Shown: positions 1-63,717, counted from the first letter of the whole stretch. The stretch: 63,717 nucleotides of DNA, filler included, from Octopus bimaculoides (GCF_001194135.2; 7 parts of 7 records of this genome joined end to end with filler, not necessarily neighbours in it), one strand, 5' to 3'. A program made the numbers and translations. Notes: a model not told the origin generated them from the sequence alone.

Positions 1-101
1 AAATATATATATAAATATATAAATATATATCAGAGTAAGCACATAAAATGTGCAACAGGGTGGAAAAAAGAGTACTCAAATACCAGAGGTAGAGTAATAT
101 G

Positions 102-258
102 CTTTATTTAAAAGCAGCAGAAATATAACAAAAGACTGTTACTTGGAGTTTCACGTTCCCGTTCATCGGACAGTTTTGTTAGAAAACTGTTCGATGAACG
201 GGAACATGAAACTCCGAGTAACAGTCTTTTGCTATATTTCTGCTGCTTTTAAATAAAG
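102..258. mobile_element. Fold-back (tail-to-tail) Penelope-like terminal repeat remnant
   Basis: Arms about 102-177 and 183-258 are near-perfect inverted repeats, each carrying a hammerhead-like motif. The flank at about 31-101 is shared with the copy at 63370-63530. Confidence 0.6.
136..173 (-). ncRNA. Minimal type I hammerhead-ribozyme-like motif (Penelope-type)
   Basis: Minus strand parses as CUGU-CCGAUGA-ACG(GGAA)CGU-GAAA-CU(CCA)AGU-A-ACAG, with stems I, II and III and a GUA site. Core has C instead of U at position 4. Confidence 0.6.
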
Positions 259-736
259 TATATATATATATATATATCAAATGATGAAAGAATGATGTCC
301 TAAAAATGGCACCACAAAATGGTAACCCTGTCCAATTGTCCAGGTATACCTAGTTCAACTGCCAGGGTGATTTGGACGGCTGGCTGTTTGAACAGCAGGG
401 TAGTAGACCAGCTATCATGAAATCCCTGAGCCGTGGTGGAGTAAGGGTTGGGGGGCAATGAATGCAGTAGGGAAGTGAATGAAAGCAGTGGCAAACAAAT
501 AAGAGGTGTTTGGGAGGACAGAAACATATATAGTTCAGCTGACCCCAGATTATATTAATGCTAAAAGGATTTTCAAATCTCCTTTGTAGCAAAAATTCTG
601 TAATTGGTTCACAGTGAGACTAAACAGGTTTTTGTAAACATTATGTATATGAATTCATATATGCAAGTATTGAAAACAACACTGTGTTGAAACTTTAGTA
701 TATATATATATATATATATATATATANNNNNNNNNN

Positions 737-768
<32 letters not shown>

Positions 769-1702
769 TAGCATATGGTTGAAAATTTGTAGATCATCTA
801 AATCAATATCTATGTTCCTTTTGCTTTCCACTATCCATTCCACACATCAACAATATATTTTGTAGAAACAAAAGTGAAAGTATTTTAAGACATTTACCCA
901 GGAATTCTACCATATCTGTTAAATCCACAGACCTCGTTATTATATATTATTTTGATATCATTAAACAGTTGTTACTGTGGTAGAAACAATAATTGCAGTA
1001 CACTAAACATCTTTAAGTATTTAATTCCACTCCTTTGATTCAAAGCTCAAATTTGATGTATGTCAAGGTCAAATGGTTGAATTTGACCCCCACATGTAAA
1101 TTCAAATTTAACTTCTAGGTCAAGGCCAAATATGACTTTCCTAACTATGTTTCACTGAATCTGACTTTCATGTCAGGGTAACATTGAACATTCATATTGA
1201 AATTAAATTTGCCTCATGTTGAGATCAAAATCAATTTTGATATCAAAGTCAATTTTGAGCTTGGTACCAAGATTCAAATTTGACAATTACACTTGAAGGT
1301 AAATAAAATGGAAGTTACAAGCATGAACTGGTATAGATTCAAACAACTATGCATCCATTAGCACAAATTTTCTAGCCATATGCCAATATAATAATATAAA
1401 ATATTTTACATACAGTTCTTCCCTTCCAATTCTGACATGCCAGAGAAGGAAAATATTTTAATTAAAATGGATTTTTTTCTCTTTCAATTTTTTTTTTAAC
1501 TCTTTTCTTCTGCTAAAACTAAGCAAGGCTTGTGGTTGATGATGACCAAAATTAAAGCAAATTTTAGTTCAGGGTGACACAAACCAGGGTAGAGAAAACA
1601 TCAGAAGATTCAGACTAACTTCAAGCAAGACTTAATAACAATGCTGAGTGTAAGTCAGTGTGCGTGAGATTTATATATACCCATATCTATGCGTATGTAT
1701 GT

Positions 1703-1751
<49 letters not shown>

Positions 1752-1919
1752 NNNNNNNNNNTACACACACTTACATAACTATATACATAAATATATATAC
1801 ACAATGTATGTATACATATGTATGTATACATAAGTGCTCATGTTAGTGTGAATATATAAATATATAAAATTACATACATATACACAGTCATGTATATATA
1901 AATAGGCAAAATATGTGTA

Positions 1920-1961
<42 letters not shown>

Positions 1962-2003
1962 TACATATGTATGTATGCATACTTTTTTTATGAATTTGTT
2001 TGA

Positions 2004-2043
<40 letters not shown>

Positions 2044-2154
2044 GGTACACCTCAATTGCAACACAATCCTCAACCATGCACAGATACACACACTCCCTCA
2101 CACATACTCGCCCATCTACAGTCACATACAAAGCAATCACTCAGGCATCACCTT

Positions 2155-2331
2155 TCATGTTTCCATCTCCTGTTTAACATTAATGTCGCTGTCATCGGCC
2201 AAGAGATTCGCAGCTGCCACAGCAGCTTCTTCAGACTGTTTACGCACCAATTCTTCATTTGTTTCTTGACTGGAATACTTGTTGCTGTTTGGTATTGGTT
2301 CCTTCACTCTTTCATACATGTCATAGTATAC
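2155..2331 (-). CDS. TFPT: TFPT-like exon 6, terminal coding exon (VYYDMYERVKE...NVKQEMET*)
   Basis: Acceptor aaataacag, 177 nt ending in TGA at 2155-2157; completes HMG helix 3 (K-Q-V-Y-Y). Confidence 0.88.
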   Translation of the reverse strand, partial: VYYDMYERVKEPIPNSNKYSSQETNEELVRKQSEEAAVAAANLLADDSDINVKQEMET

Positions 2332-2626
2332 CTGTTATTTTGGTTTTTTAATAAGAAGCATAAAAGATTGTCTTTTTAATAAACAAAGTCCAAGAACCAC
2401 AAAACTATGCAAAAGAGAAATACCAATATACACAAAAATTCAAAATTGTATGGATCTTTCTCTAACCCTCATCACCGTTTCAGTTATTCCAGGTCTCATA
2501 GTAAATATTTGTTGTTCCTATTTTTTCCCCTCAGAACTTTCCACTTACATAACCACTCCCACACACAACACCAGCGTTTATGCTCAGAAGTGCAAACTAA
2601 ACATCAGCTACACCAGTCAAACAGTT

Positions 2627-2786
2627 CATCATCATCATCATCGCTTAACGTCCGCTTTCCATGCTAGCATGGGTTGGACGATTTGACTGAGGACTGGTGA
2701 AACCGGATGGCAACACCAGGCTCCAATCTAAATTTGGCAGAGTTTCTACAGCTGGATGCCCTTCCTAACGCCAACCACTCAGAGAG
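2627..2786 (-). mobile_element. RTE LINE 3'UTR fragment
   Basis: Reverse complement of the same 3' terminus and (GAT)n tail. Confidence 0.85.
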
Positions 2787-4964
2787 TTGGCAAAGGAAAA
2801 CATAAGGGAAAAAAAATGTAGTCTTCCCTTATTCCTTCAGTTTATTAATAAAGACAAAGACAACGAGCTGGCAGAAACGTTAGCACGCCGATAAATTGAG
2901 TACCAGTTACACACTGGGGTCGATGTAATTAACTTAATCCCTTTGTCTATCCCATCTGTGTTTAGCTCCTTGTGGGCAATAAAGAAATAAGAAACGTTAG
3001 CACGCCGGGCGAAATGCTTAGCGGTATTTCGTCTGCTGCTACGTTATGAGCTCAAATTTCGCCAAGGTAGACTTTGCCTTTCATCCTTTCGGGGTCGATT
3101 AAATAAGTACCAGTTATGCACTGGGGTTGATATAATTGACTTAATCCATTTGTCTGTCCTTGTTTGTCCCCTCTGTGTNNNNNNNNNNTCGATTAAATAA
3201 GTACCAGTTATGCACTGGGGTTGATATAATTGACTTAATCCATTTGTCTGTCCTTGTTTGTCCCCTCTGTGTGTAGCCCCTTGTGGGCAGTAAAGAAATA
3301 AGCAACGTTAGCACACAAAGCAAAATGCTTATTGGCATTTCATCTGTCTTTATGTTCTGAGTTCAAATTCTACCAAGGTCAACTTTGCCTTTTGTTCTTT
3401 GGGTGGGGTCGATAAAGTAAGTACCCAATTGCATTGAACCCCAGTGGTCAATGCAATCGATTTACCCTTTTACCCCCAAATTGCTGGCCTTGGGCCAAAA
3501 TTTGAAATCAATAAAAAGAAAGACAGTATGAATGTCATACAAAGACTGAAGTTGTTTCTGCTGTAAATGCTGTTATAGAAATGATAATAGTAGTAGGTGG
3601 TTAAGCCTAGGTTGAGCTTGATTCAGCAGAGCTATGATCAAATGCATTCCTGCTGTTATTCTAGCTTTCCCTTTACACAATGCATTGCAAATCACATCAT
3701 ACAAGGTGTCCTTGCTTTAGTTTTCAAAACAGTAAGGAGTGATTTAATGGGGGATTTAGCTGCTATACATAGCAAGTCAGGTAAGCACACAGGAACTCCT
3801 TCCTTGGTGCACATAATATGAAATTTTCACAACTCTGTAAATATCTAATACCTGTGAGGCCTAAAGTGTCGTGAAATGTATACCATTCAAGAGAATATTA
3901 TTAACTGAGAAAAATAAAATAGCTATTAAAACCAGAGGAAAGAGTGGTGTTAAAAAACTTGATTAAGGAGTGCTTATCACTGACACTACAGTACCTCATA
4001 CTGAAAAATGTATTCACTCGATAGGCTGTGTCAGTAAGAAATTCACTTTACAACCACATAATTTCTGGTTCAGTCCCACTGCACAACACCTTGAGCAAGT
4101 ATTTTCTACTACAGCTCTAAATCAACCGATGCCTTGTGACTGCCTCCAGTTGACAGAAACAGCGTGAAAGCCTGTTCTACATGTGTGTGTGTACGTATGT
4201 ACACACACATCATACATATGGGGCCTGGCATCTTTGTGTTCATCCTACAGTGACTGAAAACTGTTCACCACAACAGTTATGTAAAAAGAGAACGATAGAC
4301 TACTATCAGGTTTTTAAAAAGTATTGTAGCTGATTTGCCCAACTAAATTCTTCAGTGCATGGTTGGAGTCCAATGACTGAAACAAGTAAAATGAAAGAAT
4401 ATTTCATACATACAACGTATACTATATCACCTATGACTAAAGTACTTCACGTACAAAATACAGAGTACTTCACACACCCACTGTATTGTATTTTATGTAC
4501 TTCATAGTTAAAAATGACTTGTTAATGAAACAAATAAAACACAGGGGAGATAATTTGAAAATGTAAAAGGTTGCTGGTATACTGTACAGTTTTAAGACAT
4601 TCAATTTGTAACCATGATTCCAGGTTTGATTCCAAAGTGCAACGTCTTCGGCAAAAGTTTACTACCCATAATATTGGTCAATGAAGTCCTAGCGAATGAT
4701 GGAAACTGGTTGATGGAATTTGGCAGATAGAATCTGCAAAATTCTTTTGAGTGTCTACAAATCAACATTGATGTGAAAAAACAAAATGCACATTTAGTTC
4801 CATCTGAGTTATGTCCCTTTATGAGAAGATTGAAACTGTACCAAAGTATTCAGATCGATATTTAATCAACTAAACACCCAGGAATGAATAGACCCAACAT
4901 GGCTGCAAGACCAATGAGATAATGTAGTACAAGAAATATAAATAAAATCAAATTAGAAATTTAC

Positions 4965-5048
4965 CTGTTTCTTCTCTGGCGTCAGATTATGCCAGTTATC
5001 TGTAACTTTTGCGATTAGTACATGATGTGGAATTTCTTCACCAGTCCT
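4965..5048 (-). CDS. TFPT: TFPT-like exon 5 (HMG helix 2/3: RTGEEIPHHVLIAKVTDNWHNLTPEKKQ)
   Basis: Acceptor ctattctacag, donor CAG|GTAAAT, 84 nt, phase 0/0; contains the HMG W..L...K motif. Confidence 0.9.
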
Positions 5049-5200
5049 CTGTAGAATAGCAATTTGGTTAAATTAAAATAAAAAAATAAATAATAAATAA
5101 ATTATTAAGATTATTATTATTGCTCATTATTGTTGGTAGAATAGTTTGAGTCTTAGACTTGCGTTGTAGCATTTGTTCTGGCTCTCACAATGTCACCATC

Positions 5201-5235
<35 letters not shown>

Positions 5236-5246
<11 letters not shown>

Positions 5247-5790
5247 TAATTCGTTTTATTGGCCACAAGGGCTAATATCAATTAAAAACATAAGGACAAA
5301 GACAGGACGAAGGTTACAAAAGGTTTTGTCCGAAAAGGTAGGAAAGTTCGTCTAAACAGAGGAAGAAAACGGAGAAAAGATATGATAAATAAATAGATAA
5401 ATAAATAAGTAGAACTCCCAAAGGGGGAGGCGCTTCGAAAAAGGAAAGGTTACACGTGGAAAAACCCATAAAACCACGGGAGCCTGGTCAGAAAAAATAA
5501 GAAAGGGGTATAGAGCCCTTTCTCCNNNNNNNNNNTTCAACGGATTTGCTATGAGACAGCACTTCCCTCTCTACTCTCATCTTCCTTTTCAAGTGGAACT
5601 TGAAAAAGTTGATGAGGCCTTGGCCAAAGAGGAAAGTGTCTGTCTTTAGCCCTTTCAAACGGGTCCACCATATCACCTCTTTCGCTACAGCCAAATAATA
5701 ATAATAATAATAAGAGCCCTCAGAGAGCACAAGCCTCTGCAAAGGCAACACCAACATCCTCTCAACGATTAGCCAGAGATGATTTTTAAA
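5236..5790 (-). mobile_element. Tx1/L1-like LINE 3' end, interrupted and flanked by (TAA)n
   Basis: LAVAKEVIWWTRLKGL...LINFFKFHLKRKMRVEREVLS resembles the C-terminus of Tx1/L1-clade ORF2. Confidence 0.55.
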
Positions 5791-5794
5791 ATGA

Positions 5795-6075
5795 GAATAT
5801 CTGAAATAAACTTGACTGCTCTCACAAACAAGAATACTAAAAATGAACCTGACCACTCTCAAAAATTTTTTAAAAACAGGAAAAATAATCCAGAATCTTT
5901 GTCCGTTATCAGATCAATCCCAAAATCTAATCAGTTTGTGCCAGTCATGAGACCAAACAACCCTGAAAGTTTCATTCGAATCCATCCAGCAGTTCTTGAG
6001 CTATCTTGTCTATGGACAAACAAACAAGCACGACTAGAAGCAATGCCTCTACCTTTGCTAAGGTGGAGGTAGTAA
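5795..6075 (+). mobile_element. Helentron-associated (HINE/DINE-1-like) non-autonomous element
   Basis: Ends ...gacaaacaaacaagc...ctacctttgctaaggtggaggtagtaa, a terminal stem-loop followed by a TAA/AT target, typical of these elements. Confidence 0.45.
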
Positions 6076-6348
6076 TAAATTGTCTATGTAATCTCAAATT
6101 TTAAAACAAACTTATAATTTTCTTGTTTTCTTAAACATTCTCTAGAACAATACTATGTGCAAAACCAAATATATGACACCCTAGGCATAACACCAACTTG
6201 AACTTTTAACGTGTTGTCTCTTGATGCTCCTGAGTGAGACTTGGAGTCAAAAGTCAAACATAATAACAATAATAATAAAACCCCGTTTTTACTGTAAGAA
6301 ACTCAAATATATCTTAAATGGATTCAGAAGTTAAATTAATAGACCACT

Positions 6349-7080
6349 AAATGAGGATAGCTGCGTGAAAAAGTGTCACACCCTAACAGTTGAGGGAACC
6401 CGTGGAAGAGGTAGGCCCAGGAAGACCTGGGCTGAGGTGGTGAGGCAAGACCTTCGAACATTGGGCCTCACCGAGGCGATGACTACTGACCGAGACCTTT
6501 GGAAATGTGCTGTGCGTGAGAAGACCCGGCAAGCCAAGTGAGATCGTTGCCAGTGCCCCTGGACTAGCTCTTGTGCGGGTGACACATAAGATGTTCCATC
6601 TTGAGCGTGAGCGTTGCCAGTACCGCCTGACTGGCCTTTGTAGGGTTTTCGAGCGAGATCGTTGCCAGTGCCCCTGGACTGGCTCTTGTGCGGGTGGCAC
6701 ATAAAAGACACCATTTCGAGCGTGGCCTTTTCNNNNNNNNNNNNNNNNNNNNNTCCATCTTGAGCGTGAGCGTTGCCAGTACCGCCTGACTGGCCTTTGT
6801 AGGGTTTTCGAGCGAGATCGTTGCCAGTGCCCCTGGACTGGCTCTTGTGCGGGTGGCACATAAAAGACACCATTTCGAGCGTGGCCTTTTCGTGCGGGTG
6901 GCACGTAAAAGCACCCACTACACTCTCTGAGTGATTGGCGTTAGGAAGGGCATCCAGCTGTAGAAACTCTGCCAAATTAGATTGGAGCCTGGTGTTGCCA
7001 TCCGGTTTCACCAGTCCTCAGTCAAATCGTCCAACCCATGCTAGCATGGAAACCGGACGTTAAACGATGATGATGATGAC
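6349..7080 (+). mobile_element. 5'-truncated RTE-clade LINE, antisense in TFPT intron 4
   Basis: About 4 differences from the 14343+ copy over the first ~200 nt (manual count); same 3'UTR and (GAT)n tail. Spans an N gap. Confidence 0.9.
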
Positions 7081-7651
7081 GACTACTACTTGCACTATTA
7101 TTCTCACTGCACGAGTCAATGAGAAAGCCTCTACATGATCAACTGATAAGAAATAACAACCAAATATTACTAAGATATTAAATAGCTATTTTATCACAAA
7201 AAAGAAGGACATCTTACAAAATATAATTGTGTGTGTGTGTATCACTTATATCTTAATGTCTTGTTCTTCCTTCCAAGGTATACAGGTGGAACTTTGCTTG
7301 ACAAGTGCATCCTGTCAATAGTGAGCTGGTTATCATTCCACCATGATATGTATAACCAACCTCCGTTATTTCAATTACAACAACCTACAAGTGAGCTTCC
7401 TCATTCCCACTCCATTTCTTGGAATTCAGGGCACAGCAAATAAACCCAGCCACAAGAAGAGTATCCAGCCAGTAAATCATATCAAAATCATGAGCCACAA
7501 GTGTAAAGATAAATCCTAAAAGTGTATACTGGACTAACACATATCTTGATAGTACTGCAAAACACCAGTGGGTTGGTCAGTCAAGAATATCTCGCTGGCC
7601 ATTTGTGAAAGCCTCTCATCTATCAGCAAACAATAGCACGAGCTCTTTCTT

Positions 7652-7812
7652 TCATCATCATCATCGTTTAACGTTCGCTTTCCATGCTAGCATGGGTTGG
7701 ACGATTTGACTGAGGACTAGTGAACCAGGTGGCTACACCAGGCTCCAATCTGATTTGGCAGAGTTTCTACAGCTGGATGCCCTTCCTAACGCCAACCACT
7801 CCGACAGTGTAG
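7652..7812 (-). mobile_element. RTE LINE 3'UTR fragment
   Basis: Reverse complement of the same 3' terminus. Confidence 0.85.
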
Positions 7813-8197
7813 TTCAGATGCAGAAAACAGCATGTCTACTCTAGTATACAGGGAGGCTATAGATATGATATGAGGAATGAAGATAGACTAAGGCTCTTGG
7901 AATTCTGAGGCACAAAATGTAAAATGGACAGACCTTTTATTTATTTGCAGTATTAAGATACATTACAGTGTCACTTGAAAAGGTGATGGTGNNNNNNNNN
8001 NNNNNNNNNNNNNNNNNNNNNNNNNNNNNNNNNNNNNNNNNNNNNNNNNNNNNNNNNNNNNNNNNNNNNNNNNNNNNNNNNNNNNNNNNNNNNNNNNNNN
8101 NNNNNNNNNNNNNNNNNNNNNNNNNNNNNNNNNNNNNNNNNNNNNNNNNNNNNNNNNNNNNNNNNNNNNNNNNNNNNNNNNNNNNNAGTGGTGGGGA

Positions 8198-8560
8198 TTG
8201 TTGTTGTTGGCACTCCGTCGCTTACAACGTCGAGGGTTCCAGTTGATCCGATCAACGGAACAGCCTGTTCGTGAAATTAATGTGCAAGTGGCTGAGCACT
8301 CCAGACACGTGTACCCTTAACGTAGTTCTCGGGGATATTCAGTGTGACACAGTGTGACAAGGCTGGCCCTTTGAAATACAGGTACAACAGAAACAGGAAG
8401 AAAGAGTGAGAGAAAGTTGTGGTGAAAGAGTACAGCAGGGTTCGCCACCATCCCCTGCTGGAGCCTCGTGGAGCTTTAGGTGTTTTCGCTCAATAAACAT
8501 TCACAACGCCCGGTCTGGGAATCAAGACCGCAGCCCTAACCACTGGGCCATTGCACCTCC
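8198..8560 (-). mobile_element. tRNA-derived SINE family C
   Basis: Same as 11580-11962. Confidence 0.85.
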
Positions 8561-8964
8561 ACGATGGTGGGGATAATGCCCAGCTAATTTGCTTGATGTG
8601 ATTAAAGCAGAAATGTCATAAAAAACAAATATTGCTTAACCCTTTAACATTCAAGATTATTGTCACAAGTAATGCTTATTTATTCACATTGTTTTGAATT
8701 AATCATGCATCATCTTACAGCTTTGAGATTTTCATGACGTGATTGCTTGTTTTTAGAAGGACATTGTAGGGTAGGAGTGAGAGGTTGCATCTGGCTGGCT
8801 TGAACATAAAACTGGTAGAATATTTAGGTTGGATATGGCCGGTTTGAATGCTAAAAGGTTAATTCAAGATGTAAGTCTGACAAGTTTCACAGCCCTAAGA
8901 AATCTCCTATTTGACTGAAAGGGGAAAAAAGAAAGAACAAATCTTTATAAAAAAACATACAAAC

Positions 8965-9249
8965 CTGGAAATACTCATCCTGAACAATATTTTTATGATG
9001 CTCATAGAATGTCAGAAATGCATTTTTCGATGGGTGCTTCTTGCTGCTGTCAGCAACACCATCTTTCTTGTCAGCCTTCATTTTACGCACTTTAGCAAGT
9101 GCTGAGGGCAGTGGACCTTTGCCCGTCGTCTCTAGTAGACTACTGAAACCCAACGACCCTTTAGCAACTCTGGAAGGAGGCTCCTCTTCACATGATTCCG
9201 GTGGACTCTTTACCTTTGTTTGGTTAGCATTGAGGTATATCTGGTCTTC
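8965..9249 (-). CDS. TFPT: TFPT-like exon 4 (linker, basic patch and HMG helix 1)
   Basis: Acceptor ccattacag, donor CAG|GTTTGT, 285 nt open frame (inside provided ORF 8887..9291), ends KKHPSKNAFLTFYEHHKNIVQDEYFQ. Confidence 0.9.
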
Positions 9250-9350
9250 CTGTAATGGAGGAATAAGATAAGAGAAACAATGCCACACCAACAGTGGGAA
9301 AAAAAGGTGCAGAAAGATGACGATGATATATATATATATATATATAGAAA

Positions 9351-9605
9351 AATAATAAATGCGCCCTTTTAAAGCCTAGCCAGGCTCATGGGCCCGGTTT
9401 CCTGGTTTCAATGGCGTATGTGCTCCCCAGCTGGATGGGACGTCAGTAAATCACAGCGTTATTCATTTTTGCCAGCTGAGTGGACTGAAACAACGTGAAA
9501 TGAAGTGTTTTGCTCAAGAACACAATGCATCGCCCGGTCCAGGAATCGAAACCACAATCTTACGATCATGGTGCTGACACCCTAACCACTAAGCCACGCA
9601 CCTCC
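9351..9605 (-). mobile_element. tRNA-derived SINE family D
   Basis: Head ggaggtgcgtggcttagtggttaggg...gtttcgattcct, A/T-rich tail. Confidence 0.75.
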
Positions 9606-9699
9606 ACATATATACATATATATTAGACAAAATGAGATAACAAAGCCAAGGCTGTGAGGAGTTTTCAGGACATTTATAAGTAAAAAAGATATGGATATA

Positions 9700-9747
9700 G
9701 TCTTACAGCTGTTTCTGGGATATTATGGATATCCCTTCATCAGAGAC
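9700..9747 (-). ncRNA. Minimal type I hammerhead-ribozyme-like motif in TFPT intron 3
   Basis: GUCU-CUGAUGA-A-GGGAUAU(CCAUA)AUAUCCC-A-GAAA-C(AGCU)GU-A-AGAC: canonical core, 7-bp stem II, palindromic AGCU loop in stem III, GUA site. Confidence 0.65.
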
Positions 9748-10217
9748 GATGTGAGATGGTTAAATAGAGGTTAATGTTTGAGTAAGAAATAAGGAATTAT
9801 GATGGAAAAGGAGGAGATAGGGAATACAGAGGAAAATAAGAGAATGAAAATAGAAATAAAAATATAAAATATATAAAGATATTGTAGTTGCAGTTCCATT
9901 ATTCAAGGAAAGTGGTGTATAGAAGGGGTAAAAAGTTTCCTATACAATTTATGTAAGTTCCAATAGTAGTTCATGTTTAGTCATTTCAAAGTATGGAGCC
10001 TATATATATATATATATATATATCTTCGAAACGTCTAGTTAGAATAAAGGCAGCTGACGAAGGATTAATTCCAAGTGGCTCTCTGTTTTCCTATGTGTTC
10101 GTTCCGTTGTCTGTAGTTCATTTTTCTAACGTCCTGTACCCTGATATGCATCTATATACACATGTAGATGTAAGTATGTACATATATGTGTGTATACATG
10201 CATACATATTCTTTGTA

Positions 10218-10268
<51 letters not shown>

Positions 10269-10964
10269 TACATATATATGTGTATATTACCGTCATTATT
10301 TAATGTCTATCATCTATGCTAGCATGGGTTGGGCAATTCAGCAAGATCTAAGAAGCCAGAGTATTGTGTCATATTCCAGTATCTCCTTTGGGATGTTTCT
10401 ATGACTGGTTGCCCTTCTTGATGCCAACCACTTTATATTAAAAGAAAAAAAAAAACAACAAAAAATGGAAATACCCATTAGATAATGAATGTTTAGTTAC
10501 ACTATAATGAAACAGTACAATCCTAGGAGACTAATGATGGTCTGTTTCAGTAAATGGTTACACCAATTGTCCAAACGGTGGAGTAAATGTTATGCCATGA
10601 GGAAGAACAGAAGTTTGTTTCGGACAGAATTCTTCGCCAGAAAGTGCAAAGTGTTTACTGGTTTGGTAGGATAAATAAAGTGGAAGAAGTGAGAGAGAAG
10701 AAAATTATTACAACAGGAGGAATGGAGAGGGAGTAAGTTTTGATGGAAAGCAGAGGTTTAGGAGTAGCATCAAAAAGAGAGGAAAAAAAAAAAAAAAAGA
10801 ACACCAGCAGATATGGAGGATATTGAAAAAAGGTAACAACAGGGGAACACTGTACAAACTCACACGCACAAACCTGCACATATATACTCATATATACAAA
10901 TACAAACGTCATCTCCTTCATTGGGACATGAAACTCAGTTTGCGAAGACCTGTTGGGGCAAGCA

Positions 10965-11322
10965 AAAGCGAAATCGTCATGGCACCTGTGCCCAGCGTAG
11001 CCTTCCTGGCACGTGTGAAGGCATTCGAGCGAGATCGTTGCCAGTGCCGCTGGACTGGCTCCTATGCAGGTGGCACGTAAAATACACCATTTTGAGCGTG
11101 GCCGTTGCCAGTACCGCCTGACTGACCTTCGTGGGTGGCACGTAAAAGCACCCACTAGACTACTCTCAAAGTGGTTGACGTTAGGAAGGGCATCCAGCTG
11201 TAGAAACTCTGTCAAATCAGATTGGGGCCTGGTGTAGCCATCTGGTTTCACCAGTCCTCAGTCAAATCGTCCAACCCATGCTAGCATGGAAAGCGGACGT
11301 TAAACGATGATGATGATGATGA
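10965..11322 (+). mobile_element. RTE LINE 3'UTR fragment
   Basis: Ends ...aacccatgctagcatggaaagcggacgttaaacgatgatg like the copies above. Confidence 0.85.
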
Positions 11323-11579
11323 CAAATATACACAATACAGACACGATTGTACAAACACATCATCATCATTGTTTTAATCACTTTTCCTTGCTTCATTCGG
11401 TCAAACAGATTTGAGGCAGATTTCTGACAGCCTTCCTGTTGTCAACTCTTGCTTGTTTCCTAGCAAAGTAATATTTTCCCATGGCCAGACATGCTTTTTG
11501 CAGAATATATTGGAAAGGAATAGCATTTATATGCAATGTCAAGCTAGGGTGACAAGCATAAGCACACTCAAATACACAT

Positions 11580-11962
11580 TTGTTGTTGGCACTCCGTCGC
11601 TTACGACGTCGAGGGTTCCAGTTGATCCAATCAACGGAACAGCCTGCTCGTGAAATTAACATGCAAGTGGCTGCGCACTCCACAGACACGTGTACCCTTA
11701 ACGTAGCTCTCGGGGATATTCAGCGTGACACATTGTGAAAAGGCTGGCCCCTTTGAATTACAGGCACAACAGAAACAGGAAGTAAGAGTGAGAGAAAGTT
11801 GTGGTGAAAGAGTACAGCAGGGTTCGCGACCATCTCCTGCTAGAGCCTCGTGGAGCTTTAGGTGTTTTTCGCTAAATAAACACTCACAACGCCCGGTCTG
11901 GGAATCGAAACCGCAATCCTATGACTGCGAGTCCGCTAACCTAACCACTGGGCCATTGCGCC
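11580..11962 (-). mobile_element. tRNA-derived SINE family C with (CAA)n tail
   Basis: Head ggcgcaatggcccagtggttag...gtttcgattccc; near-identical copy at 8198-8560. Confidence 0.85.
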
Positions 11963-12242
11963 TTTGTATGTGTTTACAATGTATGTGTTTACAATTGTAT
12001 GTGTTTACAATGTATGTAAACACATACATTGTGTTTAAATATAGCAAGAGTTGGTCACAGTTTCAATGCTCTTGATTGAGGCCTGCTCAATCAAGGGTGA
12101 CCAAGGGCTACACAACTCAATAGATTAGAAAGAAAGTGGAAGTTTTATGCTTTGTTTCAGTGGTTACAAGTGCTAGAAGACCAAGTCCTGCTTTTACAGA
12201 AGAAAAATAATGAATGAATACAACCACATCATAGAAACATAC

Positions 12243-12312
12243 CTCCCACATAACAGGAACAGATGCCTCTCTGTAGTTATCACCATGTTCGTCCAGTTTA
12301 TTGGATAAAAAC
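12243..12312 (-). CDS. TFPT: TFPT-like exon 3 (R-FLSNKLDEHGDNYREASVPVMWE)
   Basis: Acceptor atattttag, donor GAG|GTATGT, 70 nt (phase 2 to 0); completes the split Arg codon and matches TFPT RFL...LD.YGD.Y. Confidence 0.92.
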
Positions 12313-13497
12313 CTAAAATATATAAATATAAAGTAATAATTAAATAAAGACTGGGAGGAGATGAAATCATTAATAAAAAGCTACAGAGTAAGTAATTAAG
12401 AAATGAACACTGGTCATGGATGTGTAGATAAGAAGTAAAACTTCATAACTGCAAGGCTCCTGGTTCAATCCCACTGCACAGCATTACTTTGAGTATCTTC
12501 CACCATGGCCTTTGATGGGCCAATGTTATGTAAGTGGAATCTGAGTTATGAAAACTCTGCAAAAGCTAATTAGATGCCTGTATGTATGCATGTAAAGTAG
12601 TTTCACAAACAATCAAGGTATGAATAATTTTTACAATGCAGTAATTAGAGGACTTCTAAGTTTCATGCCAACAGAGGCAATGATCACACAAATTTTTGGT
12701 GAAGAATTTTATTTGATAAATTTTATTGATTATATAATTCTGAAAAATCATCTGCTGTTTGCCTTTGTCTGTATAAATCTTAGTCATCTACAACCAATAT
12801 ATTATAATATATGAGTCTGTATTTGAATGTTATCAACCATTAACATCATCATCTTCACACTGGCACAGGTTGCACCTGTTTTCTGAGGTAATGTTTTATG
12901 GCTGGAAGTCCTTCCTGTCACCAACCCTTTTAGCTGCCTTTTATAAGACAGCATGAAGTATGATGTGCCTATTCTAAAACTAGGATGCATACAGTATCTT
13001 AACATCTGTTTTCCATGATGGCATTAATTGAGCAGTTTGACAGGATCCGACATTGGAACATGATGCAGTTGAAGGACCACATCATGCTCCAGTGGTCGCT
13101 TTGGCATGGTCCCTATATAGCTGAATCTCATAATATTAGTGGTGGAAGGGCAGATATAAAAATTTTTATTTTAATGTTGGTTAATTCTCAATAATCACAA
13201 ATTTCCTGCATGTTTATCAAGGCCACAAGATATGTTTCTCACTGAACCTGTGCTCAATTGCCACAGGTCACTAACTTCCAAGGAAAATACCATAATAGCT
13301 GGAGGGTAAATAAACTGTGGAAAGAAGTGTATAGCCTGTTGAACACCTGCAGCAGATATGAATTAATGAGTTACTTTAAATGTGAAATTAAAACATAGTT
13401 CTGTATAAAATACAAACTAGAGACACAGATTCTCTAATCAAAATTATTATTACCACAACCAATAATACACTCTTCCCAGAAATATACAGAAACTCAC

Positions 13498-13568
13498 CGT
13501 CTTTCTTTCTTGAATCTTTTTATGAGTTTTTTCACATGTTGAATGCGGTTTACTATCCTTTCATTTGA
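13498..13568 (-). CDS. TFPT: TFPT-like exon 2 (SNERIVNRIQHVKKLIKRFKKER+)
   Basis: Acceptor ctcttttcag, donor CG|GTGAGT, 71 nt (phase 0 to 2); most conserved TFPT motif. Confidence 0.92.
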
Positions 13569-14282
13569 CTGAAAAGAGATAACGATATTATAAAAGTTGA
13601 GATGAAGAGTGATGAAGAGGGTTTTTTTTTTTTTCTTTTGCTGTATGAGTAGTTAATGAATTCCCTGTTACTTATGTCAAAATTTCATCCTGTGACCATC
13701 ATTCCAGGTGTGAGCATATCTATCATACCATAATATATTTGATATAAATGTATCCTGAATATTTAGCCATTTTGAAAAGGATGTATTTCAGGAAGATTTG
13801 GCTCCAATTTGTTACAGATCAAGCAATGTAATGCTGAAAAATACTTGGTAAGAGCATTGGTTTTGTGTTGCAATGTGAGCTAGCTTCCTCACAACAAAAG
13901 AAAACAAAAATACAAAAATGAAAAATATGCACCTTCCAACAAGACTATTATTTTGACCCTTCCTTTCCTAAGACACTAAAAACAGTCAATAGGGAAATCT
14001 AAGATTTCAAAAGTTTTAAAACCAAACAAAATCACAAACATACATACAACTAAATTCCCAAGAGCCTGAACCACTTACCCATGTCTACATTTTAGATTCT
14101 AGAAAGCAAGGTAAAATCATAAAATTTTTAAAGCAAGTGAAATAACATTAGTACCCTCTTACATACAAACCAGAAAATTTTCAACATCACTAATCCATGT
14201 ATTCTTGTCTCCGAACTGCAACATGGATTCAACCTATTTCACTCAATCACTATTCATAGGATATACAAAAATCAACAACATA

Positions 14283-14805
14283 AGCGTCAGTAGTGGTGTG
14301 CAAGAGAGACGATTGCGCTGGTTTGGACATGTGGTGAGAATGAATGAGGATAGCTGCGTGAAAAAGTGCCACTCCCCAACAGTTGAGGGAACCCGTGGAA
14401 GAGGTAGACCCAGGAAGACCTGGGCTGAGGTGGTGAGGCAAGACCTTCGAACATTGGGCCTCACCGAGGCGATGACTACTGACCGAGACCTTTGGAAATG
14501 TGCTGTGCGTGAGAAGACCCGGCAAGCCAAGTGAGATCGTTGCCAGTACCCCTGGATTGACTCTTGTGCGGGTGGCACATAAAAGACACCATTTCAAGCG
14601 TGGCCGTTTTCGTGCGGGTGACACGTAAAAGCACCCACTACACTCTCTGAGTGGTTGGCGTTAGGAAGGGCATCCAGCTGTAGAAACTCTGCCAAATTAG
14701 ATTGGAGCCTGGTGTAGCCATCCGGTTGCACCAGTCCTCAGTCAAATCGTCCAACCCATGCTAGCATGGAAAGCGGACGGTAAACGATGATGATGATGAT
14801 GATGA
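14283..14805 (+). mobile_element. 5'-truncated RTE-clade LINE (RT C-terminus, 3'UTR, (GAT)n tail), antisense in TFPT intron 1
   Basis: VQERRLRWFGHVVRMNEDSCVKKC...VEGTRGRGRPRKTWAEVVRQDL...DRDLWK...* is the typical RTE ORF end. Confidence 0.9.
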
Positions 14806-17355
14806 TAAATCTGCCCACATTTATCGTTCTGACTGCCATCAACAAAGCTTTTAACTTAATTCCTCACTATCCACTTACACAAAAAAATTCTCAAAACCAT
14901 CTAAAGAAACAATACCAAGCATTGGCTAGTCAAGCTTATGAAGTGTACAATAAAAACATTTCCAAAACTTGCAAATTCCCACCCAAATGAAATAACAAAT
15001 TGATGCGTTGTCTCACTATTCTTTTCAAGTTTTACCTACAAGACCTTCCCAGATTAAACAGACAACCTTTTATGTAGAGGACATTACACACACAAACCTT
15101 CCCTGACTCTCTAGACACAGCTAAAGAACAACATCCTGACTTCAATCACATTGAAATTTGTCCAACATACTTAAAGTAGCACCTACCAAATTCACTGTCT
15201 GTAAGAATACTAACAATAACAGACAACAACTAATACAACCAATCAATAACATCAAAATATCACACACACACAGAAAACAAATATACTAGACGTTATATGC
15301 AACTCCTCTAAAATATTCTCAACACACAGATGACAATAAAGAAAGCAGAATTTCACACTAACAGACTTAGAGCAATCACAGGTACCACATTTGGCCAAAT
15401 AGAAAACACCAGCTGCATACAAAGCAATAGATTAGATCCATCATGGAGAAGGCTTTAACCACCTTTAACTCCAATCTTTCTATTTTGTACCATAACAGGC
15501 TGTACATAAAATACTTACAGACCACTTGCACAGCAAAACACAAATAAAAGACATAACCACCTGAACATGTGAAAAGTACAGTTTGTGTGATTGCTGAATG
15601 TTTCAACTTCTTGAGTCCCGTCACTACATGTTAAGTCACTTCCAAACACACAACACTCCAGAGCATCGCTACAACAACATTCTAAAAACATTCTCAAACA
15701 AATGTACAAGAACACACACACAAACAATTGCAAATTCATCAAATACTGTTTGGGATGGTACAAATAAGTGCAGAAGAACAGCAACAGTCATATTTCAACC
15801 ATGTCCATTTTATCGGTCTCCAGTGTGGCACTATCAGAATCTGTGGAAGACCAGACAGTAAGAGTACAATGTAGTCCTAGAATATTTGTAGTTATATGAT
15901 GAACATTGTAAGTACAGTTAACTTCTTTACCTCATTAGGCTCTGTTCATATATTTCAGCAGTATACTGTAATGAACCAGTGTTTGGCGAATCACCACACA
16001 AGTGTTGTGTATGCAAGTATTATCAAAGTACTAGACAAGTTACTTCTTTGAGTCTCATATCCCACTGTCAAATCTTGTAGAGCTTATGCACTGGTGAGCC
16101 TCAAACAATGTTATGGAACAGGCTAGTGTCAGAATAGTGTGCTGGGTACTTTTAACGTGGCACCAGTACGGGTGCTATATATAAATCTCACACAAATACA
16201 CAATTTCAGTCTACCAAATCCACTCACAAGGATTTGATTGTCCTGAGGCTATAGTAGTGGACTTACCAAAATCCTCTCTACTACAGCCTCCAGGTTCAGT
16301 CCCACTATGTGGTTAGGAAGCAAACTTCTTAACCATACAGCCATGCCTCGACTTATAACAGATTGCCAGCATGCCTGTTAACAGTTACCTATCACGGTCA
16401 GTCTTTATTCTGTAGATCCAAGCGATCAATCTATCTATCTACATAAATACAATAAGGGATATAGAGCAAACATAAAAAGTAAACATGAGGCTACGCATAG
16501 CACTTTAGCGCTTTCTCAATTTGCAGGAATTTATTTCATGACGATCGCACAAAGAAATTTAAATTCTACAGAATTTGTTAAATACCTTGAGGGTCTAATT
16601 CTTAAATTTTAGTTTATTGTCTTAAAAAATTATAAAATAAAAGCATTTTACGAAAACAAATCGGTTTACATTAAGTTTGCGTCGCTTTTATTTTATTCCA
16701 AAGAAAACAATTCTTTCACTGCAAAGTTCTGGAAAATGACGATCTCTGCCGACTTTAGTTTCACTTTCTGCACCATTAATTTATTTCTTAAACGCAAAAA
16801 GCAAATAACAGAACATGCGAGCGATATATTATCACCCCCAACGACTAAAAGGACATTAACTATTGGGACCATAACGACTTCTCCAACCAATGTCAACGAA
16901 GAAATGCGGACATACACACATACACAATAAAATTGCGTGAGTATATAAACTATGCAAAAGTTCACATGCTTGTTGGAGATATTTTTGTCACGCTGTATAA
17001 ACACTATAAACACTATCTCTCTGCATACAAGATGAATATAAACGTTCATTTATATTCTCAATAAGGCTGCAATAAATAGAGGAAACTCATCGAGGTGTTC
17101 GCGAGTCCAGCCTGGCTTAACAACAGGGATCTATTTTCACAAGGACGCTAAATCTGCTTATTAGACATAAGCAGGTGAATTTACTCACAATTTATTTGTG
17201 TATGCGTGTGTGTGTGTATATATAACACGTTTCATTGAGTGGTAAAGCAACAAAAGAAATTCGAAACAAGTTATGCAGAAGTGAAAATATCATACCACAT
17301 GTAAAAGTAATAGAATAACAAAGATCTAGGTGTGTGTATATATACTTATATATAC

Positions 17356-17388
<33 letters not shown>

Positions 17389-17456
17389 TACTAGTATGCT
17401 TGTAGGTAGCACAGGTGTTGTGTAGGTATTTGTTTACAGTCAGACCGTCTTCTTAC

Positions 17457-17558
17457 CTGCTGAAGTGTGTCGCATTTCTTCTTTAAGATGCAGTATTTAT
17501 GCAGAAAAACGTTTTCTTGAGAATATTTCTCAATCTTAGCTTCCAGGCTCTCCGCCAT
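17457..17558 (-). CDS. TFPT: TFPT-like exon 1 (MAESLEAKIEKYSQENVFLHKYCILKKKCDTLQQ)
   Basis: ATG in good context (AGAATGG), in-frame TAA 10 codons upstream (17589-17591), 102 nt, donor CAG|GTAAGA, phase 0. Confidence 0.9.
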
Positions 17559-18447
17559 TCTTGCACTTGTTCTCTCTGTCTTCCTCTTTTAGTCTTTTAG
17601 TCTCTCTCAACTACCTTGTAGAACTTTCGTTCCTGCTTTTTGGTTTGGCTTTCACGGATGTCGTATTCCTTCTTTCTTTCTTTTCTTTCTGTGGTTTGTA
17701 TTACTTTTAATAGCTATTAACTAATAATAAATAATATTTCTGTAATTATTTTCTTATGTCCTTTTACTTTATACTTAATTTAGAATTTCTGGAAATTATT
17801 TTCTCTTCGTCGTATGTATTGTGAGGTTTACTTTTTTCTTTTCCTTTTTTTTTTCGGATTTTTGTTGTTTTTCTTTCTTTTTTTGCTTTTTCGTTGTTTT
17901 TCTTTTCTTTCGCTGCTTTTTCTTTTAGTTTAAAATTGTTAAATGTTTTTTGTTTGTTTTACAGAACCTCTTTTCTTTTAGAGCTTTCTGTTACTTGTGA
18001 AGATAAAAAGATGAATAGGACAAACACGAAAATTAGGAGCCGTTGGGTTGTTGTGGTCTAAATTACTTTTAAGGATGATCTGGACACATCCAAGCGACAC
18101 ACCGTTAGGCCCAAGTTGTCAGCCTGAAGAATTTCTGTTTTTGAAAAAGAGGTTTGGCTGCGAATCCACCGAACAAAAATCAATTCGTGCCAACAGGGGC
18201 AGATAACTACGAACCAACTTCCGCTAAGAAGAGAGCCTCTACAGGATCGTTCAACCTGCTAGAAACACCAACGTAATCACCTTCATATCATACAGGGAAA
18301 ATACTAAGAGATACTGCTCTATACAGTCATTTGACCTGAGTCAGATTGTAACGGTTATTGATAGAACGATGAAGATCATTTTTTATAAGAAAATATTTAT
18401 TTTTGCCGTTACATTCTATGTTGCCATACCACGACGGGTAGGCCAGT

Positions 18448-18889
18448 GTAATAGTATATAAAACATGCAAGGTTAAGGATTTAGGCCTGTATCTGTATGT
18501 ACCTTTTTTTCTAGCAGTAATTATATATAGAGAGAGACGGTAGGGTCATAGAGAAAAAGAATTGCTAGCTCGTATGCCTGCTTGTGTCCATGGCTTCAGC
18601 TGCCCAGTCGCCACGACCAGCGACCAAGCTGTCGAGGCGTCACTGCTGGTGACTAATGAGAGAGAGAGAGGAAGTTTTCTTGGTGGTCCCCTGTTTTTAT
18701 AGCCATGAATCCGGGCAGTGAGTGCAAACGATTTAGCTTGTTTATCTCTATTCTAGATAGAGTAGAAGAGGTCAGGAAAAGGTCAAATGGTGGAGACACC
18801 GATTCGGCCTAGCTATTCAAATTTGGGTAAAGTGGATCGAATCCACTTCACGTCTGCCAGGTTCCTACAAGATTAACTAGGAGAATGAC
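18448..18889 (-). mobile_element. Possible solo LTR upstream of TFPT
   Basis: TGT...ACA ends and an internal TATAAAA on the minus strand; no TSD found. Confidence 0.25.
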
Positions 18890-19643
18890 ATGTAATTTTA
18901 GAAGTTCTGCATCCGTTGTCAATACTGAATTTAAGCGTAATTAAGACAGTATTTTTGAAACGGTGTGCAGTAAGTTTTTTTGTTTTTTTTAAGTAACTGA
19001 AGGATTTAGAAAACTAATAGCTGCAGGCATGGCTATGTGGTAAGACACTTCTTTCACAACCACATGGTTCCGGGTTCAGTTGCACTGCGTGATATTCGAC
19101 CTTGACGAGTGTCTTCTACCACAGCCCTGGATCCACCAGAGCGTTGTGAGTGGAGATTTGGTAGGCGGAAACTGAAAAAAGTGCTTCGTATGTGTATATA
19201 TATATATATATNNNNNNNNNNNNNNNNNNNNNNNNNNNNNNNNNNNNNNNNNNNNTTAATTAATTAANNNNNNNNNNNNNNNNNNNNNNNNNNNNNNNNN
19301 NNNNNNNNNNNTACATACATACATACATATATATATATGTATATATGTGTGTATGTATGTATATATGTATATATATATATTATATATATATGTTATATAT
19401 ATTTTTAAAATCTTGGGGAATAATAAGTATTCCAGGTTATCAAAACATTTACTATTTTACACTTTACCAATGCAATGTAAGCAGTATCATTTATAATATC
19501 ATTACAAATTTGGGATTTTACCAACGGAACCGCAGCTTCTATTTCAGGATAACCGTATTGTATGGAATACACATAGAAAGTTATATCCAATAAAATAATA
19601 ATAAAAAATAATAATAACAAAATAATATAAGCATTCAAAAAAA

Positions 19644-20059
19644 ACTACTATAAAATACTATAAAATTATTTGAAAAAATATAACTTACCTGTTATTAGTT
19701 TGTGGGGAAAGAAGATATTTTTAATCAACGCTACACATATTTCTGCGCCGGTGGAGTGTTTATTTAGGCTATACCTAATACATAAAATCCACCAGTGCGT
19801 CCTCAGGTTATTTATCTTATTGTTTTTATTATTAACGGATCAAAGTTAGAAATACATATATGTCATATTAAATAGAAAAATAATAAAAATATAATAAAAA
19901 TATATAAATTACAAATATATTTTAAAAATTAAAAAAAAATTTTAAATTAAAGAAGTAAATACCTAGAATTAAAATACTGATATATATATAAAATATCTTC
20001 TTTTCCCACAGACCAATAACAGGTCTGTGGGAAAATAATTTTATAGTATTTTATTGTAG
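19644..20059. repeat. Long AT-rich inverted repeat (fold-back/MITE), right end lost in gap
   Basis: About 19644-19722 pairs with about 19990-20059 (ctataaaattattt...acctgttatt.gt.tgtgg.aaagaagatattt). Confidence 0.6.
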
Positions 20060-20866
20060 NNNNNNNNNNNNNNNNNNNNNNNNNNNNNNNNNNNNNNNNN
20101 NNNNNNNNNNNNNNNNNNNNNNNNNNNNNNNNNNNNNNNNNNNNNNNNNNNNNNNNNNNNNNNNNNNNNNNNNNNNNNNNNNNNNNNNNNNNNNNNNNNN
20201 NNNNNNNNNNNNNNNNNNNNNNNNNNNNNNNNNNNNNNNNNNNNNNNNNNNNNNNNNNNNNNNNNNNNNNNNNNNNNNNNNNNNNNNNNNNNNNNNNNNN
20301 NNNNNNNNNNNNNNNNNNNNNNNNTATATATATATATATATATATATGCATTTAAATATACACAGATGGCACGGTGCACAAGTTCATTAAAATTTGATCT
20401 TTAACTGATTAGTATGTTGACACGTTCGATTTGCTTCGATCAAATGACTTTAGCTTGCTAAAAATAGCAGAGAAATCCTCCTCTTTCTGTCTTTTGTTTT
20501 ATTTTTCAAATCACTGTTTATTTAAAAGAAAGACAAATAAAATATATTGCATAATGTAGTCTTAGATATAAATTGCCTGTAAAAAGAAAAACAAAAAGAG
20601 ATGAAAATGTCATGGATGTGATCTATTCTGCCAAGGATATGCTTGATCAAAGGACTGAAAAATAAAACCAACAACAATAAGAAGAAATTGTATATTGCAA
20701 TTTTCAATAAACATGTCAACAAAAACACAAGGAATTCATGAATCGGAATGTGGACGATGGGGCGTTGCCGTTTGGGCGCTGGTGTATTGGTACGGCTGAC
20801 TGGACATTGAACCTATTTTCACAACTGTACGTTTTTGTCCTGAGGTCAAACACTCACAAACACACA

Positions 20867-20905
<39 letters not shown>

Positions 20906-20981
20906 ACGAACATACAAACATACAAACAAGCAAAAAATACGCACGCAGTGGAGAAATGTCTATCTATCTATACAGACAGAC

Positions 20982-21033
<52 letters not shown>

Positions 21034-22968
21034 TGATTGATTGATTGATTGATAGACAGAGAGAAAGAAAAAGACATTAAAATCTATTAATTGAAACCAG
21101 CCAACATATTACATAAAGTGAAGCAGGAAGTTAAACGAAGTTTAGTAGCCGAGTAATTTAGTAGTTGCGATCACAATTTAGTTACCTACGAAAATAAAAA
21201 CTAAATTTTTAGAGTGGCAAGCAGTTCTGGCAATAAAGCGTTTGATATAAAATAAGTCACCATCGAATTGGCGGTACCATAGAGGCTAGACGCCAAAACG
21301 GTTGCGCCATAACTTCTCACAGCCCTCATGACTGGAACGCTTTTGATCAAAGATACGTGTTTAATCAAGGTTGTGTTGAAATTAACAAACAACAACAAGT
21401 ATACAAGAAAACGTTGGAAAATGTAGTCCTAGATACACTGTCTGAAAAATAAAATTGGGCTGTTCATATTTAGAGTGTCTTTGGTTTATAGCTTTAATGG
21501 CAGACAGGAAAACTGGATTGATGTGGCTTGGTGCGGACTGATGTCGACTGATGAAGACTTCTGTTGCCAAACAAAAAGAATAACAGCTGAAAGAATTGAT
21601 GAAATCTTGAAAGACGTAGCTGTGTGGTAAGAATTTTACTTTCCAACCACGTTTCTGCATGGCACCTTGGCCAAGTGTCTTCTACTATATCCTTGCACCT
21701 ACTGAAGCGTTGTGAGTGGATTTGAGAGACGGAAACTGAAAGAATCTCATTGTGGTGTGTGTGTGTGTGTGTGTNNNNNNNNNNNNNNNNNNNNNNNNNN
21801 NNNNNNNNNNNNNNNNNNNNNNNNNNNNNNNNNNNNNNNNNNNNNNNNNNNNNNNNNNNNNNNNNNNNNNNNNNNNNNNNNNNNNNNNNNNNNNNNNNNN
21901 NNNNNNNNNNNNNNNNNNNNNNNNNNNNNNNNNNNNNNNNNNNNNNNNNNNNNNNNNNNNNNNNNNNNNNNNNNNNNNNNNNNNNNNNNNNNNNNNNNNN
22001 NNNNNNNNNNNNNNNNNNNNNNNNNNNNNNNNNNNNNNNNNNNNNNNNNNNNNNNNNNNNNNNNNNNNNNNNNNNNNNGAGAGAGAGAGAAAGAGAGAGA
22101 GAGAAAGAGAGAGAGAGAAAGAGAGAGAGGGAGTGTGTGTGTGTGTATGTGTGCGTGTGTGTGTGTGTGTGTATGTGTGTGTGTGTGTATGTGTGTATGT
22201 GTGTGTGTGTGTGTGTTTTGGTGCGTTTTCATCACTGTCACTTGGCACTTGGCAAAAGAGACCGATAGAATAAGTAACAGGCTTGACAGAAAAAGTGCTA
22301 GGGCTGATTCGATCGACTGAAAATTCTTCAAGGTGGTGCGCCAGCATGGCCGCGGTCTAATGAGTGTAACAAGTAAAAGATATAAAAGATATTGCTGACT
22401 TGGTAAAAGCTTATGCAACAAATATGCAAATTTGTCCACCCTTTTTTTCTTTTTTAAACTGTATTGATTGCCTCAGACACTCATAATTCATGCTTATGAA
22501 ATAAAAACAAAAATGAAAAAACTTTATCTAGATACAATCTGGATGACCCGTTCTGGATGACCCATGTCCACTTTGGTACATCAGGAAGATCTAGTCGATA
22601 CCTATCAGACAACTGGAAGATTCTGAGCAGATTTTTTGAGGCTTTGTGACTCCTCTTCTTCTATGATCTTTGGAAACAATTTTTCCAAACTCGGAATTTC
22701 CTAAACTAGGAATGAACTATCATCGTCAGTTGTTAGCAGTGAAAACACTGAACCTTAAAGAAATTCTATGCTTCTCGACATTCGCCAACATTATTCCTGG
22801 TGTGCCTATGAACCCGCTTCTCTTTATGATTCTTCTAACGTTCGTGTTTCTGTTACTAAGTTTTACTCTGTCCACTGTGCGCTTAATTCTAACCTTCATT
22901 GTTGTTTTTCTTTATTTGACTTATGTGTCTGCTTTCTATGCCATCTTTTTAACTGTTTCTAACGAATT

Positions 22969-23345
22969 ATGATAATAATAATAATAATAATAATTATTAT
23001 TATTATTATTATTATTATTAATTCCAGGGCTCCGACAATTATTGGTACTACCACCACCTTTTTCAGCGACGACAACTGCTTAAATTCCCAAGCTAACCTG
23101 TCATATCTATCGACTTTTCTTTCTTCCTTATCGCATCTGTTGGTATTGATACATCGATTAGAAAGCAGTCTTTCTCTTGGTGATCCCTGACAACTATATC
23201 CGGCGTATGGGTCTTAATTTCTCTATCTGTGTGTATTGGCATATCCCATAGTATGGTTGCATTCTCATTTTCTATTACCTTCTCTGGCGTGTGCCTATAC
23301 CATCTTCTTTCTGTTGTTATTCTGTTGTGTTAGCATAGCTCCAGT
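22969..23345 (-). mobile_element. R4/Dong-like LINE 3' fragment abutting a (TAA)n(ATT)n array
   Basis: EEKKVDRYDRLAWEFKQLSSLKKVVVVPIIVGALE on the minus strand. Confidence 0.7.
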
Positions 23346-23558
23346 GTACATTATTATTAATCGTTAGCACGCCAGGCGAAATGTTTAGGGGCATTTCGTC
23401 CCTCTTTACGTTCTGAATTCAAATTCCACCGTGGTCGACTGTCCCATTTGTCCTTTAGGGGTCGATAAATTAAGTACCAGTGAAACACTGGGATCGATGT
23501 AATCGACTATCCTCCTTCCTCAAAATTTCATAGCTTGTGCCTTTTGTAGAAAGGATTA

Positions 23559-23608
<50 letters not shown>

Positions 23609-23629
23609 GTTGTTGTTGTTGTTGTTGTT

Positions 23630-24475
23630 GTTGTCTTTGCACAGCTTCTAACGCTGGAGATGTGCTACGGTGTCAGCTGTTCAATACCAGTGAACTAAGG
23701 TAACACCCCCTTATTTTTCGAGCAACATCCTGAGTATTCGAGTGCTTCCAGGCAGTGCTGTTAACTGCAAGTGCTTCACCATTATTGCAGCCCCTATTTG
23801 TTCTATGTACTTCTTAAGATTTTTACTTAATATCCCTAGGGCTCTGACAATTATTGGTACTACTACTACCGTTTTCAGCACCACAACTGCTTAACCTCCC
23901 AAGCTAACCTGTCATATCTATCGAATTTTCTTTCTTCCTTATCGCATATCTTGTTGTCAGCTTGGAATGCTATATCTGTGATCCGGCATCGTTTGCTTTC
24001 TTTTTCAATCAACACTGTTTGGTTTCCTATTCTCTATCGCACTGAATCATAAAATCCCATAGGATCTTTGCATTATCATTTTCGATGATGCATTCGTACC
24101 CCTTTTTTTTTTGCTTTGTCAAGTCCATACTTGTTTCAGAGTGTCCAATGGACAATCCTTGCTATATTGTAATGACGTCTCTAATATTCTATCTGGACTA
24201 GTGGCGTACATTGACTGGTAATATGCCTTACAGTTTCACCATTCTGTCCACAAATTCTGTACTTATCACTTTCTGATGTATTGACTATTGTGTAGTTGAT
24301 GTAATTGATTCTTAATGCTTGCTCTTGTGCAGCACAGATTAAAGCCTCCGTTTCCGGTTATAAATCACTTTTAGTCATCTATAGCTATCTTTTTTCTCTG
24401 TCTTATTTCAACATCCCTATGAAATTGTCCATGATTTTTTTCTTTATCCACCTATTTTCAATTTTATTCATTCTC
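23630..24475 (-). mobile_element. R4/Dong-like LINE 3' fragment
   Basis: Encodes EEKKIRYDRLAWEVKQLWC...VVVVPIIVRALG-like C-terminus; flanked by (ATT)n/(GTT)n arrays. Confidence 0.7.
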
Positions 24476-24541
24476 AAGTCCTTGTACAGTGCTTTATCTT
24501 TGCAATCATTATTATTGTTGTTGTTGTTGTTGTTGTTATTA

Positions 24542-24587
<46 letters not shown>

Positions 24588-25308
24588 CATTATTATTATT
24601 ATTATTATTATTATTGAATGAGAGAGCAGCGAATGCAATCAAAGTGACATTGGGGTAAACTATATGAAACTCACTACACCCATCAGGACTACCCATTTGA
24701 TAAGGGTACACCAGGCACATGCATCACAATTATACGTGCGCCACATAGTGATTTCATATCAACATAAACAGCACATGACTTGCAGATAGGACCTAGCTAG
24801 AATTTTCTTCAGGTCGAGTAGCCCAACCCGCTCAAAAGGTCCCTGAATAAAGTTTATTTTAAGGATGATGAACAAAACACCTATGTTTCCAGAGGTGAAT
24901 TATTCAAACCCCAAAGAATTCCTCTCAGCACATGGCTATGATGCTATCCCACTACTTCTGGTCGTGATCAGAGATGCCCATATCGTCAGCCACTAAAGGA
25001 CATGACCAACTGGTTACGATAAAGCAACTGACAAGCAAATCTATGATATTGAGTTGAATATTTGCTGTAGCCAATTTTTTATACCAAGACAAAACAATGA
25101 TAACACTTTCAATCAATTACGATCAAAAGTCATAGGAGCCACTGCCTGGTACTGCATCATGACATTTATTATTAATATTATTATTATTATTGTTGTTGCT
25201 GTTGTTATTGTTTCCTTTGCACAGCTTCTAACGCTGGAGGTGTACTACAGTGTCAGCTGTTCACTACCAGTGAACTAAGGTAACACACCTTATTTTTCGA
25301 GCACCTCA

Positions 25309-25357
<49 letters not shown>

Positions 25358-25619
25358 CATTATTATTATTATTATTATTGTTGTTGTTGTTGTTGTTATT
25401 ATTATCATTAGCGGCGAGCTGGCAGAGTCGTTAGTACGCCGGGCGAAATGCTTAGCGATATTTCGACTGTTGCTGCGCCCTGGGTTCAAATTCCGCCCGG
25501 GGCAACTTTGCCTTTCATCCTTTCGGAATTAATAAATTAAGTACTAGTCAAACAATGGGGTCGATGAAAATCGGATAGTCCCCTCCCCCACAAATTTCAG
25601 GCCTTGTGTCTATAGTAGA

Positions 25620-25656
25620 AAAGATTATTATTATCATCATCATCATTATTATTATA

Positions 25657-25697
<41 letters not shown>

Positions 25698-25714
25698 TAT
25701 TATTATTGTTATTG

Positions 25715-25758
<44 letters not shown>

Positions 25759-25795
25759 TTTATTATTGTTATTATTATTGTTACTATTATTATTA

Positions 25796-25860
<65 letters not shown>

Positions 25861-25887
25861 AATAATATTATTATTATTATTATTTTC
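25620..25887 (+). repeat. Compound (ATT/GTT/ACT)n microsatellite; similar arrays at 23555-23635, 24505-24615, 25308-25410
   Basis: Read directly from the sequence. Confidence 0.95.
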
Positions 25888-25889
25888 AT

Positions 25890-27548
25890 ATACACAAGAA
25901 CCCCACTATTGGGTTACAACAAGTAAATTTATATGCCAAGAACCCCACTATGGGGCTACAACAAGTAACCTTAGATACCAGGAACTCTCCTAAGTATCCT
26001 AGCTGTCTCTAATAACACGGTTTTCTGCAGCTTTACTGAACTGGGTTTTATGCCTATCTCTTCCATCCATCTGTTCAGATTTTTAGGGATAGTTCCCAAT
26101 GCACCTATAACTACTGGCATCCATTTTACCCGCACCTTCCAGAGTCTCTGTAATTCAATGGCAAGGTCCTAGTACTTTGTTATTTTCTCTATATTTCTCA
26201 TATTGATTTTTTCATAATTTGGAACTGTAAAGTCAATAACCTGGCGCTTTCTATTCTCTTTTTCTACTATAACTACTACTGCTGCTGATGTTGCTATTAC
26301 TACTGTTACTACTTCTACTACTAAATCGGGCCTTCTAGCTTATATTACTCTGTCAGTTTGAATGTTGAAGTCCCACACCTTATATGTCTTACTTTCTAGT
26401 ACTATACTAGGTTCATATGTTCATACCACTTATCAGTATGGTAAAATCCTAGCTTTCTACAAAGCTCGCAGTGGATGCTCTTCCTTGGTTGTCATATCTT
26501 TTCTTGTATTCTTTCTCTGCCAGCATGCTACGTTCACTTACTATATGAGTAACGCTTTCCTCTTTTGATTTGCATAACCTACATTGGGAATCTACTTGTT
26601 TTTTGTCTATCTTGGCTTTTATCCATTTAGTCCTTAATGCTTGATCTTATGCGACCGCCAACAAACTTTCTGTCTCCCTTTTCAGCCTTCCTTTCTGCAA
26701 ACATAGCCATGTCTTACTACTACTATTTACTCCAACTATCTTTGGTAATCTACCATGCAACGCCTTCTCCTGCCAGTCAGATAATTTATTTTCTTTTTTT
26801 CTGATTTTTAACACCGTTTGGGTCTTTGATTCCCCTATGTCTTGCTTTGACTCTTGCTGCTTTTAATAAACCTCCTTCACCATTACCTACATAGGAGTCT
26901 ATATCTACTCCAGCTAACTCCACTCAATCTTCTACTGATATTAACCTTCTTCCACCTTCTTTTCTAGGTAAATATAATCTTGTTACACCTGCTCTTGCGT
27001 GGAGTCTTCCATTCATATTGAATTCCTTTCTAGTTCTTCCGTCTAGCTTTGCTAATTCAGTTCTTGTCCAATCTACAAAAGCTGCTGAGTATCTAAGTAA
27101 TGACACTGCCCAGATATTTACAGCCTTCACTAGTTTCATTAGCTTCCTCACCCTTCAGATGTACTCCTTCTCAATTTTCGCTTTCAATTCTATAGTTAGT
27201 ACTCTGTCAGATTCTAATACGCCTAGATACTTATAATTCTCTCTTCCTTTCAATGATTTTGATGTCTGGCCATCTGATAATTGGATACCTTCGCTGTTGG
27301 CTACTGTCCTCTTCTTATGACTAATATTGCATACTTATCTAGACCAAATTCGATGCCTATATCTTTGCTGAAGAGTCTTTACTGACTATATTAAAGAATT
27401 TATCTCTTTTCCATTCTTACTAAAAAGCTTAAGATCATCCATGTAGAGCAAATGGTTAATTTTTCCCTTACTATTTCAGAACTGATACCCTGCCTTTACC
27501 TTCCTTAATACTAAACTGAGTGGGGTCAAATATTAAAGGGGATAACGA
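25890..27548 (-). mobile_element. R4/Dong-like (restriction-like endonuclease) non-LTR retrotransposon remnant: RT, thumb and C-terminal domain
   Basis: Minus frames give GKINHLLYMDDLKLF and KAVNIWAVSLLRYSAAFVDWTRTELAKLDGRTRK...LHARAGVTRLYLPRKEGGR.LISVE, with stops and frameshifts. The 3' end runs into the (TAA/ATT)n array. Confidence 0.8.
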
Positions 27549-28011
27549 ATAGACAGACTACAACAAGTAACTGGTATTTTAATTTATAGACTCCAGAATT
27601 ATGAAACGCAGAGTTTGGACTCAGAATGCAAAAGTCCATTTGAACTCAGAATGTAAGGGACCAATGAGGAAATATTGTTAGGCATTTTCTCAGATGCTCT
27701 GAAGATTCGACTAATCCTCTTTATTTATTTATTTATTTATTTAAATGCTTTAAAATACTGAAATTGCAAAACAAACGAGGAGTCTTTATGCTGCTGCCCG
27801 ACGAGCTAGAAATAGTGACGAAAATCTAACGCAACATATGCGAAGACGTGGCTATGACATTAAGAATTTCGCTTCGCATCCATGAGTCTTCGGTTCATTG
27901 CTCATGGTATCTTGTGCTGGTGCCTATTGTACCGTAGCCCTCAATGTCTTGTGAGTAAATCTGGTAGACAGAAACTCTGTAGAATCCCGTCATATATATG
28001 TATATCTATAC

Positions 28012-28105
<94 letters not shown>

Positions 28106-29914
28106 NNNNNNNNNNNNNNNNNNNNNNNNNNNNNNNNNNNNNNNNNNNNTTAATTAATTAANNNNNNNNNNNNNNNNNNNNNNNNNNNNNNNNNNNNNNN
28201 NNNNNAGTTTATTGTGGAATGTGTATATGAGTGTGTGTTTGAGTGTTTTTTGAGTGTTTTTTGTGGGGATGTTAGGTGTGTGTACGTGAGAGTGTGCGTA
28301 TATCTCTTTGTCTGAGTATGTATGTGTTGTTTTGATCGTCCTTGTGGTGTGTGTGTGTGTGAGAGCAACCGTATGTAAAAACAAATAGTAAATGAGTATA
28401 TGCATATATACGTACAGGTATGTGCATACCGACATCCACCTGTATGTATAGGTGCATATCTGGGTACCTTTTCGTTAGTCATGCATTTCAGAAAGTCCCG
28501 CAGTCTATCTGTCTCTCTTTATATAAATATATATATATATGTATATATACACACACATCATCTATGCACACAATATGTATGTATTATGTCTGTATGTGAA
28601 TAACTTTCGCCCCTGTAGGATGATAGAAACGTTAACATTTCATCGAAGAAACCACGAAACCGGTACTTGAAATACAAATATCTCGGAATAGAAATTTGTC
28701 TGGAATTTTGTCTGTCCCCCAGTTGTGCACAGGTTTTTTCGTCACTGTCGCCATCGTACATAAATACAGTGAACTATTGACTGGCTTGCAGGAAAAATTG
28801 TATTTAACGATGATAGTTATCACAAAATACAAAATAAAGCTAATAAATAAAGAAAGAAAGAAGATTTTATACGCCTGAAGTGATATTGTGGAGAAATCAA
28901 AACGTGACTGACAGATCCGTGACAATCTATCTTCAACGAGGCGAAGAATTTAAATAACATTTGGCACTATATTGTGTATGCTCTAAACACGGTTTTCTTG
29001 TTGGATCTATCTGGTCGACAAATGATCCCTGGCGATTTCGCTGACAAGCGCTATATATATATATATATATATATAAATATATATATATATGTGAGTAAAA
29101 ATAAATAAAAAAAGGGGTTTTGTATGATCGTGTATAGAGGAATATATCATTTTATTTAAAGGAGTTCCAACTCCGTCTGTTTTTTAATGTTTTATTTATA
29201 TTCTTGTAAAATTAATGTGGGATGTAGAATATGGAATATATAATATATAGTATAAAAATGGACGGTACAATGAAATGAAGTATTGAATGTCTTATTGAAT
29301 ATATGAAATATTGAGTGTTCAATATAAAGGATTAAATANNNNNNNNNNNNNNNNNNNNNNNNNNNNNNNNNNNNNNNNNNNNNNNNNNNNNNNNNNNNNN
29401 NNNNNNNNNNNNNNNNNNNNNNNNNNNNNNNNNNNNNNNNNNNNNNNNNNNNNNNNNNNNNNNNNNNNNNNNNNNNNNNNNNNNNNNNNNNNNNNNNNNN
29501 NNNNNNNNNNNNNNNNNNNNNNNNNNNNNNNNNNNNNNNNNNATATATACATGTGTTTGTGTGTATATATACACACACACGCTAATATCGAACAGAAAGA
29601 ATGAGTGTAAACACCACATTGATGAATAAATATGTTCTTTTTTAGTGGTCTAACAAGGCTACCCATGGTTTCGTGCTAAGGGATATTCCCAATTGTTCAA
29701 GCGTATCACATAGAAGTGTTGATACTCGTCTCCTTATAAGACTTTGATCAACCCAGGGATATACGAGAATCCACTTATGGACTAGAGATATGTGAGAAGA
29801 CATTTACCCAAACTGCCACGCACTGAGACTGAACCCAGAACCATATGCGTGAGAAGCAAAAACCTTATCCCACAAGCGCATTTGTATTCTGCCACGTTAA
29901 TACAAATGCATATT

Positions 29915-30553
29915 GTTTTTTTTAGCTTGTTTCAGTCATTTGACTGCGGCCATGCTGGAGCCCCGCCTTTAGTCGAGCAAATCGACCCCGGGACCTATTC
30001 TTTGTGAGCCTAGTACTTATTCTATCGGTCGCTCTTTTGCCGAACCACTAAGTGACGGGGACGTAAACACACCAGTATCGGTTGTCAAGTGATGTTGGGG
30101 ACAAACACAGACACACAAACACACAAACACGCACGCACACACAGCTGGCAGAAACGTTAGCACGTCGGGCGAAATGCTTAGCGGTATTTTGTCTGCCGCT
30201 ACGTTCTGAGTTCAAATTCCGCCGAGGTCGACTTTGCCTTTCATCCTTTCGAGGTCGATTGAATAAGTACCAGTTACGCACCGGGGTCGATATAATCGAC
30301 TTAATCCGTTTGTCTGTCCTTGTTTGTCCCCTCTGTGTGTAGCCCCTTGTGGGTAGTAAAGAAATAACACANNNNNNNNNNATATATATATATATATATA
30401 CATATATACGATGGGCTTCTTTCAGTTTCCGTCTACCAAATCCATTCACAAGGCTTTGGTCGGCCCGAGGCTATAGTAGAAGACACTTCCCCAAGGTGCC
30501 ACGCTGTGGGACTGAACCCAGAACCATGTGGTTGGTAAGCAAGCTACTTACCA
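29915..30553 (-). mobile_element. Family A SINE with a family B SINE nested in its (CA)n spacer (30143-30367, + strand)
   Basis: Family A head and tail are split by a complete family B body. Confidence 0.8.
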
Positions 30554-31000
30554 CACAACCACTCATAAGAAACTAAAAATTATGTGTCACCTGTCTGTGA
30601 CTAACACGTTCTGTCTTCAGCGCAGTATCGTAGAACATAAACAATTTTTGCAGGTAAGGTTCATTGCATTCTTACTTGAACTAATGACTAACGCTTCGTG
30701 GCAATTTCTGTAAGCTGTATGCAGTCTCGTGAATCCTCTTTTAGGATCTCTCACGAGAATTTTAATGTATGTATGTATGCGTCTCGCGAGAATAGGAGAG
30801 TATGTGAGTGTGTGTGTGTGCATGTGTGTGTGTGTGTGTATGTGTGCTTATTCACACACACATACAGAGAAACACACAGACATATGTGTCTATACGCGCA
30901 TACGTTTGTGTGCATAAGCATATAACGTACGAGAGTGTAGATATGATCCCGACAATATTTGCATTCTCGAATCTCTTCTTTAATGAGTCAAAACTTTGGT

Positions 31001-31165
31001 GAAGAAGAAGAAGAAGAAGAAGAAGAAGAAGAAGAAGAAGAAGAAGAAGAAGAAGAAGAAGAAGAAGAAGAAGAAGAAGAAGAAGAAGAAGAAGAAGAAG
31101 AAGAAGAAGAAGAAGAAGAAGAAGAAGAAGAAGAAGAAGAAGAAGAAGAAGAAGAAGAAGAAGAA
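31001..31165 (+). repeat. Perfect (GAA)55 microsatellite
   Basis: 165 nt of uninterrupted GAA. Confidence 0.97.
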
Positions 31166-34100
31166 ATGCACTTAGAAAAAGCTAAGAGGCAGTTAATGTT
31201 ATTTATTGGGTGAGCGATTCAATGTGTCCTCCACTATACCATCTCTGTAACTGACAACGTTTTTCATCTACTAACTTGGAATTTCATCTGAATTTCGCTT
31301 TAAAGAGTCTAGGTTTAACATTGGAGATTTGTCGAACAGAGATTTTATCACAAATTTAACATCAAAGTAGAAAGTCAAAGCAAGTGTAATGAGCGCTTGG
31401 TGTGATTAAAAGATGGGATAATTTCAACCACAGGCGCCTGGCTCAGCGGTCAGAGCGTCGGGCTCACAATCTTGAGGACTTGGCCATCCGTGTCCCCGAG
31501 GCCTGCGACTGAGTTTGCATTTTAAATTAACTGGAAGTTTTTTGAGAGGTAGCATGACAAAGAGGGCTCTTATTTATTTCTTGTTCTCACATTCTTTAGA
31601 GTTATGTGGGTGATTCGTTATATGGTGCCATTTTTATAGCAGCGAATATTTCTTTCATCATTTGATAGATATTTTCCATAAATATTTAAAACAATATGTG
31701 CATGTCCAAGGTATTCACATCAAAATACCAAATATAGTATTGGAATATACAAAACGAAAATTGTAACAAAATATATTTTAAGAAATTTTATACACCATTT
31801 AAATGCCAAAGGATCATGTAAATTCTTATGAACACCTCCTGACATACAATGTAGATTAATCACCGAATAGGATCTCCTTAATTTAGACTGTATAATTGAA
31901 TATTAAATCAATGACGTGGACACTGGACAAATCACACTGGACAAGTCACGCTGGACACTGAGTAGGGAAATGTAAAATTTAATATGTTAATATGCGAGTT
32001 TAATTAAGCCAGCTACATGACAACGAAAGTCAAAAGTGATTGATGTTAAAGAGATGCATGTTGGACATTTTATAAGGTTTTCCGCTGTGTCAACCACCAT
32101 CTCTGTGTGATAATGAAAATATATAATAGAGAATATCCTTGAAAGTTAAACACATTAAGAGGAAGCAGTTGGACAGTCTCTATCTCCAGCATGGCATGAT
32201 TGAGTTCTAAAACATCATCATCTCCTGAGGCCTGAGGATAGTGCATGGTCGATTAAATCGACCTTCTTACTTCAATGGTACATATATTGTTGATCTTGGA
32301 CGGAAAAAGAAAAGCGAATCCAAGTTTAGCAAGATTAGAACTCACAATGCGAAGATCTGTAACAAAATACTACAAAAGAATTTGTTCATAAATATGAAAA
32401 GATAAAATTACAAAATGAATAGAAATAGTTATAAAACAGAAGTCAGAATTTACCTGTATAAGACGTTTACGTGTAGCGATACTGCTGATGGGAGTTATAT
32501 ATCCCTCTTATCTCATCAGAAAAACTATGCCTGATAGAAGGAAACCGATTACATTTTTGAAATCCACGGACAAAACTACATATAAAACACCATATAATAT
32601 CCCTGATGAAAATTGGCTGTTGACCAGTGTAATTAATAATTCAATTTATATAAAGTCCTGCTTATTCTGAGTTCAATCCTGTTCGAGCCGTTATATATGA
32701 CCAATGACATTCTACATATGACTATTCTGCCATTTTTGATCAAATACAAAACCATGATTTGATGTATTGTTTTCATATTTAAGAAGTTCTGATGTGATAT
32801 GAAAGAGATTTTGCAGCCATTTCAAGATGGTTGAATGATCACATCGAAATCCCAAGATATAAGAATTTTGGCAAAGAGAACCAGATTTTCTGGTTTTATT
32901 ACTTTCGAGAGATGTTGGAAGAGTTAACCGTCATCAAATTAAATTTACAGAGAGCAGGATTGAGAACCGGTTTCCTTTTATCATATGTCAGTTTGTTACC
33001 AGAGTCTATACACATATGTACATACACATGCACACATACACACATACACACACATATAAATATTTGTGTATACATATACACGTGTGTTTCTGTTCCTGAT
33101 TATATGTATTATGTAACGTATACNNNNNNNNNNNNNNNNNNNNNNNNNNNNNNNNNNNNNNNNNNNNTTAATTAATTAANNNNNNNNNNNNNNNNNNNNN
33201 NNNNNNNNNNNNNNNNNNNNNNNGGTGTGTTTACGTCCCTGTAACTTAGAGGTTCGGCAAAAAAGACTGATAGAATAAGTACTAGGCTTACAAAGAATAA
33301 GTCCTGGGGTCGATTTGCCCGACTAAAGGCGGTGCTCCAGCATGGCCGCAGTCAAATGACGTAAAAGAGTAAGAGTATCCTGAAATACAACAATATCAGT
33401 TTCAACACACAGTTTCACATCAGGAATCTTGCAACATGTATTGAAGGTATCAAAAAAAGAGATCCTAGAAATAGTTTGCTGATTCTTATGCAACATAGAA
33501 AAAAAAGTTATGAGGAAACAAAGTCCAAGGGATGAGAAGCACTAAACTAATTATACCTCACCCCCTTACAAAATATAAATAGATAAATAAACAAATAAAC
33601 AAAATATACAATATTCATACTGGAATTCTTTTGAAAGATGGACTTCAGAAAAACATTATATTCTAGTTCTTGAAATATTCAATATTTGAAATGTAATTTT
33701 GTTTTTGAAAAATGGTGAATTAAAAAAAAAAAATCATTCATCTCAACATAATGACAATTATGCCTAGTCTACAATGCAAAATATGTCAGGCACTCAAAAT
33801 TGTTGAAGACTTCCCTGTTGGTTCCTAGCTGAGTAATTAAATCTAAATCTGGCTTGAACCTCATTAACTTGAGGAATATGATAATACTCTTAATCTTTTT
33901 ATTGAAAACAATGGCCAGAATTACGTTTGATTTTTCTCAAAGCAAGTCTTATTAAAATCATTTGATTATTTGTATTGATATTTTACATGTGTCTTTTTGA
34001 ATGTAAAACGCCATTGATTGAGAAAGTCTGCAGTAACTATTCGTTATTTATTTTTAACAAAAGTGATCTCCAACTGTTAATCACAGAGGAGATTATGCCC

Positions 34101-35289
34101 AGCATTTATCTTCTCTCCTGGTGTTTGTATTATTTTCCAGACTTTACAACTGTAGAATTATGAACAGATTAATCATTAAGCTAAATATTACATGCTTAGG
34201 ACACAGAATTATTTTCGTCCTGAGCCAGATTTACTATAATACGTACACATGGGAAATTATAGGCTTTCAAAAAATGAATGGAAATGGGTTGAACAGGCAT
34301 GTCTGTATGGTAAGAAGTTTGCATCCCAACCACATGGTTCCAGGTTCAGTCCTGCTGCATGACACCTTGGGCAAAGGTCTTCTACAAAATCCTTGGGCTG
34401 ACCAAAGTCTTGTGAGTGGATTTAGTAGATGGAAACTGAAAGAAGTCCATCATATATATATATATATATANNNNNNNNNNNNNNNNNNNNNNNNTTCTGG
34501 ATTTGGTTTGCAAGATTTTTTATGTGATTTCGTGTGTTGAAGCATATTCTGGGGAGAGTCATTTTCTTATTGTGGTGTGTTAAATTTTAAGGCACAATAA
34601 GAAAATGACTCTCCCCAGACACAACAGTATATATATATATCATAAATAATATATAATATATATGCACATATATATATGTATACATGCATATATGGGTATA
34701 GGATGTCACCAACGGGGCAAATAACATAAACAATGGAAGAAAAAAAGATGGAAAACAGGACAACTAAATACAGAAACGACCCTTCATCAGTTGTTGGCTG
34801 TCTATCTACCCATGATTTCGAACATTCAACAACAATATGAGTCTTCAAAGACAGTTGCACCTATAAATTCTAAAATAAAATTTAGGATTTATGGAGGCTC
34901 AATATATTTGTGTGTGTGTCACTGTGTCAGTGTTTGTACCCACCACCACTTGACAACAGGTGTTAGCGTGTTTATGTCCCAGTAACTTAGTGATTTGGCA
35001 AAATATGCCAATAGAATAAGTATCAGGCTTTAAAAAAAATAATAAAGTCGATTCAGTCGATTAAATTTCTTCAAGGCAGTGCCCCAGCATGGTCGTAGTG
35101 TAATGACCGAAACAGAAAAACATAAAAGGTTTTCTGTTTCTTTTTGCCTTTGTTTTGAGAACATCATTTGCTTAAATTATATTTTTGTATATTATGGCAA
35201 TTTGACTCGGTTTTTGCTTATTATAGCAACTGACTAGTTTTTAAAAAAAAACTTTTAATATCGTATTCATAAATTATATATAGAAAAAG

Positions 35290-35720
35290 CGACGAGCTGG
35301 TAGAAACGTTAGCACGCCGGGCGAAATGCTTAGCGGTATTTCGATTGCCGTTACGTCCTTAGTTCAAATTCCGCCCAGGTCGACTTTGCCTTTCATCCTT
35401 TCAGGGTCGATAAATTAAGAACCAGTTACGCACTGGAGTCGATGTAATCGACCTAATCCCTTCGTCTGTCCTTGTTTGTCCCCTCTATGTTTAGCCCCTT
35501 GTGGGCAATAAAGAGATAAGAAACGTTAGCACGCCGGGTGAAATACTTAGCGGTATTTCGTCTGTCTTTACGTTCTGACTTCAAATGCTGCCGAGGACGA
35601 CTTTGCTTTTCATCCTTTCGGGGTTGATAAATTAAGTACCAGTTGCATACTGGAGTCGATCTAATCGACTGGCCTCCTCCACCAAAATTTCAGGCCTTAT
35701 GCCTAGACTAGAAAAGATTA
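35290..35720 (+). mobile_element. tRNA-derived SINE family B (core gcctttcatcctttcggggtcgataaa.taagtaccag, MetaSINE-like), dimeric copy
   Basis: Head ggcga.gctggcagaaacgttagcacgccgggcgaaatg...gttcaaattcc. Other copies at 2865-3480, 23360-23550, 25410-25625, 44727-44935, 56880-57155 (-), 59980-60150 (-). The Meta-domain label is from memory and unverified. Confidence 0.8.
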
Positions 35721-36190
35721 TAGTGAGAATTTACAAAAACACAAAAGACGAAGACGAGTGTGTAAACAAACAGATGTATTAGTTTAACGCTCGGGAAGTA
35801 AGAAAGTCTTTTACGTTTCAAGTCTAAGTTCTTCGATAGAAAGGAACACAGAAATAAACAAGGAGAGAAAATAGAAAAAGGTTTAGTGGATAGAAAACAG
35901 ATGCGCGTGCGCTTGTGTATTCAAAGACAGGGAGACAACAATGTATGAGTAGGCTAAGTATAGATTATTTCCCTTGCTCTGCAAAACCTCTGTGTGTTAA
36001 GTAATCTCACAAAAAATAAATCAAAAACATTAAAACAAAAGAAAACCAAGCTAGCATGTACCACATACACAAAAAGATACATTTATAACTAAATAAATTA
36101 TATAGATATAACAGTAATTTTTATGGATTTTTTTCTTACTAAAATTTGAAAGAGTTACCCAATATCAATCTTTTTTATTTCTGTATTATA

Positions 36191-36317
36191 CAGGGTGTCC
36201 ACAAAGTCTGGGTACATAGAAATTAACACATACTTTAAGAAATTATTATTTCTTATATGTAATTGTTTATGTTATGATTTTATTTACTCCATGTACCCAG
36301 ACTTTGTGGAAACCCTG
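36191..36317. mobile_element. Tc1/mariner-type MITE
   Basis: 27-bp TIRs CAGGGTGTCCACAAAGTCTGGGTACAT / ATGTACCCAGACTTTGTGGAAACCCTG (1 mismatch), TA on both sides. Confidence 0.9.
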
Positions 36318-36558
36318 TAGAACTGACGTTAAATAGTGAATAACATTTATCATATACCAGTCATTATGAAAGATGTAAGTCGTAACTGTACACATTTCTA
36401 AATAAACAAACCCCAAAATGGAATATATTCTAACTGTTGTTATACATCTGAATGGTAGTTGTTGTTAATGGCCATGTGATCAACTATGCAATTGGTGTTA
36501 TAGGAAAGTGGGTTATACATCATTAGATGTACACCACTTTCCTATATAAAATTAAGAA

Positions 36559-36858
36559 TATAACGGAACGCTGAACTCCAGACTATCAACTTAAACAACA
36601 TTTATTTAGGTGGTAAATATATACATCTTTAGCTCTTGTTTGTTGTTACAGCTTCTGTGTGTGTGAGCATTGTTGTTGGGACGTTGGTGTGTAGATGTAA
36701 GCGAGCTGTCTAGCGTAAGTTCGAAAGATGGTGAGAGACAGCTAAACACGTCCATGCTCAATCGCTGGCCAGCAAGAAAGAGACAGAATGAAGCGGGAAA
36801 GCTTGCTTGTTGAATTGCACGCATGCGTGAGACTATGCATGCGCACAGCGTTACTACA
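36559..36858 (-). mobile_element. Possible solo LTR
   Basis: Minus strand begins TGTAGTAAC, has AATAAA near its end and ends GTTATA. No TSD found. Confidence 0.4.
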
Positions 36859-37571
36859 GTGTCAAAACTTTCAGCTGATGTCTGTTATTCTTTTCAGTTT
36901 TATAACTGAGTATCTTTAGATACTCTAGCTGCAGGAAACATTTAAGCACGAGTTTGAAACACTAGCTGCAGGAAACATTTAAGCACGAGTGTGAAATCCT
37001 GTTTACTATTTATATATATTCTTTTAATCTGAAATTTTGATACATACTTCAGTTTCATGCTCTGTGATCTTTCGAGTGACTCTTCTTCATAAAGTGATCA
37101 AAATCTTGGTCTAGGACAAAAATAAAGATATGAATATACTCCACACCATATATTGAGTACTATTTCATCTTTTGCTTACAAACTACCCACAAGATAATCC
37201 ACCATACTTCTAATGACAACCCTGGGCACCTTTTTGAATTCCATATGTTTAACACTTGTGGACAAGCTTACAAAATCAAAAAACAACACAGCAGCTGTAT
37301 GGACACAACATCCATGAAAACTTCCATGCTTCCTAATGATTCACCAGCAGTACACCTGATGTGCACACCCACCGCCTTTTTTAAATTGACTCATTCACAG
37401 TTCACTTTCTGTGCATTGTCCTATATATTGTTTATGCTCTTTTGACTGTTTTCTCTGATGAATTATAGTGCACCCGAGCACTTGGAACCTGGACAGCTTC
37501 CTTGCTGGCCAGCTCTTGTCAAGCAGTCCACCTGATGCCAGCATGGAAAACATATATTACTATTTATTATT

Positions 37572-37970
37572 TTACTATTTTATTTGTTTCAGTCATTTGA
37601 CTGCAGCCATGCTGGAGCACCACCTTTAGTCAAGTAGATTGACCCCAGGACTTATTTTTTGGAAGCCTAGTGCTTATTCTATCAGTCTCTTTTGCCGAAC
37701 CGCTAAGTTACGGGGATGTAAACACACCACCATCGGTTGTCAAGCGATGTTGGGGGGACAATCACAGACACACAAACATACACACATATATATATATACA
37801 TATATACGACAGGCTTCTTTCAGTTTTCCGTCTACCAAATCCACTCACAAGACTTTGGTCGGCCCGAGGCTATAGTAGAAGACATGTGCCCAAGGTGCCA
37901 CGTAGTGGAAATGAACCTGGAACCATGTGGTTGGTAAGCAAGCTACTTACCACACAGCCACTCCTGCGCC
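37572..37970 (-). mobile_element. Full-length tRNA-derived SINE, family A
   Basis: Reverse complement of the 41492 copy. Confidence 0.85.
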
Positions 37971-38555
37971 CCTATATACATATTTTATGACTCCCTTTAT
38001 TTTTTATTTTTTTATTTTTTATTTTATTTATTTTTTATTTTTTATTTTATTTTATTTTAAGTTTTATTTTTATTTTAAGTTTATTCTTACTTTTTTACAT
38101 GAATATCTGTGTATGTCTTTTTGTGGTATTGTATTGNNNNNNNNNNNNNNNNNNNNNNNNNNNNNNNNNNNNNNNNNNNNNNNNNNNNNNNNNNNNNNNN
38201 NNNNNNNNNNNNNNNNNNNNNNNNNNNNNNNNNNNNNNNNNNNNNNNNNNNNNNNNNNNNNNNNNNNNNNNNNNNNNNNNNNNNNNNNNNNNNNNNNNNN
38301 NNNNNNNNNNNNNNNNNNNNNNNNNNNNNNNNNNNNNNNNNNNNNNNNNNNNNNNNNNNNNNNNNNNNGTAGTTTTGTTGTTATTTTTTTGGATTTACAA
38401 TTTACATATTTATATATATAGACGATAAGAAAATGGAGGAAAAATAACAATAAGAAGTGTGTCTTTTGTGCTAGGAAGTCATTATTTAATTAGTTAAGAA
38501 AGGTGAGAGTGAGAGTGAGCTTATGATCATTTCTGTGTACCATGGTAAGGAAAAT

Positions 38556-38721
38556 CATCATCATCATCATCATCGTTTAACGTCCGCTTTCCATGCTAGC
38601 ATGGGTTGGACAATTTGACTGAGGGCCGGTGAACCAGATGGCTACACCAGGCTCCAATCTGTTTTGGCAGAGTTTCTACAGCTGGATGCCCTTCCTAACG
38701 CCAACCACTCAGAGAGTGTAG
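38556..38721 (-). mobile_element. RTE LINE 3'UTR fragment
   Basis: Same family terminus. Confidence 0.85.
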
Positions 38722-39737
38722 GGAAAATATATATTTATATTTTTGCCTTGTTACCAATGGTAGACATCATCAGAATGACGAAGTCAGAGGTAGAGAAGAG
38801 CGAAAGGTAGAGGGATACATTGGAAAAGAAAATGATCAAAGGTTCGAAAGACTTACATTATAGTTAAGTAACCACAAAAGAAATGTCACACACAAACTAA
38901 ATAGAAACCGGTTTATTAACAGACTACCATAGCGTTGATTGACAAGTGCTAATTAAGAAACCGCTCTTTCCTAATGATAAAATGTCATTTCCGGAAACAT
39001 GCTTGATGTCACTTGGTGTCACATGATGACGGAGTGTCCTGGGTCCAAAGAAATGAACTCAATGTTTCGTGTGACCACCATTAATGTTGATTACCACCAG
39101 GCATCTTCTGAACATTGAATGCACCAAACGATTGATCAGCATGGAGATGTCTGATGGCTTACTTCCTCTGATTTCTTGTCAGTCTTGGCATGCTTGCTGC
39201 ATTCAGGAAACGAATGACAAGCTGGTAAATTTGGGTGCCTTTTATACCCAATGAATCAACGTTTTTCATGTGAATCATGCTTTTCATTCATTTGCAAGCA
39301 TTCAGGAAAAGTGAGCAAGTTTGAACCCTACATGCAATCCTTGTGTTTTCAAAAGAGAGTGGTGTTGTGGGTCAGTGACATCCTCCTGATGTCAAATTAC
39401 CTAGAAATGTGATAAAATCCATATAATCTCAATATTGTGTGTGAAACAAATAATTTTTCTCGGTGTAACGTTTCTTTTGTAGTTCAGTAAATATGAAAAT
39501 GTAATTGATAGCTTTTATTATTCAGGTGACCAAATTAAAAATAAACCTCTTGTGAAACTGAGCCTATGAATATTTATGACTCGAGAAGGAACTTATTTAA
39601 AAATGTTTATAAGTAGGTATATGGCTGCATGTGAATGTGTGTGCTTGTGTATGTATGTGTGTTTGTATGTTTGCATATATGTATGTGCATATGTATACTG
39701 GGATCTTTACATATATGTCTGTATATATGTATGTATA

Positions 39738-39953
39738 TGAGGGGTCTCTCAAAAGCTCCTGCCTTTAAGGGTATCATGAAAAGCCTTGGTGGAGGCCTAA
39801 CCTCTGAGTTCTTTTACAGAACTTAGAAAAGCTGAAGAATTACTGCAATAAGTGTGTGAATCTAATAGGGGAATATGTAGAAAAAAATCATAATTAACTG
39901 ATACTTCTGTATTTTCTTTTACCCAAGGCCAGGAACTTTTCAACATCGCCTTT
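39738..39953 (+). mobile_element. Mariner-derived MITE retaining transposase C-terminus
   Basis: Degenerate TIRs (gaggggtctctcaaaagctcctgcctt / aaggccaggaacttttcaacatcgcc) and internal LEKLKNYCNKCVNLIGEYVEK. Confidence 0.75.
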
Positions 39954-39977
39954 TATAAGTTTGTAAACGTGTGTGTG

Positions 39978-40009
<32 letters not shown>

Positions 40010-40444
40010 TGCGTGTGTGTGCTCTATTTTTTCTGTCTGTGTGTATATCAAGGAAGCAGTTTTCAAGAGTTAAAGAATAGAAAATAGAAAACACTTGGAA
40101 AAAACCCCTGAAACCTTTAGATTTAGTAAAGATTAGTTGAGAAGCTGTAGGATTAGATTTAGCTTCAAGCTGATGTCATTAGAGATTAAACAGTTCACTT
40201 GTAAGCTTTTGAAGAGGATTATAGTGACACAGGTACCTGAAATAGGGGGCTTAAAATAATATTTCTTGTTTTTGAAGTTTACATACATGCATGAAATACA
40301 TACACATATATATATTATATACATGTATGTATGTATGTATGTATGTATGTATGTATGTATGTATGTATGTATGTGTATATGTATAAGTATATATATTTAT
40401 ATACATACATACATCTATGTATATAATATATATATGTGTATGTA

Positions 40445-40494
<50 letters not shown>

Positions 40495-40958
40495 NNNNNN
40501 NNNNNNNNNNNNNNNNNNNNNNNNNNNNNNNNNNNNNNNNNNNNNNNNNNNNNNNNNNNNNNNNNNNNNNNNNNNNNNNNNNNNNNNNNNNNNNNNNNNN
40601 NNNNNNNNNNNNNNNNNNNNNNNNNNNNNNNNNNNNNNNNNNNNNNNNNNNNNNNNNNNNNNNNNNNNNNNNNNNNNNNNNNNNNNNNNNNNNNNNNNNN
40701 NNNNNNNNNNNNNNNNNNNNNNNNNNNNNNNNNNNNNNNNNNNNNNNNNNNNNNNNNNNNNNNNNNNNNNNNNNNNNNNNNNNNNNNNNNNNNNNNNNNN
40801 NNNNNNNNNNNNNNNNNNNNNNNNNNNNNNNNNNNNNNNNNNNNNNNNNNNNNNNNNNNNNNNNNNNNNNNNNNNNNNNNNNNNNNNNNNNNNNNNNNNN
40901 NNNNNNNNNNNNNNNNNNNNNNNNNNNNTATATATTTTTTTTCTCCTTGTCTCCGTAT

Positions 40959-40995
40959 TCTTTCTGTTGAAGAGCGTAGCTCGAAACGTCAAAGA
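40959..40995 (+). ncRNA. Degenerate minimal hammerhead motif in a Penelope-type repeat
   Basis: UCUUU-CUGUUGA-A-GAGC(GUA)GCUC-GAAA-CGU-C-AAAGA. The core has A6 changed to U, so it is probably inactive. Confidence 0.5.
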
Positions 40996-41124
40996 CTTTC
41001 CGTATTCCCGAGCGTCATACTAATACATCCTTTTGTTATTTACACCACCTGTCCTCGTCTGTTGTTGTTTTTTCGTATATTCTCCCATATATATATATAT
41101 ACATATATATATATACATATATAC

Positions 41125-41170
<46 letters not shown>

Positions 41171-41491
41171 ATATACAAGACTAGTAAAATCCAGGCTACA
41201 TATGTTTCTTATCACATTTATAGTAACTCTAGTTGTTAACCATGAACTATTGAGAAACTTTCAGCTTATCAAATTTCCTTATAACTTTGATAAGGGAAAA
41301 GTGTGTAATCTTCTACACCAATAAATTGTTATTGTTCCTGACTGTACACTGTCCACTTTTTGTTTCCTATAACTGCCACAGGCTGCTTGAAGCTTACAAA
41401 CTTCTTACACTTGGATCTCTAGATCCCCTCCACACACATATGTATGTATACATATATAATTTATAGATTATATGTATAGAATTGGCTGTGT

Positions 41492-41897
41492 GGAGGCGCA
41501 GGAGTGGCTGTGTGGTAAGTAGCTTGCTTACCAACCACATGGTTCTGGGTTCAGTCCCACTGCATGGCACCTTGGGCAAGTGTCTTCCAATATAGCCTCG
41601 GGCCGACCAAAACCTTGTGAGTGGATTTAGTAGGCGGAAACTGAAAGAAGCCCGTCGTATATATGTATATATATATGTGTGTGTTTGTGTGTCTGTTTGT
41701 GCCCCCACCATCGCTTGACAACCGATGCTGGTGTGTTTACGTCCCTGTAACTTAGCGGTTCGGCAAAAAGAGACCGAAAGAATAAGTACTAGGCTTACAA
41801 AGAATAAGTCCTGGGGTTAATTTTCTCGACTAAATGCGTTGCTCCAGCATGGCTGCAGTCAAATGACTGAAACAAGTAAAAGAGAATAAAGGAGAGT
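41492..41897 (+). mobile_element. Full-length tRNA-derived SINE, family A
   Basis: A-box-like TGGCTGTGTGG and B-box GGTTCAGTCCC, internal (TA/TG)n, tail ...gactgaaacaagtaaaagag. Copies at 37572-37970 (-), 29915-30553 (-), 44955-45540 (-), 21615-22385, 33225-33375, 34300-35120. Confidence 0.85.
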
Positions 41898-43509
41898 ATA
41901 TCAGGATAAAGGTTTCTAGTGTATTTGTGTATTTTGACGATCCTTTTGTGATTAATTTTCTACTTCAAAATTTCCTGTGAATAGAGTTAGGGCAGTACTG
42001 GAGCTAGAGGTGTGCTGAGGGTTTTGGTCTGCCTTGAGCAACACTTTTATGGAGGCAGCATTTTGGGGTCTACTGTATAAGCCAGTATAGGCTGTTTTGG
42101 CCCAGAAACTCAAGAGTTTTTCCTGATTGGCACATACTCTAGCTACACCACTGAGTTATGGTAGTGACATTAAGAAAAATACTTGATTATGCAAACTCAA
42201 TACTGGGGCATAGAACTTTAGTAAGACTTGAGACATACAGAGTAAAATAAAGAAAGCAGCAGGTAAATGAATCGCTATTGGCTTTGGCAATGAGAATTCA
42301 ATCATCATCATCAGCAGCAGCAGCAATGGCGCCGCCGTGGCCGCCGCCACCACCACTTGACATCTGTTTTCCATGCTGGCATTGGTTGGACGGTTTGACA
42401 GGATCTGGTGAGCTGCAAGGCCACATTGTGCTTCAATGTCAGCTTTGGCAGAGTTTCTACAGCTGGGTGATTTTTATGTGGCACTGGCACTAGTGAGGTT
42501 GCTGTGTAAACTCACCAGATGGAAAAAGAACAAGGAAAAAATATAACGCTCCCACAACAAATTGTAAGCAATTGTAAAAGGCATTTCCTCAAGATGCCAT
42601 TCAGTGAGTTTAAACATTTAGTCATGCTGTATCCAGACATGTAGGTATCACTTTGAATAATATGGCACCTTAGATCTTCTACTATTTTAACCAACCAAAG
42701 CCTTCTGAATGGACTTGACAGACAGAAACTGAAAGAAGTGTCAGGTCACTTGTGAGGTTTCTCAAGAGCACTACTGGTAACATGGGATCCAGTACAACAT
42801 GTTGCATGGTCGGGTCATCAGCAACTAAACCAGCACCCACACTAGGCTTGCCTGTTGAGGACTAAACCCAACAGGACTAAAAACAAGACCTGTCAACAGG
42901 ACAGATGAAACTACTGTAGTTTCAACGACTATCTAACAATGTCACAGGCCCTCAGAAATTCCAGGTTGGTGTCAGGCATGCTGGAAGACCACTGGGAGTA
43001 AGGCACCCTTTACCTTTTCTTAAAGCATTTCGTTAGAACCCACTTCAAACACAGGCTGTGTCTGCTCAAATAATCAGCAGTAACTCGGTCAGTGAAAACT
43101 CTATGATGGTTGACAATCCACGGCAAGATGAGCTGCTACAAATCACACTAATCCAGAATGTGTATGCATGTGACTGGGGACCACATCTGAGCTTGCATTC
43201 CCACTGAAAATCTGAATATGAGCTCTACACCTCAATAGCGAATGATATGGCATCAAAATTACTGACTCAACAGTGGCTAACTGTTGGATGTGGTTGGATT
43301 TCATAAGCGACATTGTGAACTTGTTGGTCAGAGCCAGCTCAACCAACTCCAGGTGAATCCTGCTGCAAGTACTAGTAAGTAAATTGAAAGAAGCCCATTG
43401 TGTATGTATGTATGTCTCTTCTATTTTTTTAATTATTATAAATCTTCCACTGAGGAGGGAGTCAGTTTCCAACAAAGATACAAGGCTCTATCTTTGGGAT
43501 GTAGTTAAC

Positions 43510-43740
43510 ACAGACAAATTCACATTAGGAACTTGAGAAAAGTCTTGCATATTTTTACAATTCCACTCACAGATTGCACTTGTAATGTACAAATTAGCCA
43601 GTTGATTTCTCTTTATGAAAATCTCAGTTTATTCAGATTCTCCTTTAAGCATTTACTAACAAAACCTAGTGCTCCAATTATTATTGGTATGAACATGTAT
43701 TCATAGTCTGGATATAGAAGCTGGAGGTTCCGAAAGCAGT
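43510..43740 (-). mobile_element. Degenerate R4/Dong-like LINE C-terminal fragment
   Basis: RNLQLLYPDYEYMFIPIIIGALGFVSKCLKENL...KICKTFLKF motif. Confidence 0.55.
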
Positions 43741-44433
43741 TGTTTGTATGTATGTGGGTGTGAGTGAATGTGTGTATGTTTGTGTCTCCTTGTCTTACCA
43801 TCATGTGATAGTTGTAAATGCGAGTCATTGTCATGCATGTGATGTCATTCATTTCCAATATTCTACTAAAACATATCTGGAAAAATATTAATTTCTTCAG
43901 AAATAGATGAGGACTGGTCACAGGAAAGGTATCCAATTATAGGAAATCTGTCTCAATAAAGTCTGTCTGACCCATACAAGCATAGAGAAGTGGACATTAA
44001 AATGATGATGACGATGATGATGATATATGTGGTGCCATATGTAACTAGAACATATCAAATTTGTGTAAATGGGACAATTTGGGCCAGGTCAAGACCAATC
44101 ACAGGTTTTCATTACAGGCTATGTAAACATATATGTTTGTGGGTGTGTGTGTGTGTATACACACCACCACACACACACATACATATGTATGTGTGTAATA
44201 TATATATTATATATATATTTTATATCATCATCATCATTTAATATCCGTTTTCTATTCTGGCATGGGTTGGACTGTCTGAATGGAGTTCACCAGTTGAAGG
44301 GCTGTTCAGGTTCCATATTTCACACACACACATATGTGTATATATATATATATATAACTTTTATAAGTAATATTCTAAAAGAATATACAATTGAACTTAT
44401 GTTGAGTGCTCAATTATCTTGAGCAAATAAATG

Positions 44434-44578
44434 TGTATATATGTGATTTTATATTATTAATTCATCAATAATATATTTAGGAAATCAATATTTAGTATTT
44501 CAAAAGATATATATCTTTTGAAATACTAAATATTGATTTCCTAAATATATTATTGATGAATTAATAATATAAAATCAC

Positions 44579-44587
<9 letters not shown>
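44434..44587. repeat. Perfect 154-bp palindrome with no spacer
   Basis: Centre 44510/44511 (CAAAAGATAT|ATATCTTTTG); 77-bp arms match exactly. Confidence 0.95.
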
Positions 44588-44625
<38 letters not shown>

Positions 44626-44662
44626 TACATACATACGTACATATATTCATACATACATACAC

Positions 44663-44700
<38 letters not shown>

Positions 44701-46317
44701 TGCGCATGCGTGCATACACACACACAAGGTGAGCTGGCAGAAATGTTAGCACACTGGGCGAAATGCTTAGCGGTATTTCGTATCTTTACGTTCTGAGTTC
44801 AAATTCTGCTGAAGTCGACTTTGCCTTTCTTCCTTTTGGGGTTGATAAATTAAGTACCAGTTGCATACTGGGGTCGATCTAATCGACCGGTCCCCTACCC
44901 CGAAATTTCGGGCCTTGTGCCTAGAGTAGAAAAGTATATATATATAATATATGTTATTCTTTTACTTGTTTCAGTCATTTGACTGTGGTCATGCTGGAGC
45001 ACCACCATGAAGGGCTTTTAGTCAAAGAAATCATTCCCAGGACTTTGTAAGCCTAGTGCTTATTCTATTGATATCTTTTGCTGAATTGCTAAGTTATGGG
45101 GATATAAACACACCAGCATCGGTTGTCAAGTGATGGTGAGGAGATAAACACAGGCACACACACATAAATCATCATTTAATGTCTGTTGTCTATGCTGGCA
45201 TGGGTTAGACTGTTTGACCAGGGCTGGCAAGCTGGAAGGTTGCACCAGACTCCAGTCTCATTTGGCATGGTTTTCTATGGCTGGATGCTCTTACTAATGC
45301 CAACTACTTCGTGGGTGTAATGGGTGCTTTTATGTGCCACTGGCATGGGTGCCATTTGCGTGACACCAGTATCTGCCATGACTTTGATTTTATTTGGCTT
45401 GATGGGTCTTCTTCTCAAGCATGGCATAATGCCAAAGGTCTTGATCATTCATCATTGCCTGCATGAGGCCCAACTACAATGGACTTCTTTGGGTTTCTGG
45501 GTCCCATGCAGTGGGGCTGAACTTGGAACCATGTGGTTGGGAGGCAATTATACACACATACATGTACATGTATGCATATAATATATATGTGTGTGTGTAT
45601 ATATACATAGAAAATTAATTCGATTTTGAGCACATTGAAGTAATCTTTTCCTCATATGACAGTTTCATCCAGTTGGATACAAAAGTGTGTTTTCAAGACA
45701 TTAGTCTACTCAGGATAGTTTTCTGTTCAACCCTCAATGACTGCTAGTAACAGAGGTATTCTGTTTTTGTTTTTTGCACTGCCTCATGATAAAAAAAAGA
45801 CCTCGAAAGTAAAGAGCTTGTAGAGGAAGACTAGCTGCAAGGCAAGATCGTGCATTGTGTAACAGAATTTTATTTCTTTCTTTCACTCTCCAGACATATG
45901 ATGCAGCCCCAAATAATACATAATCTATATTATTTGTTGAGCACTATTGGGGAAAAAACACTCTATTAAAGCTACTTTTGATGGACCCTGGGGGCTACGT
46001 ATGTGTCAAGTTACCGAACACAAACATACGTCTGGGTGTGTGTATACATACACGTATATATCAAGTATCATTGAACAGAAATTTAACTTCTACTTGCGAA
46101 ATTTAATATCTTAATTTCATTAAAAGAGAAATCACATCATATCGATTCTTTGTGTATTTATTATATGTTGACTGTATTTCAACTTCTTTTGCCAGAACAT
46201 AAAATTGTGAATAATAAAATTATTAACAATAATTTGAGATATAATAATTTTAACAATTTTCCTAAAAATACCAGTTTTCCTGTTCGACCTAATTCGCGAC
46301 GTCAGAATGAATCTTAC

Positions 46318-46338
46318 TTTCCGGTCCGTGGATCTCAT
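46318..46338 (-). CDS. Candidate short first coding exon of a divergent gene (MRSTDRK); could be 5'UTR only
   Basis: ATG AGA TCC ACG GAC CGG AAA followed by a strong donor GTAAGA in the same island. No downstream exon linked. Confidence 0.25.
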
Positions 46339-46654
46339 AACGATAGTTTATGTCCTTCTTTCATATATATATCAATAGCCATAGATAACAAACAGATTAA
46401 ATAAATTCAAAGTTTAATTATGCTCCTCCTATTTATGCATATCGGAATCATGTGTTAAAGGCCAAATTTTTTTCTTGACATTAAGTTTTGCTGTGGAATG
46501 TATAAATCCATTTCGAACAAGCGTTTCTAATTTCTGAATGAAATCAACAAAGTAAACAGAACAACACACAGCAAGAAGTTATCAAATAGTGTTAGCAGGT
46601 GCGTGTAGTTCTTCATACTAAGGAGACTGATTCGGTTGCCAACCGCGTGAAAGT

Positions 46655-46753
46655 ATGATTGCGTGCATCCGTCACATATTAGTCGCGTCAGTGCGTTACA
46701 GCATTTCGCGCAATCTACATGTACGATTACAGTTCCTTCGCTCTTTAAAGCAG
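46655..46753 (+). CDS. Candidate first coding exon, mitochondrial-presequence-like (MIACIRHILVASVRYSISRNLHVRLQFLRSLKQ); gene unidentified
   Basis: ATG to CAG|GTTAGT donor, 99 nt, phase 0. The peptide is Arg/Ser/Leu-rich with no D/E and sits in a locally CpG-rich, repeat-free island. No downstream exon could be linked. Confidence 0.45.
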
Positions 46754-48394
46754 GTTAGTAGTGTTTTACTACTTTCAATATCTGAAAAAAAAATTTCTTT
46801 TCTTACGGTGTTTTTTTTTAAAATTTGTAAACAGCTTTTCGTTCCATTCACTTCTTTGACTTTCCTTCATTAACTATAGGCCCTATTATTTCTTCTTATA
46901 TTATTTCTTTCTTTTTCTTTCTTTTAGAATTTATACATTTGAAGTAGTTCAAATGTCATTATATATCATTATGTACTCAATATATATGTTAGAACTTACC
47001 CGTTCAACTCGTGAAAGGTAGTTTGCTTAAATGTAAACAACCTTCCGAATGCTCTGTTTTGAGATGAGCAAAGGGGGTGGGGCAGTGTTTCGTAATATTT
47101 TTTTGCCTTCGTGTCAACGAAGTTGTATCTTTTCTAAATGCAATATTTCATATTTACCAGCGAGCCAGTGAGAGAGAGTCTCTAAGTGGACTTCGATCTG
47201 TTAGATATAACAGTCAAATCTCCCTCAAACCATATCTTACTGTCTTAAAAAAAGAAAAAAGAAATGATCTAAGTGGACATATATACCACTAAAAGGACAG
47301 ATGGTCACGGGTGAAATGCTTTTGCCCGTCAACGTTCATCTGGAACTAAACAAAGACAACAAAAACAACGATCCTCATTTTTTATCAGCCTCCTACGTGG
47401 TGGCTCGGAACTGCTAGAATTATTGGCTAAATCTCTCTCAATTCACATCATTGAATTAAAAGGACGGGATGGTCATCGCTTGAATACTTTTGGCTCTCAA
47501 GCTTACTCGACCGAGACAGACTTTGGACTCAACTACAATTGCCTCATATTTATAATAGAGAATGTACTGTTGAATTTGAAATGGTTCTAATTTGGAACTA
47601 GTACTTTAACCGCGAACTTATCTCGCTTACATAAGCATTATGTAAAAATGAAGAGAAATAAAACAGTATTTTTCGTTTTAATGAAAAACGATCTATTTTT
47701 TTTTTATTCCAGAAAATAACAAGTAATTTAAGTAATTGATTTACCTCGATTTTCAACTCAAATAATCGGTACATGAAATAAATCCTTTTTCTCTATTTAT
47801 GATTCATTGGTTCCAATAATTTTCATTTTAATTCCATATATCCGTTTTCTAAGAATGATAAAAACAAAAGGAAACAAATATATAAATAATTCTATGTAAT
47901 CTTTATATAAAATATATACATTTTTTGGCTGTTATAAACAGGCAAGTTTAAAGCATCACTTTTAATATTTTGAAATGTTTTGTCGCTTTCTTGTTTAAGT
48001 TTTATTAACGTAATCCAATATATGTATGTGATATTTTTCCAATACTTAAATTCGTCCTTGAGATACAATGCATTTTATCATTTAACCAGTGTGCGTGCGT
48101 ATATATTTTAAAGGGTGTTAGTTATACAAACTAAATGAAGTAGGGAATCGAGATTGCGGACAAATTCTTAAAAAAACCTCCACGATATCGATGTAATTGT
48201 TTTTCACTTAAAAGCAAAACGGGATTTTTCATATAAGTCAATGGGGAACCATGACAATCTTATGGTCTCGGTGAACAAAAGTGGGTTGTAGACTGTTGGG
48301 GCTTTTAGTAGTTAGCATAAAGTGAAATTCATTTGTAGTTGGAGGTTTTTTTTTTTAGAATTCTTATTCACATTTGACGCCCAACTTTCCAATA

Positions 48395-48629
48395 TAGTAA
48401 TACCTCGCCATATCGCGGTGCACCTATCGCGCACTCAGTATATCGCGGTTCACCTATCGTACACTCAGTACGTCGCGGATTTTTCTAGCTAATATATGTA
48501 AATTTATATCGCGGACTCCTCAGTATATAGAGATTTCTGCGGCCGATAGGTATTTATATTTTTTAAGATTTTAATTATTTCTGTGGGAGGTTTTGGAACG
48601 TAGCACCCGCGATAGTCGAGGGATTACTG
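48395..48629. mobile_element. pogo/Tigger-like MITE
   Basis: TIRs (t)AGTAATACCTCG / CGAGGGATTACTG, TA flanks, internal atatcgcgg repeats. Confidence 0.8.
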
Positions 48630-48732
48630 TATTTATATTTGTTTATAAGCTTTACAAATTTAACTGTGCATGAATTTTTGGCGATGCCAAATAGGAGTTT
48701 CGCATATTTGGTAGCTATGTAACTTGACGAAA

Positions 48733-48822
48733 GTAAAGAATACGCACACCCGGTGGTTAGGGTTTAAGGATAGTTTTAGGGTTAGGGTTACGTCGAAAAC
48801 GGGTGGTGGGCGTATTCTTTAC
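48733..48822. mobile_element. Short inverted-repeat element enclosing TTAGGG repeats
   Basis: 18-bp IR with 17/18 match; TTAGGG at 48757, 48776 and 48782. Confidence 0.6.
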
Positions 48823-49039
48823 CTCCGCCTTGTAACTTTATACAAGGTGCAGCTCTAACATCTGATGTCTTCACAAAGAGTTCTGTTAGTATGCTGTTCA
48901 ATGTAATTCAGCCTTCAAAGTGTTATAGAAGTTGTTGATCAAATTTACCACAGGTTTCTGCATAAGCCGTCATGATAAATCCTATCAAATGCCTTTAATA
49001 ATGTCGATATAAATATTATCTTAATTTTTTTTTGTGGTT

Positions 49040-49320
49040 GGAGTCAGGGGAAAGAGACTGTGCCTAGCTTTTCAACATTTACATGTTGGCATCTGCAGGC
49101 GAAATGTGAGCAGGAAGGGAATTTCAGAGGGTTGACAGTGATATTTTGGAAAAGAAGGATAGTGGTTTGTGTGCAACCTGGGAGACAGACAGAATGGGCA
49201 ATGAGAGGTAGGTGGGCTTGGATGGAGGTGGTAAGCTCTAGGGAGCAGAGGATATTGTAGTAGAGGTAGAAGGGGCAGTGAGGGGACAGCATATCTGTGG
49301 GCTAGAGGCTGGAATAGTTT
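49040..49320 (-). mobile_element. Degenerate LINE RT C-terminal/3' fragment (CR1/L2/Jockey-like)
   Basis: FYLYYNILCSLEL...HSVCLPGC.QT...FQN resembles FYRYY.G.CS.EL...HP.CV.LP.CRT..FF LINE termini. Confidence 0.4.
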
Positions 49321-49860
49321 TGGTCAGTTTCGGCTTATCAGCTTGGATGGCTTTCCTTTAGATATGGTCTTAAATTGATGTAAAAATGATGATGATTGTG
49401 GTAGTCGTATGTGTATGCCAGCACCTTTTCAGATATGAATCTCACTTGAGCTCTATAGAGAGTCAGCAACTAAATGGAGCTCAAGTATTTTCTAATTCTG
49501 AAATGAAACAGTAGTCTTTGAGACAGAATTTTTGCTGTTATGAATGCAAGACTGCCAGATAGGATCATTAATAATTGTGAGGTGTGGCATTTGTAACGAT
49601 TTGGAGAGTTTTGATTGTGTTGTGTAAAACTAGAGGGAGTGATGTACAATATTGTTTTCTTAATGTGTTGCAATTGTGACTTTATGCTGTTGATGGAAAC
49701 AAGATACTCATGTCTCTTTTGGAGAATACAGAGGTAGTGTAGGCTTGATGCAGGGTGTCAGGTACATGGATTATATCTGTGTATGAAAGGTTAAGGAGGT
49801 ATGTAGAGTGATAGCATATGGGGTGGGTAAATGAGGTTGATAGCAAACAGGGCTTACCAT

Positions 49861-50076
49861 TTCGAGTGTGGCCATTGCCAATACCTCCTGACTGTGGCAC
49901 GTAAAAGCACCCACTACACTCTCTGAGTGGTTGGCGTTAGGAAGGGCATCCAGCTGTAGAAACCTTGTCAGATCAGATTGGAGCCTGGTGTAGCCATCTG
50001 GTTCACCAGTCCTCAGTCAAATCGTCCAACCCATGCTAGCATGGAAAGCGGACGTTAAACGATGATGATGATGATG
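49861..50076 (+). mobile_element. RTE LINE 3'UTR fragment
   Basis: Same family terminus with (GAT)n tail. Confidence 0.85.
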
Positions 50077-50682
50077 AACTGAGCCATCTGGCATGACAGT
50101 TGATGGAATGAGTCCAGGAGAGCATCATCAATCCATAATTGTAATGGTGTGATCTGACTGAAAGTTTCTGAAACAAGAGACAAACATAGATCGTTAGAAA
50201 AATTTTTGTACTTGACACAGTCAAATGTCTTTTTGATGTGAATTATAATGACATTGTGTCATCAAATTTCTTAAGAGATAGTAGGATAGGTCTGTAGTGG
50301 ATCTGGCTCCAAGGAAGTTGTACTGAGCTCTCTTAAATGATGAGTGAGGATAAGATTGAAGTTGTGGTTCATATTGAAAGCAAGGTTTGTGTTGTTGGAA
50401 CACTTAAGAGAGAAAGAACATGTTAATATTAGCAATCTCTAAGTAGTGTAATAATTTGGTGTTAGCTTTTTGAGAGAAATAGCACTGCTATGAACATTGG
50501 GCAAGATTGTAAATTTACTAAAAGAGTATATAGTTGTTTTTGAAAATTGCTATAATGGGATAGGTCTGGATCTCCAAAGTTTGAAGAGGACTTTATTACT
50601 TTTGTTGTGTAGTTCTTGGTTAGCTCTAATCAAACACTCCTATCACATGGATATAGTCAGTTGAACAACTATTATTCTAGAT

Positions 50683-51001
50683 CAGGGCTGGCCAACCTGA
50701 GGCCTGTGGGCCGCATGCAGCCCACAGACTTTTATCTTGTGGTCCACTTGATACTTTCTTGAAATGAGTTGATTTTAAAAATTTTATCAAAAATTAAAAA
50801 TTGTAATGAAAAATAAAAAAGAAAGGTACTACTGTTTTTGCAATGTTAATATTTCATGTTGAATCAACAATCATTCATTCATTATTGTAATAATAGCATG
50901 AGAAAGCAAATTGCTTTCAATTCTGTCAGTATACAAGCGGCCCTCAAAAAGCTTTTTGTGATTAAAGTGGCCCACAATGTAATTCAAGTGGGTAAGGCTT
51001 G
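50683..51001. mobile_element. hAT (Charlie-like) MITE
   Basis: Starts CAGGGCTGGCCAAC; 8-bp TSD TTCTAGAT at 50675-50682 and 51002-51009. Confidence 0.85.
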
Positions 51002-51069
51002 TTCTAGATATACCATCACATAGTTGATGACCATATGGCTGTGGTTAATCATAAGGGATTCATGCAATA

Positions 51070-51281
51070 ATACAGTCTGAATATAATATATTCTGTTCAC
51101 TTTTCACTCTATTACTATATGTCTGTAGATTCTGGTGATGACAGGCAAGGTGGACTTGGTCACATCATATTAGTTATACAGTCTGAATATAATATACTCT
51201 GTTCACTTTTCACTCTATTACTATATGTCTGTAGATTCTGGTGATGACAGGCAAGGTAGACTTGGTCACATCATAATGGTT
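51070..51281 (+). repeat. Tandem duplication with ~106-bp unit
   Basis: atacagtctgaatataatata...ggtcacatcat begins at 51070 and again at 51176. Confidence 0.9.
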
Positions 51282-51876
51282 ACTGTTTGTCCACTTAATA
51301 TTTGTATTGTGCATCTCAGCATAATGCTTGGAGTTAATGAGGTTATTTTTGCTGCAGTGATTTCTGTATGTGCTTTTTTTATGTCCATCTGGGCTGAGTG
51401 GAAGAGATAGTGTTTTTTTAAAGATGGTGTTGTAGTAGTGTTCCGGAATGTTGTTGGGTAGTCCTTTGTATCTAGGATGTAAGATCTGGCTTCTGTTGCC
51501 TGTAATTGGTCACCAAGATAATGTACTTGTTTTCTTTTTTTTAATAAACGGAAAGTAGTAAATATATCAGTGTTGGTTTATGTGTCACTGCGTGTAAAAG
51601 CTGAAATGTGGGTGTATGTATGTGTGTGTATATGAGATAGAAAGTGCTTGAATACTTAATTTTTGCTAGCTACAGCTTCATGTACTTTCAGTATCAGTCA
51701 ACAGGATATGGTTCCAACCAAGAAACAAAATTGCTGATTGTTTTTTTTTTCAAAGAAGTTATTCCTATAGCATTTCAAGCCCAAGTAGAACAGTAACTAT
51801 GTCAGTCTCATCACTCTTAGAGAAACAGCAAAGGCCATAGGCACAGCCTGTTTTCTAGACCAAATTGTTCCTTCTC

Positions 51877-52366
51877 CAGCTGGTGAAATATTTTTTTTCC
51901 CACGAGAGTTCCGGATCCCAGTTATGAACTCATTTGCATACAGCCAATCAGAGCTCAACTATCAAACTAACTCATAAGTGCATACCAAGTGATGGGCAAT
52001 AAAATAAGGTCACTTGGGTAAGGAACGACCATGCTTCTTTTCTATTTTAATAATGCTTGTTGTTCTTGTTTCAACCATGGCTGTCTCTGCATAGTTATTT
52101 GTGTTGTTGTTTACTTTGTAAAACAGAAAGGAAAGAGCGTTGCTAGCACATCACCCTCTACCCACATTTTTCCCAGCCACATCTTTACCATATGGGGCCC
52201 TAACAAAATCCGATAATAGGTATAGATGCAAATCTATCTAATTACTTGTTTCCTTCTAAAATCAGGCATAACCTTGTCAACAAGCTCTGATGGGCTGTAT
52301 GCAAATGAGTTCATTATTGGAGTCCGGAGGAACTCTCGTGGGAAAAAAAAATTTCACCTCCAGCTG
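51877..52366. mobile_element. MITE with ~80-bp TIRs containing an octamer motif; superfamily unassigned
   Basis: 51877-51955 matches the reverse complement of 52283-52366 apart from small indels. Confidence 0.75.
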
Positions 52367-53699
52367 TTACTGCTAATAGCTCTTCTTACATAGGCACAAA
52401 GGGTCAGAAATTGTGGGGAGGTGTTAGTTGGTTAAAACAACCCTAATATTTGACTGTCTTATTTTATCAACCCTGGGAGGACGAAAGGCAAAGTTGTCCT
52501 TGGTAGAGTTTGAGTAACTCAAGAAAGTAGCAGAACAAATACTGCATGGCATTTTGTGCAGTGCTTATAATTCTCTACTACTACTACTACTACTACTGGC
52601 ACAATTCTAACAATTTTTGAGGTGAGTGGTGTTAGTGAACTGGAGTAATTGTATTTTATTTTATGGACCCCTGGGGTTTGAAAGTCCAAGTTGACCTTGG
52701 TGGGATTGAATTATAATTATTTAGTTTGAAGTGCAATCTAGAAAATTTGTTATGTTGATATGTAACTAATGGCATGGTGCTAGACTTGATCCATCATCCA
52801 GTCTAACACTACCATTTTTAATTCCTTTCATTAAGTCTGTTCTGGTGAGTGAAGTTCTGAGGAAAACTCAATATCTTGATGCTCAACTTCCTACTGCAGT
52901 AACCCACATATCATACTTTTCCCTTCCAGTCTCAGAGACTGTAATAAAGATCATGGAATTGGCCCTTTCTTTTCTAAGTTATAAATAAATTGTGGGAGAA
53001 TATATTCACAGGAACTTATTATGTTCTATACCATGTGACCACTAGACAATGATACATGTGACCACAAGACAAAGTGTATTTATTGACTGATAATATTTCA
53101 TTACTGCTTTGCATCTGGTCTACATTCATTTTTTGAAAATGCATTTTCCCACAGATTTTTGTTGAAGCGATTGTTTTCACAATTTTATAGCCTCCCACTG
53201 CTCACCATCCAAAAGTGATGTTGGGGTGGAACTTGTTTTTTTGTTAGATAAGCAAACTAGAGCAACTAGTTTTATATCTTGCTCATGGGTACAATGTACC
53301 ATAGTATAAGAGAAACCCAACTTCTGGTGACATGGTCAGTAGGCCAGTGTTGAAACTTCACAATTATTAGTTACAGTGTGTTTGTTGCTGCTTTTGTTGT
53401 AGTTGTTATTGGATATGTGCAATGATGATGATATTTACTATAGGTCCATGGAATGAAAAACAAAACTATTTAACTGTGTAACTTCAGGGTTTGGATGGAG
53501 GGGGAGAGTTCAGGATGTGCTTCAGATAAGGGGCCAGACAGCAGGTTCCAGAGATGCTCAGGCAGTAGTTTTGGATATCACTGGTAAAAACAGGACTGAA
53601 TGTAGACAAGATGAGTTTCAATGCCCCTATGAGTATGGTTTTCAGAAATGTTCACAAGATGTAAAATCTGTAAACGTTTTATTAAATATAGGACTAAGG

Positions 53700-54105
53700 T
53701 CATCATCATCGTTTAATGTCCGTTTTCCAAGCTGGTATGGGTTGGACGGTTTGACTGGGGACTGGCAAGCCAGGAGGCTGCACCAGGCTTCAATCTGATC
53801 TGGCAGTGTTTCTACAGCTGGATGCTCTTCCTAACGCCAACCACTCCGAGAGTGTAGTGGGTGCTTTTTACATGCCACCTGACCGGCTCCCATGCCGACC
53901 TTGTTTGTATGGTGCTTTTTATGTGCCACCGGCACGGGGAGCCAGTCAGGCGGCACTGGCAATGACCCACGCATGAATGATGTTTATTGCATGTCACCCG
54001 ACAATTCAAAGGTATTTTTTAAATGGGCTGGTTATGCGACACTGGTGTAGGCTATAGCTGTGACCTCACTTTACTTGCTGGGTCTCCTCAATCACAGCAT
54101 ATCTC
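53700..54105 (-). mobile_element. Diverged RTE LINE 3'UTR fragment
   Basis: Same family blocks with more substitutions. Confidence 0.75.
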
Positions 54106-56357
54106 CGGTGTTTGTTTATTTTCATTTTTCTCTTATATTTCAAAGAATTCAAGCACTTGAGATCTTTGTAACACGCTGGATGACTGCCTGGGCTACCAGT
54201 ACTTTCAGCTAGTTCTGGATAAAAACAAGTTTGTTATTTCAAATATTTAAACTGTACTTCATGGTAAAGAATATTTGGGCTTTGTAAAGATGTACAGTTG
54301 CTCAGGAATGAAGTAGTTATTCTAGACAAGATACCATGATTCCTTTTTAGTTACATTTAGAATAGGACTTGCAAGAAAGATTGTTGGTGAGCCTTAGTAA
54401 ATGAAATAATTTTTTTAAAGTCAAGAGTTGTCTTTGAAAGTGTTGTGTATGGATGTCCTCCTTTCTAGAAATAAACTATATTTACTTGAAATAAAGAAAA
54501 ACTAACCATTGATGCTGTAGGGCAAGATTAAAATTTCTCCTAAGATATTAGCAACTTGTTAATTACATACTGTAGTCTACTGTTCTACTATTAAGTCACT
54601 GTATGTATTTTAAATCTATTGTCTAATTAGCTCTTTAATTCTGACAATTCTATGATGAGAAGATGTAGTCTTAGAGATTAGTCTCAGCAATTTGGTTGTG
54701 AAAGTGATGTTGGTATTTGTTTTAGTAAATGTGGAAGTCCCAACCAGATGGTGGAAGTATTATATTGAAAGTAAGGTTTTGTGGGTATGTCAGAAATATA
54801 GGGATGATGTCTTGTTATTTAATAGGTGTGTTATAACAGATGGCTATTTGATGAGTCAGAAGAAGCATAACAACTAACCAAATATCTAGATGCTAGCTTC
54901 ATTGGCTTTCAGAGTACCATCAGGCATTGACATTGGAAAGGTTGGTGGTTTACAACACTGAGATCATACTCTCACATACAAGAGTAGAATTCTCTGATGA
55001 TATGGCAGTGATAATGGCAATATCATGATATTACTATTTGAAATTTTAGGTCTTTTGTTTTGTCTCCCTGTACACTATGGTCAGACAGATATGTAATAAT
55101 TACTGAGTAATAACAAGTATGAGTCACTTCTGATTAACCACTTTGTGTGTCTCTATCCAGCGTAGAATGTTCATATCAAGATTTATTAAAAGTTCATTGA
55201 CTGTTCTTACTGGATAGATCTATAGTCAAAGGTATTACTGCTGTAGCCATCCCGTCTTTTTGTATATGAGATATTAAGATTGTCTAATGCAGTGCTCCAT
55301 AACCAGTATGCCACTGCACATTAGTGTGCATCAAGATGATGTTAGTATACTGCAGTGTAACCTGAATATAATTTTTTCCCCTGTACTTTGTTATATTTCT
55401 AGTTCAGGTGTGCCTCTGAATTTTGAAAAGAATATAAGCGTACCACAAGTGAAAAAAGGTTGTGTAGCATTGGTCTAATGTAACCTTCCCTTTTTTTTAA
55501 GGAAGGTAGGGTGTTATTTGAGAGAGATTTGGCTGCTATTTCTAGCAAGTTAAGTGATCATTTAGGGCTCCCTTGACTCAGTAAAACTGTTTGATATCTT
55601 TATCTATCTGTTTCTTCACACATACATACACACATATAAAATTGTGTACGTTGTCAAGGTTTAAAGTGACATGTTATGCAAGTTTCAGTAGTTTTGAAAT
55701 TTTGCCAATGCTTAATCCTTATTGGTTTATCTCTTATAAGCTTTCAAGTTCGGATCCATAACAAGCAGAATATCTACAAGTGTTGAAATTTGTTTTGTTA
55801 AAAAAAAATAAAGGATATTAATAAAAAAAAAACATTAACAAAACAAAAAGCATTTGATTTAGAGAGGAAACTAGGAAATTAGAATAAATTTTATTTAAGC
55901 AGTTGTTTCCTCTTTCTCTCCTTTTCTGTCTGCCTTTGTTTGAAAGCAGGTAGTGTCAGTTGACTTGTATAGCTCTACACAAGTACAGAGATGTTTGACA
56001 TGATGTAAATGATGATGATGATGGATTTTCTTCATCTTTGTGACAGTCAGATGTTGCTGTCAGAGCTGATGTCATTCTTTGAGTGTTGCTGTCTTATAAG
56101 GTCTGTTAATATTTTGTTTCATATTTGGAAATGTTTTTCTTACTAATTCTTTCTTCCCTCTGTGACTGTTTCTTAAATTATTTAAAGACCAGAGAATGTA
56201 GGAACTTCCTGTTTTCATTATTTGTGTGTGTGTTTGTTTGTGTGGGTGTTTGTGTGTGTGTGTATATATAAAACCGAGTATACATGTAATGCTCCAAATA
56301 TGATTTTTAGTACATTTTTAATAGTTGACTGTCAAGATTTTCCACTCTTCAGTTTAG

Positions 56358-56402
<45 letters not shown>

Positions 56403-56502
56403 NNNNNNNNNNNNNNNNNNNNNNNNNNNNNNNNNNNNNNNNNNNNTTAATTAATTAANNNNNNNNNNNNNNNNNNNNNNNNNNNNNNNNNNNNNNNNNN
56501 NN

Positions 56503-56569
<67 letters not shown>

Positions 56570-57570
56570 ATATATACGCATGTATGTATATGTGTGTGTG
56601 GAAGTTCATAACCTACTGGTTGCTCTTGCTCTCACCATCGCCTGAGTGTGGTCTCGATTCCCAAACTGGCGTTGCGTTTTGTTGTCAGCAAAACAATTCA
56701 TTTCACACTGGTCCAGGACACTCGGCTGTAGATGAGTAACTTAACTACAGACTGGCTCTCCGTTTAGGAGTGGCGGGGCGGGAGAGCTTCCTGCTGGCCT
56801 ACCCAGTCGGTCAGCATCATTCGAAAACTACAACTATACGAGCATTGTGACCAGCGGTGTGTAACACCATCTTATAGTCCGGTCGTTACAATGACTTAGT
56901 GATATGTGCGCATCTGTGTGTTTACAGGTTCGATTGGAATATTTTATTTTTACTCTTTTGCCCGAACTTTTTGGGGTGAGGGCAGTCGGTTTGAGCGACC
57001 CCAGTACACAACTGATACTTAATTTATCGACGGCGAAAGGATGAATGACAAAAATGTCCACCTCGTCGAAATCTAAACTCAGGGCGTAAAGACAGACGGA
57101 ATACCGCTAAGCATTTCGCCCGGCGGGCTAACATTTCTGCCGGTACACCGCCTTAGTTCGATCGTAATATTGAGTTTAAGTTTCTTTCTAAAAATAATTG
57201 AGCTTTTTCCCTTTCTGCATTATTTCTTTAATTTTACTGTGCATGCATGATGAAGTTATTGAAAATCCGATAATTATACTGGTTCTGATATTTTTCTTCA
57301 TCTCTATCAATAGTTTAAGCAGAAATTTTGTATATATGAAGTTGTTTCATAGTTACTAAGGGATTTTCTTCTTATTGGTGATGATATGAGCATATAAATT
57401 TTCATTACCAGAGAAATCTATGTTCATGATACTTGAAAGTAATATATAATTTCGAAAATATTCAACTGCACATCATATACACGGATATGTATATGTATTT
57501 GTGCGTGTGTATGTGTATATGTATATATACTTGTGTGCGTGTCTGTGTACATATATGTGTATATATGTAT

Positions 57571-57610
<40 letters not shown>

Positions 57611-57909
57611 NNNNNNNNNNNNNNNNNNNNNNNNNNNNNNNNNNNNNNNNNNNNNNNNNNNNNNNNNNNNNNNNNNNNNNNNNNNNNNNNNNNNNNNNNN
57701 NNNNNNNNNNNNNNNNNNNNNNNNNNNNNNNNNNNNNNNNNNNNNNNNNNNNNNNNNNNNNNNNNNNNNNNNNNNNNNNNNNNNNNNNNNNNNNNNNNNN
57801 NNNNNNNNNNNNNNNNNNNNNNNNNNNNNNNNNNNNNNNNNNNNNNNNNNNNNNNNNNNNNNNNNNNNNNNNNNNNNNNNNNNNNNNNNNNNNNNNNNNN
57901 NNNNNNNNT

Positions 57910-58260
57910 ATATATAAAATAATATATGAGTATATGCATAAATATACGTGCATGTATGTACATACCTACATCTACATGTATATATAGATGCATATCTGGG
58001 TATAGGACGTAGCAAAAAAAACTTCGATAAAATGATTAACGGAGTACAGAAAACACAACAGGCCACATAGGGAACATTTCTTTCATCAGCTTCACCATTC
58101 TAAAGCTAAGCGTTTTGAAGAGTTAGGGCAGGACGCATTGTTAGAATGGCTCTTCCCACGGACCACAAATGAAATTAAATTAAATTTGTAACGTGGAGGA
58201 ATGTAGTGGCGGACAGAAAACAAGACAGGAAACCGAAACAGTGAAAATAAACAAGAAAGA
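57910..58260 (-). mobile_element. Penelope-type terminal repeat family copy (related copies at 9990-10290, 28300-28460, 61131-61385)
   Basis: Shared blocks (gctgatgaagg..., ctatgtggc, acgtcct.taccc.gatatgcatctatatacacatgtagatgt). One copy abuts the GIY-YIG remnant. Confidence 0.5.
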
Positions 58261-60199
58261 CTATACGGCCAGACGTGAGAAAAAAAATATGTGTATACTG
58301 AACGCTGTAAAGCAACGAACTGGAAGGGAGACGAAGAATGTTTGTGCGAGCTTGGCGATAGTCAAGATATGAAAGGAAAGGAAGTAGCCGGACACGTGAC
58401 CAGCGAAGGCTAAGGAGAAAGAGTGGTGGAAGGAGAAGAAAAAGGGGAGGAAGTAGAACATATGTAAGCAACGAGAGACAGGGAGCAAGAGAGAGATATA
58501 GTAGTGAAGGGGAGAGGTGAAGAACAAGAGAAGGAAGAACGAGAGGGAGAAAAAGATACAAAGATAGAGCCACTTAACTTATATGTATATATATATATAT
58601 ATATATNNNNNNNNNNNNNNNNNNNNNNNNNNNNNNNNNNNNNNNNNNNNNNNNNNNNNNNNNNNNNNNNNNNNNNNNNNNNNNNNNNNNNNGTATGTAT
58701 ACTCTCTTTTACTCTTTTACTTGTTTCTGTAATTTGACAGCGGCCATGCTGGGGCACCGCCTTTAGTCGAGCAAATCGACCCCAGGACTTATTCTTTGTA
58801 AGCCTAGTACTTATTCTATCGGGCTCTTTTTGCCGAACCGCTAAACTTCACTGATCCTCCGAGATTAGAAAGAGAGTGGGGAAGTATCCTCAAGCCAGAA
58901 ACTTCACTTGAACGATTAAAACAGTGAACACCGCCAAGTCCACCAAGGAGCCATGTCGGGTGTTAAACCCCACTGCAGACTAAGCTGATCGTATTGTCTC
59001 CTTGGTAGGCCATATGTGGAATTTGAGATCAGAATACAAAAGGCCGGGAAAATACTGCAAGATATCCAATCCAACGCTCTTACAGTTCGGCCAGTCTAGT
59101 TTGGGTTCTTTTTTATACTGAATAGGAATTAGTGAATAGCAAAATTGATCTCAACGTGTTCTGTCCTCAGAGCTCCGAGTATCAGATGAAATACCGCGAA
59201 AAGATGAAATAATCTAACTGACGTTCTGACTCTTCTTCTAATTAACTGTTTTAAAATAGTGGGGTGGAGACAGCCGGAAAGCCTTTGGTGTATACCCTAC
59301 GCTATCAAAGTTGACTTAGATTTAAGCAATGAGTGTACCACTCAAGTACTGCGGCAGCAATTATACTCCCACTTAATGCTCCTCACTGCCATTACAACTA
59401 ACAAACGGGGAAACAAATGAGAGTATCTGTACACGTTTGTTTGATCTCTTAGCAAAGGTGTACTGGTGCTCTCATTTGTTCGCTGTGTCCTATATACCAA
59501 AAACATGCTTAGCTTCAAAAGAATTAGGTTGTTACTTCCACCGAGGAGAGAAAATCACGCCGAAACGCAATGTCTTGTAGTTTCCTGACGTGATTTGGAG
59601 TTTGACTTGTTCTGCTAAATTTCCCTCGTATCATCATTTGAAGTCTTAAAAAGCAATGAAGAATTCATTAAATAATATGGGCTTTAGGTATATTGGGGCT
59701 GAATAAAACTGGTTGGAACGACTTGCATGATTGTTCTGGAATAAGAGCGATTTTAAGCTAACCACCACCTCCCTAGAAAGCATCAACACTGAAACCAATA
59801 CAAACAACACCACTTGTTAGAACAACAGCAATAAAATAGCAAGCAGCACCATCAACGCTGCCTCCAACTCCAGCACCACCATCGCAAACACAATCATCAC
59901 CACCCTGGGCAACACAACCAAAACGAACATCACCAACAATATCGGTTTCAAATTTTGGCACAAGGCCAGTAAGTTCGGGGTGAGGGCAAGTCAATTACAA
60001 TCACCCCAGTGCTCCACGGATCCTTAATTTATCGACCTCGAAGGATGAAATGTAAAGTTGACCTCGGCGGAGCGGATTTTGAATTAAGAATGGACTGGAA
60101 GCTACTTACTAAGTATATTTATTGCTTGGCGTGCTAACGATTCTGCCAGCCCTCCAGCTTACCAACAACGACGATATCAAACAGCTTCGTCAGGAACAA

Positions 60200-60650
60200 C
60201 TTGAGTGCTGCCGCCGCCACCACCGTCACCGAAAATGTCACCGTCAACACCACCACTACCACCACCACCACCACCACCACCACCATCAACACTACTACCA
60301 TCAGCAATACAAGCAACAAATAACATTCAACATAAGCAATGACTGAACCACCAACTACTACTTCCAATACTACCACAAAAAAAAAAGACGGTTCCACCAT
60401 CACCACTACCTCCATCACAACAACCACCATCACAATAACCATCATCACAACAATCGCCATCACCTCAACCACCATCATGACAGCCACAACCTATCACAAC
60501 AACAAGAGACATGTTGGAAAATTGTTTCTCACAGAGGGATGGTCATGGTTAGAACGCCTTTGATCATAAATCTACGACATCAGGGACGAACTAACAACTA
60601 CTACCTCCAGCACCAATGCTAAGTAATACTTGCACCAATACAACCACATT

Positions 60651-60694
<44 letters not shown>

Positions 60695-60800
60695 TTACTA
60701 CTACTACCCCAAGTTGTACAACCAGTACTACCCTCACAACAACCACATCTGCTACCATCACTATTAGCATCACTCTAACTATCACTCATACACAACACCA
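60200..60800 (+). repeat. Degenerate (ACC/CAC/ACT)n low-complexity region
   Basis: Trinucleotide-derived tracts that give Thr/His/Val-rich spurious ORFs. Confidence 0.85.
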
Positions 60801-60911
60801 TCAGAAGCAGCTGTATCCATGCAATAGGCAGTGAGTAGTAGTGAGAGGTGGCGATTACGGAGCGGGAGGGGGGGGTCAGAGAAACGGAGCGGGGCAGTTA
60901 AGAGGCCATTA

Positions 60912-60940
60912 AGGTCAGGTCAACTGAGGTCAAGAGGTCA
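60912..60940 (+). promoter_or_regulatory. Cluster of four perfect nuclear-receptor half-sites (AGGTCA), including DR4 and DR2 spacings
   Basis: AGGTCA at 60912, 60917, 60927 and 60935; function not shown. Confidence 0.35.
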
Positions 60941-61389
60941 GATGTGTGAACGCGTTCATGTTTGTATAGCGGGGAGAGAACAGATGTGTGTGCATGTATA
61001 GTATGCGTGTGTGTGTGTGTGTGTGTGCGNNNNNNNNNNNNNNNNNNNNNNNNNNNNNNNNNNNNNNNNNNNNTTAATTAATTAANNNNNNNNNNNNNNN
61101 NNNNNNNNNNNNNNNNNNNNNNNNNNNNNAGAAATAATAATAACCAGAGTACAGAAAACACACAAGCCACATAGAGAACATTTTCCTTCATCAGCTACCC
61201 CCGTTTTAACACCGGCGTTTCGAAGAGTTGGGCAGGACGCATCGTTAAAACGGCTCTTCCCATGGACCACAAATTAAATTTGTATACACAAATTAAACCT
61301 GTGCCATGGAGGAATGTAGTGGCGGACAAAAATCAAGACAGGAAAACAAACGGAAAAGAAAACAAGACAGGAAAACAAACGGAAAAATT

Positions 61390-61950
61390 TGATTTGGATT
61401 TTCAGTCTCTCCAAACCTTTTTAGGATAATCTCTTCCTTTAACAATAAGAAACTGGATCTATTCTATAATAAAAAACATCATCCAATATACCTAGCAACT
61501 CCAATAATTCTATGACTAACAACTACTATTATCATAATAACCAAAACTCCATTACCTCTAATAAATGTAGCCATAGCAACATAGTACCACCTGATAATTT
61601 AAATTATAATTGCAGAGACCCAAATACTTGTGAAGTAGATGGAAATTGTAAAATGAAAGAGGTAGTATACCAAGCAACCATTAATACCCATAATTCCTAT
61701 AAATATATATACATTGGTTGTACGAAGAATTCTATAAAAGTAAGAATAAATAATCATAGATCTTTCTTTAATGGCCCTAGAAAAGAGAATAGCACAGGTC
61801 TATCTAAAAAAACTTTGGCAACTCAAAAGAAACAATATCGATTACTCAATATCTTGGAAAATCCTATCTTCAGCCCCATCTTATAGATATAATAACAAAA
61901 TTTGTAGGTTCTGTTAATACTAGGGATGAAAAAGTTTTTTTCATGTAAAC
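61390..61950 (+). mobile_element. Penelope-like retroelement remnant (RT-EN linker and GIY-YIG endonuclease), frameshifted
   Basis: ORF 61512..61886 contains NCRDPNTC...GNC...VVYQATI...YIYIGCT....KVRINNHRSFF...NSTGLSK. A frameshift leads to LWQLKRNNIDYSISWKILSSAPSY...ICRFC. An inverted terminal-repeat-like segment precedes it at 61131-61385. Confidence 0.8.
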
Positions 61951-63076
61951 ACATGTCCAAATTCCATTTTATTAATCTTTAATATTCTCCCCGCCTTACT
62001 TTAACTTTAATATCATTTCCCTTTTTTTTTCTAATATCTCTATCTTTTTTTTTAAATATCTCTATATATTAGGCTTTTCTATGGAATTCTACTATTAATC
62101 ATCAAATACTCTGCACATCACCTTCTCTTACACTATATTGATATATATATTTATTATTTAACCATCCCCTCTAATAATTACATGCCACACCTTATATTGG
62201 GCCAACATTTCCTCCAAATTTCCATACATCTCCCTTTCTCTCAATATATTTTTATATCTTCCCTTAGTACTTTTGTTTTTTGCAATTTATTTCATTTGCA
62301 TATGTACTAATCCNNNNNNNNNNNNNNNNNNNNNNNNNNNNNNNNNNNNNNNNNNNNTTAATTAATTAANNNNNNNNNNNNNNNNNNNNNNNNNNNNNNN
62401 NNNNNNNNNNNNNGAATTTGAACTCAGAACGTAAAGACAGACGAAATAGCACTAAGCATTTCGTCCTGTGTGCTAACGATTCTACCAGCTGCCGGTCTCG
62501 GACTCTGTATATTATGAGTTTTGGGGGATGGCATTTCTGAAATGTATTATGAGCTCATTGGAGGTTTTAATGAAGAAGAAGCAGGAAATGTAAGGAGTGC
62601 ACCAGGTGGGGGAAAAAAAAAAATTAAAAAGAAAAAAGTTTAGGGATCGATTCGTTCGAGTAAGATTCTTCAAGGCGGCGCTCCAGCAAGTCTAATGATT
62701 GAATCAAAGTAAAAGATAAAAAAGCTACAACAACAAAAAAATATAGCAACTACGAAATATTCTATATCGTTTAAATGCTGAAGGGACTTGTGAATCACTG
62801 CTGTATATCAATCCTTCTTGCCTAGTAATTTATTGACTTAATCATATTTTCTAATTGCTATTTAACGGTTTATTGTTCATTCAAATTTTCTGAAGTTATT
62901 GCTGCTGTTGTTGTTGTTGGTGTTGTTGTTCTCGTTGTTGTTATTGCTGTATTTGGTATAATTATCGTAGTTGGTAGTTGAAATAGTAATTGTACTGATT
63001 TCCATTGTTACCTTACTTTGCAAAATTGTACCGCCTCCACTGCGCATACATATACGACACACAGACACATACACAG

Positions 63077-63111
<35 letters not shown>

Positions 63112-63369
63112 CACACACACACACACACACTGTTCATGCCAATTAGGTGATGTGGATAATTATTGTTCACAAACCTTGAATTCAGCAGAGTGACAATATA
63201 TATATACATATATATATATATAGATATGCAGGGCAGGGAATCATCAATTAGTAATAAAATTAATAATTAACAATTCTGCCGGGTAGCTCAGTATGAAAAA
63301 AACCTTCTTCGGTAAATAATTTATAATCATAAATATATAGGGATTGATATATATATATATATATATATA

Positions 63370-63530
63370 TACCTCAGTAGGCACATAAATGCGAAACAAG
63401 GGGGACAAATAGTACTCGATTACCAGAGGTAGAGTAACGTGCCTTATTAATAAGGCTGCAATGACATCACAAAAACTGTTACTCAGAGTAACAGTTTTTG
63501 TGATATTTTTGCTGCTTTTTAATAATATAT
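63370..63530. mobile_element. Internally deleted derivative of the fold-back element at 31-258
   Basis: Same left flank (cagtaggcacataaatgcgaaacaaggg...taccagaggtagagtaa) and a 19-bp hairpin at 63466-63504; hammerhead cores absent. Confidence 0.6.
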
Positions 63531-63717
63531 ATTCAATGCTCGAAGTACGAGAGTAGAAAAACAGCCAACAACTGATTAAGGGTCGTTCTTCGTGTTGCTT
63601 GGTTTGTTTTCCATTTGTGTCTTTCGATGTTCAAAAAAAAAAGAAAGAGAAAACAAATAGCTCCTACTCCATGTACTCGTACTTCGTATTTTTTGTTGTA
63701 CACGTTTCGTGACGTCC

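What the first reader, a model, noticed from the sequence alone, without database searches (positions are those of the whole stretch)
2155..17558. TFPT/INO80F orthologue carrying a C-terminal HMG box (Nhp10-like architecture in an animal)
Seen: the spliced 262-aa protein joins a TFPT-type coiled coil (exons 1-3) to a recognisable HMG box (KKHPSKNAFLTFY...IAKVTDNWHNLTPEKKQVYYDMYERVKE, exons 4-6). Established: TFPT is an N-module subunit of the INO80 remodeller and is not known as an HMG protein in humans, whereas yeast Nhp10 is the HMG-box subunit of the equivalent module. Inference: this protein bridges the two, implying TFPT and Nhp10 are orthologues and the HMG box was lost in mammals or vertebrates. 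This animal's INO80 may then retain an Nhp10-like DNA-binding arm. Other invertebrate TFPTs may already be known to share this.
Basis: partly seen in the sequence, partly recalled or inferred. Interest (0 to 1): 0.7.

Follow-up and report, generated by a model that had tools for sequence, protein, structure and literature searches.

The report
Octopus INO80F/Nhp10 gene with HMG box
This is the octopus's single, ordinary copy of a chromatin-remodeller subunit (TFPT/INO80F) that still carries a DNA-binding HMG box, as in most invertebrates and in fungal Nhp10, so the land vertebrates tested are the exception, not the octopus.

Summary
Six minus-strand exons with GT-AG borders splice into a 262-aa protein. 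All four N gaps lie in introns. Residues 21-64 match Pfam INO80F (50 bits, cut-off 25). Residues 156-215 are an HMG box. It falls just under Pfam's cut-off (22.5 against 25.4 bits) but scores 60 bits against the box of non-cephalopod orthologues, and it is predicted with pLDDT about 95 as three helices that superpose on solved HMG boxes.

The gene is single copy and matches Octopus sinensis LOC115216485.

The architecture is not special to this animal. INO80F plus an HMG box occurs in over 180 database proteins: molluscs, a brachiopod, an annelid, a bryozoan, a priapulid, arthropods, echinoderms, hemichordates, amphioxus, sponges, an ichthyosporean and fungi, including Neolecta 'Nhp10'. All 120 tetrapod TFPTs listed lack the box.

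This is already implicit in Pfam and NCBI names, although INO80 papers of 2025-26 still call the Nhp10 module non-conserved.

The octopus box is unusually derived, with both ends trimmed.

Interest is modest.

The parts
17457..17558 (-). Exon 1: start codon and residues 1-34, the start of the INO80F coiled coil
   Evidence: ATG followed by an open frame. Donor CAG|GTAAGA. Genome search hit covering query residues 1-38.
13498..13568 (-). Exon 2: residues 35-57 plus two bases of codon 58, the core of the INO80F domain (SNERIVNRIQHVKKLIKRFKKER)
   Evidence: Acceptor TTTTCAG|, donor |GTGAGT. This is the only PF24245 match in the whole genome, 31.7 bits.
12243..12312 (-). Exon 3: residues 58-81, the end of the coiled coil and the conserved LDEHGDNYR...PVMWE motif
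   Evidence: Acceptor TTTTAG|, donor |GTATGT, and the phase 2/1 join restores Arg58. The motif is conserved in all animal homologues, vertebrate TFPT included.
8965..9249 (-). Exon 4: residues 82-176, comprising the disordered linker, the basic patch KVRKMKADKK and helix 1 of the HMG box (residues 155-176 = window 8965-9030)
   Evidence: Acceptor TTACAG|, donor |GTTTGT. pLDDT is below 50 for most of residues 93-154 and about 95 from residue 161.
4965..5048 (-). Exon 5: residues 177-204, HMG box helix 2 and the start of helix 3, including the invariant Trp195
   Evidence: Acceptor CTACAG|, donor |GTAAAT. Trp195 is invariant in 41 family members.
2155..2331 (-). Exon 6: residues 205-262 and the stop codon. 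It holds the rest of a short helix 3 (to about residue 214, window 2299-2331 = residues 205-215) and a C-terminal helix at 225-248
   Evidence: Acceptor TAACAG|, TGA stop. Helices 200-214 and 225-248 in the model.
2332..4964 (-). Intron 5, containing the N gap 3179-3188
   Evidence: The gap is flanked by an exact 84-bp duplicate, 3095-3178 = 3189-3272.
5049..8964 (-). Intron 4, containing the N gaps 5526-5535, 6733-6753 and 7992-8186
   Evidence: The 6733-6753 gap is flanked by an exact 138-bp duplicate, 6595-6732 = 6754-6891. The other two gaps have no flank duplication. The protein is colinear with orthologues across the exon 4/5 join.

Best explanation
The locus is the single-copy octopus orthologue of the INO80 complex subunit known as TFPT/INO80F in vertebrates and Nhp10 in fungi. 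It keeps the two-domain form ancestral to opisthokonts.

Parts of the protein:
- a long N-terminal helix (residues 2-66, the INO80F domain plus a conserved LDxHGDxYR extension);
- a disordered linker with a basic patch;
- a single HMG box (about 155-215);
- a short acidic C-terminal helix.

Inferred mechanism, by analogy with yeast:
- The helix pairs with other N-module subunits. A separate INO80E gene exists in this genome. This pairing tethers the protein to the N-terminus of the Ino80 ATPase.
- The HMG box, together with the basic patch, contacts extranucleosomal or distorted DNA. This would contribute to the sensing of flanking-DNA length and to the auto-inhibition described for the yeast Nhp10 module.

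What is shown: the gene structure, both domain homologies, the predicted fold, single-copy status, and the phylogenetic spread of the architecture. What is inferred: membership of the INO80 complex, and DNA binding.
For: - Gene model with canonical splice sites.
- PF24245 at 50.2 bits, above its cut-off.
- HMG region at 60.2 bits against a non-cephalopod family HMM. The molluscan profile hits HMGB1 in the PDB at 4e-16.
- AF2 model: helix 2-66 with pLDDT above 90 over residues 21-60, and three helices 155-178, 184-197 and 200-214 with pLDDT about 95.
- The top Foldseek PDB hits are HMG boxes. CIC superposes at rmsd 1.2 A over 59 columns (probability 0.99), and SOX30 gives TM 0.71.
- One locus only in the 2.34-Gb genome, and one PF24245 hit. 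A separate INO80E locus lies on contig C25.
- The two-domain architecture is seen in 182 hits to the molluscan profile; the precomputed Pfam column shows it for 118 of the 120 listed. It is also seen in named amphioxus, hemichordate, echinoderm, sponge, ichthyosporean and fungal proteins. Nine of the ten scanned pass both Pfam cut-offs.
- Tetrapod TFPTs lack the box.
- The HMG boxes of all 31 two-domain proteins, fungal ones and yeast Nhp10 included, fall in one subtree (aLRT 89).
Against: - On its own the octopus box is below Pfam's gathering score.
- It lacks the N-terminal DPNAPKKP strand and the C-terminal RYxxEMxxY part of helix 3. It matches only positions 9-68 of the family HMM.
- It has replaced the conserved helix-2 ELTK motif with VLIAK.
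- Between octopus and two other cephalopod-like sequences the box is only 56-59% identical, against 87-88% for the N-domain. This suggests weaker constraint.
- AF2 confidence may be inherited from the alignment.
- Foldseek E-values are poor (0.2-1) because the domain is a small part of the query.
- There is no direct evidence of complex membership, DNA binding or splice junctions in this species.
Confidence: 0.85

Rival explanations
1. The HMG box is decaying in cephalopods, in parallel with its loss in vertebrates. The protein would then act only as a coiled-coil scaffold of the N-module, and the box would no longer bind DNA.
For: - The box is below the Pfam cut-off.
- Both ends of the box's long arm are missing and the ELTK motif is changed.
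- The box evolves almost as fast as the disordered linker among cephalopods: 56-59% identity against 47-49% for the linker, while the N-domain is 87-88%.
- Pfam's precomputed annotation lists only PF24245 for the O. sinensis protein.
Against: - The hydrophobic core (F159, F162, W195, Y206) is kept, as is Leu160, which occupies the position of the DNA-wedge residue in canonical boxes (the wedge assignment is from my own knowledge of HMG boxes).
- The box scores 60 bits against the orthologous box.
- The three-helix prediction is confident.
- The reading frame is intact across three exons.
- Net charge (+1) is no different from the rest of the family, which ranges from -5 to +3.
Confidence: 0.2
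2. Animals and fungi joined an INO80F-type coiled coil to an HMG box independently. TFPT and Nhp10 would then share only the N-domain, or only a generic coiled coil, and would not be orthologues.
For: - The N-domain is short (47 Pfam positions) and helical.
- Fungal members also cross-hit INO80E.
- Support for the HMG-box subtree is moderate (aLRT 89), from a quick tree on 74 columns.
Against: - Domain order and spacing are the same in fungi, Ichthyophonus, three sponges and bilaterians.
- Neolecta, Calcarisporiella and Ichthyophonus proteins score 46-63 bits on PF24245.
- Residues N36, E37, R42, K48, L64 and D69 are invariant in the animal alignment.
- A single colinear BLASTP alignment spans both domains between octopus and Neolecta.
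- All 31 two-domain HMG boxes, fungal and animal, fall in one subtree away from about 120 other HMG boxes; in a strict count the group needs 10 changes, partly because several outgroup-labelled rows there are truncated or mislabelled family members.
Confidence: 0.07
3. The 262-aa model is a chimera of two neighbouring genes: a TFPT-like gene (exons 1-3) and a separate HMG gene (exons 4-6).
For: Exons 3 and 4 are about 3 kb apart. Introns 4 and 5 contain assembly gaps. No junction reads for this species were examined.
Against: - The join is identical in the RefSeq O. sinensis protein.
- Uninterrupted ORFs on short transcript-like contigs of two related samples carry both domains.
- The same colinear architecture is seen in more than 180 proteins from many phyla.
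- Splice phases match, and exon 4 has no plausible independent start.
Confidence: 0.03

Closest known systems
Vertebrate TFPT / INO80F (Amida), subunit of the N-terminal module of human INO80; Pfam PF24245
   Same: The INO80F coiled-coil domain and the following LDxxGDxYR...LE(D/E)E motif are shared, with 33% identity over 88 residues and E 1e-17. Overall size is similar, at about 250-260 aa.
   Different: The tetrapod proteins listed have no HMG box. Instead they carry a conserved N-terminal FEEFSxPPGSELALPPLFGG...EVEF motif and a C-terminal SW...DKLL.YP...DFD motif. The vertebrate head-to-head pairing with PRPF31 (described in PMC4341892) is not shared: the octopus Prp31_C match is on another contig.
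Fungal Nhp10 (S. cerevisiae YDL002C; Neolecta 'Non-histone protein 10'), the HMG-box subunit of the Ino80 Nhp10 module
   Same: The architecture is the same: an N-terminal INO80F-type helix, a linker and a single HMG box. The alignment with the Neolecta protein is colinear, E 3e-9. The HMG boxes group together in the tree.
   Different: Fungal boxes keep the DPxAPKRP strand and the full helix 3, whereas the octopus box has lost both. The fungal N-domain lacks the animal HGDxYR extension.
Invertebrate 'TCF3 fusion partner homolog' / 'non-histone protein 10' proteins (for example Branchiostoma TFPT, Mizuhopecten, Nasonia, Zootermopsis)
   Same: These are direct orthologues, 31-47% identical over most of the length, with both Pfam domains.
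   Different: They pass the HMG_box cut-off with a complete box, whereas the octopus box, and those of the two closest relatives, are trimmed at both ends.

Membership tests
INO80F / TFPT (Pfam PF24245) | N-terminal coiled-coil domain scoring above the curated Pfam cut-off | tested here: met
   50.2 bits against a cut-off of 25.1, residues 21-64.
INO80F / TFPT (Pfam PF24245) | INO80F is the best-matching family, ahead of INO80E and other coiled coils | tested here: met
   INO80E is not reported even at E <= 10. The next hits have E >= 0.01.
INO80F / TFPT (Pfam PF24245) | Direct similarity to vertebrate TFPT | tested here: met
   BLASTP E 1e-17 to a mammalian TFPT-cluster sequence (P0275, an unnamed Logan entry), covering the domain and the GDxYR extension.
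INO80F / TFPT (Pfam PF24245) | Sole family member in the genome (orthologue rather than paralogue) | tested here: met
   There is one PF24245 locus and one set of six exons in G000. The search is exon-wise and reports only the best candidates.
INO80F / TFPT (Pfam PF24245) | Physical subunit of the INO80 complex | not testable with these tools
   This needs affinity purification with mass spectrometry.
HMG box (Pfam PF00505) | Score above the curated Pfam cut-off | tested here: not met
   22.5 bits against a cut-off of 25.4, although E is 1.6e-4. The nine non-cephalopod relatives scanned score 35-76 bits and the cephalopod relative P0002 scores 27.4.
HMG box (Pfam PF00505) | Homology to bona fide HMG boxes at profile level | tested here: met
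   60.2 bits, E 8e-21, against a non-cephalopod family box HMM. The molluscan family profile (which includes the cephalopod sequences) hits HMGB1 at 4e-16 and Nhp6A at 8.5e-11.
HMG box (Pfam PF00505) | Three-helix L-shaped fold | tested here: met
   This is a prediction only. Helices 155-178, 184-197 and 200-214 have pLDDT about 95. The best PDB fold matches are HMG boxes, with rmsd 1.2-1.6 A over about 60 columns.
HMG box (Pfam PF00505) | N-terminal basic extended strand (PKxP) packing on a full-length helix 3 | tested here: not met
   Octopus has KKHPSK-NAF in place of DPNAPKKPANAF, and helix 3 ends at ERVKEPIP.
HMG box (Pfam PF00505) | Binds bent or distorted DNA | not testable with these tools
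   This needs an EMSA or anisotropy assay.
Nhp10 (fungal INO80 N-module HMG subunit) | INO80F-type N-terminal helix followed by a single HMG box | tested here: met
   The fungal members tested have the same architecture, except the chytrid (two HMG boxes, INO80F below cut-off).
Nhp10 (fungal INO80 N-module HMG subunit) | Sequence homology to fungal Nhp10 over both domains | tested here: met
   Colinear BLASTP to Neolecta 'Non-histone protein 10', E 3e-9.
Nhp10 (fungal INO80 N-module HMG subunit) | The HMG box shares ancestry with the Nhp10 box rather than with another HMG subfamily | tested here: inconclusive
   All two-domain boxes lie in one subtree with aLRT 89, but this is a quick tree on 74 columns and the careful search did not finish.
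Nhp10 (fungal INO80 N-module HMG subunit) | Assembles with Ies1/Ies3/Ies5-type partners on the Ino80 N-terminus | not testable with these tools
   Partner homologies were not examined. Only an INO80E locus was confirmed in the genome.

The most novel reading that the evidence does not exclude
The 'Nhp10 module' is not yeast-specific. TFPT/INO80F and Nhp10 are one orthologous subunit that already had a coiled coil plus an HMG box in the opisthokont ancestor. Somewhere between the amphioxus split and the tetrapods, the vertebrate lineage discarded the DNA-binding box. If so, the sensing of flanking DNA by the N-module of human INO80 must work differently from that of yeast and of most animals. 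The INO80 papers read here from 2020, 2025 and 2026 still list these subunits as non-conserved. The link therefore appears to exist only implicitly, in Pfam and in automatic protein names.
Probability: 0.75. Interest if true: 0.5.

Novelty: new member of a known kind. Interest (0 to 1): 0.33.

Why it matters
For the octopus genome this is routine annotation: an 'uncharacterized protein' can be named the INO80 subunit F/Nhp10 orthologue.

The wider point is not specific to this window. A subunit treated in the INO80 literature as yeast-specific (Nhp10) and one treated as metazoan-specific (TFPT/Amida) are the same ancestral protein. Most animals keep its HMG box, and the tetrapods examined here have lost it.

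That gives a concrete handle on an open question: how the poorly resolved N-module reads extranucleosomal DNA, and why yeast and human complexes differ. Invertebrate or amphioxus proteins could serve as intermediates for structural and biochemical work.

Tried and rejected
1. Vertebrate C-terminus as a degenerate HMG remnant. MAFFT aligned the vertebrate SW...DKLL.YP motif with the W..L..EDKK.YY of the box. A profile-profile test of the C-terminal halves gave probability 0.5% and E 0.11, so there is no support.

2. Synteny with PRPF31, the head-to-head partner of vertebrate TFPT. The only Prp31_C match lies on contig C2, not near this gene.

3. Net charge of the box as a sign of decay. Octopus is +1 and the family spans -5 to +3, so this is uninformative.

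4. Literature hits for 'INO80F' together with 'Nhp10'. These were artefacts of INO80^fl^ and Ino80^FLAG^. No paper in the library links TFPT to Nhp10 or to an HMG box.

5. Exact look-up of the 262-aa product in public assemblies. It is not on record.

6. Locating the loss within vertebrates. The TFPT search listed only the best 120 of 388 hits, all tetrapods.

7. Careful maximum-likelihood tree of HMG boxes. It did not finish in the time allowed, so only the quick tree is reported.

8. PDB sequence search for a solved TFPT or Nhp10 N-domain. Among the 60 of 66 matches listed, the profile hit only HMG boxes.


Full report
**What is in the window**

The gene lies on the minus strand. Translating all frames and reading the candidate exons with their flanks gave six exons:
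- exon 1, 17457-17558
- exon 2, 13498-13568
- exon 3, 12243-12312
- exon 4, 8965-9249
- exon 5, 4965-5048
- exon 6, 2155-2331

Each has an AG acceptor and a GT donor, and the phases are compatible.

The four N runs flagged by the scan's program all fall in introns. 3179-3188 is in intron 5. 5526-5535, 6733-6753 and 7992-8186 are in intron 4. The protein is colinear with its orthologues across the exon 4/5 and 5/6 joins, so no coding segment is hidden in a gap. Two of the gaps are flanked by exact duplicates: 3095-3178 = 3189-3272, and 6595-6732 = 6754-6891. These look like unmerged contig overlaps rather than missing sequence.

**Domains**

- Pfam gives INO80F (PF24245) at residues 21-64, with 50.2 bits against a cut-off of 25.1.
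- Pfam gives HMG_box (PF00505) at residues 156-215, with E 1.6e-4 and 22.5 bits. That is just under the 25.4-bit cut-off. INO80E is not reported.
- The best single-sequence PDB hit is the BBX HMG box, E 0.004.
- A profile of molluscan orthologues hits HMGB1 at 4e-16.
- An HMM of the family's box built without any cephalopod scores the octopus region at 60.2 bits, E 8e-21.
- AlphaFold2, run with a 41-sequence alignment, predicts one long helix (2-66, pLDDT above 90 for residues 21-60). It also predicts a disordered linker (about 90-154), three helices at 155-178, 184-197 and 200-214 with pLDDT about 95, and a further helix at 225-248.
- The top Foldseek hits in the PDB are HMG boxes. CIC superposes at rmsd 1.2 A over 59 columns, and SOX30 gives TM 0.71. 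The E-values are weak (0.2-1) because the box is a small part of the query.

The HMG box is therefore real. It is also a derived one:
- It matches only positions 9-68 of the family HMM.
- It lacks the N-terminal DPNAPKKP strand and the C-terminal RYxxEMxxY end of helix 3.
- It has VLIAK where the family has ELTK.

Between the octopus and two 63-64%-identical relatives, the N-domain is 87-88% identical. The box is only 56-59% identical, close to the linker's 47-49%.

**Identity and copy number**

The protein equals RefSeq 'uncharacterized protein LOC115216485 [Octopus sinensis]' apart from one extra Asn at position 220. In the window's own 2.34-Gb assembly the six exons occur only here, and there is a single PF24245 match, at exon 2. 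A separate INO80E locus lies on another contig.

The closest non-octopus relative (P0002) is encoded as an uninterrupted ORF on two independent contigs of 1.1-1.6 kb from sequencing-run assemblies. This is what a spliced transcript looks like. It is the only transcript-type evidence I could obtain. It comes from a relative, not from this species.

**How widespread the architecture is**

A search with the octopus protein found 23 proteins. The 22 non-octopus hits were all annotated PF24245 plus PF00505; the named ones are molluscan and six come from unnamed Logan assemblies. A profile of 16 of them found 182 proteins. The 120 listed include Lingula, Priapulus, a scorpion and many insects. Automatic annotators have variously named them 'non-histone protein 10', 'TCF3 fusion partner homolog', 'HMGB1-like' or 'SSRP1-like'.

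An exhaustive profile search of 1.84 billion representatives found many more. A local scan of the 262 proteins collected to that point found both domains in 183. Looking up the names of 30 representatives gave these two-domain proteins:
- Branchiostoma lanceolatum 'TFPT';
- hemichordates Saccoglossus and Glandiceps;
- a crinoid, a sea urchin and a sea cucumber;
- sponges Sycon, Corticium and Ephydatia;
- the ichthyosporean Ichthyophonus;
- fungi Calcarisporiella, Linderina, a chytrid and Neolecta 'Non-histone protein 10';
- also an annelid, a bryozoan, a nemertean and a pycnogonid.

Ten were re-scanned. Nine pass the curated cut-offs of both Pfam families; the chytrid (Boothiomyces) reaches only 16.7 bits on INO80F. 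For example, Neolecta scores 60.2 and 56.0 bits, Calcarisporiella 62.8 and 75.9, and Branchiostoma 52.0 and 50.4.

The best 120 are mammals, reptiles, birds and frogs. None carries PF00505; most carry PF24245 only, and a few have no Pfam hit on record.

**Orthology**

- The octopus protein aligns with a mammalian TFPT over the coiled coil and the following GDxYR motif (E 1e-17).
- It aligns with Neolecta Nhp10 in a single colinear alignment spanning both domains (E 3e-9).
- In a quick maximum-likelihood tree of 170 HMG boxes, all 31 boxes from two-domain proteins fall in one 48-row subtree (aLRT 89). Fungal boxes and yeast Nhp10 are among them. The boxes outside it are the best-scoring other HMG boxes in the library. 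Several of the other rows inside that subtree are truncated or mislabelled family members. Support is moderate and the careful search did not finish.

Taken together, the data support one origin of the two-domain protein before fungi and animals split. They also support loss of the box on the line to tetrapods, after amphioxus branched off. I could not sample fish, cyclostomes or tunicates.

A suggestive alignment of the vertebrate C-terminal motif with helices 2-3 of the box was not significant. The vertebrate TFPT-PRPF31 gene pairing is not present in the octopus.

**Likely function**

In yeast, the Nhp10 module (Nhp10, Ies1, Ies3, Ies5) sits on the Ino80 N-terminus and carries DNA-binding domains. 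Together with the Arp8 module it imposes auto-inhibition, which is relieved by long flanking DNA (PMC12403922). Nhp10 is modelled as the scaffold of that module (bioRxiv 10.64898/2026.05.15.725493).

By homology, I infer that the octopus N-helix is the assembly element and that the linker's basic patch plus the HMG box form the DNA-contacting arm. This is inference; nothing here tests complex membership or DNA binding. The trimmed box leaves a real possibility, which I put at about 0.2, that DNA binding is weakened in cephalopods.

**Novelty**

The gene is already in RefSeq, unnamed. The architecture is already visible in Pfam annotations and in NCBI's automatic names.

What is not in the papers I could search is the statement that TFPT and Nhp10 are the same subunit:
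- No paper combines TFPT with an HMG box and INO80, or treats TFPT and Nhp10 as homologues.
- A 2020 review lists them in separate, unmatched columns.
- A 2025 Science paper states that the Nhp10 module is not conserved between yeast and human.

The library lacks most subscription journals, so absence there is not proof.

**Verdict**

I rate the locus itself as an ordinary new member of a known family. The general inference is correct and under-appreciated, but it is not specific to this window.

Noticed in passing
window 3095-3178 = 3189-3272; 6595-6732 = 6754-6891: Exact 84-bp and 138-bp duplicates sit immediately on either side of the N gaps 3179-3188 and 6733-6753. They look like contig ends that overlap but were not merged, so the 'gaps' probably hide no sequence and create false tandem duplications.
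   Followed up: partly
window 2626-2787, 6917-7079, 7652-7813, 11162-11322, 14642-14802: Five copies of an interspersed repeat of about 160 bp, 93-97% identical and in both orientations, all inside introns. It is SINE-like and gives the recurring 'HASMGWTI...GLVKPDGNTRLQS' pseudo-ORFs.
   Followed up: partly
window 6350-6589 and 14343-14582 (ORFs 6335-6541 and 14115-14534, + strand): Two 96%-identical copies carry an ORF ending in ...RRLRWFGHVVRMNEDSCVKKCH..TVEGTRGRGRPRKTWAEVVRQDL... From memory this resembles the C-terminal tail of a non-LTR retrotransposon ORF2. It was not checked against any library.
   Followed up: no
window 8201-8532 and 11580-11915: Another intronic repeat pair, 336 bp at 93% identity and in the same orientation.
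   Followed up: no
L011 2020-2943 (+) and 7294-8178 (+) (G000:C9:16001145-16011144, upstream of exon 1): Two tandem, apparently intronless ORFs of about 300 aa with similar sequences (MASESAIQHLSQRATLAEEIL...[36 protein letters not shown]...). By eye they look like AIMP1/EMAP-II-type tRNA-binding-domain proteins. They are possibly duplicated retrogenes.
   Followed up: no
alignment A3 (tetrapod TFPTs); P0126, P0133, P0156: Tetrapod TFPTs share an almost invariant N-terminal motif (V.FEEFS.PPGSELALPPLFGG.ILESEL.TEVEF) that the invertebrate and fungal homologues aligned here lack, and a C-terminus ending in ...SP....DFD. Echinoderm orthologues end in a similar DPY(N/H/S)FD motif after their HMG box. 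The vertebrate tail may therefore descend from a post-box tail motif rather than from the box.
   Followed up: partly
window 2155-2331 (exon 6, residues 225-248): A predicted C-terminal helix (EELVRKQSEEAAVAAANLL) is conserved in cephalopods. It resembles the E(A/S)QSAV.AL.M ending of bivalve and some gastropod orthologues, so it may be a lophotrochozoan-specific extra element of unknown role.
   Followed up: no
P0188, P0217, P0222 (fungal and ichthyosporean homologues): Their N-helix also hits Pfam INO80E, and Calcarisporiella scores above that family's cut-off (34.5 against 27.8 bits). INO80E and INO80F may be paralogous coiled-coil subunits.
   Followed up: no
window 2270-2272 region (codon 220): The window encodes PNSNKYSS where the O. 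sinensis RefSeq protein has PNS-KYSS. This is a 3-bp indel in an AAC/AGC-rich stretch. Otherwise the two proteins are identical, and the window's assembly (contig of 96.9 Mb) is not the assembly that holds the RefSeq protein (contig of 105.9 Mb).
   Followed up: partly
window 690-780, 1650-2060, 9990-10300, 17200-17400: Long (TA)n and (CA)n microsatellite tracts, two of them interrupted by N gaps (727-736, 1752-1761), give the IYIYIY and HTHTHT pseudo-ORFs.
   Followed up: no
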